Source of the DNA: a virus
Taxonomy: Duplodnaviria > Caudoviricetes
Virus record (IMG/VR): IMGVR_UViG_3300030433_002369
Coordinates: 1 to 47,004 of that record
Reading direction: 5' to 3' (one strand)
Length of the DNA stretch: 47,004 bases
Of this stretch, positions 1-47,004 are shown piece after piece (the first letter of the stretch is position 1; each line of letters starts with the position of its first letter). The notes beneath the pieces were generated by a model that worked only from the letters and a program-made list of their open reading frames with translations, had not been told where the DNA came from and did not search any database. Made by a program: the position numbers and the translations under genes.

Positions 1-1
1 T

Positions 2-193
2 TATGATGCATTAAATGCTGATCAGTCACACTTTGTCCACTCAGATGAAGTAACTGAATCATGGAGAATTGTTGATGACTTGTTATGTGTTGGTGATACT
101 TGTCCTATCAGAACAAAACCCTACATTTATACGGGTGGATGGGGTCCACAGCACAAAACGGATTTCATAACAAAATGGGATTATCCAGCATAG
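2..193 (+). CDS. zwf: Glucose-6-phosphate dehydrogenase, C-terminal fragment (truncated by window start)
   Basis: Manual translation from nt 2 gives YDALNADQSHFVHSDEVTESWRIVD...PYIYTGGWGP...*. This matches the G6PD C-terminal pattern (D..GD..LF...DEV...W; Y..G.WGP). Not in the ORF track. Confidence 0.8.
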   Translation, partial: YDALNADQSHFVHSDEVTESWRIVDDLLCVGDTCPIRTKPYIYTGGWGPQHKTDFITKWDYPA

Positions 194-348
194 CACACAA
201 GGCAGCACACTTTGCCGCTTCTACACTTAACAATCCATTAGGAATAGGAACATTGGGTATGTTATTAGTGTTTGTTCCTATTATTGGAATGCATTTGGTG
301 CATAAGTATGGGTGGGAACATTGGGAACCATTCGGAAAGAACCACTAA
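175..348 (+). CDS. Small membrane protein (HWEPF C-terminal motif)
   Basis: ATG at 175 overlaps the zwf end; one hydrophobic segment (LGMLLVFVPIIGM). Confidence 0.6.
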   Translation: MGLSSIAHKAAHFAASTLNNPLGIGTLGMLLVFVPIIGMHLVHKYGWEHWEPFGKNH

Positions 349-557
349 TGGAACTATTCCTTCGTCCTCTTGCTGATGTAAATGATGTAACCTGGAGTAT
401 TATCTGGTGTCTGGTAATACTTTTAGCAGGAGTTTTTTATGTGATCGTCTATATATTAGGAATTGATGAGAGAGAAAATGGGAGCAATGACACCCCCGAA
501 CAGGAAGAGTTGTTACAACTTCCGAGTAGTGGAGATCAACAGAGTCCTGGACGGTGA
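348..557 (+). CDS. Small membrane hypothetical protein
   Basis: TAATG coupling with the upstream stop; TM segment WSIIWCLVILLAGVFYVIVYILG. Confidence 0.55.
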   Translation: MELFLRPLADVNDVTWSIIWCLVILLAGVFYVIVYILGIDERENGSNDTPEQEELLQLPSSGDQQSPGR

Positions 558-939
558 CACGATTGATGTTACCATCGACCTTGGATTTGATCTTTTTAAG
601 AAAGAAAGAGTAAGAGTTGCTGGTGTAGACACTCCCGAAAAACGCACAAGAGACCTAGAGGAGAAAGCCCTTGGAATCGACGCAACAAACTGGCTCAAAG
701 AAAAATTGGAAGGTGCGTTGGCTGGTGATGATGATCTTGTTATCCGCACTGAACTTGTTGGCGGGGTCGGCAAATATGGCCGTCTTCTTGGGTGGTTATA
801 TCTTGGGGACGGAAATGTGTCTCTCAACGAAGCAATGATTGACGAAGGATATGCTTGGGCGTATGATGGTGGTACTAAGCAAAAGAACTTTGAAGAACTA
901 CGTGAAATTCGTCGTGCCCATGGCACGCTGGTTGAATGA
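478..939 (+). CDS. Thermonuclease (SNase-family) nuclease
   Basis: Motifs RVLDGDTID, RVAGVDTPE, GKYGRLLG and LNEAMIDEGYA are typical of the staphylococcal nuclease fold. Confidence 0.9.
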   Translation: MGAMTPPNRKSCYNFRVVEINRVLDGDTIDVTIDLGFDLFKKERVRVAGVDTPEKRTRDLEEKALGIDATNWLKEKLEGALAGDDDLVIRTELVGGVGKYGRLLGWLYLGDGNVSLNEAMIDEGYAWAYDGGTKQKNFEELREIRRAHGTLVE

Positions 940-1136
940 CCAAGAACATAACGATAAACGCGCCAGAGGGCGCGAATGTAGATGGGATACAGATAGAGCA
1001 AACGATTACGCAACCAGCAGACTTAGAAATTGGTCCCGTAAAGGTAGGTGATTCGTCTGTTCTTACTGTAAGTAATGTTGCCTTTGTAATTATTATTCTC
1101 GGTGCTCTTGTAGTTTTTAAGAGGTTAATGAAATGA
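936..1136 (+). CDS. Hypothetical protein with C-terminal TM helix
   Basis: ATGA overlap with the upstream stop; hydrophobic C-terminus followed by KRLMK. Confidence 0.65.
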   Translation: MTKNITINAPEGANVDGIQIEQTITQPADLEIGPVKVGDSSVLTVSNVAFVIIILGALVVFKRLMK

Positions 1137-1375
1137 AAGACCTTAAGATCCCATTTGCTATTGTATCTTTCTTGTTAGTTCAGGGTGCTGGTGCCGTATG
1201 GTGGGCATCTCAAGTAGATGGTAGAGTGAAGAATTTGGAAACTCAGAGTCTCAACATTGCAAAAGAAAATCGCAGGTACATTGAGCAAGTGATTCAACCA
1301 TCCTACGGAATCAGTAATGCTTGGAAAAATCAATATCATGACGAGTGGGTTCTAAAGGGAGGATGGAAAGATTAA
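1133..1375 (+). CDS. Hypothetical protein, N-terminal TM plus coiled coil
   Basis: ATGA overlap; IPFAIVSFLLVQGAGAVWWA followed by a helical region. Confidence 0.65.
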   Translation: MKDLKIPFAIVSFLLVQGAGAVWWASQVDGRVKNLETQSLNIAKENRRYIEQVIQPSYGISNAWKNQYHDEWVLKGGWKD

Positions 1376-2173
1376 ATGCCCATCCCTGATATTCGACTTA
1401 ATAATATTAGAATACGCGATGTTGTAATTTATGATGTGCCAAAGTGGATGTCATCAGATCCACCTGTGGCACTTCCTGCTATGCCACCTGTTACTACGGA
1501 GGTGGGAACTCCTATTGTCAATATTCCTGGATGCGTTGAGGCACATAAAGACAATCAGGAAAATGTAAATCTAAAGAATGAAGATGATAAAGGTGTGATG
1601 ACCCTGTGTGATGCAGGCACACCTTACTACACTGCTATTGATTATGATAGAAATAAGATTGTATTAGAACAGAAACCACCAGAACCACCTGCATATAAAG
1701 CACCACCAGCACCTGAAGCACCAGAAACTAAAACTCCAGCAGTTCCTAAGACACCAGAGGCAGAGATTCCTCAGTGTCCTAGTAGAGCACAAGAATTAAA
1801 AAACCCCATAGGAAAAATCCTAGAGGGTAATAAAAAGATTACTGGTTATGAATTGGTTGGAAAGGAATGTATAGAAGTCACTGAACAACTAGTAATAACT
1901 GATCAAATCATTTCTAACATTCCTAATGCTGGTGCTGTGACTGCTACTGCATCTATCGCTGTTGTGGCAACGACTTCGGCACTGCTTGCAAAACCTCTTG
2001 CTGATCTTTTGTTAAGAGTGGTGAAACCTGCTGTGAAGAAAGTCCTGAAGAAGGTTGCGACCTTACGGGGTAAGAAGATCCCGGTACAGAGTGCGAATGA
2101 GAGGATTGCTGAACAGCGTCAGAGGAATCAGGCTGTGAAGGCACTGAGGTCGGTTCGACCGCTGAAGAAATAG
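1376..2173 (+). CDS. Conserved cyanophage hypothetical, Pro-rich, Cys pairs, C-terminal hydrophobic segment and basic tail
   Basis: 265-aa ORF directly after the upstream stop; PPEPPAYKAPPAPEAP linker; four Cys. Confidence 0.75.
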   Translation: MPIPDIRLNNIRIRDVVIYDVPKWMSSDPPVALPAMPPVTTEVGTPIVNIPGCVEAHKDNQENVNLKNEDDKGVMTLCDAGTPYYTAIDYDRNKIVLEQKPPEPPAYKAPPAPEAPETKTPAVPKTPEAEIPQCPSRAQELKNPIGKILEGNKKITGYELVGKECIEVTEQLVITDQIISNIPNAGAVTATASIAVVATTSALLAKPLADLLLRVVKPAVKKVLKKVATLRGKKIPVQSANERIAEQRQRNQAVKALRSVRPLKK

Positions 2174-2933
2174 GTGGAATTGTATGTGCGTGTTGCTTGA
2201 TAGCATTCACATTTTGGACCAAAACATCAGCACACACTTTCGCATAAGGACTTCTGGGATGGAAGCGAATTCCTTTTTGCAATAATTCACCACAATTTTT
2301 AAGTCTCGCAAGTTCAAAGTCTAGTCTTTTATTGGCAAGTAATTGACCTTGTAATGCAATCTGTGTTTCTGCTGCTTGCTTACAACGCTCTTGTAATCCA
2401 CCATCAAGCGGTAGGGAAAGTGTTGCAGAGAGACCAATACTGGTGCTGTAGTTTCTGGTCATGCCAGTTCTTACTGGTTTCTGCCAGAGTTGACTTCCTG
2501 GATTATCAGGAACACCATCTCCCTGCATTTCCATGACAGTGATAGTCATATCCTGACCATCTTCGTATGCTCTGACTACTTCACCTTCAGAGTTAGTATA
2601 AGTTCTGTCGTCATACCACTCTTCCCATGGCCAGTTCTTGACATTCTTTTGGACTTCTACCAGTCTTCCCTCAAAGTCTCTGTTGTCATACTGAGGTTCC
2701 ATGTAGAAAGTTTCAAATGGGTCCTTATCACTTTTGGCATGAGTAATATATGGAGTGAAGTTAGCAGTGGGACCTTGACAACTGATCCCACCACCATATG
2801 TGTTGGTAATATAAGGACCTTGTAAAACCTGAATAGCTTGGTTGGTCACCGAGCCTGAACTGTTTGCGATTGGATTAGCAGTCGCAGAAACACCTCCCAC
2901 ATCAGCAGCACTGACGGGAGATGCGATTAACAA
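1953..2933 (-). CDS. Putative exported/outer-membrane hypothetical protein (start uncertain)
   Basis: Long ORF whose plausible coding part begins near ...LLIASPVSA-ADVGG (signal-peptidase-like site). The nearest start after the upstream gene is TTG at 2933. Confidence 0.65.
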   Translation of the reverse strand: MLIASPVSAADVGGVSATANPIANSSGSVTNQAIQVLQGPYITNTYGGGISCQGPTANFTPYITHAKSDKDPFETFYMEPQYDNRDFEGRLVEVQKNVKNWPWEEWYDDRTYTNSEGEVVRAYEDGQDMTITVMEMQGDGVPDNPGSQLWQKPVRTGMTRNYSTSIGLSATLSLPLDGGLQERCKQAAETQIALQGQLLANKRLDFELARLKNCGELLQKGIRFHPRSPYAKVCADVLVQNVNAIKQHAHTIPPISSAVEPTSVPSQPDSSDAVQQSSHSHSVPGSSYPVRSQPSSGLSSQQVSPLLTKDQQEVLQAVPKSLPQQR

Positions 2934-2938
2934 CCCGA

Positions 2939-3409
2939 TTATTGGGTAAAGACACTTGTGGTATCTGTTACGCTTGTAACCTCTGTTGTTCTTTGGATCA
3001 CAGTTTGGTTTGTCATTCCTGGACCCATGTAAGTCTGGGTAAACTGGAATGCTTCTCCTGGATTTGCTATTGTGAAGTTCGAGTTGGAGAAGTCTAGTCC
3101 AGCTGTGGAATTTACTACTTGTCCTTCGATTCCTCCTAACGGAGTCACAGTCACGTTGTTCGTTACTGTTGGGGGAAGCAATGATGCTCCGTTGTTTTTC
3201 ACGTTTGTCCCCGAAACTGAATATTGCCATCCTGTTGCATAGTCTATAGAATTGATTGTCTCAGTTTGCTTTGAAGTCGTTTCAGTGTGGCTGGTCATCG
3301 AACCCTGTGTGAAGTTCGGGACCACCGGGACTGCTCCAGCAGATTGGACCAGTCCGTGAAGAACTCCAAGAACCAATCCGAGACCGATTGCTTCTTGTAG
3401 TCTAGTCAT
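2939..3409 (-). CDS. Putative secreted Thr-rich beta protein
   Basis: Signal-peptide-like N-terminus ending SAGA-VPVVPNF; TAATG coupling with the upstream gene. Confidence 0.75.
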   Translation of the reverse strand: MTRLQEAIGLGLVLGVLHGLVQSAGAVPVVPNFTQGSMTSHTETTSKQTETINSIDYATGWQYSVSGTNVKNNGASLLPPTVTNNVTVTPLGGIEGQVVNSTAGLDFSNSNFTIANPGEAFQFTQTYMGPGMTNQTVIQRTTEVTSVTDTTSVFTQ

Positions 3410-3903
3410 TAGTCGATTACCGTGATTTCACTTACGAATTGGCCGACAGCAGTAGATCCAGCTCCACCAGCCGTGATGCTAATACCACCGTCAGTTGCGA
3501 CAGTACCTGCCAGATCTCCTGCTACACCAGCAGCATAAGAGGTCTGACTGGAGAAGTTGCCAACAGCACCTACAGAAGCAGCTGAAGTTGGAACGGCATC
3601 GCCTTGGATGTAAGAGGTACTAAAGGAGAATGCTTCTCCAGCAGTTGCCTGGGTTGCAGAGATTGTGCCAGGAGACATGACGCCACTGGTCAAAGTTCCT
3701 GCAGAGATGGTCCCGTTTGTGGTTCCGTCTGTAGTATTTACATTCGATCCGGAAATACTGTATTGGGAACCCAGTCTAGTTGCAGTGGTTCTCGCACTAT
3801 CTACAGTAAGTTGGACACTCGAACTCATCTTATGAACCAGACCTCCAGCATTTGCTGCAGGTGCTGCCATCAAAATCATTACCAATGGAAGGAGTCTTCT
3901 CAT
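3409..3903 (-). CDS. Putative secreted Ser/Thr/Gly-rich beta protein
   Basis: Classic signal peptide MRRLLPLVMILMAAPAANA; late-promoter motif upstream. Confidence 0.8.
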   Translation of the reverse strand: MRRLLPLVMILMAAPAANAGGLVHKMSSSVQLTVDSARTTATRLGSQYSISGSNVNTTDGTTNGTISAGTLTSGVMSPGTISATQATAGEAFSFSTSYIQGDAVPTSAASVGAVGNFSSQTSYAAGVAGDLAGTVATDGGISITAGGAGSTAVGQFVSEITVID

Positions 3904-3925
3904 TACTAATCACTCGTTGGGTGTG

Positions 3926-3936
3926 TATTTATTTAG
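3926..3936 (-). promoter_or_regulatory. T4-like late promoter (CTAAATAAATA) for the minus-strand secreted-protein operon
   Basis: The + strand reads TATTTATTTAG, about 23 nt upstream of the ATG at 3903. Confidence 0.6.
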
Positions 3937-3999
3937 AGGTAGATTTTTTTCGATGTGTTACTAAAGTGCTACTTGGTACAAGACGATACCATTTGGGGG

Positions 4000-4033
4000 T
4001 TGACAGGATCGGCAAACCGTATTACTATAAATA
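4000..4033 (+). promoter_or_regulatory. Composite psbA promoter: sigma70 (TTGACA-N17-TACTAT) overlapping a T4 late TATAAATA
   Basis: TTGACA 4000-4005, TACTAT 4023-4028, TATAAATA 4026-4033. Confidence 0.8.
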
Positions 4034-4074
4034 CATCAGCGCGGTAAGGAACTTAACATTTCTTTACCTCCTGC

Positions 4075-4150
4075 ACACCCCCTAAACCGAGACCTATAGG
4101 GTGTATAAAACACGTCTCTCATACCAACCCTGGAGGGTAGGGTTGGAATA
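4075..4150 (+). ncRNA. Structured psbA leader, PhotoRC-II-like RNA motif
   Basis: ACACCC(4075)/GGGTGT(4099) and GAGAC(4089)/GTCTC(4114) pairings cross, forming a pseudoknot; hairpin CCAACCCT/AGGGTTGG follows. Its location upstream of a phage psbA fits PhotoRC-II. Confidence 0.6.
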
Positions 4151-4193
4151 TTTTACCTAGTGTTCCCCGCACTTATACATAACCCTTTTTCAA

Positions 4194-5273
4194 ATGGCTC
4201 AAACACTTTCAAGACAACAATCATCCTCTTCGTGGGAAAATTTCTGCGATTGGGTAACTTCTACCAATAACCGCCTCTATGTCGGTTGGTTCGGCGTGCT
4301 GATGATCCCAACTCTGTTGGCAGCAACCATCTGTTTCGTCGTAGCATTCGTCGCTGCTCCCCCCGTGGACATCGATGGCATCCGTGAACCCGTCGCTGGT
4401 TCACTCATGTACGGTAACAACATCATCTCTGGTGCAGTTGTTCCCTCTTCCAACGCAATTGGTCTTCACTTCTATCCCATCTGGGAAGCCGCATCGCTCG
4501 ACGAGTGGCTGTACAATGGTGGTCCTTTCCAACTCGTAGTCTTCCACTTCCTCATCGGCATCTATGCCTATATGGGTCGTGAGTGGGAACTTTCCTACCG
4601 CCTTGGTATGCGTCCTTGGATCTGTGTTGCATACTCTGCACCTGTTGCAGCAGCATCCGCAGTTTTCCTGGTCTATCCTTTCGGTCAAGGTTCGTTCTCT
4701 GACGCAATGCCTCTTGGCATCTCTGGTACTTTCAACTACATGCTGGTGTTCCAAGCAGAGCACAACATCCTGATGCACCCCTTCCACATGCTGGGAGTTG
4801 CAGGTGTCTTCGGCGGTTCACTGTTCTCCGCAATGCACGGTTCACTGGTTACCTCTTCACTGGTTCGTGAAACCACTGAGACTGAGTCCCAGAACTACGG
4901 TTACAAGTTCGGTCAAGAAGAAGAGACCTACAACATCGTTGCCGCTCACGGTTACTTTGGTCGTCTGATCTTCCAATACGCATCCTTCAACAACTCCCGT
5001 TCCCTGCACTTCTTCCTTGCTGCATGGCCTGTTGTTGGCATCTGGTTCACCGCACTTGGTGTTTCTACGATGGCGTTCAACCTGAACGGTTTCAACTTCA
5101 ACCAGTCCATCATCGATGGTCAGGGTCGTGTGCTCAACACTTGGGCAGACGTTCTCAACCGCGCTGGTCTGGGTATGGAAGTTATGCATGAGCGTAACGC
5201 ACACAACTTCCCACTCGACCTGGCAGCAGCAGAGTCTACTCCTGTAGCACTCACCGCTCCTTCTATCGGTTGA
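4194..5273 (+). CDS. psbA: Photosystem II D1 protein
   Basis: Unambiguous D1 sequence ([22 protein letters not shown]); uninterrupted; phage-type RETTETESQ loop. Confidence 0.99.
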
Positions 5274-5293
5274 TATAAGTTAGATAAACTTCG

Positions 5294-5322
5294 TAGAGGA
5301 TCTTCGGATCCTCTATTTTTTT
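5294..5322 (+). terminator. Rho-independent terminator after psbA
   Basis: TAGAGGATC-TTCG-GATCCTCTA followed by T7. Confidence 0.9.
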
Positions 5323-5340
5323 CTCTGCATATGTTAAGAT

Positions 5341-5487
5341 ATGATAAGTTCAGAGACACCGCCAAAACTCGCTGAAATTATTCGCGATACTTGGCCAAAT
5401 CTTTTCTACCTAAAGGAGGTAAATAATAAAAATGGTTGCATCAACACTACAACAACCTACAAGGGGGTGGTTCGATGTCCTCGATGA
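5341..5487 (+). CDS. Small ORF between psbA and psbD ([23 protein letters not shown]...)
   Basis: 48-codon ORF found manually; overlaps the psbD start; resembles a short peptide I recall at this position in cyanophages. Confidence 0.45.
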
Positions 5488-6487
5488 CTGGCTTAAACGG
5501 GATCGCTTTGTCTTTGTGGGCTGGTCTGGATTACTACTTTTTCCCACTGCTTATCTTGCAATTGGGGGCTGGCTCACTGGTACTACTTTTGTTACGTCGT
5601 GGTACACCCACGGATTGGCGTCTTCCTACCTTGAGGGTGCTAATTTTCTTACAGCGGCTGTGTCAACGCCTGCTGACGCTATGGGTCATTCTCTTCTTCT
5701 ACTTTGGGGTCCTGAGTCTCAGGGGGACTTCATCAGGTGGTGCCAACTTGGGGGACTCTGGGCTTTTGTGGCGCTCCACGGAGCCTTCGCTCTTATCGGT
5801 TTTATGCTTAGGCAGTTTGAACTTGCTCGTTTAATCGGTATCCGTCCCTACAATGCGATTGCTTTTTCAGGTCCTATTGCCGTATTCGTTAGCGTATTTC
5901 TCATCTACCCACTTGGACAGTCATCTTGGTTCTTTGCACCGTCGTTTGGCGTGGCAGCGATATTCAGATTCCTACTATTCCTTCAAGGCTTCCATAACTG
6001 GACGCTCAACCCCTTTCACATGATGGGAGTTGCTGGTATACTGGGTGGAGCACTTCTGAGTGCTATTCACGGTGTAACAGTTGAGAATACTCTGTATCAA
6101 GATGGTGAACAAGCAAATACTTTCAAAGCATTTGACTCAACTCAAGAGGAAGAAACCTACTCAATGGTTACTGCAAACCGTTTCTGGTCTCAGATCTTTG
6201 GTATTGCGTTTAGTAATAAGAGGTGGTTGCATTTCTTTATGCTCTTTGTTCCTGTTATGGGTCTGTGGACAAGTTCCATCGGTATTATTGGTCTTGCTCT
6301 CAACCTTCGTGCTTATGACTTTGTTTCCCAGGAAATCAGAGCATCAGAAGACCCAGAGTTTGAAACCTTCTACACTAAGAACATTCTCTTGAATGAAGGT
6401 CTCCGTGCATGGTTAGCACCAGTTGACCAACCACATGAAAACTTTGTGTTCCCAGAAGAAGTTCTTCCTAGAGGTAACGCGCTGTGA
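5432..6487 (+). CDS. psbD: Photosystem II D2 protein
   Basis: [16 protein letters not shown] ... [10 protein letters not shown]; SD AAGGAGGT at 5413-5420. Confidence 0.99.
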
Positions 6488-6702
6488 ACGGTTGGCTTGT
6501 CTTTGTTTATTTCTCTTGTTTTGCTGTTATCGCAGGTGCTGCTTTTGCGATGATGTGGGCGAATATTCAATCTCTTAATGTGGAGATGAATAAACCACCC
6601 AAACCACGTCATCCAGAGGCACCTGCTGATGGTGAAGAGATCATGTATGTTGATTTGACAAGAGAACGACTTGAAGGTCTTTACAAAGACGAAGATTCCT
6701 GA
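6484..6702 (+). CDS. Small membrane protein, DUF2973-like
   Basis: N-terminal TM followed by an RHPE motif; GTGA overlap with the psbD stop. Confidence 0.6.
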
Positions 6703-6732
6703 TATATAATGGGCGTAGCAATTCGCCCATTA

Positions 6733-7377
6733 ATGAAAATCTTTTTAGATACTGCTGACACCGACGTAATCGAAAAATATTTCTCAACGGGATTGGTTGA
6801 TGGTGTCACAACTAATCCCACTCTCATTATGAAGAGTGGCAAAAACCCAGAAGATGTCTATCAGAAGATCAAAGACATTGGGGTACAAGACATCAGCATG
6901 GAGGTCATGGGATCTGACCTTGAGATGTATGACGAAGGTATTCGTCTGTATGAAAAGTTTGGTGATGTTGCTACGATCAAGGTTCCCTGCACACGCGAGG
7001 GTCTGATCGTCTGTAAGCGACTCTCCGAGCAAGGTATCAAGGTCAACGTCACATTGATCTTCTGCGCCGCTCAGGCGGTCCTAGCAGCAAAGGCAGGGGC
7101 AACATACGTTTCTCCTTTTGTAGGACGCTTGGATGACCAATCAGTGGCAGGTCTGGAGGTTGTCCGTTCTATTACTGGACTGTATCAAATCCATGGTATC
7201 AGAACTCAAGTTCTATCTGCATCTATTCGTAGTGTGCAACGTGCTGTTCGTTCCTGGTATAATGGTGCTCGGGTAGTAACAATGCCACCCAAAGTGTTTG
7301 ATCAGATGTATGATCACATTCTTACCGACAAAGGTATGGAAATTTTTGAAAACGATTGGAAAGAGGTTCAACAGTAA
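6733..7377 (+). CDS. talC: Transaldolase (TalC/Fsa type)
   Basis: MKIFLDTAD, GVTTNPTL, Schiff-base IKVP, YVSPFVGRLDD. Confidence 0.97.
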   Translation: MKIFLDTADTDVIEKYFSTGLVDGVTTNPTLIMKSGKNPEDVYQKIKDIGVQDISMEVMGSDLEMYDEGIRLYEKFGDVATIKVPCTREGLIVCKRLSEQGIKVNVTLIFCAAQAVLAAKAGATYVSPFVGRLDDQSVAGLEVVRSITGLYQIHGIRTQVLSASIRSVQRAVRSWYNGARVVTMPPKVFDQMYDHILTDKGMEIFENDWKEVQQ

Positions 7378-7610
7378 TGTTTACGGTTTATTCAAAGGAC
7401 GGATGTCCATATTGCGATAAAGTTCAGCAAGTATTAATACTCTCTGAAATTAAGCATGTGATATATAAACTTAACAGGGATTACACACGCGAAGAGTTCT
7501 ATGATAAGTTTGGGGAAGGTTCTACATTCCCAAGAGTAGTCAAGGACGATGAACTTATTGGCGGATGTATGGAAACTGTTAAGTATCTAAGAGAACAAAA
7601 ACTAGTCTAA
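7377..7610 (+). CDS. nrdC: Glutaredoxin
   Basis: CPYC active site; TFPRV and IGG motifs. Confidence 0.9.
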   Translation: MFTVYSKDGCPYCDKVQQVLILSEIKHVIYKLNRDYTREEFYDKFGEGSTFPRVVKDDELIGGCMETVKYLREQKLV

Positions 7611-7969
7611 TGGAACAAAACCTCATCGACATCTATGATCTTATCGAACACGCGATTGATAATGCCTTTGAGGGACAGATGAATCTAAAATTCTATGATT
7701 ACTTAAAGGCAAGTAAAGTCAAAAAACAAGATGTTGATGCTTTTATCGAAAGTTCTACCTCAAAAGAAATCAATGATTTGAATTCTGAACTAGAACAATA
7801 TCTTGAGGGTGGCAGCGATAATATGCATAAGCAACTTCGTGAGGGGTATGGTCACATTCCTAAACCCCAAGCAAGAAAGATTAAAACATACCTTCAAGGT
7901 ATTCTAGATGATGCAAAGAGGTACAGTCATGACCGCAGACCAGGAAGAAGGAAAAAGCAATCTAAATAA
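7610..7969 (+). CDS. Conserved T4-like hypothetical protein
   Basis: TAATG-coupled 119-aa ORF with QLREGYGH motif. Confidence 0.75.
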   Translation: MEQNLIDIYDLIEHAIDNAFEGQMNLKFYDYLKASKVKKQDVDAFIESSTSKEINDLNSELEQYLEGGSDNMHKQLREGYGHIPKPQARKIKTYLQGILDDAKRYSHDRRPGRRKKQSK

Positions 7970-8135
7970 ATCAGATCCCCACATCAATCGTGGGGTAGAG
8001 TTGCTATTACGCAACAGGAGGGGAAAACCAGAACCGCCCAAAACTTTTCAGATAAAGTTCGGTAACATGGTTGCTCTCTTCCGACGAGAGATTGTTTTCC
8101 ATCTGAACTTCTATCTGGACATCAGGAAGAAATAG
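7929..8135 (+). CDS. Hypothetical protein (start uncertain)
   Basis: ORF fills the gap between neighbours. Confidence 0.5.
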   Translation: MTADQEEGKSNLNKSDPHINRGVELLLRNRRGKPEPPKTFQIKFGNMVALFRREIVFHLNFYLDIRKK

Positions 8136-8153
8136 TCTCTGGAGGACAAACAG

Positions 8154-8375
8154 ATGTTAGCAGTAACCCTCACGATTGGAACATTAGTTTCCATTATGAT
8201 GTTTTTTGTAGGAGGTGTGGTAGGATGGTTGGCGAAAGACCATGTATATCAAACCCAACCCGTTTACACTCACCCAGAGATGTTTGATGAAAACGGAAAT
8301 CTATTACCAGACGAAATTTTAGCAGTACGATTTGAAAATGGCTATGACGAATTCGACGAAGAAGACGACAACTAG
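8154..8375 (+). CDS. DUF2973-like membrane protein
   Basis: GGAGG SD; TM helix then HPEMFDENGNLLPDEILAVRF. Confidence 0.7.
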   Translation: MLAVTLTIGTLVSIMMFFVGGVVGWLAKDHVYQTQPVYTHPEMFDENGNLLPDEILAVRFENGYDEFDEEDDN

Positions 8376-8946
8376 AAAACCGAGAGCAACAAAACCGAAA
8401 GTAAAGGCACCAACAAAGTCAGTCGAACTGCCTACTAATCCTTTTGTTTTTGAGATATTAGAGGCAGTTTCTGCTCAAAGATCTGGTGCTAAGAAGGTAG
8501 AGGTTCTGAAAAAGTATGAGGACAACTCTGTCAAATCTGTATTGATTTGGAACTTTGATGATAGTGTTGTCTCTATGATTCCTGAAGGCGAGGTCCCTTA
8601 TGGCGATCCTAATGAGCAGAGTGCTTTTGAGGGATCACTTTCTGGAAACATTGCGAATGAAGTAAAGGGTGGTCAGTCTGCCACCGGACAAGATCTTGAC
8701 GGTAGGAACAAAACATCTCTTCGTAAAGAGTGGACTACCCTTTACAACTTTGTAAAAGGTGGAAACGACACTCTTACCAAGACTCGTAGAGAGATGATGT
8801 TCATCAATCTTCTTAGGGGACTTCATCCAAAGGAGGCAGAACTTCTTTGCCTTGTGAAGGATAAAGCACTTACAACTAAATATAAGTTAACAAAGGCGAA
8901 TGTCTCTGAGGCATATCCCGATATCGATTGGGGTGGTCGCTCATGA
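8338..8946 (+). CDS. Conserved T4-like hypothetical protein
   Basis: About 200-aa ORF with PEGEVPY and RREMMFINLLRGLHPKEAE motifs. Confidence 0.75.
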   Translation: MAMTNSTKKTTTRKPRATKPKVKAPTKSVELPTNPFVFEILEAVSAQRSGAKKVEVLKKYEDNSVKSVLIWNFDDSVVSMIPEGEVPYGDPNEQSAFEGSLSGNIANEVKGGQSATGQDLDGRNKTSLRKEWTTLYNFVKGGNDTLTKTRREMMFINLLRGLHPKEAELLCLVKDKALTTKYKLTKANVSEAYPDIDWGGRS

Positions 8947-9281
8947 CAGTAACCGTAGAAACCAAGGAAGAAGAGATGGGTTCTTTGCCGATCAAACCAG
9001 AAGACCCTTCGTCATATGGATGTCAGATCCTGCAAGAGAAAACCACTCTTGAGGCGGCAAATGATAAAACACTCCCTAATGATGCCAGACTAGTCTGGTA
9101 CATTGATAATGGTGTAGAGTATATTGATCTTACGAGATGTAAGAAAACATCCCAACTCTTTGATATGTACTATGATCGATATGGTAAGGGTGCTGTCCAG
9201 AGAATTGATTTTGGATATGGTACAGTGAATCCCAAACTGTGGGGATACAAATCAAAAGATAAAGACAAGAAGAGAAAATGA
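8943..9281 (+). CDS. Hypothetical protein
   Basis: ATGA overlap; FDMYYDRYG and GYGTVNPKLWG. Confidence 0.7.
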   Translation: MTVTVETKEEEMGSLPIKPEDPSSYGCQILQEKTTLEAANDKTLPNDARLVWYIDNGVEYIDLTRCKKTSQLFDMYYDRYGKGAVQRIDFGYGTVNPKLWGYKSKDKDKKRK

Positions 9282-9463
9282 GTAAAGGATTTGATAAAGA
9301 TCTCTTTGACGTTGAAGTTGAAATGCCTCATGAAGACATTCAGAAACTCGTCAAAGAGTATAAAAAATTAAAGAAGTATCAGAAGTCCTCAATGTGTGAG
9401 ATTGAGAAACTTTCTGGTAAGAAAACAAAAGTTGACAAACTGGTCGATAAATACAATAGTTGA
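9278..9463 (+). CDS. Hypothetical protein
   Basis: ATGA overlap; 61 aa. Confidence 0.6.
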   Translation: MSKGFDKDLFDVEVEMPHEDIQKLVKEYKKLKKYQKSSMCEIEKLSGKKTKVDKLVDKYNS

Positions 9464-9488
9464 CTTGTCAACCAGTTTTTGCTATAGT
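9460..9488 (+). promoter_or_regulatory. Sigma70-like (early) promoter
   Basis: TTGACT-N17-TATAGT with an extended TG; a late-type ATAAATA lies at 9447-9453. Confidence 0.65.
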
Positions 9489-9514
9489 CTGCAGTATGAA
9501 AAACTACTTTCACC

Positions 9515-9712
9515 ATGTCTTATAAACCCTATTCACCTGAGTGGCATCGCAAGAGGTATCTCAAAGAAGCAATCGACACATACTTCGATGACTACGTGGA
9601 TAATACAGTAATCTATGATGATATCATGGATATCCTAGGTGCTAGGATGTCTGCTGCGGTCAATGAGGTTAACAAGGTTCTTGATTTAAAAGACAAACTC
9701 AAAATTAACTAG
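9515..9712 (+). CDS. Hypothetical protein (YKPYSPEWHRKRYL)
   Basis: ORF directly downstream of the promoter. Confidence 0.65.
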   Translation: MSYKPYSPEWHRKRYLKEAIDTYFDDYVDNTVIYDDIMDILGARMSAAVNEVNKVLDLKDKLKIN

Positions 9713-9713
9713 T

Positions 9714-10028
9714 ATGCTTTCTACTCAATACAGACTCAGACTTGAGTCCATTTGCAGATGTATTGCGAACAAAGAACAAGTTCCTTTGGAGGACATGATC
9801 TGGGCAGAGAAACTTGCTAAAGCACATACTCTTGCTAGAGATTGGTTGCAGAAAGCAAGACGCCAGGCGTCTCAAGATATTCAAGAAGGTAGCATTGACG
9901 ATTTTATGAATAGGATGGGATTAGGTGACCCCGACCCATCCAATCACAAAACGGGGTTTGATGGTGCAGATGAGATTGTAGATTGGTTCCAGAGAGATAA
10001 ACCTGATGATTGGAGGCAACGTGACTGA
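9714..10028 (+). CDS. Conserved cyanophage hypothetical protein
   Basis: MLSTQYRLRLE...DDWRQRD; tight spacing with neighbours. Confidence 0.7.
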   Translation: MLSTQYRLRLESICRCIANKEQVPLEDMIWAEKLAKAHTLARDWLQKARRQASQDIQEGSIDDFMNRMGLGDPDPSNHKTGFDGADEIVDWFQRDKPDDWRQRD

Positions 10029-10146
10029 AAAGATCACACCAGAGACTTACGAAAAGATGAATGAAGAGTTTGAGGAGGAGGGTCTCGCCTTCCGAATCAT
10101 TGTTCCTACGCAAGAAAAAATTGATGAGTGGCAAAAAAGTAACTGA
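10021..10146 (+). CDS. Small hypothetical protein (MTEKITPETYEKMNEEFEEEG...)
   Basis: GTG start preceded by GGAGG; 41 aa; found manually. Confidence 0.5.
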   Translation: MTEKITPETYEKMNEEFEEEGLAFRIIVPTQEKIDEWQKSN

Positions 10147-10273
10147 ACTGAATATAGTAAATAACTTAGTGGAAAAGATTGCTGAACTTTTGGATGCAGA
10201 GGTTCAGCATTCTCTTTTAGTTGATCATAAAGGTACAGAAAAAAGAAAAATCTCAATTACCTACAAAGACTAA
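10124..10273 (+). CDS. Small hypothetical protein
   Basis: ATG at 10124; TAATG coupling to the next gene. Confidence 0.5.
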   Translation: MSGKKVTELNIVNNLVEKIAELLDAEVQHSLLVDHKGTEKRKISITYKD

Positions 10274-10509
10274 TGGCAGCAGTAATTTATAGCAACGGTA
10301 GTCAAGAGTGTGAGCGTATGGCACAACTCTTAAAATCATTAGGTGGTGAATTTCTAGAGTATAAACTGAATCACCATTTCACTCAAAAAGGATTTGAAGC
10401 AGAGTTTGGTAAAGAGGCAGAATATCCACAAGTTAATATTGGGTTTAAGCATATTGGCAGTATGAAAGAAACACTTCAGTACATGAGTGAGAAGGGGATG
10501 TTTCTATAG
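10273..10509 (+). CDS. Glutaredoxin-like protein, single Cys (SQEC)
   Basis: Grx-fold pattern IYS...C, YPQV, HIG; paralogous layout to 7377-7610. Confidence 0.7.
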   Translation: MAAVIYSNGSQECERMAQLLKSLGGEFLEYKLNHHFTQKGFEAEFGKEAEYPQVNIGFKHIGSMKETLQYMSEKGMFL

Positions 10510-10521
10510 AAAACATTAAAT

Positions 10522-10537
10522 TGTATCACGTTTTACA
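10522..10537. promoter_or_regulatory. NtcA-binding site
   Basis: TGTA-TCACGTTT-TACA is an exact match to the TGTA-N8-TACA consensus. Confidence 0.75.
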
Positions 10538-10544
10538 AACAAAC

Positions 10545-10573
10545 TTGACTATATAGAGAAAGGGCACTATAAT
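10545..10573 (+). promoter_or_regulatory. Sigma70 promoter of the riboswitch transcript
   Basis: TTGACT-N17-TATAAT; predicted +1 near 10580, at the first nucleotide of the aptamer. Confidence 0.85.
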
Positions 10574-10579
10574 GTGCTC

Positions 10580-10814
10580 ATCGTTCATCCAACATGGTAA
10601 CACTACTGTTGGCACTTACCTTAGCCCATCACGATCCGTCACCTTATGGGTGGCATATGTCTTGTGAAAGGTATCTACAGAAGAGCGTTGAGATTCAATT
10701 AGATGGAGATCTGGACTTTAGGTCTAAACGAAATCTAATTTTGTATCTCAAATCTAAAGTAGAGGGGAGGTGTGATACGGTGTTATCATAGGACGCAAGT
10801 AGGTCGCGGAACGG
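10580..10814 (+). ncRNA. Glutamine riboswitch-like aptamer 1, split by an ORF in its P2 loop
   Basis: The 5' half ATCGTTCATCC (10580-10590) and 3' half GGACGCAAGTAGGTCGCGGAACGG (10791-10814) mirror the intact aptamer just downstream. Confidence 0.65.
10594..10791 (+). CDS. 65-aa protein nested inside the riboswitch aptamer
   Basis: Open frame with a hydrophobic N-terminus (MVTLLLALTLA) and two Cys. Confidence 0.6.
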   Translation: MVTLLLALTLAHHDPSPYGWHMSCERYLQKSVEIQLDGDLDFRSKRNLILYLKSKVEGRCDTVLS

Positions 10815-10881
10815 ATCGTTCATCTCTTCGGAGACGCAAACGACTGAAGGAACGGGGCGTAAATCCCTAGTATTTCAGGAG
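10815..10881 (+). ncRNA. Glutamine riboswitch (Downstream-peptide/class II-like) aptamer 2
   Basis: P1 CGTTC(10817)/GAACG(10850); P2 TCTC-TTCG-GAGA; CGCA; pseudoknot CTGAA(10844)/TTCAG(10874) abutting the SD; upstream of a YRG peptide gene. Confidence 0.8.
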
Positions 10882-10889
10882 TAACTACC

Positions 10890-11054
10890 ATGAACACCTT
10901 ATCACTTATCAAAAAGCAAATCGACAAGGCAGCAGCACTGCACGATGCACAAGTCCTCGTTACTAAGTATCGTGGAGTTGATTGCAAAGTGCATCAGGCA
11001 AGTGAGGAAACTCACGGCACCTACTGCTATCGTGGTCGCACTTACGTTAAGTGA
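10890..11054 (+). CDS. DUF4278-like small protein with two YRG motifs
   Basis: MNTLSLIKKQIDKAAALHDAQVLVTKYRGVDCKVHQASEETHGTYCYRGRTYVK; SD AGGAG at 10877; below the ORF-track size limit. Confidence 0.75.
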   Translation: MNTLSLIKKQIDKAAALHDAQVLVTKYRGVDCKVHQASEETHGTYCYRGRTYVK

Positions 11055-11058
11055 GATC

Positions 11059-11154
11059 ATGGAAGCACTACAAGTAACTGGGATCGTATCCCTTTCGTCT
11101 GTAGCGTTTCTTGGTTTCATCTATGGAGAGTTAGTTCTCTTACATAGAACGTGA
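11059..11154 (+). CDS. 31-aa membrane peptide
   Basis: MEALQVTGIVSLSSVAFLGFIYGELVLLHRT; starts 4 nt after the upstream stop. Confidence 0.55.
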   Translation: MEALQVTGIVSLSSVAFLGFIYGELVLLHRT

Positions 11155-11181
11155 GTTGCATCAAAACTGAATAAGTGTTAG

Positions 11182-11207
11182 AATGGGAGGGTAACCTCCC
11201 ATTTTTT
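11182..11207 (+). terminator. Rho-independent terminator closing the nitrogen module
   Basis: AATGGGAGG-GTAA-CCTCCCATT followed by a T run. Confidence 0.8.
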
Positions 11208-11393
11208 ATGGAAAGAGATAAACTAAAACTCATAGTCAGGAATCTCAAACTCCTTGTCGAAGCGTTGGAGTCTGAGGTATACTCTGATGTTGATGCATAC
11301 AAGACCAAGCAGGAAAACTTTGATGATCCTGCTGCATATTACATGACCGATTACGACGAAGTTTTTAATGACGATGACGGATACCCCGATTAA
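11208..11393 (+). CDS. Conserved cyanophage hypothetical protein
   Basis: MERDKLKLIVRNLKLLVEALESEVYSD..., acidic tail. Confidence 0.65.
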   Translation: MERDKLKLIVRNLKLLVEALESEVYSDVDAYKTKQENFDDPAAYYMTDYDEVFNDDDGYPD

Positions 11394-12018
11394 ACTGATT
11401 AGTGTCACCCCAGACGCAGAGAAGCACATGGCCTATTGTGCCCGTGTGTCGAATCCAAACAACCAGGAGAACGAAAAGTTCTCTGGTCTCCTCAAGTATT
11501 GTGTGAAGCACCAGCACTGGAGTATCTTTGAGCAGGCATACATGACCCTGGAGATCAATACTACCAGGGGGGTAGCAGCTCAAGTGCTCCGGCACCGTTC
11601 GATGACATATCAAGAATTTTCACAACGCTATGCTGATTCTTCCCTACTCGCGGAGACGATCCCTCTACCTGAACTACGGCGTCAAGACACCAAGAATCGT
11701 CAGAATTCTATTGATGATATTGACCCGTTTGTCCGTCAAGAATTCCAAATCAAAATGCAACGACACTTTGAAGAAGGAATGAAACTCTACAAAGAGATGC
11801 TTGATGCTGATATTGCAAAGGAGTGTGCTCGTTTTGTGCTTCCTTTAGCAACTCCTACCAGACTTTATATGACAGGATCTGTACGTTCATGGATCCACTA
11901 TATCGACTTGCGTTCTGCTAACGGTACACAGAAGGAGCACATGGACATTGCTCTGGGCGCTAAGAAGATTTTTATTGAACAGTTCCCTGCCGTTGCTGAA
12001 GCAATGGAATGGATTTAA
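11368..12018 (+). CDS. thyX: FAD-dependent thymidylate synthase
   Basis: RHRSMTYQEFSQRY (RHRx7S) motif; KECARFVLP. Confidence 0.95.
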   Translation: MTMTDTPIKLISVTPDAEKHMAYCARVSNPNNQENEKFSGLLKYCVKHQHWSIFEQAYMTLEINTTRGVAAQVLRHRSMTYQEFSQRYADSSLLAETIPLPELRRQDTKNRQNSIDDIDPFVRQEFQIKMQRHFEEGMKLYKEMLDADIAKECARFVLPLATPTRLYMTGSVRSWIHYIDLRSANGTQKEHMDIALGAKKIFIEQFPAVAEAMEWI

Positions 12019-12047
12019 TAAATAAAGTTAAGTAAAGGAATTGACGT

Positions 12048-12296
12048 ATGGCGACATACCCCGTTGTTCATAAAGAGACTGGCGAACAGAAAGAAGTTCA
12101 GATGAGCGTCCTTGAGTGGGATGCTTGGTGTAAGGATAATCCTGATTGGACAAGAGACTGGAGTGATCCATCCACCCTCCCTGGTACAGGGGAGGTGGGA
12201 GATTTTAAGGATAAACTTAAAAAATCCCATCCAGGGTGGAATGATGTCTTGCATAAGGCATCAAAAGCCCCAGGTTCCTATGTTCGTCCTATTTAA
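12048..12296 (+). CDS. Conserved T4-like hypothetical protein upstream of phoH
   Basis: MATYPVVHKETGE; late motif ATAAATA at 12018-12024. Confidence 0.7.
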   Translation: MATYPVVHKETGEQKEVQMSVLEWDAWCKDNPDWTRDWSDPSTLPGTGEVGDFKDKLKKSHPGWNDVLHKASKAPGSYVRPI

Positions 12297-12304
12297 TCTT
12301 TTCT

Positions 12305-13057
12305 ATGCCAGCAAAAAGGAAGACTCAAACTCCCGTTCCATTTGGAATGTCCAACAAACAAATGAAAAGAAAGAAACCACTCAATACGGATTTGATGAAA
12401 CCCATCGAACCGTTAACAGAAAACCAGCAAGAACTATTCCGCTGCTATAAGAACGATCAAAACATCGTTGCTTATGGTGCAGCAGGAACAGGCAAGACGT
12501 TTATCACGCTCTACAACGCTTTGAGAGACGTTCTTGATACCAAGACACCCTACGAGAAGATCTACATCGTCAGATCGCTTGTAGCAACTAGAGAGATCGG
12601 TTTCCTTCCAGGAGATCATGAGGACAAATCATCACTTTACCAGATTCCATATAAGAATATGGTAAAGTATATGTTTGAACTTCCTACAGAAGCAGACTTT
12701 GAGATGCTGTATGGCAACCTCAAAACCCAAGGCACTGTAAGTTTCTGGTCTACTTCATTCATTCGTGGTACAACTCTTGACAATGCAATCATCATCGTTG
12801 ATGAATTCCAGAACTTGAATTTCCACGAACTTGATAGTATAATTACAAGGATTGGTGAAAATAGTAAGATTATGTTCTGTGGTGATGCCACTCAATCTGA
12901 CCTTACTAAAACCGCAGAGAAGAATGGTATTGCTGACTTCATGAGAATTCTCAGAACAATGCCATCTATGGATATTATTGAATTCGGTGTCGAAGACATC
13001 GTTCGTTCAGGTCTCTGTAAAGAATACTTAGTAGCAAAAATGGATCTTAATTTGTAA
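12305..13057 (+). CDS. phoH: PhoH-family ATPase
   Basis: GAAGTGKT, IGFLPG, RGTTLD, DEFQN and GDATQSD motifs. Confidence 0.95.
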   Translation: MPAKRKTQTPVPFGMSNKQMKRKKPLNTDLMKPIEPLTENQQELFRCYKNDQNIVAYGAAGTGKTFITLYNALRDVLDTKTPYEKIYIVRSLVATREIGFLPGDHEDKSSLYQIPYKNMVKYMFELPTEADFEMLYGNLKTQGTVSFWSTSFIRGTTLDNAIIIVDEFQNLNFHELDSIITRIGENSKIMFCGDATQSDLTKTAEKNGIADFMRILRTMPSMDIIEFGVEDIVRSGLCKEYLVAKMDLNL

Positions 13058-13060
13058 CTT

Positions 13061-13564
13061 ATGGAAGTTTGTGATGATTTTTTATCTGAGTATCAATTCA
13101 AACAACTTGATACTCAGATATTGAGTAATGATTTATTTCCATGGTATTACAATGATGGGATAGTTGGTTCAAAAGATGGGAAAGGATATCAATTTACTCA
13201 TAGAGTTTTTGATATTCGTAAAGGCGGCGTAACATCAGCTGTCTTTCCTTTTTTTGAACCAGTTCTTGAAAAATTAAATGTTAAAAGGTTGGATAGGATA
13301 AAATTAAATTTAAATCCTCCAACTTTTTTTCATAGAGGAGGTGGATGGCATACTGATAATTATCCCACTGACCCATTTCAACATACAAAAACTGCTGTTT
13401 TTTACTTGAACACCAATAATGGATGGACAGAGTTTAAAAAAAGTGGTAAAGTTAAAAGTAAGTCGAATAGAATTGTTATCTTTGATTCTTCATTAGAGCA
13501 TCAAGGAGTAACTTGCACCAATGAAAACAGGAGAGTAATCGTGAATTTTAATTATGATATTTGA
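13061..13564 (+). CDS. 2OG-Fe(II) oxygenase superfamily protein
   Basis: HTD (HxD), YLNTNNG, distal H and RRVIVNFN. Confidence 0.8.
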   Translation: MEVCDDFLSEYQFKQLDTQILSNDLFPWYYNDGIVGSKDGKGYQFTHRVFDIRKGGVTSAVFPFFEPVLEKLNVKRLDRIKLNLNPPTFFHRGGGWHTDNYPTDPFQHTKTAVFYLNTNNGWTEFKKSGKVKSKSNRIVIFDSSLEHQGVTCTNENRRVIVNFNYDI

Positions 13565-14237
13565 ACATTGCAACCATCTTGGTGACCTCGAACTAAACAA
13601 GAAAGAAACCAAAGGCATCCGTCTCTATAACCTTCCTAATGGAGACTGGGTGCCTTCTATTACGTCTGTAACTTCTTTCTATAACCGACAGATCTTTGCT
13701 GACTGGCGCAAGCGAGTTGGTATTGAGGAAGCAAATCGCATTACAAAGAAGGCAACCAGTCGCGGAACAGACTTTCACGCGGCAACTGAACTTTACATGT
13801 TGAATAAAGAAATCAACTGGGATGATTTCAAACCCCTGACAAAGTTCATGTTCTATCATGCCAAACCATATCTCGATAAGATAAATAACATACATGCTAT
13901 AGAAAGAACTCTATATTCAGAGTATCTTGGTTTAGCAGGTAGAGTTGACTGCATCGCAGAATACGAAGGAGAACTTGCAGTCATTGACTTTAAAACATCT
14001 GAAAAGATCAAACCTGAGAAGTGGTTGGAGAATTATTTCGTTCAAGAAATGTTCTATGCCTCTGCATATTATGAACTAACTGGTATCCCTGTCACTAAAC
14101 TAATTACCATCATGGTAACTCCTGGTGGAGAAGTCAAAGTATTTGACAAACGGAACAAAGGGGACTATATTAAATTACTAGTTAGATACATTAAAGAATT
14201 TGTACATCACAATACTGGGTCAGAGAATGGGGAATGA
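13554..14237 (+). CDS. PD-(D/E)XK exonuclease (exonuclease A / Cas4-like)
   Basis: PSITSV, RGTDFH, AGRVDC, IDFKTS and Q...Y motifs. Confidence 0.88.
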   Translation: MIFEHCNHLGDLELNKKETKGIRLYNLPNGDWVPSITSVTSFYNRQIFADWRKRVGIEEANRITKKATSRGTDFHAATELYMLNKEINWDDFKPLTKFMFYHAKPYLDKINNIHAIERTLYSEYLGLAGRVDCIAEYEGELAVIDFKTSEKIKPEKWLENYFVQEMFYASAYYELTGIPVTKLITIMVTPGGEVKVFDKRNKGDYIKLLVRYIKEFVHHNTGSENGE

Positions 14238-14484
14238 ACTAGAAAAAGCACTAGAAAATAAATTCTTTTGTCCTGCCCGATTTACGCAAGAGATTGAGAG
14301 TCTTGTCCAAGAGACAAAAAGTATGACATATATTGATGCTATTATTCACTTCTGTGAGAAAAATAGTATTGATGTAGAATTTGTTCCTAAGTTGATTACT
14401 AAACCTCTGAAAGAAAAGATTAAGTATGAAGCAATGGAACTTAATTTTCTGAAGAAGAGTTCGCGAGCAAAACTACCTTTGTAA
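14227..14484 (+). CDS. gp33: Late-promoter transcription co-activator gp33
   Basis: YIDAIIHFCEKNSID...LKEKIKYEAMELNFL; canonical 33-59-32 gene order. Confidence 0.85.
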   Translation: MGNELEKALENKFFCPARFTQEIESLVQETKSMTYIDAIIHFCEKNSIDVEFVPKLITKPLKEKIKYEAMELNFLKKSSRAKLPL

Positions 14485-14497
14485 TCTTTATTTTTTT

Positions 14498-15091
14498 GTG
14501 ATGCCCTTTGATGCCTATAAACAATACCTCTCTTTAAAGAATCATTTTACTAAAGAGAAGTATGACTACCACAAGTATTGTGGAAAGAGTCGTGCGACTG
14601 TACAGTCTTTCTACAAAAGGAAAGATCGTTTCTGGTTTGAGAAACTAGCACGAAACAAAGACGACAAAGAAGTAATTGAGTTCTTTGTATCTAACTTTAT
14701 TACTTGCACTGACCCTAGTAAACTTTGGATCGGAGAAATGATCCGAGAAGGAGAAGGTAGGTACACTGCATGGAAGAAAAGAAATCAGTCTCTTTCTTAT
14801 GTTTTTAAGGAAGAACTTGAGTATATTCTTGCAAATCAGGACTTAGATACTGTATTTGCAAGAAAGAATGGTCACCCGATCATTCTCAAAAAGTATTTGG
14901 GTGGAGAAATTTCCATAGAAACTATGGTGATTCTGGATAAGATACTTGATTTCAGGAAGAACTTTGATGCCAAACTTGATGACCCAGTGTGGCAAACCGT
15001 AAGTCTCAGAATGAAGAAGTATTCACCCTTTCTAAATATTGATGTATTTCGTTACAAGAAAATCGTGAAGGAGATTGTTTTAGGAAAATGA
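14498..15091 (+). CDS. gp59: Loader of DNA helicase gp59
   Basis: YKQYLSLKNHFTKEKYDYHKY, RKDRFWFEKLA. Confidence 0.9.
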   Translation: MMPFDAYKQYLSLKNHFTKEKYDYHKYCGKSRATVQSFYKRKDRFWFEKLARNKDDKEVIEFFVSNFITCTDPSKLWIGEMIREGEGRYTAWKKRNQSLSYVFKEELEYILANQDLDTVFARKNGHPIILKKYLGGEISIETMVILDKILDFRKNFDAKLDDPVWQTVSLRMKKYSPFLNIDVFRYKKIVKEIVLGK

Positions 15092-15423
15092 GTTTTTTTG
15101 ATTCGGAAGTTGTCCGCGCAGAGATGACTGAAATAAGTGAACTCCAAGATGATGTATATCGTAATGTGTTTAACTTTCCTAAAATGAATCGGGAAGAAAA
15201 ATTGTTTCATGTTGGTCTCTTAGGTAGATTGATTGAGAAACAAAAAGTTCTTTATACTCGTCTGTCTTTATCAGATGATCCCGAAGCAAAAAAGATGAAG
15301 CAGAACATTGTTGATTCTGCTCAAATGATGGGTCTTCCTCCCAATACAGATATGAATTCTGTTTTTAGTAACATGAGCAAAATGCTTGAGGTTATGAAAC
15401 AACAGATTGACAAGGAGGAGTAA
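15088..15423 (+). CDS. DUF1825-like protein
   Basis: MSFFDSEVVRAE...RLSLSDDPEA pattern. Confidence 0.7.
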   Translation: MSFFDSEVVRAEMTEISELQDDVYRNVFNFPKMNREEKLFHVGLLGRLIEKQKVLYTRLSLSDDPEAKKMKQNIVDSAQMMGLPPNTDMNSVFSNMSKMLEVMKQQIDKEE

Positions 15424-15435
15424 TCCTCCTATAAT
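15407..15435 (+). promoter_or_regulatory. Consensus sigma70 promoter for gp32
   Basis: TTGACA-N17-TATAAT, a perfect match. Confidence 0.85.
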
Positions 15436-15479
15436 AACGAAGTTCACACAAGCCAAATCCAACTAATCCAACAAATCCT

Positions 15480-16412
15480 ATGTCTTTCGCAAATCTTAAA
15501 AAGCAATCCAATCTCGGTTCCCTGACCTCCAAACTGGTCAAAGAAGTTGAGAAGATGAACAATACTGGTGGCGGTGGAGATGACCGTCTCTGGAAACCTG
15601 AGATGGATAAGACTGGTAATGGATACGCTGTTATCCGTTTCCTGCCCGCACCTGAAGGGGAAGAACTCCCTTGGGCAAAGATGTACTCTCATGCCTTCCA
15701 AGGTCCTGGTGGTTGGTACATCGAAAACTCTCTGACCACTCTTGGTCAGAAAGACCCTGTGTCTGAGCACAATCGTGAACTTTGGAACAGCGGTCTTGAT
15801 TCTGATAAGGATACTGTTCGTAAGCAGAAGCGCAAACTGTCCTACTATGCCAACATCTATGTTGTGCAGGACAAGGCAAATCCTCAGAACGAAGGTCGTG
15901 TCTTCCTCTACAAGTTTGGTAAGAAGATCTTCGACAAGATCATGGAAGCAATGCAACCTGAGTATGAAGATGAAACTGCCATCAATCCCTTTGATTTCTG
16001 GGCAGGTGCCAACTTCAAACTGAAACTGAAGAAGGTTGCAGGTTACTGGAACTACGACTCTTCTGAGTTCGCAGCACCTGGTGCTCTCCTTGATGATGAC
16101 GATGCACTGGAAGCAATCTGGAAGAAGCAGTATTCACTGACTGCTCTGACTGCTGCTGACCAGTTTAAGTCTTATGATGATCTGGATAAGCGTCTGAAGA
16201 TGGTCCTTGGTGCCAAAGCACCGGCACGCCGCTTCGATGAAGAACTGGAAGATGAGAGTGAAGGTCGTGGATCTTTCTCTCCCAACTTTGAGTCAAGCAA
16301 GCCTCCTGCACCTGCAGCAGACTTCAATGCTCCTGACATCACTCCTACCAAGTCTGCAGACTCGGATGAGGATGATGCTCTGTCCTACTTCCAGAAACTT
16401 GCTGAGGAATGA
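15480..16412 (+). CDS. gp32: Single-stranded DNA-binding protein gp32
   Basis: DDRLWKP, GNGYAVIRFLP, YKFGKKIFDKI, NYDSSEF, acidic tail. Confidence 0.96.
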   Translation: MSFANLKKQSNLGSLTSKLVKEVEKMNNTGGGGDDRLWKPEMDKTGNGYAVIRFLPAPEGEELPWAKMYSHAFQGPGGWYIENSLTTLGQKDPVSEHNRELWNSGLDSDKDTVRKQKRKLSYYANIYVVQDKANPQNEGRVFLYKFGKKIFDKIMEAMQPEYEDETAINPFDFWAGANFKLKLKKVAGYWNYDSSEFAAPGALLDDDDALEAIWKKQYSLTALTAADQFKSYDDLDKRLKMVLGAKAPARRFDEELEDESEGRGSFSPNFESSKPPAPAADFNAPDITPTKSADSDEDDALSYFQKLAEE

Positions 16413-16477
16413 TGAGATACAACCAGTTGTGTTTGACTCTTTTGGTCGTCGCAGCGTATATAAACTTACTGAAATAA
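16412..16477 (+). CDS. Putative 21-aa hydrophobic micropeptide (MRYNQLCLTLLVVAAYINLLK)
   Basis: TGATG coupling to the gp32 stop, with GAGG upstream. Confidence 0.4.
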   Translation: MRYNQLCLTLLVVAAYINLLK

Positions 16478-17131
16478 TCTAATATTATCTGCAGTCTTTA
16501 AGGTTCCGCTCTTATATTGAGTGGAACCTTTTTTATATTCCATCATTTCTTCCAAGTCATCTTTAACTACATTCAGGAATCTTGCTTTTAACAGAAATAT
16601 ATTTCTTTTATCTTGCTGTAGTTTCTCTTCATAATAATAGTTTGTTATTTCAGTTACGGGAGATGATACAATTGTCATTCCTTCTATTTCTTCATCATAG
16701 AATGATACAGAATAATTAGAGTCAACTTCTAATCCTGCAGGAACAATCACCACACCCTTAGAATTTTTAACTTCTGTTGTTTCGTAGTGGTGAGTTGCAT
16801 TAATAGTCTCATAATTATCATACTTATCTAACAAATAATTCTCAAAATTAAATTGAGTCATTGGCCATTCATCATACACATTGATGATATTATTGCATGT
16901 AAGAACTAACCAATCTAAGTTGGCGTCACCATAAAACTCAAATGCAACATTATCTGGTCTATCATCACCCTTAACTTCATACTTTGTAAATACCGCGACA
17001 TTCTGAAAAATATCTTCCCTGAGTTTTCCTCTCATGAAGAGATTTTTTACTGGATTGTAATCGGATATTTTAGAGTCAGGAAGTCTACTGACGTACTCAA
17101 AATCTGGTAATTGACTGAAATAATTTGACAT
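16466..17131 (-). CDS. gp53: Baseplate wedge protein gp53
   Basis: YFSQLP, RPDNVAFEFYGD, WLVL..NNI, EWP and RNIFLL motifs. Confidence 0.88.
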   Translation of the reverse strand: MSNYFSQLPDFEYVSRLPDSKISDYNPVKNLFMRGKLREDIFQNVAVFTKYEVKGDDRPDNVAFEFYGDANLDWLVLTCNNIINVYDEWPMTQFNFENYLLDKYDNYETINATHHYETTEVKNSKGVVIVPAGLEVDSNYSVSFYDEEIEGMTIVSSPVTEITNYYYEEKLQQDKRNIFLLKARFLNVVKDDLEEMMEYKKGSTQYKSGTLKTADNIRLFQ

Positions 17132-17132
17132 C

Positions 17133-18485
17133 TTAGAAACCGATGAATGAATCGTCTAAATCATAATCATCATTAAAGACCGGAGTAATTTCAGTGAAAC
17201 TCATATTAATATCGTATGCAACCATTGTTCCATCTTGGTAGGTTGCATAGTTTCCTGTTGGAGTATAGTTAACTCCAAATCCTTGTAATGCACAAGTCTT
17301 GAATGCGTTTAATTTTTTATGCAATTCTCCTTGCTCACCTCTATGTATATAAGTAAGTCTAAAAACATGAGGTGACTTGAGGAACAAGTTAGATTTGGAT
17401 CTAATCGGAGCACCTCCTTGCTTGAAGAATCTAATTATTTTGATAATATTATCTGCTTCTGTTTGTCCTCTGGGTGCCAACTTAAACTTAAAGGAGAATG
17501 GTCTCAGAGTTGGACCCTTAAATAAGAGTTCCATATTAGGATTCATTACCATTCCTGTTGTTCTTTTCAACAGTGCTTGACCCTCTACGCCTGCAGCAGC
17601 TGCGGCGAATGCATTTCCCACAGCACTTGCTGTAGCACCAGCATTTTTTCTTACGGCATCAACATAATTTGTAAATTTTTCTGCTCCATCCTGAAGACCA
17701 TCAAAAATTGCAGTCTTAGCAATATCTGCTTTAGCAAGGTCAAGAGCAGTCATTGAGTTTGATCCCCAATCTGCTTTGTTTTGATCCGTTATTCCACTTG
17801 GTATTGGAAGAGTAACTGAACCAATAGAGGGACCTAAATTATTTGTTCCACTATTAAATCCAAATTGGTCGATTCCTCCATTTCCAGTAGTTTTAGACAA
17901 TTCTCCTGGAACATATTCATGCATATCAAAGCGAATAACATCTTGCTTTGATGCACCAAGATCTGCTGGGTGGATTAATGTTGGAAATTGTGTTCTTGTT
18001 CCTTCAGCAGAAGCTTCTGGTTTAAAACCTAAACTTTTGGATTTAGTGTTGGTATTATCTGCTGCTGGTCTTGAAGCAGCAGTAACTTGAGCATCATTTA
18101 ATAAGTCATTACCGCTACCAAATGCTGCTTTCTGAATTGTTTCTTTAGTTGTCCCATCAATATTATCACCTGCAAGATCTGTTGCGGTCTTATCGACTTG
18201 CGTCTTAATAATATTTCTAAGTGTAGAGTTTGGATTTCTTAAATCTCTTTGTTCTGCAATGGTTGCAGTAGATGTATTTACTGTGTCTTCTATTATCTTA
18301 CCAGAACCATCAACTTTAACTGTCTGAATCCTAGCTAGCTTATTTCCTTTCCCATCAGATCTATAGGTCTCTCTCAAAACACCACCATTAGCAAGGGTAG
18401 TTACATCAGTAAGATAATAACTCTTACCACCAGCAGTTCCTCTGTCAACCACATTTGATTTTGATGTTGATGTTTTCGATGCCAT
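17133..18485 (-). CDS. gp48: Baseplate tail-tube cap gp48
   Basis: LPIP, NPNMELLFKGPTLRPFSFKF, VNYTP and MSFTE motifs; late motif at 18502-18512. Confidence 0.85.
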   Translation of the reverse strand: MASKTSTSKSNVVDRGTAGGKSYYLTDVTTLANGGVLRETYRSDGKGNKLARIQTVKVDGSGKIIEDTVNTSTATIAEQRDLRNPNSTLRNIIKTQVDKTATDLAGDNIDGTTKETIQKAAFGSGNDLLNDAQVTAASRPAADNTNTKSKSLGFKPEASAEGTRTQFPTLIHPADLGASKQDVIRFDMHEYVPGELSKTTGNGGIDQFGFNSGTNNLGPSIGSVTLPIPSGITDQNKADWGSNSMTALDLAKADIAKTAIFDGLQDGAEKFTNYVDAVRKNAGATASAVGNAFAAAAAGVEGQALLKRTTGMVMNPNMELLFKGPTLRPFSFKFKLAPRGQTEADNIIKIIRFFKQGGAPIRSKSNLFLKSPHVFRLTYIHRGEQGELHKKLNAFKTCALQGFGVNYTPTGNYATYQDGTMVAYDINMSFTEITPVFNDDYDLDDSFIGF

Positions 18486-18500
18486 TAGATATGGTGGTTT

Positions 18501-18851
18501 TTATTTATTTAGTACCCGTTTTGTATATTGTAATGAGAGTAAGTCGTCAAGTTCTTCTCTATAGACAATATATACCTGAGTTCCTAATTCTTCCCAAGTA
18601 TATTGTCTATAATCTCTCCAGTGAAAGTTAATACCACGAAATCCCCAAGAAAATACATCAGTTACTGCAACCAACGGGTGCTGATCGTATTCGATATTAG
18701 GTGTCTTTGCAAAGTATTTAAAGGTGCAGATGTTTCCTTCTTCAGGGATGGGTGTCACAGTATCATTTAGCGCATACATTATCAGTTCCATTCTTTCTCC
18801 AAGATCTTTCTCGGATTTAAGATCAGCAATAACAGGTTCTATGCGGTTCAT
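18501..18851 (-). CDS. gp2: DNA end protector gp2-like (short form)
   Basis: Y.AKTP..YDQHPLV, GINFHW; adjacent to gp4. Confidence 0.65.
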   Translation of the reverse strand: MNRIEPVIADLKSEKDLGERMELIMYALNDTVTPIPEEGNICTFKYFAKTPNIEYDQHPLVAVTDVFSWGFRGINFHWRDYRQYTWEELGTQVYIVYREELDDLLSLQYTKRVLNK

Positions 18852-19291
18852 TTGATACCTAGTTCGTCTTCTGTGATGATCTTAAACTCAATTCTTCTAT
18901 CTTCACAAAATTCAACTGCTGCTTTCCACTTTGCTTGATTGACTTCCCAAGTTTTACATTCATAGATGTAAGACTTAGTAACTCTCTGTCTTCTTGCTGG
19001 TGGTTTTGTTTGCTTCTTTGGTTTTACTTCTATTACATAGGTCTTGATTTGACCTGTGCTTTCTTTGACCTTTATAATGAAGTCTGGGTAGTATTTGTGA
19101 ACTCTGCGATCAAGAGGAGAAACATATGGAATATGAAACTCTTCACTACCCCACTGAAGAATGTTTTCATTCATATCACACCACCGACAGAACTTGCGTT
19201 CCCAACTACTTCGGCATATAATATTGGTGGGGTCACCCTTATATTTGCTAGGAAATGACGGTCTGTATTTACTCTTGATACTTTCGGCCAT
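18848..19291 (-). CDS. gp4: Head completion nuclease gp4
   Basis: KYKGDP, RSSWE, WGSEE, YYPDF, EVKP and NQAKW motifs. Confidence 0.92.
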   Translation of the reverse strand: MAESIKSKYRPSFPSKYKGDPTNIICRSSWERKFCRWCDMNENILQWGSEEFHIPYVSPLDRRVHKYYPDFIIKVKESTGQIKTYVIEVKPKKQTKPPARRQRVTKSYIYECKTWEVNQAKWKAAVEFCEDRRIEFKIITEDELGIK

Positions 19292-19313
19292 ACATAATAT
19301 ATAAGGTAAAAAC

Positions 19314-19321
19314 TATTTATA
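19314..19321 (-). promoter_or_regulatory. T4 late promoter TATAAATA for the gp4-gp2-gp48-gp53 operon
   Basis: The + strand reads TATTTATA, 22 nt upstream of the gp4 ATG. Confidence 0.7.
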
Positions 19322-19322
19322 A

Positions 19323-20153
19323 ATGCCTGGCACAAAATTTTCATACGGCAACAAAAGTGGTTTCGCCGGTTTAAAGTCAAAGATACTTCAACCCGCACTA
19401 ACCTCTCACTATGAGGTAGAAATTCCTGTGGGATCTGGTACTCTTAATACTTTGCTGACAGACATTGCTCCCGCTGATGACCAAAAAACACTAGGTATAT
19501 CTTGTTCGGAAGCCTCTCTTCCTGGATCATCTATTGCGACCTTTGAACTTAAGAATGATTATGCTGGTGTAACCGAAAGATATGCTCACAGAAGAATGTA
19601 CGATGATAGAATTGATTTTACATTCTATGTGGATACTCAAAAATATCTACCCATCAGATTTTTTGAGAGATGGATGAGATATGTGACAGGAGAATCTGGA
19701 CCTAGAACAGATACTGATAAAAGAAATTTAGTAAATGTAGGATATCATTATAGAATGAATTTTCCTGAGGAATATAGATGTGAGAGAGGTCTTAAAATTA
19801 CAAAATTTGAGAAAGATTACAGGAATAGTTTAGAGTATGAGTTTATTGGTGCATATCCTGTCGCAGTAAATTCGATGCCTGTAAGTTATGATTCTTCTGG
19901 TCTTCTGAAGTGTACTGTCTCTATGACATATTTGAGATATGTTATTACTGAACTGATAGGTCCACCGGAACAACCTGGAACCTCTACTCAAACTCAAAAA
20001 GCTCAGCAGAAAAATACTCAAGAACTACCAGTCGCTCAAGAAAAAGAATCTAAAGTTAGTGATGACTATCCTACTATACTAGGAAAACCAGTTTCAGTCT
20101 TCTTAGATGCAAGTGGTGCCTTACGAGATGCATTTACTGGAAACCTCATATAA
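19323..20153 (+). CDS. gp54: Tail-tube initiator / gp54-like baseplate subunit
   Basis: CSEASLPG, FTFYVD, FFERWM and AYPVAV motifs; divergent from gp4. Confidence 0.7.
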   Translation: MPGTKFSYGNKSGFAGLKSKILQPALTSHYEVEIPVGSGTLNTLLTDIAPADDQKTLGISCSEASLPGSSIATFELKNDYAGVTERYAHRRMYDDRIDFTFYVDTQKYLPIRFFERWMRYVTGESGPRTDTDKRNLVNVGYHYRMNFPEEYRCERGLKITKFEKDYRNSLEYEFIGAYPVAVNSMPVSYDSSGLLKCTVSMTYLRYVITELIGPPEQPGTSTQTQKAQQKNTQELPVAQEKESKVSDDYPTILGKPVSVFLDASGALRDAFTGNLI

Positions 20154-20195
20154 ACCCCTCTAAATAATCACACTGAAATACATCTATAGGTCATT

Positions 20196-20915
20196 ATGCC
20201 TTTACCAAAGATTGCTACGCCCAAGTATGATCTTGAATTGCCCTCAACCGGACAAACAATTCAATATAGACCTTTCCTAGTCAAGGAAGAAAAACTTCTT
20301 GTTCTTGCAATGGAAAGTGAAGATACAAAACAAATTACAACAGCAATTAAGTCTGTTCTGAAAAACTGTATTCAGACGAAAGGAGTTAAGGTAGAAACTC
20401 TTCCAACATTTGACATTGAATATCTCTTTCTTAACATTCGTGGAAAGTCTGTTGGTGAAGAAGTTGAGGTAAATTTGGTTGCTCCTGATGATGGAGAGAC
20501 TGAAGTCAAAGTAACTATTGCTTTAGACGAGATTAAAGTAGAAAAGAATGATGAACACACTCGTCAGATCAAACTTGACGACACCTTAATGATGGAAATG
20601 AAGTATCCTTCATTGGATCAGTTCATTTCAAATAACTTTGATTTTAATGAAAAAAATCAATTAGAACAATCGTTTGATTTGATTGCATCTTGTGTAGATA
20701 AGATCTACAGTGAAGAAGAAGTGTGGGCAGCTGCTGATTGTACTAAGAAAGAAATTAAAGAATTCCTTGAGCAAATGAATTCCACTCAGTTTAAGGAGAT
20801 TGAATCTTTCTTTGAGACTATGCCAAAACTTACACATATTGTGAAGTTTGTAAATCCAAATACTAAGAAGGAGAATGAAGTCCTTCTGGAGGGACTGGCA
20901 AGTTTTTTCGCTTAG
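20196..20915 (+). CDS. gp26: Baseplate hub subunit gp26
   Basis: MPLPKI, YRPFLVKEEK, FLNIRGKSVGE; CTAAATA at 20160. Confidence 0.9.
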   Translation: MPLPKIATPKYDLELPSTGQTIQYRPFLVKEEKLLVLAMESEDTKQITTAIKSVLKNCIQTKGVKVETLPTFDIEYLFLNIRGKSVGEEVEVNLVAPDDGETEVKVTIALDEIKVEKNDEHTRQIKLDDTLMMEMKYPSLDQFISNNFDFNEKNQLEQSFDLIASCVDKIYSEEEVWAAADCTKKEIKEFLEQMNSTQFKEIESFFETMPKLTHIVKFVNPNTKKENEVLLEGLASFFA

Positions 20916-20917
20916 GC

Positions 20918-21106
20918 ATGATCCACATGGATCTTGAGGCTTATTTTAGACTCAATTTTGCCTTGATACAGTACCATAAATATTCATTAACTGAAATTGA
21001 AAACATGATGCCTTGGGAACGAGACATCTATGTGGAACTCTTGAGTCAACATCTCAAGGAAGAAAAGGAAAAACAAGAACAGCAGCAACGAAAGTATGGC
21101 GGCTAA
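20918..21106 (+). CDS. gp51: Baseplate hub assembly catalyst gp51
   Basis: NFALIQYHKYSLTEIENMMPWERDIY. Confidence 0.85.
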   Translation: MIHMDLEAYFRLNFALIQYHKYSLTEIENMMPWERDIYVELLSQHLKEEKEKQEQQQRKYGG

Positions 21107-23201
21107 GACTACTGATCCTATTGATATCCTCCTTGAGATGGGTATTGACCTCGACAATCTGTCGGAGGAAGAGGATTATCTTAGTGCCTTAAAAGAAGCG
21201 ATTGCAACTATCGAATTTAAGACCGGTGGTAAAGGTGATGAAAGAAGTGCTGCCTTAAGAGAAGAAGTAATAAAAGTAAGAAAGTCAAGAAGGGCAGCAG
21301 ACCCGAAGATTAAAGCAAAGAAGACAACAATAAAACCAGAAAATCTTTTTGAGAGAAGTGCTGCACCAAAACAGAAGACACTCTCTACTAGTGCAATAGT
21401 TCCATATAAAGGACCTGAGTCTGAAGAGGAAGGTGTAAAGAAGAAACGTGTATTAAGAGAGAAAACTAGTGATCCGCTAAAAGATATTCTAAAGTCGGTC
21501 AATTCTATATTGGCAACTTTAAAAAATCAAAATAAAATAACAAAGAAGCAAGCAGAAAGAGATAGAAAAGATGCTGAGAGAGCAAAGAGAGGTGCTCAGG
21601 AAGACGATTTAGAACAAGCTCCTTTAAAAAAATTCTTTGATAATGCAAAGAAACTTGCAAAACCTGCAATTGGTTTCTTTGAAAGCATCATGAATTTTAT
21701 TATGAAGGTTTTAATCGGCAGATTGTTGGTTAAAATACTTAATTGGATGGGAGATCCAGAAAATAAAAAGAAGATGGATGCAATCATGGACTTTTTTAAA
21801 GTCACATGGCCTGCATTCCTTGCTGCATTTTTAGCATTTAAGTTTGGTCTCCTTGGATTTATGGGAGGTCTTATTGGATTGATCGGAAGATTTATTCCTA
21901 AGATACTTGGACTAATTCCTAAAATGTTAAAAGGATTAAAAACCCTAGCAATGGGTAATCCTTTAGCAACCGCAGCAGTTGCTGTTGTTGCTGGCACTGC
22001 CATTGCTGCTGTAGCAGCAAACCAAGATGGAACTGCTGTCATCAAAGATCCAGATGATCCAGACAAGTCTCAAGCAGATGAGATTAGAGAATTTGGTGGG
22101 ATGACAGGTGCTCCCATCAGTGGGGATATGTTAGGGTTTAATTTAGGAGGACTTGTTCCAGGAAGTGGTCCTGATAAGGATACTGTACCAGCAATGCTCA
22201 CACCAGGTGAGTTTGTTATGAGTAGAGGTGCTGTTCAGAAATATGGATCAGACACTCTAGCAGGAATGAATGCTATGGGTGGCGGAACAAATGTACCTAG
22301 CACTGGAATGATTCTTGGATATAATGGTGGAGGATTGGTTGACGAAAAAGCACAAAGACCAAAAACGAGTGCAACGGATGGTGGTGGTTCTCCTGATGAG
22401 TTTGCAAAACCCATGATTAAAATTCATGAAGGACTGCGACTTGACAAATATATGGATAGTCGTGGATTCCCAACGATTGGATATGGTCACTTGATTGAAC
22501 CGGGTGAGTCCATGCCTAATCGTATTTCTCAACAGAAAGCAGATGAGTTGTTTGATGAGGATTACACTCATCATAAGGCAGCTGCTATGAGAATTCCTGG
22601 TTATGATAGGGCAAATGCAATGCAGAAAGCAGCCTTAATTGACCTTACATTTAACATGGGTCCTGCATGGGCAGACGACTTCCCAAAATTTAAACAAGCA
22701 TTTGCTGCTGGCAACTATGAACAAGCAGGAAATGAGTTAATTGATAGTGCTTACTATGGTCAAGTCGGTCGAAGAGGACCGACGATTGTTAATTTAATCA
22801 AAGGTAAAGGTGCTGATAATGTAGCATATCTCAAAGGTGTGCCCACCCCCGCACCAGGACCTAGTTCTAGTCAACCACAAATTGCTTCAGTTGGATCTGT
22901 AGGTGATGGACAAAGATTATCAGACTTGAGTGCTGCACAATCTACAAGATCTGGTGGTTCTGCACCACCGTCAATGAGTTATGCTGGTTCTTCAAGATCT
23001 TTACCACCTCCATCTAGAGGAACAAGATTGTCTGACTTGCGTAAGAATCAAGAAATGAGAGCAGCAAGTGGTCAAGAACCTAAAGAGTATCCTAATCCAG
23101 GTGCTCTCAACACACCAAACTCTAATGATCTTCCTCCAATTGATGCTAATGCAATGATATCAATGGAGAAAATCAAAGTTCTTGGATTGACGGTGGTCTG
23201 A
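21096..23201 (+). CDS. Tail/baseplate protein (tape-measure-like) with T4-type lysozyme domain
   Basis: Helical and hydrophobic N-half; DTVPAMLTPGEFV motif; GH24 signature HEGLRLDKYMDSRGFPTIGYGH (E-x8-D-x5-T). Confidence 0.8.
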   Translation: MAAKTTDPIDILLEMGIDLDNLSEEEDYLSALKEAIATIEFKTGGKGDERSAALREEVIKVRKSRRAADPKIKAKKTTIKPENLFERSAAPKQKTLSTSAIVPYKGPESEEEGVKKKRVLREKTSDPLKDILKSVNSILATLKNQNKITKKQAERDRKDAERAKRGAQEDDLEQAPLKKFFDNAKKLAKPAIGFFESIMNFIMKVLIGRLLVKILNWMGDPENKKKMDAIMDFFKVTWPAFLAAFLAFKFGLLGFMGGLIGLIGRFIPKILGLIPKMLKGLKTLAMGNPLATAAVAVVAGTAIAAVAANQDGTAVIKDPDDPDKSQADEIREFGGMTGAPISGDMLGFNLGGLVPGSGPDKDTVPAMLTPGEFVMSRGAVQKYGSDTLAGMNAMGGGTNVPSTGMILGYNGGGLVDEKAQRPKTSATDGGGSPDEFAKPMIKIHEGLRLDKYMDSRGFPTIGYGHLIEPGESMPNRISQQKADELFDEDYTHHKAAAMRIPGYDRANAMQKAALIDLTFNMGPAWADDFPKFKQAFAAGNYEQAGNELIDSAYYGQVGRRGPTIVNLIKGKGADNVAYLKGVPTPAPGPSSSQPQIASVGSVGDGQRLSDLSAAQSTRSGGSAPPSMSYAGSSRSLPPPSRGTRLSDLRKNQEMRAASGQEPKEYPNPGALNTPNSNDLPPIDANAMISMEKIKVLGLTVV

Positions 23202-23202
23202 T

Positions 23203-25797
23203 ATGGCAATAGCAGGATTACTAGGAGGAGTAGCGAAGACTGTCGCTAAAGATAGAGCAAAAAGTTTTATCACTGGTAGGAAAAAAACTGTCAAACCAGC
23301 AGCAATAAAGAAAGGTGGTGGTGGAGGAGAGACACCTGGTGAAAAAGGTGGTGCATTGGCAGTAAGACCACAGGCATCTTTGGTTCCTGCTCCAGTTAAT
23401 ACTGATGTTATTACCCCTATTTCTGGCGCAGAGATGGCATCTACGAAGGGTAGTGAGGAAGATACGATTAATGTCATTAGAATAAAAGTCGCAGAGATTG
23501 ATAAGGTTCTTAAGGGAACTCTTGCACAGCAGAAGGCAGCATCAAAGAAAGATAAGAAGTCGGACGAAAAGCAAAGAAGAAAGAAACAAGAAAAGTTACT
23601 AGAAAAAGTAGATACTGGTAAAAAGGATAGTGGTATAAAAAAACTCATGGCACCCGCAAAGGGGTTGTTTGGTGGTATATTTGATTTTTTAAAGAACATT
23701 CTTATAGGTCGTCTTCTAGTTCTTTTACTTGAGAATAGACCAAACCTACCTGGTGGGAACTTATTGATGTTCCTTGCAGGGACAGCAGAAAAAATTATTG
23801 ACACAATCATTGGGGTCATCGATGCACTAGGAAGTTTCTTGGCATGGGGTCAAGAAAAACTTGACGGTATTAGAGCATCTTTAGTAAGCGATAAAGGTGA
23901 GGAAGCAGGAGAAAGATTTGATGGATTACTTAGCGCACTAACAAATCTCTTTAATGCTACTGTCATTGTTGGTAGTGTCTTCGGTGCTCTCGGTGCTGGC
24001 GCAGGAAAAGGAAAAGATAAACCAGGTAAAGGTAAAGATCCTAATAAAGGAAACAAAGGAACTAAGGGAAAAGTTAAACCAGATAAGAAAACTAGAACAA
24101 GGAGAGCAAGTAAGGAAGCAAGAAAGAGATATGCTCGTCGCTTTGGAAAAGATGCTGCGAAACAAAGATTTGCTGGGCAGACTAAAGGACCTATAAAGGG
24201 TTCTGTCACTCGTCGTGGTCTTGGGAAAGTTCCAGGAAGAGTTGGATTAAAGGTATTGGGTAAAGGTGGTGTTCAGGCAATGAAGGGTATTGCCAAAGGA
24301 TTTAGTAGAATACCAATTGTCGGTCCATTAATCGTTGCGGTATCATCTTTACTTGCTGGAGAACCATTAGGTCAAGCAGCATTTAAGGGTGTTGGCGCAG
24401 CAATTGGTGGATTGCTTGGATCATTCATTCCCATTCCAGTAATTGGAACATTACTTGGGGAAGCTGCTGGTGTATTTGTTGGTGATCTTCTGTACTCACT
24501 GATGCTAGGTGGGGGACCTGAGGAGGCAAAACAGAAGTTCATGAATGCCCTTCAGACTGCTCTTGATGCAGGTGGACTTATACTCAAATTTGTTGGCGAT
24601 GGATTTAAGAAGTTCACCAACAAATTCTTTGAGACTAATCCCATTGAAATTGAAGAGGGAATGGGAAGGCGTTCTGCTGCCACAAAGGTTGTGGAGTTCC
24701 TTGGTATGAAGGAATTCCTTAAAGATAGAGATTACCTAGAGAATGATCAGGTGGCGAAATTCCCAAATATTATGAATTTGCTTAATCCTTTGGTATCAGT
24801 TCCAATGATGGCCAATTCTTTCTTTGGTGATATGTTTAGTGGAACTTCTACTGGTGGTGGTACTACCTCTCCTACTTCAACTCCAATCACTGCATCTGCA
24901 TCAGGTTCTGTTGATGAATCTTCTCAAATTCCAATGGAAACAAATGCAAGTGTTGCAGGTGCCACTGGTAAAGGTATGCGAACTGGACCTGCTGGTTATG
25001 ATAGAATTGGTGCTGGTGCGGCATATCATGTTGATACTAAGTTCCACAAGAGTATAGGAATGGGTGGAATGATTGCTGCCATGGATAAATTAGCAGATGA
25101 GTATACTGCAAGAGGAAAAGAGATTGTCTTCTCTGGACAAGGGTATGCGAGATTGAAAGCATACAAATCTAACTTAAGTAGTGATGAGAAGAGAAAATTA
25201 ATGCAGAGTGCTATTGATGCTCATAGTCACTCTAGTTTTATGAGAGCAGAAGGATTCTTACCATTTGATTATTATATTCCAGATATTTCTGCAAATAAGG
25301 ATTTGTATCATCCATCGACAGAAGGAGCAGAAATATTATTACCTGACATGGGTGGAGATATTAAAGTTGGTGCTCACTATAGTGGATATGGAAAGAGTGC
25401 CAATATATTTGATACATCAGGTAAGATGGTTGCTATGACTGGACATGGAGACCTTGCATATCGACTTGGTGGATTCACCAAAGCAATGGCACATAGAGCT
25501 GTTCTTGGTGAGGAAGGTAGAGAATTTGTTATAGATGCTGATTCAACTGCTGCAATCGAAAATGCTTTCCCTGGATTGCTAAGTGAAGCAAACCTGGCAA
25601 AAGGATCAAGTGCAATTGGTGCTTTGATGGCATATACATCTTATGAAGAACCTGCAAGCGATGAACTAGTAATGGTTGGAGGTTCTGGTGGAGGATCTTC
25701 CTATGGAGAAACTCCAAGTGCTATGCCAGATCCAACAATACCTTCATCTTCTGATAAGGATAATAGTTGGAAAGATATCCGTTATAAATTCGGGTAA
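23203..25797 (+). CDS. Tail tape-measure-like / baseplate hub protein
   Basis: Gly/Ala-rich amphipathic repeats (GAAIGGLLGSFIPIPVIGTLLG); GEEGREFVID motif. Confidence 0.65.
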   Translation: MAIAGLLGGVAKTVAKDRAKSFITGRKKTVKPAAIKKGGGGGETPGEKGGALAVRPQASLVPAPVNTDVITPISGAEMASTKGSEEDTINVIRIKVAEIDKVLKGTLAQQKAASKKDKKSDEKQRRKKQEKLLEKVDTGKKDSGIKKLMAPAKGLFGGIFDFLKNILIGRLLVLLLENRPNLPGGNLLMFLAGTAEKIIDTIIGVIDALGSFLAWGQEKLDGIRASLVSDKGEEAGERFDGLLSALTNLFNATVIVGSVFGALGAGAGKGKDKPGKGKDPNKGNKGTKGKVKPDKKTRTRRASKEARKRYARRFGKDAAKQRFAGQTKGPIKGSVTRRGLGKVPGRVGLKVLGKGGVQAMKGIAKGFSRIPIVGPLIVAVSSLLAGEPLGQAAFKGVGAAIGGLLGSFIPIPVIGTLLGEAAGVFVGDLLYSLMLGGGPEEAKQKFMNALQTALDAGGLILKFVGDGFKKFTNKFFETNPIEIEEGMGRRSAATKVVEFLGMKEFLKDRDYLENDQVAKFPNIMNLLNPLVSVPMMANSFFGDMFSGTSTGGGTTSPTSTPITASASGSVDESSQIPMETNASVAGATGKGMRTGPAGYDRIGAGAAYHVDTKFHKSIGMGGMIAAMDKLADEYTARGKEIVFSGQGYARLKAYKSNLSSDEKRKLMQSAIDAHSHSSFMRAEGFLPFDYYIPDISANKDLYHPSTEGAEILLPDMGGDIKVGAHYSGYGKSANIFDTSGKMVAMTGHGDLAYRLGGFTKAMAHRAVLGEEGREFVIDADSTAAIENAFPGLLSEANLAKGSSAIGALMAYTSYEEPASDELVMVGGSGGGSSYGETPSAMPDPTIPSSSDKDNSWKDIRYKFG

Positions 25798-25819
25798 ATA
25801 GAAGTAGGAGAATATAACA

Positions 25820-27154
25820 ATGTCAGAAACAACTAAAAAAGTATCTGGTCAAAGAGCAGGTGCAACAGCAGTTAAATCAGCAATCATAACAAGCAAGACT
25901 GATACCTCCCGTCAAGTAAATGTTGCTGGCGGATTTATTGAGTTTAGATACTATGAAAGCATCTTGCAAGATGGCATGAAAGGATTTTATGTCTTTGCAG
26001 ATACTGGGAACTCTATAGATAAAAAAACAGTTTATGAAGGTCTTCCTTTAACTGGAAGTGAACCATTTGATTTTGTTGCTGAAGATAATTTTGAGAATGA
26101 ACTGAAGGTACGACTATTAGTTAGTAAGACTGCTCCATTATCTGATAAACCAGGTAAGTCGGCAATGGTTCTCCCTTTGGTGTCAGAAGCATATGCGATT
26201 AATGATACTAAAAACGTTAGAGCATTTTTCCCAAATCAAAAGATCTCTGATCATGTCACAACATTGATAACGGATTTCTTGGAGTCTGAAAAAACTTTAG
26301 ATATTGAGGAAACTAGTAATACTCTTAAAGAATATGGATTGAATAGAAAACCATATTATATGCTGAACACCTTCGCCAAGAAAGCACAACCATCAGGCGG
26401 AGAAGGTCAGACTGCAGGATATTTTTTCTTTGAGACATCAGAGAAAATGATCTTTAAGTCGATTGATAGTTTCTTTGATGAGGAAAAAAATCCAAGAAAG
26501 AAATCAATCATCTATAATGAAACTCCTGATGGTGATGGAATACCAGAAGGATATGATTATAAGGCAATGACTTATGATAAGTCTGGTGCTGATGTTATGG
26601 AGATGTCAAAGATGGGGGCATTCTCTACTGCTTCCATAACATTTGATCCAATTAATTTTAATTTTAAGAGAACCATCTTATCCACAATAGATGGTATTTT
26701 AGAAGATGTAGATCAGACAATTGAACCATTAACGACTGCTGCGAAAGAATTGGTTGGATTTAATCCAAGTATAATCAAAGAATTTTCAAGAACTACAATG
26801 AATTTTCTTGATACTGGAACTTTTGGTCAAACTGCTGAAGAATCTTCAGAAAATAATTTTGATTTTGCTGGTATCTATAACCAGTCAATCATGCGGTATA
26901 ATCAGGTTTTTGCATCTAAGGTAAACATAACCATTCAAGGAGACTTCTCTTTACATGCTGGAGATATGATATTCTTCGACGCACCATCTCCGCAAGCAAA
27001 ACCTAACACAGAGAGCGATGAACTTGACAGGCAGTCTGGTGGTCTATATATTATAGCAAGTCTATGTCATTACATAACACCCGATAGGACTCTAACTAAA
27101 CTCTGTTTAATACGAGATTCTTCCGGAAGAAAAGGAAACCACACAAAAAGGTAA
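25820..27154 (+). CDS. Baseplate hub protein (gp27-like)
   Basis: YYESI, GYFFFET, GDFSLHAGD, GLYII..LCH and RDS motifs; position before gp5; GTAAATA at 25794. Confidence 0.65.
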   Translation: MSETTKKVSGQRAGATAVKSAIITSKTDTSRQVNVAGGFIEFRYYESILQDGMKGFYVFADTGNSIDKKTVYEGLPLTGSEPFDFVAEDNFENELKVRLLVSKTAPLSDKPGKSAMVLPLVSEAYAINDTKNVRAFFPNQKISDHVTTLITDFLESEKTLDIEETSNTLKEYGLNRKPYYMLNTFAKKAQPSGGEGQTAGYFFFETSEKMIFKSIDSFFDEEKNPRKKSIIYNETPDGDGIPEGYDYKAMTYDKSGADVMEMSKMGAFSTASITFDPINFNFKRTILSTIDGILEDVDQTIEPLTTAAKELVGFNPSIIKEFSRTTMNFLDTGTFGQTAEESSENNFDFAGIYNQSIMRYNQVFASKVNITIQGDFSLHAGDMIFFDAPSPQAKPNTESDELDRQSGGLYIIASLCHYITPDRTLTKLCLIRDSSGRKGNHTKR

Positions 27155-27157
27155 AAC

Positions 27158-27385
27158 ATGGAAAGCATCGAAAAGCATATCGAGAAGGATAAGGAAATCC
27201 TTCAAGATCCTACAACATCGCCTCAGCAACGCCGCCACATTGAGGGTGAACTACACGAATTAGAAGTATACGCAGAAAATCATAAAGAAGAAATCGCAGC
27301 AGGAGATCATCATGATCCAACTGCACTGGAACTCTATTGCGAAATGGAACCAGATGCAGACGAATGTAGAATGTACGACGACTGA
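27158..27385 (+). CDS. cp12: Calvin-cycle inhibitor CP12
   Basis: C-terminal ELYCEMEPDADECRMYDD (Cx8C) signature; no N-terminal Cys pair. Confidence 0.92.
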   Translation: MESIEKHIEKDKEILQDPTTSPQQRRHIEGELHELEVYAENHKEEIAAGDHHDPTALELYCEMEPDADECRMYDD

Positions 27386-27387
27386 AT

Positions 27388-29343
27388 ATGGCACAAGACG
27401 GGGGAGCACTATTCGACTCAGGTCTATTAGGATCTAGTTTTCACTGGTGGATTGGTCAGATTGCTGACGATTCCGTCTGGAGAGAAAATATCATATGCAA
27501 ACCCCATGCAAGTGAGACTGAGAATGTAGGTTGGGGTAGAAGGTACAAAGTAAGAATTCTTGGTCTTCACGATCAGGGCGAAACTGAAATAGCATCTAAA
27601 GACTTGCCTTGGGCTCAAGTGATGTATCCCGTTACAGCGGGAGGATTTCTTAATAACAGTGGTCAGACACCAAACCTTAGTCAAGGAAACATGGTGTTTG
27701 GTTTCTTCATGGATGGTGGAGCAATGTCTGTTCCCATCATCATGGGAGTTCTTGGAAATAATGCTAAGAATCCAACTGCTTCAACCATTGGCGATAATCG
27801 AGTCACTAATAAACAACCAGGATCTCTTGCCGTCAGTGGATATGCTGATGGTCAAGTACCAAAAGATCCTAAGACCGGCGAAAAACCAATCCCCCCTGAT
27901 GGAGATTTAAAATCAGAGCACCCAAATGCAACTGCTGCTGCACAACCCACGCGACCAGGAGTAACACTTAATAAGTTTGGACTCAGACCAGACATTACAT
28001 TAAGGTCTGTTCCTGGAGCGATGGAGGCAGCTACCGAGGCAAGAGAAAGAGCAAGATCACAAGGCAAATCTTTCCAGGAAGTGGAAGATGCTGCAATGCA
28101 AGCAGTTGCAAATGTTGTCAAAAATCAAGAAGCACAGGCAACAGGACCTAATGCACCTTTAAAAGCATCTCCTCAAAGGGAGAGTCCAGACGTTCAGAAC
28201 ATCACTGCTGGTGATGTAAAAGAACAAGATCTGGCAGAGGAGAAAGTCGTAATGCCTATTCCTGATGATCCAATTGGATCTGCAATGAAAGCAATTCAGA
28301 CAATTATTGACAACATCACTCAGAAGATGGATAAGTATCTGAATGCTATTCAGAGTTACGTTGATACTGTATCAAGCACTGTTGGAAACCTGGAGGATAT
28401 GATATGTAAGGGTGCGATGCAGGCAGCAAAATATATGAAAGTTTTGTTTGACAAGATAATGGAGTTTGTTCTGAAGCAACTCAATGTTGTCATGACAAAA
28501 GTTATAGCAGCATTACCATCATCACTCAGAAATAAATTTGGAGATCTAAAAGAAAAACTAAATGAAATGATTTTGGGATTGTATAATCAAATGATTGCTG
28601 GTGCTGCTGACCAGTTGTGCTCTGCTTTAATGGATGCATTGCAACCTGCTCAAAGAGAGGCACAGGCAAGACAAATTGCAAATAGTCAAGGACCAATGGG
28701 ATCTGCTAATGGTGCCAATACAAATAGATTTGAGACAACACCAAAAGTTCCAGTGTGCTATGCAGAGAGTATTGCATCAACAGTAATATCTAAAAATAGG
28801 AAGACGATAGAAGAAGCAAATAACAATGTTGTCCGCAACTTAAATACCTATATCGATGGTATTCAGGGTGATCTTGATGGACTTTCTGGTGTCCTAAAGG
28901 GTGGTCAAGATTTAATGGCAGGGGGATTAGGAGATTCTCTTGGTAATTTTGGTGCAGAAGCTGACGTTGTTAGTAACGGTATGAGCGGAGCATTAAATAT
29001 GATGCCTGACATTGCCGGTGGTCTTGGTGCTGCTCTCGACTTTGCTAATATTATTATGAATGTTTTTGCTGGAGAATTAGAACCAAAGAAAGCAATCAAT
29101 GATTACTATCAACTTGCTACCGGCGGATCAGGTGCTGCTGCATCAGAACTTCCAAGTGTTGAGTCAATTGGAGATTCGGTTCTTAACAGTGGTGAGGCAA
29201 GAGCAGAAAGAATGACTACACCATCACCTCCGCCAGAATTTGTTACCCCATCAAAAACTGAAGCAGATGTTGATCTTGATCCTGGAGATCTTTCTAAACC
29301 AATGACTCAAAAAGAAAGAGACGAAGCACTAGAGATCGCTTAA
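27388..29343 (+). CDS. gp5: gp5-like baseplate hub protein (N-terminal OB domain plus helical extension)
   Basis: WWIGQI, RYKVRILGLH, LPWAQV and VFGFFMDG...PIIMG motifs of the gp5 OB fold; no lysozyme domain seen. Confidence 0.75.
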   Translation: MAQDGGALFDSGLLGSSFHWWIGQIADDSVWRENIICKPHASETENVGWGRRYKVRILGLHDQGETEIASKDLPWAQVMYPVTAGGFLNNSGQTPNLSQGNMVFGFFMDGGAMSVPIIMGVLGNNAKNPTASTIGDNRVTNKQPGSLAVSGYADGQVPKDPKTGEKPIPPDGDLKSEHPNATAAAQPTRPGVTLNKFGLRPDITLRSVPGAMEAATEARERARSQGKSFQEVEDAAMQAVANVVKNQEAQATGPNAPLKASPQRESPDVQNITAGDVKEQDLAEEKVVMPIPDDPIGSAMKAIQTIIDNITQKMDKYLNAIQSYVDTVSSTVGNLEDMICKGAMQAAKYMKVLFDKIMEFVLKQLNVVMTKVIAALPSSLRNKFGDLKEKLNEMILGLYNQMIAGAADQLCSALMDALQPAQREAQARQIANSQGPMGSANGANTNRFETTPKVPVCYAESIASTVISKNRKTIEEANNNVVRNLNTYIDGIQGDLDGLSGVLKGGQDLMAGGLGDSLGNFGAEADVVSNGMSGALNMMPDIAGGLGAALDFANIIMNVFAGELEPKKAINDYYQLATGGSGAAASELPSVESIGDSVLNSGEARAERMTTPSPPPEFVTPSKTEADVDLDPGDLSKPMTQKERDEALEIA

Positions 29344-29390
29344 AAACTACAATAAATATTCACACATGACATCGGAAGAAGCAGTATAAG

Positions 29391-32300
29391 ATGGCAGGGT
29401 CTAAATCCGACAGAAAAATTGATGCAACATTTAACATCTTTGCTAACAACCAAGATGCGAATGATGCTGTTCGTGTTGGATACATTGACCCTAAGAGAGG
29501 ATATATAAGCGGACTTACTGTATATCAAGCAAATAAGTATGCAGAGAGAAATCCTGGAACTCAGTTCATTATAACAAATAGAGATAAAGTAAGATACATC
29601 AATATCAATGAAGTTAATAGATTAAAGAATAGTGATACATTACCAAAACACAGACCGTCTGGTCTTGTGGATAGGAACAGTGATGAATTTGATCCTTGTA
29701 ATACAGTTAGAGGATTTAAAACCGATCCAGAAACTTTGGGTGAACCAGAGATTAAACCACTTATAGATGGAGACTCTGGTGATTTTGACGCAACTGCAAA
29801 TTATGATAGGTATGGATCAGATAGTTCTAAGTGTAGAACAAGAGTGGAACTCCAAGGTGGCGGTGGAATTGGTGCTGTCGCAACTCCTATTATTGGTAAA
29901 GATGGATCAATAATTCATGTTAGAGTAGTTCATGGTGGATTTGGATACAAATATCCTCCACAAGTTCGTATCGTTGATGATTGTAGAAGAGGATCTGGCG
30001 CTAAAGGATATTCTAGATTGGGATCCACTGGTTACGTTGAAGAAAATTTTGATGAGGATGCTGATGTTGAGAATTATGATTTTAGTTTAGGTGAGTATAA
30101 CTTTGATCCAGATGATTCGCCATGGGGAAGTGTTTACTCCATGGCGAATCAGACTGTAATTGGTGATTGGAATCCTGCAAATGTCATCAGTCTGACCAGC
30201 CAAACCGGATTTCATAAAGAACTGCAAGACTATCTTGGTTTTCTTAAGGGGTATGATCCAAATAAACCCTGGTGGACGACCAGAGATGAAACGCCCGTTA
30301 GAATAACTGGTGATGGTACAAGTAAAAAATCAAATAGACTTAGAGGAATTTTATTTCCAGTAGAACATCCTGCTTGGAAAAGTGGTGGAAATAAAGCTAA
30401 AAATAGCTTTATGAATAATTATGCGGTTTCTCCGCAACTTGAATCTGATCAACCAGGAACAGATAAAGCAGGTAAACCATATTCATTCTTCTACAAAGAA
30501 TATTTTCCTCACAAGGGAGTCTATACCTTCAGAGGGTCTTCTGATAATATATCGGAGATTATCTTTGACGGCGAAAGTATTATGGATATTAGTAATACTT
30601 TCAATAGCAAACCAGTAAAGGTAACGAAAGAGGTGGAAGAAGGTCTTCATGAAATTAGAATAGACCTACTTAATAGTCCACAGAAAGTGAAACCCAAACC
30701 TATTACGAAGGATTTGTCTATCACGTACTATGGCTTAAATAAGGGTATCACCAAAACTGTCCGTGGTGAAAAAAGATATCCAATTAGAGTGGCAAACCCT
30801 GGATCTTTGGGTAGAGGACCTACTGCTAAAGTTAAATCTGTTTCTAAAAATACAATTAAATTTACAGATGCGGCTTATCAGAATGATACTGATGCAGAAT
30901 TCAAAATTTTGCCCGGATCACCTGGAGTAAGTGCTAGATTTAGTGGGAGTAATGATGGTAATCTTGAATTAGTTGTTACGGGGAAAGGAGATCTTACTCT
31001 TCGATTGGAGTGGAATGATGATCCAAGTCGCAACGGAAAGGCAGTTGGTAATATTAAGGTTGCTGGAGAGACGTGGAAACAGACAGCACATAAAAATAAA
31101 AAAGGAGACGTAACGAAAACAATTAAAGTAGGTGCAGAAGACTCGAAAGAAGTGCTTGGAACAGGTGGGTTTACAGTTAGTCGTGATAATAAATCTGTTA
31201 AGATGAGAGATGGTGATGGAAAAGACATCAACTCTACATTTTCAATCGAAGATTCCACAAATAATGCCAGATTTTCTGGTGATGGAAAGAGATTAATAAC
31301 TGATGGTCCTGGTAATGTTGAGTTAAAGTTAAATTGGAATGATGATCCTAATAAATTTGGAGTTGCCATAGAGAAAATTAGTGTGGGTGGTGTAGTATTG
31401 ACCCAAAGTGGTGAGAAAGGTAATGTTACTAAAACTCTTTCCATTCAGGCAGATGGGTTTACAGTTGGTGACGGCAATATACCAGTCACACCATTAAAAT
31501 CATTTAATCAACTTAAGTCAATTGGAACTATCTTTAATACTGCTGATTATATTAAGAAAGCAAACAGACCTCTTTATAAAGTGAGACCGGGTGTCGGTAA
31601 ATCGGGAGACTTCTTCAGTAGAAATGGTGTCACCCCATTTAACCCAGTAGAACTTGATCCAGAGATCCCTGCCGTTCCTCCTACTGTTCCTCCTAAACCA
31701 TTTAAAAAACCACAAGCAAAATTTATAAAAAGAGGAAATGATCTTTTTCTAAAAATTATCGGTGATGGCAGAGCAAAGATTAATTTCCGTCTTAAGACTG
31801 ATGACAATCAATTTAATTCTGGTGTATTTGCGCGAGAGATAAGAATTCAGGCAGATGGTCCAGATGTTAGATTAAAAAGAGACATAAAACAGATATTTAA
31901 TGCATCTGGGAAAAGTAGGTTCCAGGGACGCGATGATTATAGTGAGAGAATAAAAGAAAAAGAAAAGATTTTTGGGCAAGGAGTTTTCACTTCAGGTAGA
32001 GAATATAAAGTTCATATTATTGGTGGATCTTCAAGGAGTGGGTTCAAACCTGTAGACAACACTGTCATTTTTGATGACAATTATGATAATGGTCTTGATG
32101 AAAATGGTGCTCTTTCGATTAGAAATATCACTGCTCTTGATCAACCCAAATCAGAACCACCAAAATCTCCTAAGAATGGTAGAAACAATTCATCCAATAA
32201 AAATCTAGACAATGCTACTGGTTCTGCAGATGCTTATGCAGGGATCCATAAGATTGTTTGGAAAGATGTTGAGTTCCCTGCATCAGGAACTTATAACGTA

Positions 32301-35231
32301 GATGTTCAGGTAGATGATAATGTAAGACTAGAAATTTTTAATAAAAAGTTTAGAGCACAGAAATTAGATGTTATAGGATTTAAGAGTGCAGGAAAATCTA
32401 ATGGTAAGCAGACACTTGCAGTTGAGGTTCAGAAAGGAAAATATACAATCGAGGCATATCTAGAGCAGATTCCAGGTAAATCGATTTACGATGGAAATCC
32501 AATGGGACTTGCTGTCAATATTAAGGCTGCATATGTTACTGAGATGGAAGAAGTAACTCTTCTCCAATCATGGAATCAAAATCCTTTCGGTGCTGCATTG
32601 ACAATTCATGCTCCACCACCACCAATTCCTCAAGAACCTGTAAAAGAACCTGAGGGTCCTTGTCCACCAAATCCGATTTGGACAACTAGACAACCCGCAG
32701 AAAATCAATGGCATCCAGTATCTCATCGCTTTGCTAGTGGAAGAAGGTCTTGGAGTAGATTCATGAATCGTTATGCCATGTCTCCTGTTCTTCCTATTGG
32801 AACAAAGAATAGTGGATACAGCGGATCGTCTTGGGATAATACCTGGTTTACCACTATCCCATATACAGGATTCTATAACTTTAAGGGAACTGTAGACAAT
32901 TTTGCGAAAGTTACTATCTCCCAAGATCCTGATACCAGTGAAGTAGATAGTAAGAAGGTTCAGGAAATCAAAAAAATTAATGGATTCCGTACAGAGAAAG
33001 CTAACCTTACAAGTAACAAAATCTTCTTAGAAAAAGGTAAAGCAAGGATTGATATTAATGTCAGAAACGGAGAGAAAATTAAGTACAAGCAAGTTACGAC
33101 AAAAGTCTTTAATACTGCAGACTGGTTAGTCAAAGCTACAGAAAAACCAGATAAGGTTAGTGTTGACTTTGATGTCTACGGGCAGGGTTCCCTGAAAAAC
33201 CTGGGACTGAAGTTTATCTTCCAAGAAAAAGGTGGTGATGACACTTTTACTATTAGTAACGTTGATAAAAGTACAACTACTAAGACAGTATCCAAAAGAG
33301 TAAAACGTAATACTGACTATAAAGTTACTGCCATTGCTACTGGAACTCATACTATAAAAACACCAAAAGAAAGAACCTACAAGATTGAAGTAGCAAACCG
33401 TGGAAGTGTGGGTAGAGGTGATAGAGCTGCAGTTAAATCTGTTTCGGACAAGGTAATTAAATTTACTGATTCGACCAGTCAAATGGATACCGATGCAGAA
33501 TTCCGTATTAAATCACCATCACCTGGAGTAACTGCTAGGTTTAGGGGAAGTAATGATAACGACCTTGAATTGGTTGTTAAGGGTGATGGCGAAGTTTCTC
33601 TTGAATTATACTGGGATGATAATCCAAGCAGAAATGGAAAGGCAGTTGGCAATATTAAAGTCGCTGGCGAGACGTGGAAACAGACAGCACATAAAAATAA
33701 GAAAGACTCCTTAACTAAAACTATTAGGGTTGGTAATTCTTCTCAAGAAGAAGTAAAACTCGTTCCAGAACAAGGTACATCAAAAGTCTTTGGTAGGGGT
33801 AAGAAGGGAACTGAAGGAGGTAATAATCCTGGACAAATTATTTTTGCGGACGTTGTTGGTTCTGCGAATGATAATGATGACATGCAGATTAGATGCAATA
33901 ACGGTATCTTTACCCCATCTAATAAGAGAAAAGTAAAAGGAACATCTGGACGAGGAACTCAAACGAGAGGCACTTATGATTTAACATTCAGAGTTGATGC
34001 TGCAGAAGAAGTGGTGAAAAAACCTGTCACTAGTATTGGTGAAGGGTTTGGTAAATATGACGTTAAAGATCAAGAACTCTCTAGATCAGTTACTGTCGGT
34101 GGACCTAATCCTAATAGAGCACCTGTTATTCTAAACCCAACTCTTACAACTTATAGAACAGGAAGGTTGGGACCATTCTTAACACCATTCTTACCTTTAG
34201 GTACTAGAGAGGGTGGTGAAAAACTACAAGGTAGAACCTGGGAGATGGTATGGGAGAATGTTAATTTCCCAATCGCTGGTGATTACAAGATGCAAATCGA
34301 GGCAGATGATAGTCTAGAGGTATTCATAGGTGAGAATTTAAGCAATAGTTTCGGTAGTGATGGTTATAAATCTGTTGGCAGCACAACCACTGGTAAGGGA
34401 GTTGAAGTTTTTGCCTTTAACGTTCCAAATCCCGGAAAGCGTGATATTAAGTTGATCTTACAGAACATCAAAATACCTGGAACAACTTTCCAACAGAATC
34501 CTACTGTTGCATCTTGCAAGATTACATGTGAAGTTCCTGTAGAAGTTGCAGACACAAGGTCTTGGTTATCTAATCCTGTTGGTGTCAGTGCAGTTCTTCT
34601 TGCTCCTCCTTGTAAGAGAATTGTTGGTGGTGCTGGAACAGTGACTGCAGTTGAAATTGTTGAACCCGGAAACACATATCCTCCGCAAGAGGGTGGTGTT
34701 CCAAGTCAAGTTATCCTTACAGAAATTACTCCCGGTAAATCTGGTATTGGTTATACGCCTGGAGATGTTGTAGAAATTGTTGGAACTGGAGTTACTCTTC
34801 CTATTAAAGTTGGTGAATTTGGAAAGATTGTTGGTATTGGTAAGACAGAAATTGTAATAACAACAACTCCAGTCATCGATATTAGAGGTCCTGGTAAAGG
34901 ATTTGTACCTAATATCAAAACTCTGGTACGTATTGATACGCCAGAGGTTGATCCAGAGACTGTCATTCAGGTCACTGACCTTGCTGGTCTCAAACAGACT
35001 GGATATGTTGAGGGTCGTCCATATTATGGAGAGGTCTTCTTTAAGGATGGTACTCCTTTTGCTGGAAGATATGAAACTGCTGGAAGACTTATCCAAGTCT
35101 ATGCTACCCTTCAGGAGAGCATTGATGCTGAAGTCACCACTAGACCTTCTGCAATTCAGAGATCTGGTACTGACGTTAACAGCAACAATCCTAGACTCAA
35201 CATTCCAGGAACTCCAGATAATCTAGCTTAA
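29391..35231 (+). CDS. Large virion protein with PA14-like and internally duplicated beta domains
   Basis: 1946 aa; four W/Y..FP..G.Y......DD/DN repeats; duplicated ~120-aa module; ATAAATA at 29352. Confidence 0.75.
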   Translation: MAGSKSDRKIDATFNIFANNQDANDAVRVGYIDPKRGYISGLTVYQANKYAERNPGTQFIITNRDKVRYININEVNRLKNSDTLPKHRPSGLVDRNSDEFDPCNTVRGFKTDPETLGEPEIKPLIDGDSGDFDATANYDRYGSDSSKCRTRVELQGGGGIGAVATPIIGKDGSIIHVRVVHGGFGYKYPPQVRIVDDCRRGSGAKGYSRLGSTGYVEENFDEDADVENYDFSLGEYNFDPDDSPWGSVYSMANQTVIGDWNPANVISLTSQTGFHKELQDYLGFLKGYDPNKPWWTTRDETPVRITGDGTSKKSNRLRGILFPVEHPAWKSGGNKAKNSFMNNYAVSPQLESDQPGTDKAGKPYSFFYKEYFPHKGVYTFRGSSDNISEIIFDGESIMDISNTFNSKPVKVTKEVEEGLHEIRIDLLNSPQKVKPKPITKDLSITYYGLNKGITKTVRGEKRYPIRVANPGSLGRGPTAKVKSVSKNTIKFTDAAYQNDTDAEFKILPGSPGVSARFSGSNDGNLELVVTGKGDLTLRLEWNDDPSRNGKAVGNIKVAGETWKQTAHKNKKGDVTKTIKVGAEDSKEVLGTGGFTVSRDNKSVKMRDGDGKDINSTFSIEDSTNNARFSGDGKRLITDGPGNVELKLNWNDDPNKFGVAIEKISVGGVVLTQSGEKGNVTKTLSIQADGFTVGDGNIPVTPLKSFNQLKSIGTIFNTADYIKKANRPLYKVRPGVGKSGDFFSRNGVTPFNPVELDPEIPAVPPTVPPKPFKKPQAKFIKRGNDLFLKIIGDGRAKINFRLKTDDNQFNSGVFAREIRIQADGPDVRLKRDIKQIFNASGKSRFQGRDDYSERIKEKEKIFGQGVFTSGREYKVHIIGGSSRSGFKPVDNTVIFDDNYDNGLDENGALSIRNITALDQPKSEPPKSPKNGRNNSSNKNLDNATGSADAYAGIHKIVWKDVEFPASGTYNVDVQVDDNVRLEIFNKKFRAQKLDVIGFKSAGKSNGKQTLAVEVQKGKYTIEAYLEQIPGKSIYDGNPMGLAVNIKAAYVTEMEEVTLLQSWNQNPFGAALTIHAPPPPIPQEPVKEPEGPCPPNPIWTTRQPAENQWHPVSHRFASGRRSWSRFMNRYAMSPVLPIGTKNSGYSGSSWDNTWFTTIPYTGFYNFKGTVDNFAKVTISQDPDTSEVDSKKVQEIKKINGFRTEKANLTSNKIFLEKGKARIDINVRNGEKIKYKQVTTKVFNTADWLVKATEKPDKVSVDFDVYGQGSLKNLGLKFIFQEKGGDDTFTISNVDKSTTTKTVSKRVKRNTDYKVTAIATGTHTIKTPKERTYKIEVANRGSVGRGDRAAVKSVSDKVIKFTDSTSQMDTDAEFRIKSPSPGVTARFRGSNDNDLELVVKGDGEVSLELYWDDNPSRNGKAVGNIKVAGETWKQTAHKNKKDSLTKTIRVGNSSQEEVKLVPEQGTSKVFGRGKKGTEGGNNPGQIIFADVVGSANDNDDMQIRCNNGIFTPSNKRKVKGTSGRGTQTRGTYDLTFRVDAAEEVVKKPVTSIGEGFGKYDVKDQELSRSVTVGGPNPNRAPVILNPTLTTYRTGRLGPFLTPFLPLGTREGGEKLQGRTWEMVWENVNFPIAGDYKMQIEADDSLEVFIGENLSNSFGSDGYKSVGSTTTGKGVEVFAFNVPNPGKRDIKLILQNIKIPGTTFQQNPTVASCKITCEVPVEVADTRSWLSNPVGVSAVLLAPPCKRIVGGAGTVTAVEIVEPGNTYPPQEGGVPSQVILTEITPGKSGIGYTPGDVVEIVGTGVTLPIKVGEFGKIVGIGKTEIVITTTPVIDIRGPGKGFVPNIKTLVRIDTPEVDPETVIQVTDLAGLKQTGYVEGRPYYGEVFFKDGTPFAGRYETAGRLIQVYATLQESIDAEVTTRPSAIQRSGTDVNSNNPRLNIPGTPDNLA

Positions 35232-35254
35232 ATAGTTACTACTGATTAAAGTAA

Positions 35255-35878
35255 ATGTCAACTCGATCCACCACAGATAATAGTAGAGCAGGTGAAGGAT
35301 CTACAACTGCCAAGTGTAATTATACTGCCATACAATATGGAAATGATCATGGATCTATTTCTTTTGGAAAGGTCCATAAGAAAGGTGATGTAACATCTTC
35401 GGTGATGTTACAAGGCAAAGATGGTCGGCATCGTTTTTACATGGATCATGATGGACAGAGACCAGGATATACAACACTGACAAGTCCTGGAACTTTTGCC
35501 GTCAAGTGTGGAATGGATCTTGACACTGAGCAAGATGGAATCTTCCTCAACGCAGAGAATGGTGATATTGACATTATTGCCAGTAATGGTAAAATAAGAA
35601 TGGTTGCTGATGATATTGAGTTAGTTGCTGTTGGTGCTCTTGATCAAGGAAATATCAAACTTAATGCTAGTGAATCTATTTCATTGGATTCTAAAAAAAT
35701 AGTATCTACTGCAAAAAATCTTCTTAGATTATCTACACCCAATACACTTGAAATTGTTGCAAATGGTCAAATGAAAATGATTGCTGCAGTCATGAGAGCA
35801 GCTACAGATGCTTGCTCTCTCAAGGATGACAAATATGGTCATCAATATCATCACAAAAATAACTTTAAACTTGCATAA
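35255..35878 (+). CDS. gp5 C-terminal beta-helix-like spike protein
   Basis: Roughly 8-residue repeats (IFLNAENG DIDIIASNG KIRMVADD IELVA); TTAAATA at 35228. Confidence 0.5.
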   Translation: MSTRSTTDNSRAGEGSTTAKCNYTAIQYGNDHGSISFGKVHKKGDVTSSVMLQGKDGRHRFYMDHDGQRPGYTTLTSPGTFAVKCGMDLDTEQDGIFLNAENGDIDIIASNGKIRMVADDIELVAVGALDQGNIKLNASESISLDSKKIVSTAKNLLRLSTPNTLEIVANGQMKMIAAVMRAATDACSLKDDKYGHQYHHKNNFKLA

Positions 35879-35880
35879 AA

Positions 35881-36681
35881 ATGGCACTTTTTTCGGATGA
35901 TCAAAATATTGGTGGGCAACTTAAGGTAGGAGTTGGTGTAGTTCCCGCTGTTGGAGAGGGTCCAGCAAAAGTAAACGGATCTATGTATTGTGAAGGTCCT
36001 GCTGTTTTTGGTGGTGCCACAGAATTCATCACACCATATGCAACAGTTTGTATTGGTGCATATGCAAACTCTGATGATTCTCCAGTATCATCACTCGCTG
36101 GAATTACACCAGGTCTTCTCCTGCCAGGAGGAAACCATAGTCCTTATTCTTTGGCAGTTTCTGGTCCGACAGCATTACTTGGTGTAGTTGATACAGAAAC
36201 TGATGTTTTTGCCGGTGGTAATATAATTGCCCAAGGACATGTGATGTCTAATAATGGCGGACATGTTCTTGCTGCGAAGAAGAACTTTGATATTCCTCAC
36301 CCGACTAGAGACGGATATAGATTACGTCATACTTGTCCTGAAGGACCATCCAATGATGTGTATTGTAGGGGAAAAGTAGTTAATAAAAAAGAGATTATAC
36401 TGCCTACATATTGGAAGGGGTTAGTTGATTGGACTACAATTACGGTTAATCTTACTCCTATTGGAGCACATCAAAATGTGATCGTCAAAAGAGTTGATGA
36501 GGAGAAAGTTTACCTCCAGTCTAATGGTGGTATACCAATCAATTGCTATTATCACATCTTTGCAGAGAGAGCAGATGGTGAGAGACTTATTCCTGAATAT
36601 GAAGGAGAGACACCAGCAGATTACCCCGGAAACAATGATGAATATTCTGTTTCTGGATACCACTACGATAAGAGAGGATAA
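35881..36681 (+). CDS. Virion protein with C-terminal FDIPH...EGP domain (chaperone-like)
   Basis: Beta-rich N-terminus followed by KKNFDIPHP...RLRHTCPEGP...YEGETPADYPG. Confidence 0.65.
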   Translation: MALFSDDQNIGGQLKVGVGVVPAVGEGPAKVNGSMYCEGPAVFGGATEFITPYATVCIGAYANSDDSPVSSLAGITPGLLLPGGNHSPYSLAVSGPTALLGVVDTETDVFAGGNIIAQGHVMSNNGGHVLAAKKNFDIPHPTRDGYRLRHTCPEGPSNDVYCRGKVVNKKEIILPTYWKGLVDWTTITVNLTPIGAHQNVIVKRVDEEKVYLQSNGGIPINCYYHIFAERADGERLIPEYEGETPADYPGNNDEYSVSGYHYDKRG

Positions 36682-36683
36682 TA

Positions 36684-37382
36684 ATGGCATTTGAATACTT
36701 ACCACCAAAGTTAAATTGGAATACTCACTGTGGAGATCAACCAACTTTTGGTAGATTCTCCACGATGTTTGATTATCCAACTAAAGGAATCACTCAAGCA
36801 TCTGATTATCCACCAGAAGCATGTCAACCTTGGTTGCACTTTAATATGCGATTGGGTAATCTTGCAATCGATAATACATTGCAAGTTGGTGCAACTGGAG
36901 TTTATGGTGGAAATGTTACTGCTCCAACTTTCATTGGTAACCTCATCGGCAATGTCACTGGTAGAGCCAGTGGAAACAAGTCTTTTGATATTCCGCACGT
37001 AACTCAACCAGGAAAAAGGATTAGGCACGTATGTGCTGAAGGACCTGAAGCCGGAATATACATCCGTGGAAGATTAACAGGTAAAAATGTTATTAACCTT
37101 CCAGATTATTGGGATGGACTTGTTGACCCAGAAACTATTACAGTAACTCTAACTCAAATTGGATCTTCTCAAGATCTCATCGTAGATGCTATCGAATGGG
37201 GTAAACGAGTCAAAGTAAAGTCTGGTAATGGAACTAACATCGATTGTTTTTATGAGGTATGGGTGGCTCGTCACATAAACCCAGAAAATCATGATGAAAA
37301 ACTGCACGTTGTTTATGAAGGCGAGTCTCCAGCAGATTATCCTGGGGATAATGACAACTTTATTGTTGGAGGTTATCAATAA
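36684..37382 (+). CDS. Paralog of the upstream gene (same C-terminal domain)
   Basis: KSFDIPH...RIRHVCAEGP...YEGESPADYPG. Confidence 0.65.
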   Translation: MAFEYLPPKLNWNTHCGDQPTFGRFSTMFDYPTKGITQASDYPPEACQPWLHFNMRLGNLAIDNTLQVGATGVYGGNVTAPTFIGNLIGNVTGRASGNKSFDIPHVTQPGKRIRHVCAEGPEAGIYIRGRLTGKNVINLPDYWDGLVDPETITVTLTQIGSSQDLIVDAIEWGKRVKVKSGNGTNIDCFYEVWVARHINPENHDEKLHVVYEGESPADYPGDNDNFIVGGYQ

Positions 37383-38431
37383 TGGCAAATCCGTTTGAGG
37401 ACAAACAGAATACTACTGGTGGAAAAGCAGGATTTGCTGCTTTTAAAGAACTGCAAGTAGACAAATCATATGATGATGAAACACTAAAGACAAATCCTGG
37501 TGCTCCTTTACCTACTCCTGTCGCAAATCCTCCTACAGAATTTACTGAAGGTAGAGATAATGTAAATCGACCTGATTATGAGGGTATTCAGGTTCAGAAA
37601 TTTAAGGACTTTAAGAAAACTGCTGAAGCAATGGATGATATTCTTGAGAGAGAATATATCGATCCAATCAATGAAAAGAAGCAACAAATTGTCAGTATAA
37701 TGGCAACAGCATTTGGTGGTATACCTGCCTCTAGTCCTCCTTCTAATCAGCAATTAATTGCATCAACTGGATCTGCACCAGATACAGGTGTTGCTTATCA
37801 AGCAGGAATTAGCACATTTGTCTATGCAACCATACCAGGAACACCTGATCCAACAGATGTTATTGGTGTAAGAGCACAAGTTTTTCCAGATATTTTAGCA
37901 GCATATCACTATCCTGTATTATCTAATGACGATCATGGTCCAAATGATCTTCCTCTAGCCAATGGAACTTTTATCAAGGCATCTAGAACAAAAACTGGAT
38001 CTGCTTATTATTCAACCAATACTTTGGGGATTGGGCAGACTGTTTATCAGTCTGGAGACAATGATTATTCGGGTGCAGTAGGTGTAGTAACCGCTCAAAC
38101 TGCATTAGGATTTGTATATTTCTTTGGTGGATCAGAAAACTCTAATGGTATTGGTGCAAATATAAACAACCTAACATCTGGTGCTCAAAGTCAGATTTCG
38201 GGATTGATTGACGAAATTGATGATCTGAGATCTAATTTACGTATTCGTATTGGACCTCCACATGTAAACAATAGTGCAGGAATCAACACCCTTAGACAGA
38301 GTAAACTTCAGGATGAACTAGCAGTATGGTATCAAGAGGCGGGCAATAGGACAACAAACATTTCTGATTTCCAAGGCGGCATGGATGCTCTTGTTGGAAA
38401 CGCCACATCGATTTCCCAGTACAACGGTTGA
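37382..38431 (+). CDS. Hypothetical virion protein
   Basis: 349-aa ORF at the end of the late operon. Confidence 0.65.
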   Translation: MANPFEDKQNTTGGKAGFAAFKELQVDKSYDDETLKTNPGAPLPTPVANPPTEFTEGRDNVNRPDYEGIQVQKFKDFKKTAEAMDDILEREYIDPINEKKQQIVSIMATAFGGIPASSPPSNQQLIASTGSAPDTGVAYQAGISTFVYATIPGTPDPTDVIGVRAQVFPDILAAYHYPVLSNDDHGPNDLPLANGTFIKASRTKTGSAYYSTNTLGIGQTVYQSGDNDYSGAVGVVTAQTALGFVYFFGGSENSNGIGANINNLTSGAQSQISGLIDEIDDLRSNLRIRIGPPHVNNSAGINTLRQSKLQDELAVWYQEAGNRTTNISDFQGGMDALVGNATSISQYNG

Positions 38432-38456
38432 CACCTCACCGTATCCAGTGTATAAT
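38428..38456 (+). promoter_or_regulatory. Consensus sigma70 promoter for the small-ORF/tRNA island
   Basis: TTGACA-N17-TATAAT, a perfect match. Confidence 0.85.
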
Positions 38457-38479
38457 ATACAGGTAATCAAACGAACCCC

Positions 38480-38677
38480 ATGCAAGACGAGTACCTGACA
38501 CGCTGTGTTGTCGATCCCGTGTCCCGTAAGTTCTTTCTGTACTCTAATGAAGGTGAAGAGCGTGTCGTGGATTGTGAAACCGTGGATCAGTTCATGGCAG
38601 TGCTTGAGTTGGTGCGTGACAAGTGTGATGAAGACACACTGGCGTATGCCGACCCCCTAACCAAAAACGAGCTTTAA
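38480..38677 (+). CDS. Hypothetical protein
   Basis: First ORF after the promoter. Confidence 0.7.
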   Translation: MQDEYLTRCVVDPVSRKFFLYSNEGEERVVDCETVDQFMAVLELVRDKCDEDTLAYADPLTKNEL

Positions 38678-38783
38678 TTCCAAAAAAGGTCGAAAAAAAA
38701 TTCGCCAAAATTTTTGCTCTATTACTTTTTTATGAATTATTATTCGCCCATCCTTTACAAAGAAATCCTAGAGTGCTACGATT

Positions 38784-38936
38784 ATGAGACCAGAAACCCG
38801 ACAATCTATGGAAATGTTGTTCGCGGCGAAATGGAATTTACCCAAAGCAGCGAAGAACTGCAATCTGACGGACAAGGAGATGAAGATTACCTTCAATGAA
38901 TATTGCCGTCTCAATCCTCCTACCTGGGAGGGTTGA
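38784..38936 (+). CDS. Small hypothetical protein (MRPETRQSMEMLFAAKWNLPKAAKNC...)
   Basis: 50-aa ORF found manually, ending 6 nt before the tRNA; HTH-like spacing. Confidence 0.55.
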   Translation: MRPETRQSMEMLFAAKWNLPKAAKNCNLTDKEMKITFNEYCRLNPPTWEG

Positions 38937-38942
38937 TTCCTT

Positions 38943-39027
38943 GGGAGCGTGGCGGAATCGGTAGACGCACCAGACTTAAAATCTGTTGACCGTAAAGGTC
39001 GTGGGGGTTCAAGTCCCCCCGCTCCTA
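38943..39027 (+). tRNA. trnL: tRNA-Leu(TAA)
   Basis: Acceptor GGGAGCG/CGCTCCT; anticodon loop CT-TAA-AA; long variable arm; GTTCAAGT T-loop; CCA not encoded. Confidence 0.95.
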
Positions 39028-39065
39028 TTGCTCCACTAAATATAGTGGGGTACACTATAAGTGCC

Positions 39066-39341
39066 ATGAAGTACCAACTCGAAACCGAATACGCTTGGTA
39101 TGACACTCCGGAAGGAAGCAAGGTTATTTTGGTATATTTTATTCAGAATGTACCTTTTACTTTCGACGAACTTCCAGAGATTGCACGAAATCTTCCAGAG
39201 GTAACTCAATCTGCCGATGGAAATAAAAGATGGTCTACAGAAGAGATGTACAAAGCAAGTATGTATTTGATGGCAGAAGAATGCCATCCTATGATGTACG
39301 AGTTAGAGATTGAGAATCCAGAACTTCTACCTGTAGATTGA
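39066..39341 (+). CDS. Hypothetical protein between the tRNAs
   Basis: ATG at 39066; CTAAATA at 39036. Confidence 0.7.
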   Translation: MKYQLETEYAWYDTPEGSKVILVYFIQNVPFTFDELPEIARNLPEVTQSADGNKRWSTEEMYKASMYLMAEECHPMMYELEIENPELLPVD

Positions 39342-39342
39342 T

Positions 39343-39414
39343 GCCTCTGTAGCTCAGTGGTAGAGCAGGGCTTTTGTAAAGCTCAGGTCGCAAGTTCAAA
39401 TCTTGTCGGAGGCT
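39343..39414 (+). tRNA. trnT: tRNA-Thr(TGT)
   Basis: Acceptor GCCTCTG/CGGAGGC; D-arm GCTC/GAGC; anticodon loop TT-TGT-AA; GTTCAAAT T-loop. Confidence 0.95.
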
Positions 39415-39417
39415 TCT

Positions 39418-39597
39418 ATGAAAATTAATTTATGGTATTCTAAAGGTATGCAACAGTGGAGGTGGACTTTATGTGAAGAGTTCAGGAACGGTGTAACGCA
39501 TACAGAACAGCATTCAGGTCAAAGAATCTATCTACGTGATGCAATGGATGATGTGGCAAACACCGTAGAATACATCTTAGACAAGAAGAATAAATAA
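39418..39597 (+). CDS. Hypothetical protein (MKINLWYSKGMQQWRWTL...)
   Basis: ATG just after tRNA-Thr. Confidence 0.65.
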   Translation: MKINLWYSKGMQQWRWTLCEEFRNGVTHTEQHSGQRIYLRDAMDDVANTVEYILDKKNK

Positions 39598-39637
39598 CTA
39601 TCCGTGTGAAGGAAGTACGTAATTTGTGCTAATCATT

Positions 39638-39662
39638 ACCTCCCTTAGGGGAGGTTTTTTTA
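39638..39662 (+). terminator. Rho-independent terminator
   Basis: ACCTCCC-TTAG-GGGAGGT followed by a T run. Confidence 0.85.
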
Positions 39663-39701
39663 TGGATAAATAATCCATAACAAGAACTATAGTGTAATAA
39701 G

Positions 39702-42700
39702 ATGGGTCTTTCCAGATTAGATAATTTTCTGAAGTCTACCCGTGGAACCATTCTCTATGTTGATCCTAGTAGTCTGGATGCTACAGATAGCATAGAAAAT
39801 ACGGGCAATTCATTAACTCGCCCCTTTAAGACGATTCAACGTGCTCTGATTGAGTCTGCTAGATTTTCCTACCAGAGAGGATTAGACAACGATAGATTTG
39901 GTAAGACTACCATTCTACTCTATCCTGGAGAGCATATTGTTGATAATAGACCCGGATTTGTTCCTTTTGGTTCTAATCAATATTATCTGAGAAATGGTGG
40001 AACTACGAATGATCTTCCCCCTTTCGATCTTAACTCAAATTTTGATTTAGATTCTCCAAACAACGAGTTATACAAGCTTAATAGTATTCATGGTGGTGTT
40101 ATCCTTCCAAGAGGAACATCTATTGTTGGTCTTGACCTGAGAAAGACTACTATTAGACCAAAGTATGTCCCAGATCCAACCAACGCAAATATTGAAAGAT
40201 CTGCCCTCTTCAGATTAACTGGTGCTTGCTATATTTGGCAGTTCTCCATGTTTGATGGAGACCCAAATGGTAAAGTATATAAGGATTACACTCAGAACAC
40301 CTTTGTTCCTAACTTCTCTCACCATAAACTAACTTGTTTTGAGTATGCAGATGGCGTAAATCCTGTTGAGATCAACGATACCTTCTTACAATACTCTACA
40401 ACCAGAACTGATCTGGATATGTATTATGAGAAAGTTGGTCTTGTATATGGTCAAGCATCTGGTCGTCAAATTTCTCCAGATTATCCAAGTGCTGGTCTTG
40501 ACATTCAACCAAAAATTGATGAATTTAGAATTGTTGGACCTACTGGTGGTCTTGTAAACATTACGAATATTTTTGCCGGAGACGGAACAACACCAACAAC
40601 TGATGTTACTGTAGAATTAGAAGCAAATAATCCAGCAACATCAGGACTGGAAGTTGATACTCCATTCAGAATTGCTGATGTTAGCGCCGAATACAATGGG
40701 TCATTTGTTGTATCAGAGAAACTCTCTGCAACATCAATCAAGTATCAAGTTCAAAATGCACCCGTAGTTGCAAATCCATCAGCAACGGATGCAACTCTTG
40801 CACTTTCATCTGATACTGTAACCTCAGCATCACCATATATCTTTAACGTATCATTGAGATCCGTATTTGGTATGTGTGGTGTTCATGCTGACGGTGATAA
40901 AGCGACTGGATTTAGATCCATGGTTATCGCACAGTTCACTGGCATTGGTCTACAGAAAGATGATAATGCATTTGTCATCTATAATGATGATGAAATTCCA
41001 ACTGGCGTATATGATGACAAAAACAAATCTGGTAATGAAACTCTTAGTACAAAATCTAAAGCAAGATATAAACCAGATTATAGAAACTTCCACGTAAAGG
41101 TATCAAATAATTCCTTTATTCAAGCAGTTTCGATCTTTGCTATTGGATATGCAGAGCACTTTGTGACAGAGAATGGTGGTGATATTTCACTGACCAACTC
41201 AAACTCAAACTTCGGTGCTAATGCACTGACTTCTGGTGGATTTAGGAATACTGCATTTAATCAAGATAATACCGCATATATTTCCCACATATTACCACCT
41301 AAAGAAGTTCCATTAACAGAATCTTCTTTAGAATTTAATGCAATTGACGTTGCTAAAACCGTTGGTTTATCGTCTACTGGCAAATTATTCATCTATGATG
41401 CATCAAACGCTGATGTTCCACCCGAGAACGTAATTGAAGGATTTAGAATTGGTGCTAGAGTAAATGATAATTTAAAACTCTTGGTTCCTCAAGGTGGTGT
41501 AACTAATGAGCACAGTGCTAGAATCATCATGGATGGTGTCACATCCACCGATGGAGTTCTGGTCGAAGAATCCACATCAGAGAAATCATTTAATGTAAGG
41601 AGAGTTGCTGGAATCAACAGCATTGGTAGTAATAGTGATGGTGGGGTTAAATATACAATCACTCTGGAAGGAGCTCACAACTTTATAAATGGTGAAACGG
41701 TTCGTGTTATTGGCGAAACGGGTCAGATTCCTGATGGATTGGAAGCAAATACTGTTTATAATGTAATTACCACTTCAGATACCGGTATTAGCACCAATAC
41801 TAATATTAAACTTGCTAAAACGCTTAATGATGCTCTCAATGATCAAGAATTACCAATCAATGGTAATGGTGGACTTCTTAAGATTGTAAGTAGAGTTTCT
41901 GATAAGAACTCTGGAGACCTTGGTCACCCTATTCAATATATTGGAACAGGAAATACCACTGGATGGTATATTAATGTTGCCACTGCATCTACCGAAAACA
42001 GTGTTTATTCGACTATTGCAGGACTTGGAACTGCAGGACTTGGCGAAGCAACCTCAAGAACATTCGTCAACAGAAGAAATGATAATAGAGAATCTAATGA
42101 TACTCTGTATAGAGTAAGATATGTTATTCCAAAAGATGGTAAGTTTACTGCAAGACCTCCTGTCGAAGGATACATCTTACAAGAAACAAGCACGTCAATT
42201 GGATCTACCGTTGAGATTCCAAAATATTTTGGATCTGGAGATCTTAACAACAGAAATGACTTAAGAAACTTTAAGTTTATTGCTGATGCAACGTGGACTG
42301 CAAATACTGCAACCATCACAACAGAACTTCCACACAATCTTAGTGTAGGATCTGGTGTTCAACTGTCTAATGTTAAGAGTGTCAATAACACTACTGCTGC
42401 TCAGAATTCTGGATTTAACAGAGATTTTGTTGTAACCGGTATTTCTAGTGCAAAGCAGTTTAGTGTAGGACTGAACACAGATCCTGGAGCATTTACTAAC
42501 GATACAACTTCTAGAACCACTTCTCTTCCAAACTTTAAGAGAACAAGATATGATGATACTTACTATGTCTATAGAATTTCTGAAACACAGAAGTATATCA
42601 GCGGAGACCAAGATGGTATTTACTATCTGACCCTTCTGAATGCATCTAACAGTCCAACTGTAACACCATTTACTGAAGAAAAATATTCTCAACCAGTTAA

Positions 42701-45635
42701 GAGGATGTTCCCTCAAACTGATAGAGACAATCCAGTATCCGACCCACAGTCATCTCAGTGCTTTGCCGACTCTGAGACCATTGGTCTGGTTGAAATCAAT
42801 GATCCTAAGAAAAGTATAACCAGAGAAACTATTGACAAATTCGTCAAAGATGCTGACGTTGGTGTTGGTATAACTGATATTGTTTCTTCTACTGGAACTG
42901 CTCACACTATTCATACTAACATTGATCATGGACTTAATAGAGTTCTGAAACTGAAGATCAACGGAACTGGTGGATCTGATTATGGAACCGGTGGTGGATC
43001 TGAGGAAACCTATTATAATGCAAGACTTGTTTCTATCGGAGCATCTACAACCGGAAAACATGCTACTGCAAAAGTTACCGTAAGTGCGGCGGGAACTATT
43101 AGTGACATCATCGTGATGGATGGTGGTAGTGCATATGGTATCGGTAATACAATGAATGTTATTGGTATTACCACAAGTGGAACATCACATACACCTGCAG
43201 TTGTAGAGGTTGAGAAAATCTACGACAACGTGGGTGATGTTATTAGAGTTACCGGTGTTTCTTCTGAGTCTTATGCTGGATACAATGATCTTTACAGAAT
43301 TACTAATGTTGGATTAGGATCAGACACTATATTCGAGGCAACTTCTGCTTCTAGTGTTTCTAATATCTCCGATGCCGTTGGCGGAACTCTTACATCAAAT
43401 GCTCATTTGTATCTGACTGGACAATCAATTGCAGTCAGTGGAATTATATACGATTTTGCCTCTGGAATTGCAACAGTTAATACTTCCGCAGCACACGGTC
43501 TGAGAGTTGACAATAAGATTAGAATCACTGGAGCAGGTAATACTGCATATAATGGTTCATTTGTCGTTACTGAAAACGTAACTCAGACTAGATTTAAGGT
43601 CAACATTGGCGTTGGAACTGAATCTCCTGTAGAATCTAGTTCCACCATATTTGCACTCCCTGAAGGATTTGCATCTCAAAATGGTAGTGTAACTATTAAT
43701 GATGAAAACACTGGTGGAAGAATGGTTGCACCTTATGCGGGCATCACTACTACCATTTCTGGATCGGTTACAACTGCAACTGGATCTGCTATTCCTATCA
43801 CTGGACTTAACTTCACCAACTCGGATATTAGAATTGGCGATTATTTACAAGTCGATGATGAAATTGTAAGAGTTAAGAACACTGTTGCTCCTGGAGCTAA
43901 TTCTGTTAATGTCTATCGTGGCGTTCTTGGAACTAAGGCAACAACACACGATCTTGGTGCAGTAATCAAGAGAGTTAAACCTTTCGAGACAGAATTACGC
44001 AGACACTCAATTATTCGTGCTTCTGGTCATACATTTGAGTATGTTGGATTTGGTCCTGGTAACTATTCTACCGCATTCCCTGACAAGCATGATCGTTCTA
44101 TCTCTCCTGATGAAGAACTGTTAGCACAGTCTAATAAGAGAGAGGGTGGAATTAACTTCTACACCGGTATGAACGACAAGGGTATTTCATACTCTGGTAA
44201 TAAAAAACTCAGTACTATTACTGGTAGAGAAGAAATCTTTGACACTCCTGTAAGAACGATTACAGGCGAAGACATTCTTACTGAACCTGCAATTAACGTT
44301 GTCACTCCTGTTGAGGGTGTGTTCTCTAGATCTATTAAGGTTGAAGGTGGTCCAGACAATAAGACCGTCTCTGAATTTAACGGTCCTATCATTGTAAATA
44401 GCAAGATGACCGTCAATTCCGATGATGGAATTGAGGCAAATACACTGTTCTTGCAGGGTGATGCAACTGTTTCTAGAAACTACACCGTTGGTGTTTCTGC
44501 TCCAGTTCTTGCAGGAAACCCAGGAAACGTAATCTGGAAAGCAAATCCATCACAAGGTGGAACATGGGGTTATGTTTACACGACAGATAATGCCTGGCGT
44601 GCGATGGGTCCAATCAGTCTCTCTAAGGAACTGTCGATCTTCACCTTCGATCAACTCGGCATTGCAACCAATACTCCAGGACTTAACCTCCTTCAGGTTG
44701 GATCTGGAACTTCCTTGTTCGCTGTAGACGAAGATGGCGTTGGTATTGGAACAACTGCAAATGGAACTGCACTTCGTGTTATTGGTGATATTAACATTAG
44801 TGGTGTTGTTACTGCCACGAAGTTTGAGGGTGATGGTTCTTTACTCAGTAATGTAAACGTATCAGCTGCTGGTTGGACTAACATTACTGGTGCAACTCCA
44901 ATACTTTATAACACTGCTTTAAATGAAGTAGGTATTGGAACTTCGGTTGCCACTGGCGCTGATGCAACTATTGGTGCAGTTGGTTCTGCTGGAACCTCAC
45001 TTCTTGTCAATGGTGAAGCAAGATTTGCTGGTATTGTCACTGCTAATGATGTAACGGTTACTGGATTTACTACAGTCACTGGTGATTATGCAATTGAGAA
45101 CACGGGTGGACAAATCATTGCAGGAATTATTACAACCACTGATCTGTCTGTTGGCAACTTTAAGATCACCGGAAACCAAATCGGGGTTGGAACTGCTACA
45201 CCAAGAGCATTGTTAGATGTAGAGGGTGTGCTGAGAACAACTGCACTTGCAGAACATGTAGATAATAGTGATATCGATGTAACAGGTGGAGCAGGAAACC
45301 GTAAGGTAGTCTTGGATCTTGCTAAGTCTAGTGTATTTGAGATAACTGTAGACAATATCGTTGATGTGTTTGAGTTGAGAAATCCACCATCAGATGGCGG
45401 AACATTTACACTCAAGGTCACGCAAAATGGTACAGGTGGTTTCGCAGTTGATGTTGATTCCTTTAAGGATCTCAACCTAACAAATCCGATACCAGTTTAT
45501 TGGCCTGGAGGAGTTGTCCCAACAGTGACAACAACTGCTAATAGAACTGACATTTATTCATTCAAGTTCTTTGATGGTTCTTCGATTACAACTGCCGGTC
45601 TTTACGGTGTAGTCGGAGGTCAGAACTTCTCATGA
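39702..45635 (+). CDS. Very large tail-fibre/virion structural protein
   Basis: 1977 aa; ILYVDP..GNSLTRPFKTIQRA N-terminus; repeated T..AH.L..G..V.I.G beta modules; GIGT repeats; late motif at 39666. Confidence 0.8.
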   Translation: MGLSRLDNFLKSTRGTILYVDPSSLDATDSIENTGNSLTRPFKTIQRALIESARFSYQRGLDNDRFGKTTILLYPGEHIVDNRPGFVPFGSNQYYLRNGGTTNDLPPFDLNSNFDLDSPNNELYKLNSIHGGVILPRGTSIVGLDLRKTTIRPKYVPDPTNANIERSALFRLTGACYIWQFSMFDGDPNGKVYKDYTQNTFVPNFSHHKLTCFEYADGVNPVEINDTFLQYSTTRTDLDMYYEKVGLVYGQASGRQISPDYPSAGLDIQPKIDEFRIVGPTGGLVNITNIFAGDGTTPTTDVTVELEANNPATSGLEVDTPFRIADVSAEYNGSFVVSEKLSATSIKYQVQNAPVVANPSATDATLALSSDTVTSASPYIFNVSLRSVFGMCGVHADGDKATGFRSMVIAQFTGIGLQKDDNAFVIYNDDEIPTGVYDDKNKSGNETLSTKSKARYKPDYRNFHVKVSNNSFIQAVSIFAIGYAEHFVTENGGDISLTNSNSNFGANALTSGGFRNTAFNQDNTAYISHILPPKEVPLTESSLEFNAIDVAKTVGLSSTGKLFIYDASNADVPPENVIEGFRIGARVNDNLKLLVPQGGVTNEHSARIIMDGVTSTDGVLVEESTSEKSFNVRRVAGINSIGSNSDGGVKYTITLEGAHNFINGETVRVIGETGQIPDGLEANTVYNVITTSDTGISTNTNIKLAKTLNDALNDQELPINGNGGLLKIVSRVSDKNSGDLGHPIQYIGTGNTTGWYINVATASTENSVYSTIAGLGTAGLGEATSRTFVNRRNDNRESNDTLYRVRYVIPKDGKFTARPPVEGYILQETSTSIGSTVEIPKYFGSGDLNNRNDLRNFKFIADATWTANTATITTELPHNLSVGSGVQLSNVKSVNNTTAAQNSGFNRDFVVTGISSAKQFSVGLNTDPGAFTNDTTSRTTSLPNFKRTRYDDTYYVYRISETQKYISGDQDGIYYLTLLNASNSPTVTPFTEEKYSQPVKRMFPQTDRDNPVSDPQSSQCFADSETIGLVEINDPKKSITRETIDKFVKDADVGVGITDIVSSTGTAHTIHTNIDHGLNRVLKLKINGTGGSDYGTGGGSEETYYNARLVSIGASTTGKHATAKVTVSAAGTISDIIVMDGGSAYGIGNTMNVIGITTSGTSHTPAVVEVEKIYDNVGDVIRVTGVSSESYAGYNDLYRITNVGLGSDTIFEATSASSVSNISDAVGGTLTSNAHLYLTGQSIAVSGIIYDFASGIATVNTSAAHGLRVDNKIRITGAGNTAYNGSFVVTENVTQTRFKVNIGVGTESPVESSSTIFALPEGFASQNGSVTINDENTGGRMVAPYAGITTTISGSVTTATGSAIPITGLNFTNSDIRIGDYLQVDDEIVRVKNTVAPGANSVNVYRGVLGTKATTHDLGAVIKRVKPFETELRRHSIIRASGHTFEYVGFGPGNYSTAFPDKHDRSISPDEELLAQSNKREGGINFYTGMNDKGISYSGNKKLSTITGREEIFDTPVRTITGEDILTEPAINVVTPVEGVFSRSIKVEGGPDNKTVSEFNGPIIVNSKMTVNSDDGIEANTLFLQGDATVSRNYTVGVSAPVLAGNPGNVIWKANPSQGGTWGYVYTTDNAWRAMGPISLSKELSIFTFDQLGIATNTPGLNLLQVGSGTSLFAVDEDGVGIGTTANGTALRVIGDINISGVVTATKFEGDGSLLSNVNVSAAGWTNITGATPILYNTALNEVGIGTSVATGADATIGAVGSAGTSLLVNGEARFAGIVTANDVTVTGFTTVTGDYAIENTGGQIIAGIITTTDLSVGNFKITGNQIGVGTATPRALLDVEGVLRTTALAEHVDNSDIDVTGGAGNRKVVLDLAKSSVFEITVDNIVDVFELRNPPSDGGTFTLKVTQNGTGGFAVDVDSFKDLNLTNPIPVYWPGGVVPTVTTTANRTDIYSFKFFDGSSITTAGLYGVVGGQNFS

Positions 45636-47004
45636 GTCCTTTATTTCCTAACATTCAGTCAGATTTGGACCTTAACGGTCCAATTCTGTCATTTTCTTCT
45701 CAACCCGTTGGCACTTCCTGTAGCGTAGCATCAGGAATTGCCACTTTTATTGGTATAGCAACAGCAACGTTTCCATCAGGGCAAACCGAAAGAGAAACTA
45801 ACACTGGAGAAATATCATATCAGTGGTATAAGGGATCTACTGCATTGACTGATGGAACAAATGTAACTGGATCTGGAACAACCACTCTAACTCTGTCTGG
45901 ACTGACTAATCCATCGGACAACAATACAGTAGTGTTCTTGCAGGCAGATTATACTCCTGATGCACTAACGCCAAATGCTATTAATGAACCACTAAATTCT
46001 GATAGTGCAACTCTTACAGTATTTCCGACAATTTCTATAGATACACAACCTGTAGATGTTACAGTCGTTGAAGATATTGAGACATCATTCTCTGTTGTTG
46101 CATCAACTTCAGAAAGTAGCACTGATCCTGGATTGGGGTATCAATGGTATCTCAATGGTAGTGAAATATCTGGAGCAACTTCATCAACACTTTCTATTAC
46201 TAGACCAGATCCAGGTTTAGATAAAGTTTATTGTGCGGTATCTCATCCCACAGCACAACCTGGTATTGTAACATCCACAGAAGCAAACTTAGATGTTGCC
46301 TCTGCAAGAACATTTATTCAATGGGAAAAAATTGGAAATGGTGCTAGACAGGAGCAGGGATCAAGAGATTTGGCAACTGCAGGACCATTTAGCGAAAGGG
46401 CAAGAGTAGAAATTAATGCTAGAATAGTTCAACTCTTCTCTCCTGAAAAAGATATTGATGTAAAAATTACACTGGGTGCTGCAGCAGGAAATTCTAGAAA
46501 TGGTAATCGTGGTGGAGAGGGTGGCATCTCCGTATTTAAAATGACACTGAAGCAGAATACAGAATATACTGTAAAGTTAGGTATTGCGTATAATCAAGGT
46601 GGTGGTCCTAGAGGTGGTATTAATGGTGGTGGTGGATTGGCAGTAATATATGAAAAGGCAAGAGTACTTGCAGTCTGTGGTGGTGGCGGAGGTGCTGGTA
46701 GCAATGGACGAGGCGGTGATGGCGGTGGATGTAATGTAGCAGGAGAACGTGGGCAAAATGGTGCCAATGGTGGAGCATTTGTTGGAGTAGATCAACTTCC
46801 TACAAGAGGAATGACTCAGGCAGGTAGAACTGGAGATAGAGATTTTGATAATGGTTCTAGTGGAAGCGGAAGATTGAGTGGATGTACAATTGGTGGGTGG
46901 TATAATGATCAAGGAAAAGCACCCTGCGAAGATGTAGGAACTGGAGTAGCATTCCTCAGTAATGCTGGAGGTGTCATGTCAGATACTACTAGCACCAGTA
47001 CTGG
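45632..47004 (+). CDS. Tail-fibre-associated protein with Ig-like and glycine-rich domains (truncated by window end)
   Basis: ATGA overlap; manual translation shows QP...ISYQWY...TTTLTLSGL and a second YQWY Ig repeat, then GGGGGAG-rich sequence. Absent from the ORF track, consistent with no stop before the window end. Confidence 0.75.
   Translation, partial: MSPLFPNIQSDLDLNGPILSFSSQPVGTSCSVASGIATFIGIATATFPSGQTERETNTGEISYQWYKGSTALTDGTNVTGSGTTTLTLSGLTNPSDNNTVVFLQADYTPDALTPNAINEPLNSDSATLTVFPTISIDTQPVDVTVVEDIETSFSVVASTSESSTDPGLGYQWYLNGSEISGATSSTLSITRPDPGLDKVYCAVSHPTAQPGIVTSTEANLDVASARTFIQWEKIGNGARQEQGSRDLATAGPFSERARVEINARIVQLFSPEKDIDVKITLGAAAGNSRNGNRGGEGGISVFKMTLKQNTEYTVKLGIAYNQGGGPRGGINGGGGLAVIYEKARVLAVCGGGGGAGSNGRGGDGGGCNVAGERGQNGANGGAFVGVDQLPTRGMTQAGRTGDRDFDNGSSGSGRLSGCTIGGWYNDQGKAPCEDVGTGVAFLSNAGGVMSDTTSTST

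Follow-up and report, generated by a model that had tools for sequence, protein, structure and literature searches.

Protein-coding genes within the P2 loops of a predicted crossed double glutamine aptamer in cyanophages

INTRODUCTION

Riboswitch aptamers are commonly regarded as compact non-coding domains that precede the gene under their control, and search methods take this for granted. The locus described here raises the question of whether an aptamer can enclose a whole gene. In a cyanophage sequence, a complete ORF appears to take the place of the P2 hairpin loop of a glutamine-type aptamer. We asked whether this gene is real, how the RNA around it folds, and which genes such an element might control.

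The locus lies in a 47-kb virus record, the whole of which (47,004 nucleotides) is referred to here as the window. By gene content it represents a T4-like cyanomyophage; the ORFs named from their translations are psbA, psbD, transaldolase, thyX, phoH, and T4-like genes. The window also carries a PhotoRC-II RNA (RF01717, 80 bits) at 4065-4159, before psbA, and tRNAs at 38943-39027 and 39343-39414.

RESULTS AND DISCUSSION

Promoter and downstream gene

All features of the locus are on the plus strand. A promoter scan returned three sites in total, which is the chance level; the one at this locus is a predicted sigma-70-type promoter (TTGACT-17-TATAAT, 10545-10573, with the -10 ending at 10573) that has 11/12 consensus matches. 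Its predicted +1 near 10580 would give the ORF a leader of 14 nt devoid of a Shine-Dalgarno (SD) sequence, as a previous sequence-only reading of this DNA had proposed. An inverted repeat (10562-10579) is centred on the -10 hexamer.

Upstream regions of 156 related elements were examined. A -10 was found in 106 of them, and in 89 of these 106 the -10-like hexamer lies 7-8 nt before C1, the first base of the outer P1 strand; a -35 is found in 93. Given this spacing, the mRNA likely starts at the aptamer. Directly before the aptamer, 138 of the 156 distinct regions have a hairpin of at least 5 bp (46.6 in shuffles), and the -10 is inside this hairpin in 89 of the 106 regions having one. Further upstream, 70/156 regions carry a motif which we take to be T4-late-promoter-like; late transcripts would begin with the upstream hairpin. 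The motif GTA-N8-TAC, presumably the NtcA-box consensus, is found 40 nt before the aptamer in 18/156 regions (1.4 in shuffled sequences; partly expected from the palindrome), among them those of loci L003, L027, L038, L043, L046, L325, and L327. In the host, an NtcA site is reported to lie over the start of an IF17-like gene (PMC6212724).

RNA libraries from three studies yielded contigs over the locus, which shows its presence in such libraries rather than a transcript, its start, or its level. One such contig of 420 nt corresponds to 10597-11016 with 8 differences. The absence of cover upstream of 10587 carries no weight, and contigs can reveal neither start nor strand.

Downstream of the element, an SD (AGGAG) and a 54-codon DUF4278/IF17-like gene are found at 10877-11054. 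The gene matches phrog_545 (E 5e-28) and, below the cut-off of 25.3 bits, PF14105 (22 bits, E 2e-4). A link between the DUF4278 and IF17 families has been described (PMC6212724), and host glutamine switches of class I and class II are reported to turn DUF4278 genes on (PMC6212724; PMC6698751). The DUF4278 gene is likely to be the conventional target of the switch. It is followed by a 31-codon hydrophobic ORF (11059-11154) with no family match in Pfam, PHROG, and NCBIfam profile searches, and by a hairpin with a T6 run (11184-11207). The latter was read from the sequence as the likely operon terminator; a terminator scan of the window made no call there.

The nested ORF

The 5' end of the element reads ATCGTTCA-TCC at 10580-10590, and GGA follows at 10791-10793, with exactly 200 nt in between (10591-10790). 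These 200 nt hold an ORF of 65 codons (10594-10791), and the G of its TAG stop codon is the first G of GGA. The initial reading described this anatomy correctly, including the complementarity between the first ten nucleotides of the ORF, ATGGTAACAC (10594-10603), and GTGTTATCAT near its end (10780-10789), which involves one G-U pair.

In a profile search, the ORF was assigned to phrog_6471, and 53 phage records match it. Among 244 candidate stretches from IMG/VR, 171 encode a relative, and the best 80 of these 171 were analysed. The 93 distinct coding sequences of the family have 61-69 codons, with third positions varying most. The median dN/dS is 0.17, and none exceeds 1 (1707 of 4278 pairs, with dS 0.1-1.5). 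Purifying selection, a check proposed beforehand, is thereby indicated, and comparative sequence evidence speaks for a real, conserved gene in the P2 loop of a glutamine-type aptamer.

In an AlphaFold2 model of the protein (pLDDT 80), the N-terminus forms a hydrophobic helix, and a helical hairpin is bounded by the conserved cysteines C24 and C60. One might speculate that these cysteines form a disulphide and that the protein is exported. The protein belongs to no Pfam or NCBIfam family, and its model has no fold match in PDB; matches in BFVD are to uncharacterised phage proteins only, and those in the protein atlas to unnamed viral clusters only. An unannotated distant relative (37% identity) is encoded between hli and psbA of podovirus P-GSP1 (L326:1201-1347), devoid of flanking aptamer strands.

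A crossed double aptamer

The locus had been read as two aptamers placed side by side, the first of them a free-standing one at 10580-10814. Both P1 strand sets are identical in the window, which is why we turned to natural variants among the relatives. Variants were sought in either 3' strand, the 5' strands being left free. The parsed set, from all loci, comprises 201 distinct double aptamers, and 39 of them deviate from the common form; it omits 9 of 20 loci from later scans, in which four strands could not be assigned. Watson-Crick pairing is kept in 39/39 variants when the first 5' strand is matched to the last 3' strand and the two strands between them to each other, and in 0/39 when the strands are matched side by side. 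The crossed variants occur in three junction backgrounds; there was also one discordant match, which lacks a 5' strand. When the inner junction strand was scanned for A, two of the 94 matches proved to be aptamers.

The fact that all 39 variants pair crosswise indicates that the partner of 10582-10586 is 10850-10854 and not 10809-10813, and that 10580-10855 would form one unknotted structure. The gene-holding aptamer is then the outer core, which ends at 10855, so the first half does not stand as a free aptamer. The outer P1 has its 5' strand (C1-C5) at 10582-10586. P2 (10588-10590 with 10791-10793) encloses the 200 nt with the gene and is backed by covariation and by the minimum free energy (MFE) fold. 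The outer junction (10794-10801) consists of C17-G18-C19-A20 and the AGUA strand of the E-loop; it deviates from the RF01739 consensus only by a C for G at the long-range pair. P3 (10802-10806 with 10841-10845) is common to both cores, and its loop carries the inner, circularly permuted core (10809-10839). This comprises P1' (10809-10813 with 10817-10821), a P2 with UUCG loop (10823-10834), which is an empty slot, and CGCAA (10835-10839). The outer core is completed at 10846-10855 by the GAA strand of the E-loop, the 3' strand of P1 (10850-10854), and G10855, the predicted long-range partner of C10796.

The distribution of motifs agrees with this. The first half has AGUA without GAA and the second half GAA without AGUA, and the short strands adjacent to them are complementary. 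These are the strands of P3, which covary: in 157 distinct tandems, position 1 is A-U in 144, G-C in 9, and G-U in 4, while position 5 is G-C in 148, G-U in 4, A-U in 4, and C-G in 1. There are 23 distinct strand combinations, and 0/5000 permutations were as well paired. Covariation counts given here are of sequences, not of independent events, except where a tree was used.

Two independent aptamers at 10580-10814 and 10815-10855 would be in line with several observations: either half folds alone in silico, with 10815-10858 scoring 34.3 bits; an alignment from 2010 enters such halves as separate aptamers (supplement of PMC2864571, as far as available); and the identical P1 strand sets of the window permit both pairings. 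Against this stand the natural variants, none of which keeps the side-by-side pairs, and the splitting of both the E-loop (AGUA/GAA) and the two P3 strands between the halves. We thus assign hardly any probability to the side-by-side arrangement. A version of it with a pseudoknotted P3 was likewise dropped, because the P1 variants pair crosswise. In folding models, the crossed fold is the cheaper one in 49/49 cases, an unfair comparison since P3 can be included only in the crossed fold.

In summary, comparison with relatives indicates that 10580-10855 is one double aptamer, consisting of an outer glutamine-I junction with a gene in its P2 and a permuted second core on its P3. We are nearly certain of the architecture itself, that is, of the nesting and the crossed double core.

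Two slots for genes

The two P2 loops are referred to as the first (outer) and second (inner) slot. Among the 80 best relatives of the nested ORF, 78 match the junction pattern, and in 75 of these the 5' strand precedes the start codon, the contig start cutting it off in the other three; in the two outside the pattern, the same strands are recognisable by eye. A further sample was drawn on the RNA junction only (120 loci with 121 junctions, from 3 of 64 parts of the IMG/VR collection). Here, the first slot holds a short hairpin in 84/121 junctions, a spanning ORF in 33, and a long loop without spanning ORF in one; the 5' strand was not found in three. For the second slot, 102 cases were resolved, 69 of them long and 33 short. 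In relatives of the window gene, the second slot is filled by an ORF (phrog_504 and kin) in 63/66 resolved cases.

When all loci are pooled, a set in which the ORF family of the window is over-represented, there are 332 distinct P2 loops, of which 104 are shorter than 60 nt, none has 60-139 nt, and 228 are long. An ORF that starts 3-10 nt past CGUUCA and ends at most 18 nt from the junction is found in 225 of the 228 long loops. In 131 of these 225 units, the frame crosses the junction, with the stop codon 6-13 nt beyond.

All four slot combinations were found, and the slot state differs among close relatives. Cultured phages Syn9 (gp196/gp197), S-TIM5, and Syn19 have annotated hypothetical genes in both slots. 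Several further loci are of note. In L156 (712-1257, minus strand; the contig is shared with L452), a second double aptamer follows directly behind the first. Its P2 loop holds a 182-codon endonuclease VII-like ORF (phrog_1035, E 1e-17), and its inner core looks degenerate. L318 has two double aptamers in series on one contig. A single hairpin sequence recurs among L206, L215, L220, L261, L286, and others, occupying the one or the other empty slot against unrelated backgrounds, as if it were swapped as a unit.

The DNA of the element matches 436 phage records, which are without exception labelled as phages of Synechococcus or Prochlorococcus, as "Cyanophage", or as "Marine" phages; its strands are estimated to occur in 3,600 IMG/VR stretches. 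In cellular genomes (9 of 64 parts scanned), the architecture occurs in 1 of 120 pattern matches, a Prochlorococcus single-cell contig (L393) with both slots filled and phage-like neighbouring genes. The profile of the second-slot protein is found in 1 of 301 host-family genomes, on this same contig, which is probably from an infecting phage. In host class-II loci (30 fetched), P2 has 14-19 nt with no ORF inside in 13/13 that were parsed. As judged from these comparisons, nesting is both real and widespread in cyanophages.

Overall, the nested proteins fall into at least 11 clusters. Profile comparison relates the window family to cluster 2 (probability 80-85) and cluster 2 to the main second-slot family (94-96), while a direct comparison of the window family with the latter reaches only 39-50. 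Because most clusters are linked in such a chain, it is likely, albeit not proven, that most nested proteins belong to one superfamily of two-cysteine helical hairpins.

Folding of P2 around the gene

As predicted in the initial reading, P2 and the start/stop helix are closed in the MFE fold of 10580-10814 (z -2.89; 0/200 shuffles equally stable). In the ORF-bearing units, P2 position 3 pairs in 224/225, compared to 81% in shuffles (0/2000), with C-G in 167, U-A in 48, U-G in 6, and A-U in 3. Position 4 pairs in 83%, compared to 56% in shuffles (0/2000). A tree computed from the ORF interior requires no fewer than 7 changes on starred branches for the C-G form of position 3 and no fewer than 6 for the U-A form; having 138 columns, this tree is poorly resolved, and recombination may add changes.

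Comparison of ORF ends supports selection for pairing between them. Native ends pair with -10.0 kcal/mol and swapped ends with -7.2 kcal/mol (76 distinct pairs; 0/2000 permutations), and native end pairing beats mid-ORF windows in 67/76. In the second ORF family, end pairing is weak and beats mid-ORF windows in 53/100. P2 closure has a probability above 0.5 in 36/40 native units and in 15% of codon-shuffled ones, and upon synonymous recoding, with the protein fixed, it drops from 0.86 to 0.29. The native fold is more stable than its synonymous recodings in 25/25 rows (24 distinct, the window being counted twice). According to these models, codon choice in the nested ORF favours a fold which closes P2.

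The start/stop complementarity fared less uniformly. It is present in the window, with one strand at 10594-10603 and the other at 10780-10789, but its register is not fixed in relatives (58% of cells pair in the register of the window; 51 sequences), and the pairing probability of the AUG is at most 0.42 in 4 of 24 folded relatives. For 51 aligned units corresponding to 10582-10814, RNAalifold did not predict P1 and P2. It instead gave an inner zipper between codons 7-11 and 55-60, with 95% paired and both partners altered in 4/11 pairs; since this count was drawn from the same alignment as the prediction, it is biased towards structure.

Riboswitch class and ligand site

An Rfam search of the window returned nothing at gathering level at 10580-10855. 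RF01739 matches 10815-10858 with 34.3 bits (E 1.3e-5), just under its gathering score of 35. This model was also applied to nine loci. L126, a natural relative with both slots empty, which stands in for the scoring of a loop-deleted element, was matched as a single outer aptamer above the gathering score (43.6 bits), with a 38-nt insert in P3. L220 and L525 were likewise matched as single outer aptamers, with scores under the threshold. In L144, L171, and L181, the model found each half on its own, and for the ORF-filled loci L139 and L324 it gave no match at E 0.05.

The element has several characteristics of glutamine-I aptamers. The conserved P1 strands CGUU(C/G) and (G/C)AACG are found at 10582-10586 and 10850-10854, and both P2 and P3 of the three-way junction covary. 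The outer core has the E-loop (AGUA at 10798-10801, GAA at 10846-10848), which is absent from the inner core; AAA replaces GAA in 32/157 tandems. The long-range pair below P1 corresponds to C10796-G10855 and has class-II polarity. The position of G10855 is a G in 199/201 double aptamers, and because the pair is invariant, the pairing as such is predicted rather than seen to covary. The position before a DUF4278 or nitrogen gene is also as expected: an ORF containing the YRG motif follows in 129 distinct tandems.

In the crystal structure of a class-II aptamer, the ligand is contacted by C1, G2, G18, C39, G40, and the C19:G41 pair (PMC6698751). The corresponding bases C1, G2, G18, C19, C39, G40, and G41 are all present in both cores of the window, and G41 is a G in 225/225 ORF-bearing units. 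The pseudoknot helix of RF01704, between the linker and sequence 3' of GGAACGG, is missing: the model scores 25.7 bits, compared to a threshold of 33, with the helix deleted in the alignment. We consider the element a genuine variant of the glutamine riboswitch that is common in phages and for which glutamine sensing is predicted.

The conserved strands could also have another role, as repeats for the exchange of gene cassettes or as an RNA-stabilising scaffold, rather than as part of a ligand sensor. The four slot combinations and the variety of protein clusters would fit this, and exchange by homologous recombination at conserved strands is plausible. Evidence against this is that the ligand-contact bases, the long-range pair, and the E-loop are kept, that P1, P2, and P3 covary as helices, and that the downstream gene is the usual target of the family. 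We regard this explanation as very improbable.

Possible modes of control

The anatomy suggests how the predicted sensor might act on its nested gene. Transcribed from a host sigma-70 promoter, the mRNA would start about two bases before C1. The outer P1 strand would be 8-12 nt before the nested AUG and within the footprint of an initiating ribosome, so that initiation and the ligand-bound fold would exclude each other. An elongating ribosome on the nested ORF would unwind P2. P2 folding and translation would thus be mutually exclusive on one molecule at a given time, as was proposed from the sequence alone. Because 276 nt have to be made before the fold can close, early ribosomes would translate the gene and hold P2 open. 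At high glutamine, in a nitrogen-replete host, the zipped ligand-bound form would win, with the nested gene off and the IF17-like gene on, as for host gifB. We lean slightly towards the view that glutamine clamps the 5' end of the mRNA to the far junction, which would shut down nested initiation and likely free the DUF4278 gene.

Folding models bear on this in part. In ligand-free models of 49 leaders, the inner P1' and both P2 helices form, while the outer P1 and P3 do not (0.01-0.07) and are thus left for the ligand to stabilise. Enforcing the aptamer opens the DUF4278 AUG in the window (from 0.18 to 0.56) and in three of four slot classes; in the both-empty class, it closes slightly (from 0.45 to 0.39). 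With the aptamer enforced, no opening of the DUF4278 SD was seen in the models. For the nested AUG, the unpaired probability in the window is 0.08 in the free fold and 0.02 with the aptamer enforced; for 12 relatives with both slots filled, it is 0.13 in either case. Since the nested AUG is mostly paired even without ligand, control would more likely be exerted by locking the 5' leader into the outer P1, or by kinetics, than by a glutamine-driven closing of the stem over the AUG, as put forward in the initial reading.

For the same reason, the nested gene may be a tolerated passenger only. The element would then be a working switch for just the DUF4278 gene, with translation of the nested gene not set by glutamine; small genes would have settled in neutral P2 loops, served by a strong promoter, and would have evolved a harmless fold-back. 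The slots are often empty and change state among close relatives, and with the first slot empty in 84/121 junctions, the switch does not need the gene. The nearly equal AUG pairing in free and enforced folds points in the same direction, as does the endonuclease VII-like ORF in the P2 loop of L156. Homing endonucleases are found in intron loops. On the other hand, the start codon is 3-10 nt past the P1 strand in 225/225 units, so that a bound aptamer would cover the initiation site, whether or not this was selected.

Evidence against a mere passenger also comes from the linker of the inner slot. This begins with GAG in 109/161 ORF-filled slots and in 0/40 empty ones; within the commonest junction type, it does so in 99/100 filled and 0/7 empty slots. 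Together with G40-G41, the linker makes GGAG about 10 nt before the inner AUG, that is, an SD which overlaps ligand-contact bases. This is indirect evidence that nested ORFs are translated and would be positioned for occlusion. On balance, we consider the passenger explanation unlikely.

Translation could also be an input in its own right. Ribosome traffic on the nested gene would hold P2 open, and the DUF4278 gene would switch only when low translation coincides with high glutamine; the element would be a two-input gate, and the nested ORF both a leader peptide and a protein. The location of the stop codon within the 3' strand of P2 would suit such a gate, as would the reading of the ORF through the junction in 131/225 units. 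Yet conservation of the protein, with a dN/dS of 0.17 and two conserved cysteines, resembles that of a folded product, and pairing between the ORF end and the DUF4278 start is no better than with shuffled downstream sequence (8/13 and 5/16 relatives). A two-input gate is thus considered improbable. A reciprocal switch by this latter pairing, which is seen in the MFE fold of the window, was rejected as a general mechanism on the same relatives.

To return to the clamp, comparison of relatives shows the crossed fold, the nesting, selection on both protein and RNA fold, the presence of the ligand-contact bases, and two exchangeable slots. With somewhat less than an even chance of being right in full, we tentatively propose the following for this crossed double aptamer of cyanophages. 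Its P2 loops would be exchangeable gene slots. The sensor would enclose the genes that it turns off and would turn on a downstream gene resembling glutamine synthetase inhibitors, so that the nitrogen state of the host would flip a three-gene operon from one output to the other on a single mRNA.

Relation to known systems

ORFs also occur in the loops of group I introns and in domain IV of group II introns, structured RNAs that likewise tolerate a protein gene in a peripheral loop. In contrast to these, the phage RNA is a predicted metabolite sensor for which no splicing is known, and its nested start codon lies directly next to the core helix of the sensor.

Glutamine-I aptamers (glnA RNA, RF01739; leader of Synechocystis gifB/IF17, PMC6212724) share with the phage element the P1/P2/P3 junction, the AGUA/GAA E-loop, the CGUUC/GAACG P1, a long-range pair under P1 (G23-C60 in the host RNA), and a downstream DUF4278 gene. 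The element described here, which occurs in phages and is missed at the gathering score of Rfam, differs in that P2 encloses a whole gene, P3 bears another core in circularly permuted form, and the long-range pair has the C-G polarity of class II rather than G-C. With glutamine-II (Downstream-peptide RNA, RF01704; PMC6698751) it shares the ligand-contact core. It lacks the downstream pseudoknot helix, and host class-II loci have a short, ORF-free P2 (13/13). For glutamine-II, molecules in the crystal are reported to exchange strands, and an RNA assembled from two pieces to retain binding (PMC6698751), which suggests that the core tolerates rewired strands.

Direct-occlusion riboswitches (SAM-II, preQ1; PMC10907184) are comparable to relatives with a filled inner slot, where the predicted SD uses bases of the ligand pocket; there, however, the regulated gene is downstream, while here it is inside the aptamer. 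Tandem glutamine riboswitches, with two cores before one gene, have been listed as 157 doublets and 4 triplets and classed as pseudo-cooperative (PMC9481103); the available text of that study mentions no crossed P1, shared P3, or nested ORF. Tandem glnA RNAs are also mentioned in PMC2864571. Six nested-start motifs were not found in its alignment file, although gap characters may have masked them. Glutamine riboswitches in phages or marine genomes are covered by PMC9004378, PMC9964418, and PMC12379486, with neither feature noted in the text available, and the accessible parts of PMC10907184 and PMC12510878 contain no ORF in an aptamer and no crossed cores.

The initial reading knew of no such gene-in-aptamer architecture. 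In accordance with this, the full-text literature, to the extent accessible (subscription journals and bioRxiv supplements are outside its coverage), describes neither an ORF inside a glutamine aptamer nor crossed glutamine-aptamer cores. A natural tandem was reportedly tested by Ames and Breaker in 2011, which may bear on the crossed fold. What appears to be new is thus the presence of whole genes inside P2, together with the crossed double core, within a known riboswitch family.

Rfam misses the phage element because its aptamer domain spans a whole gene. By the crossed fold, "tandem" glutamine riboswitches are to be re-read as single molecules whose cores have a helix in common. Provided that the switch works, it would suggest that other riboswitch classes may hide around genes, and it would provide a direct handle on how marine phages sense the nitrogen state of their hosts, for which the cultured phages with both slots filled, Syn9, S-TIM5, and Syn19, are at hand.
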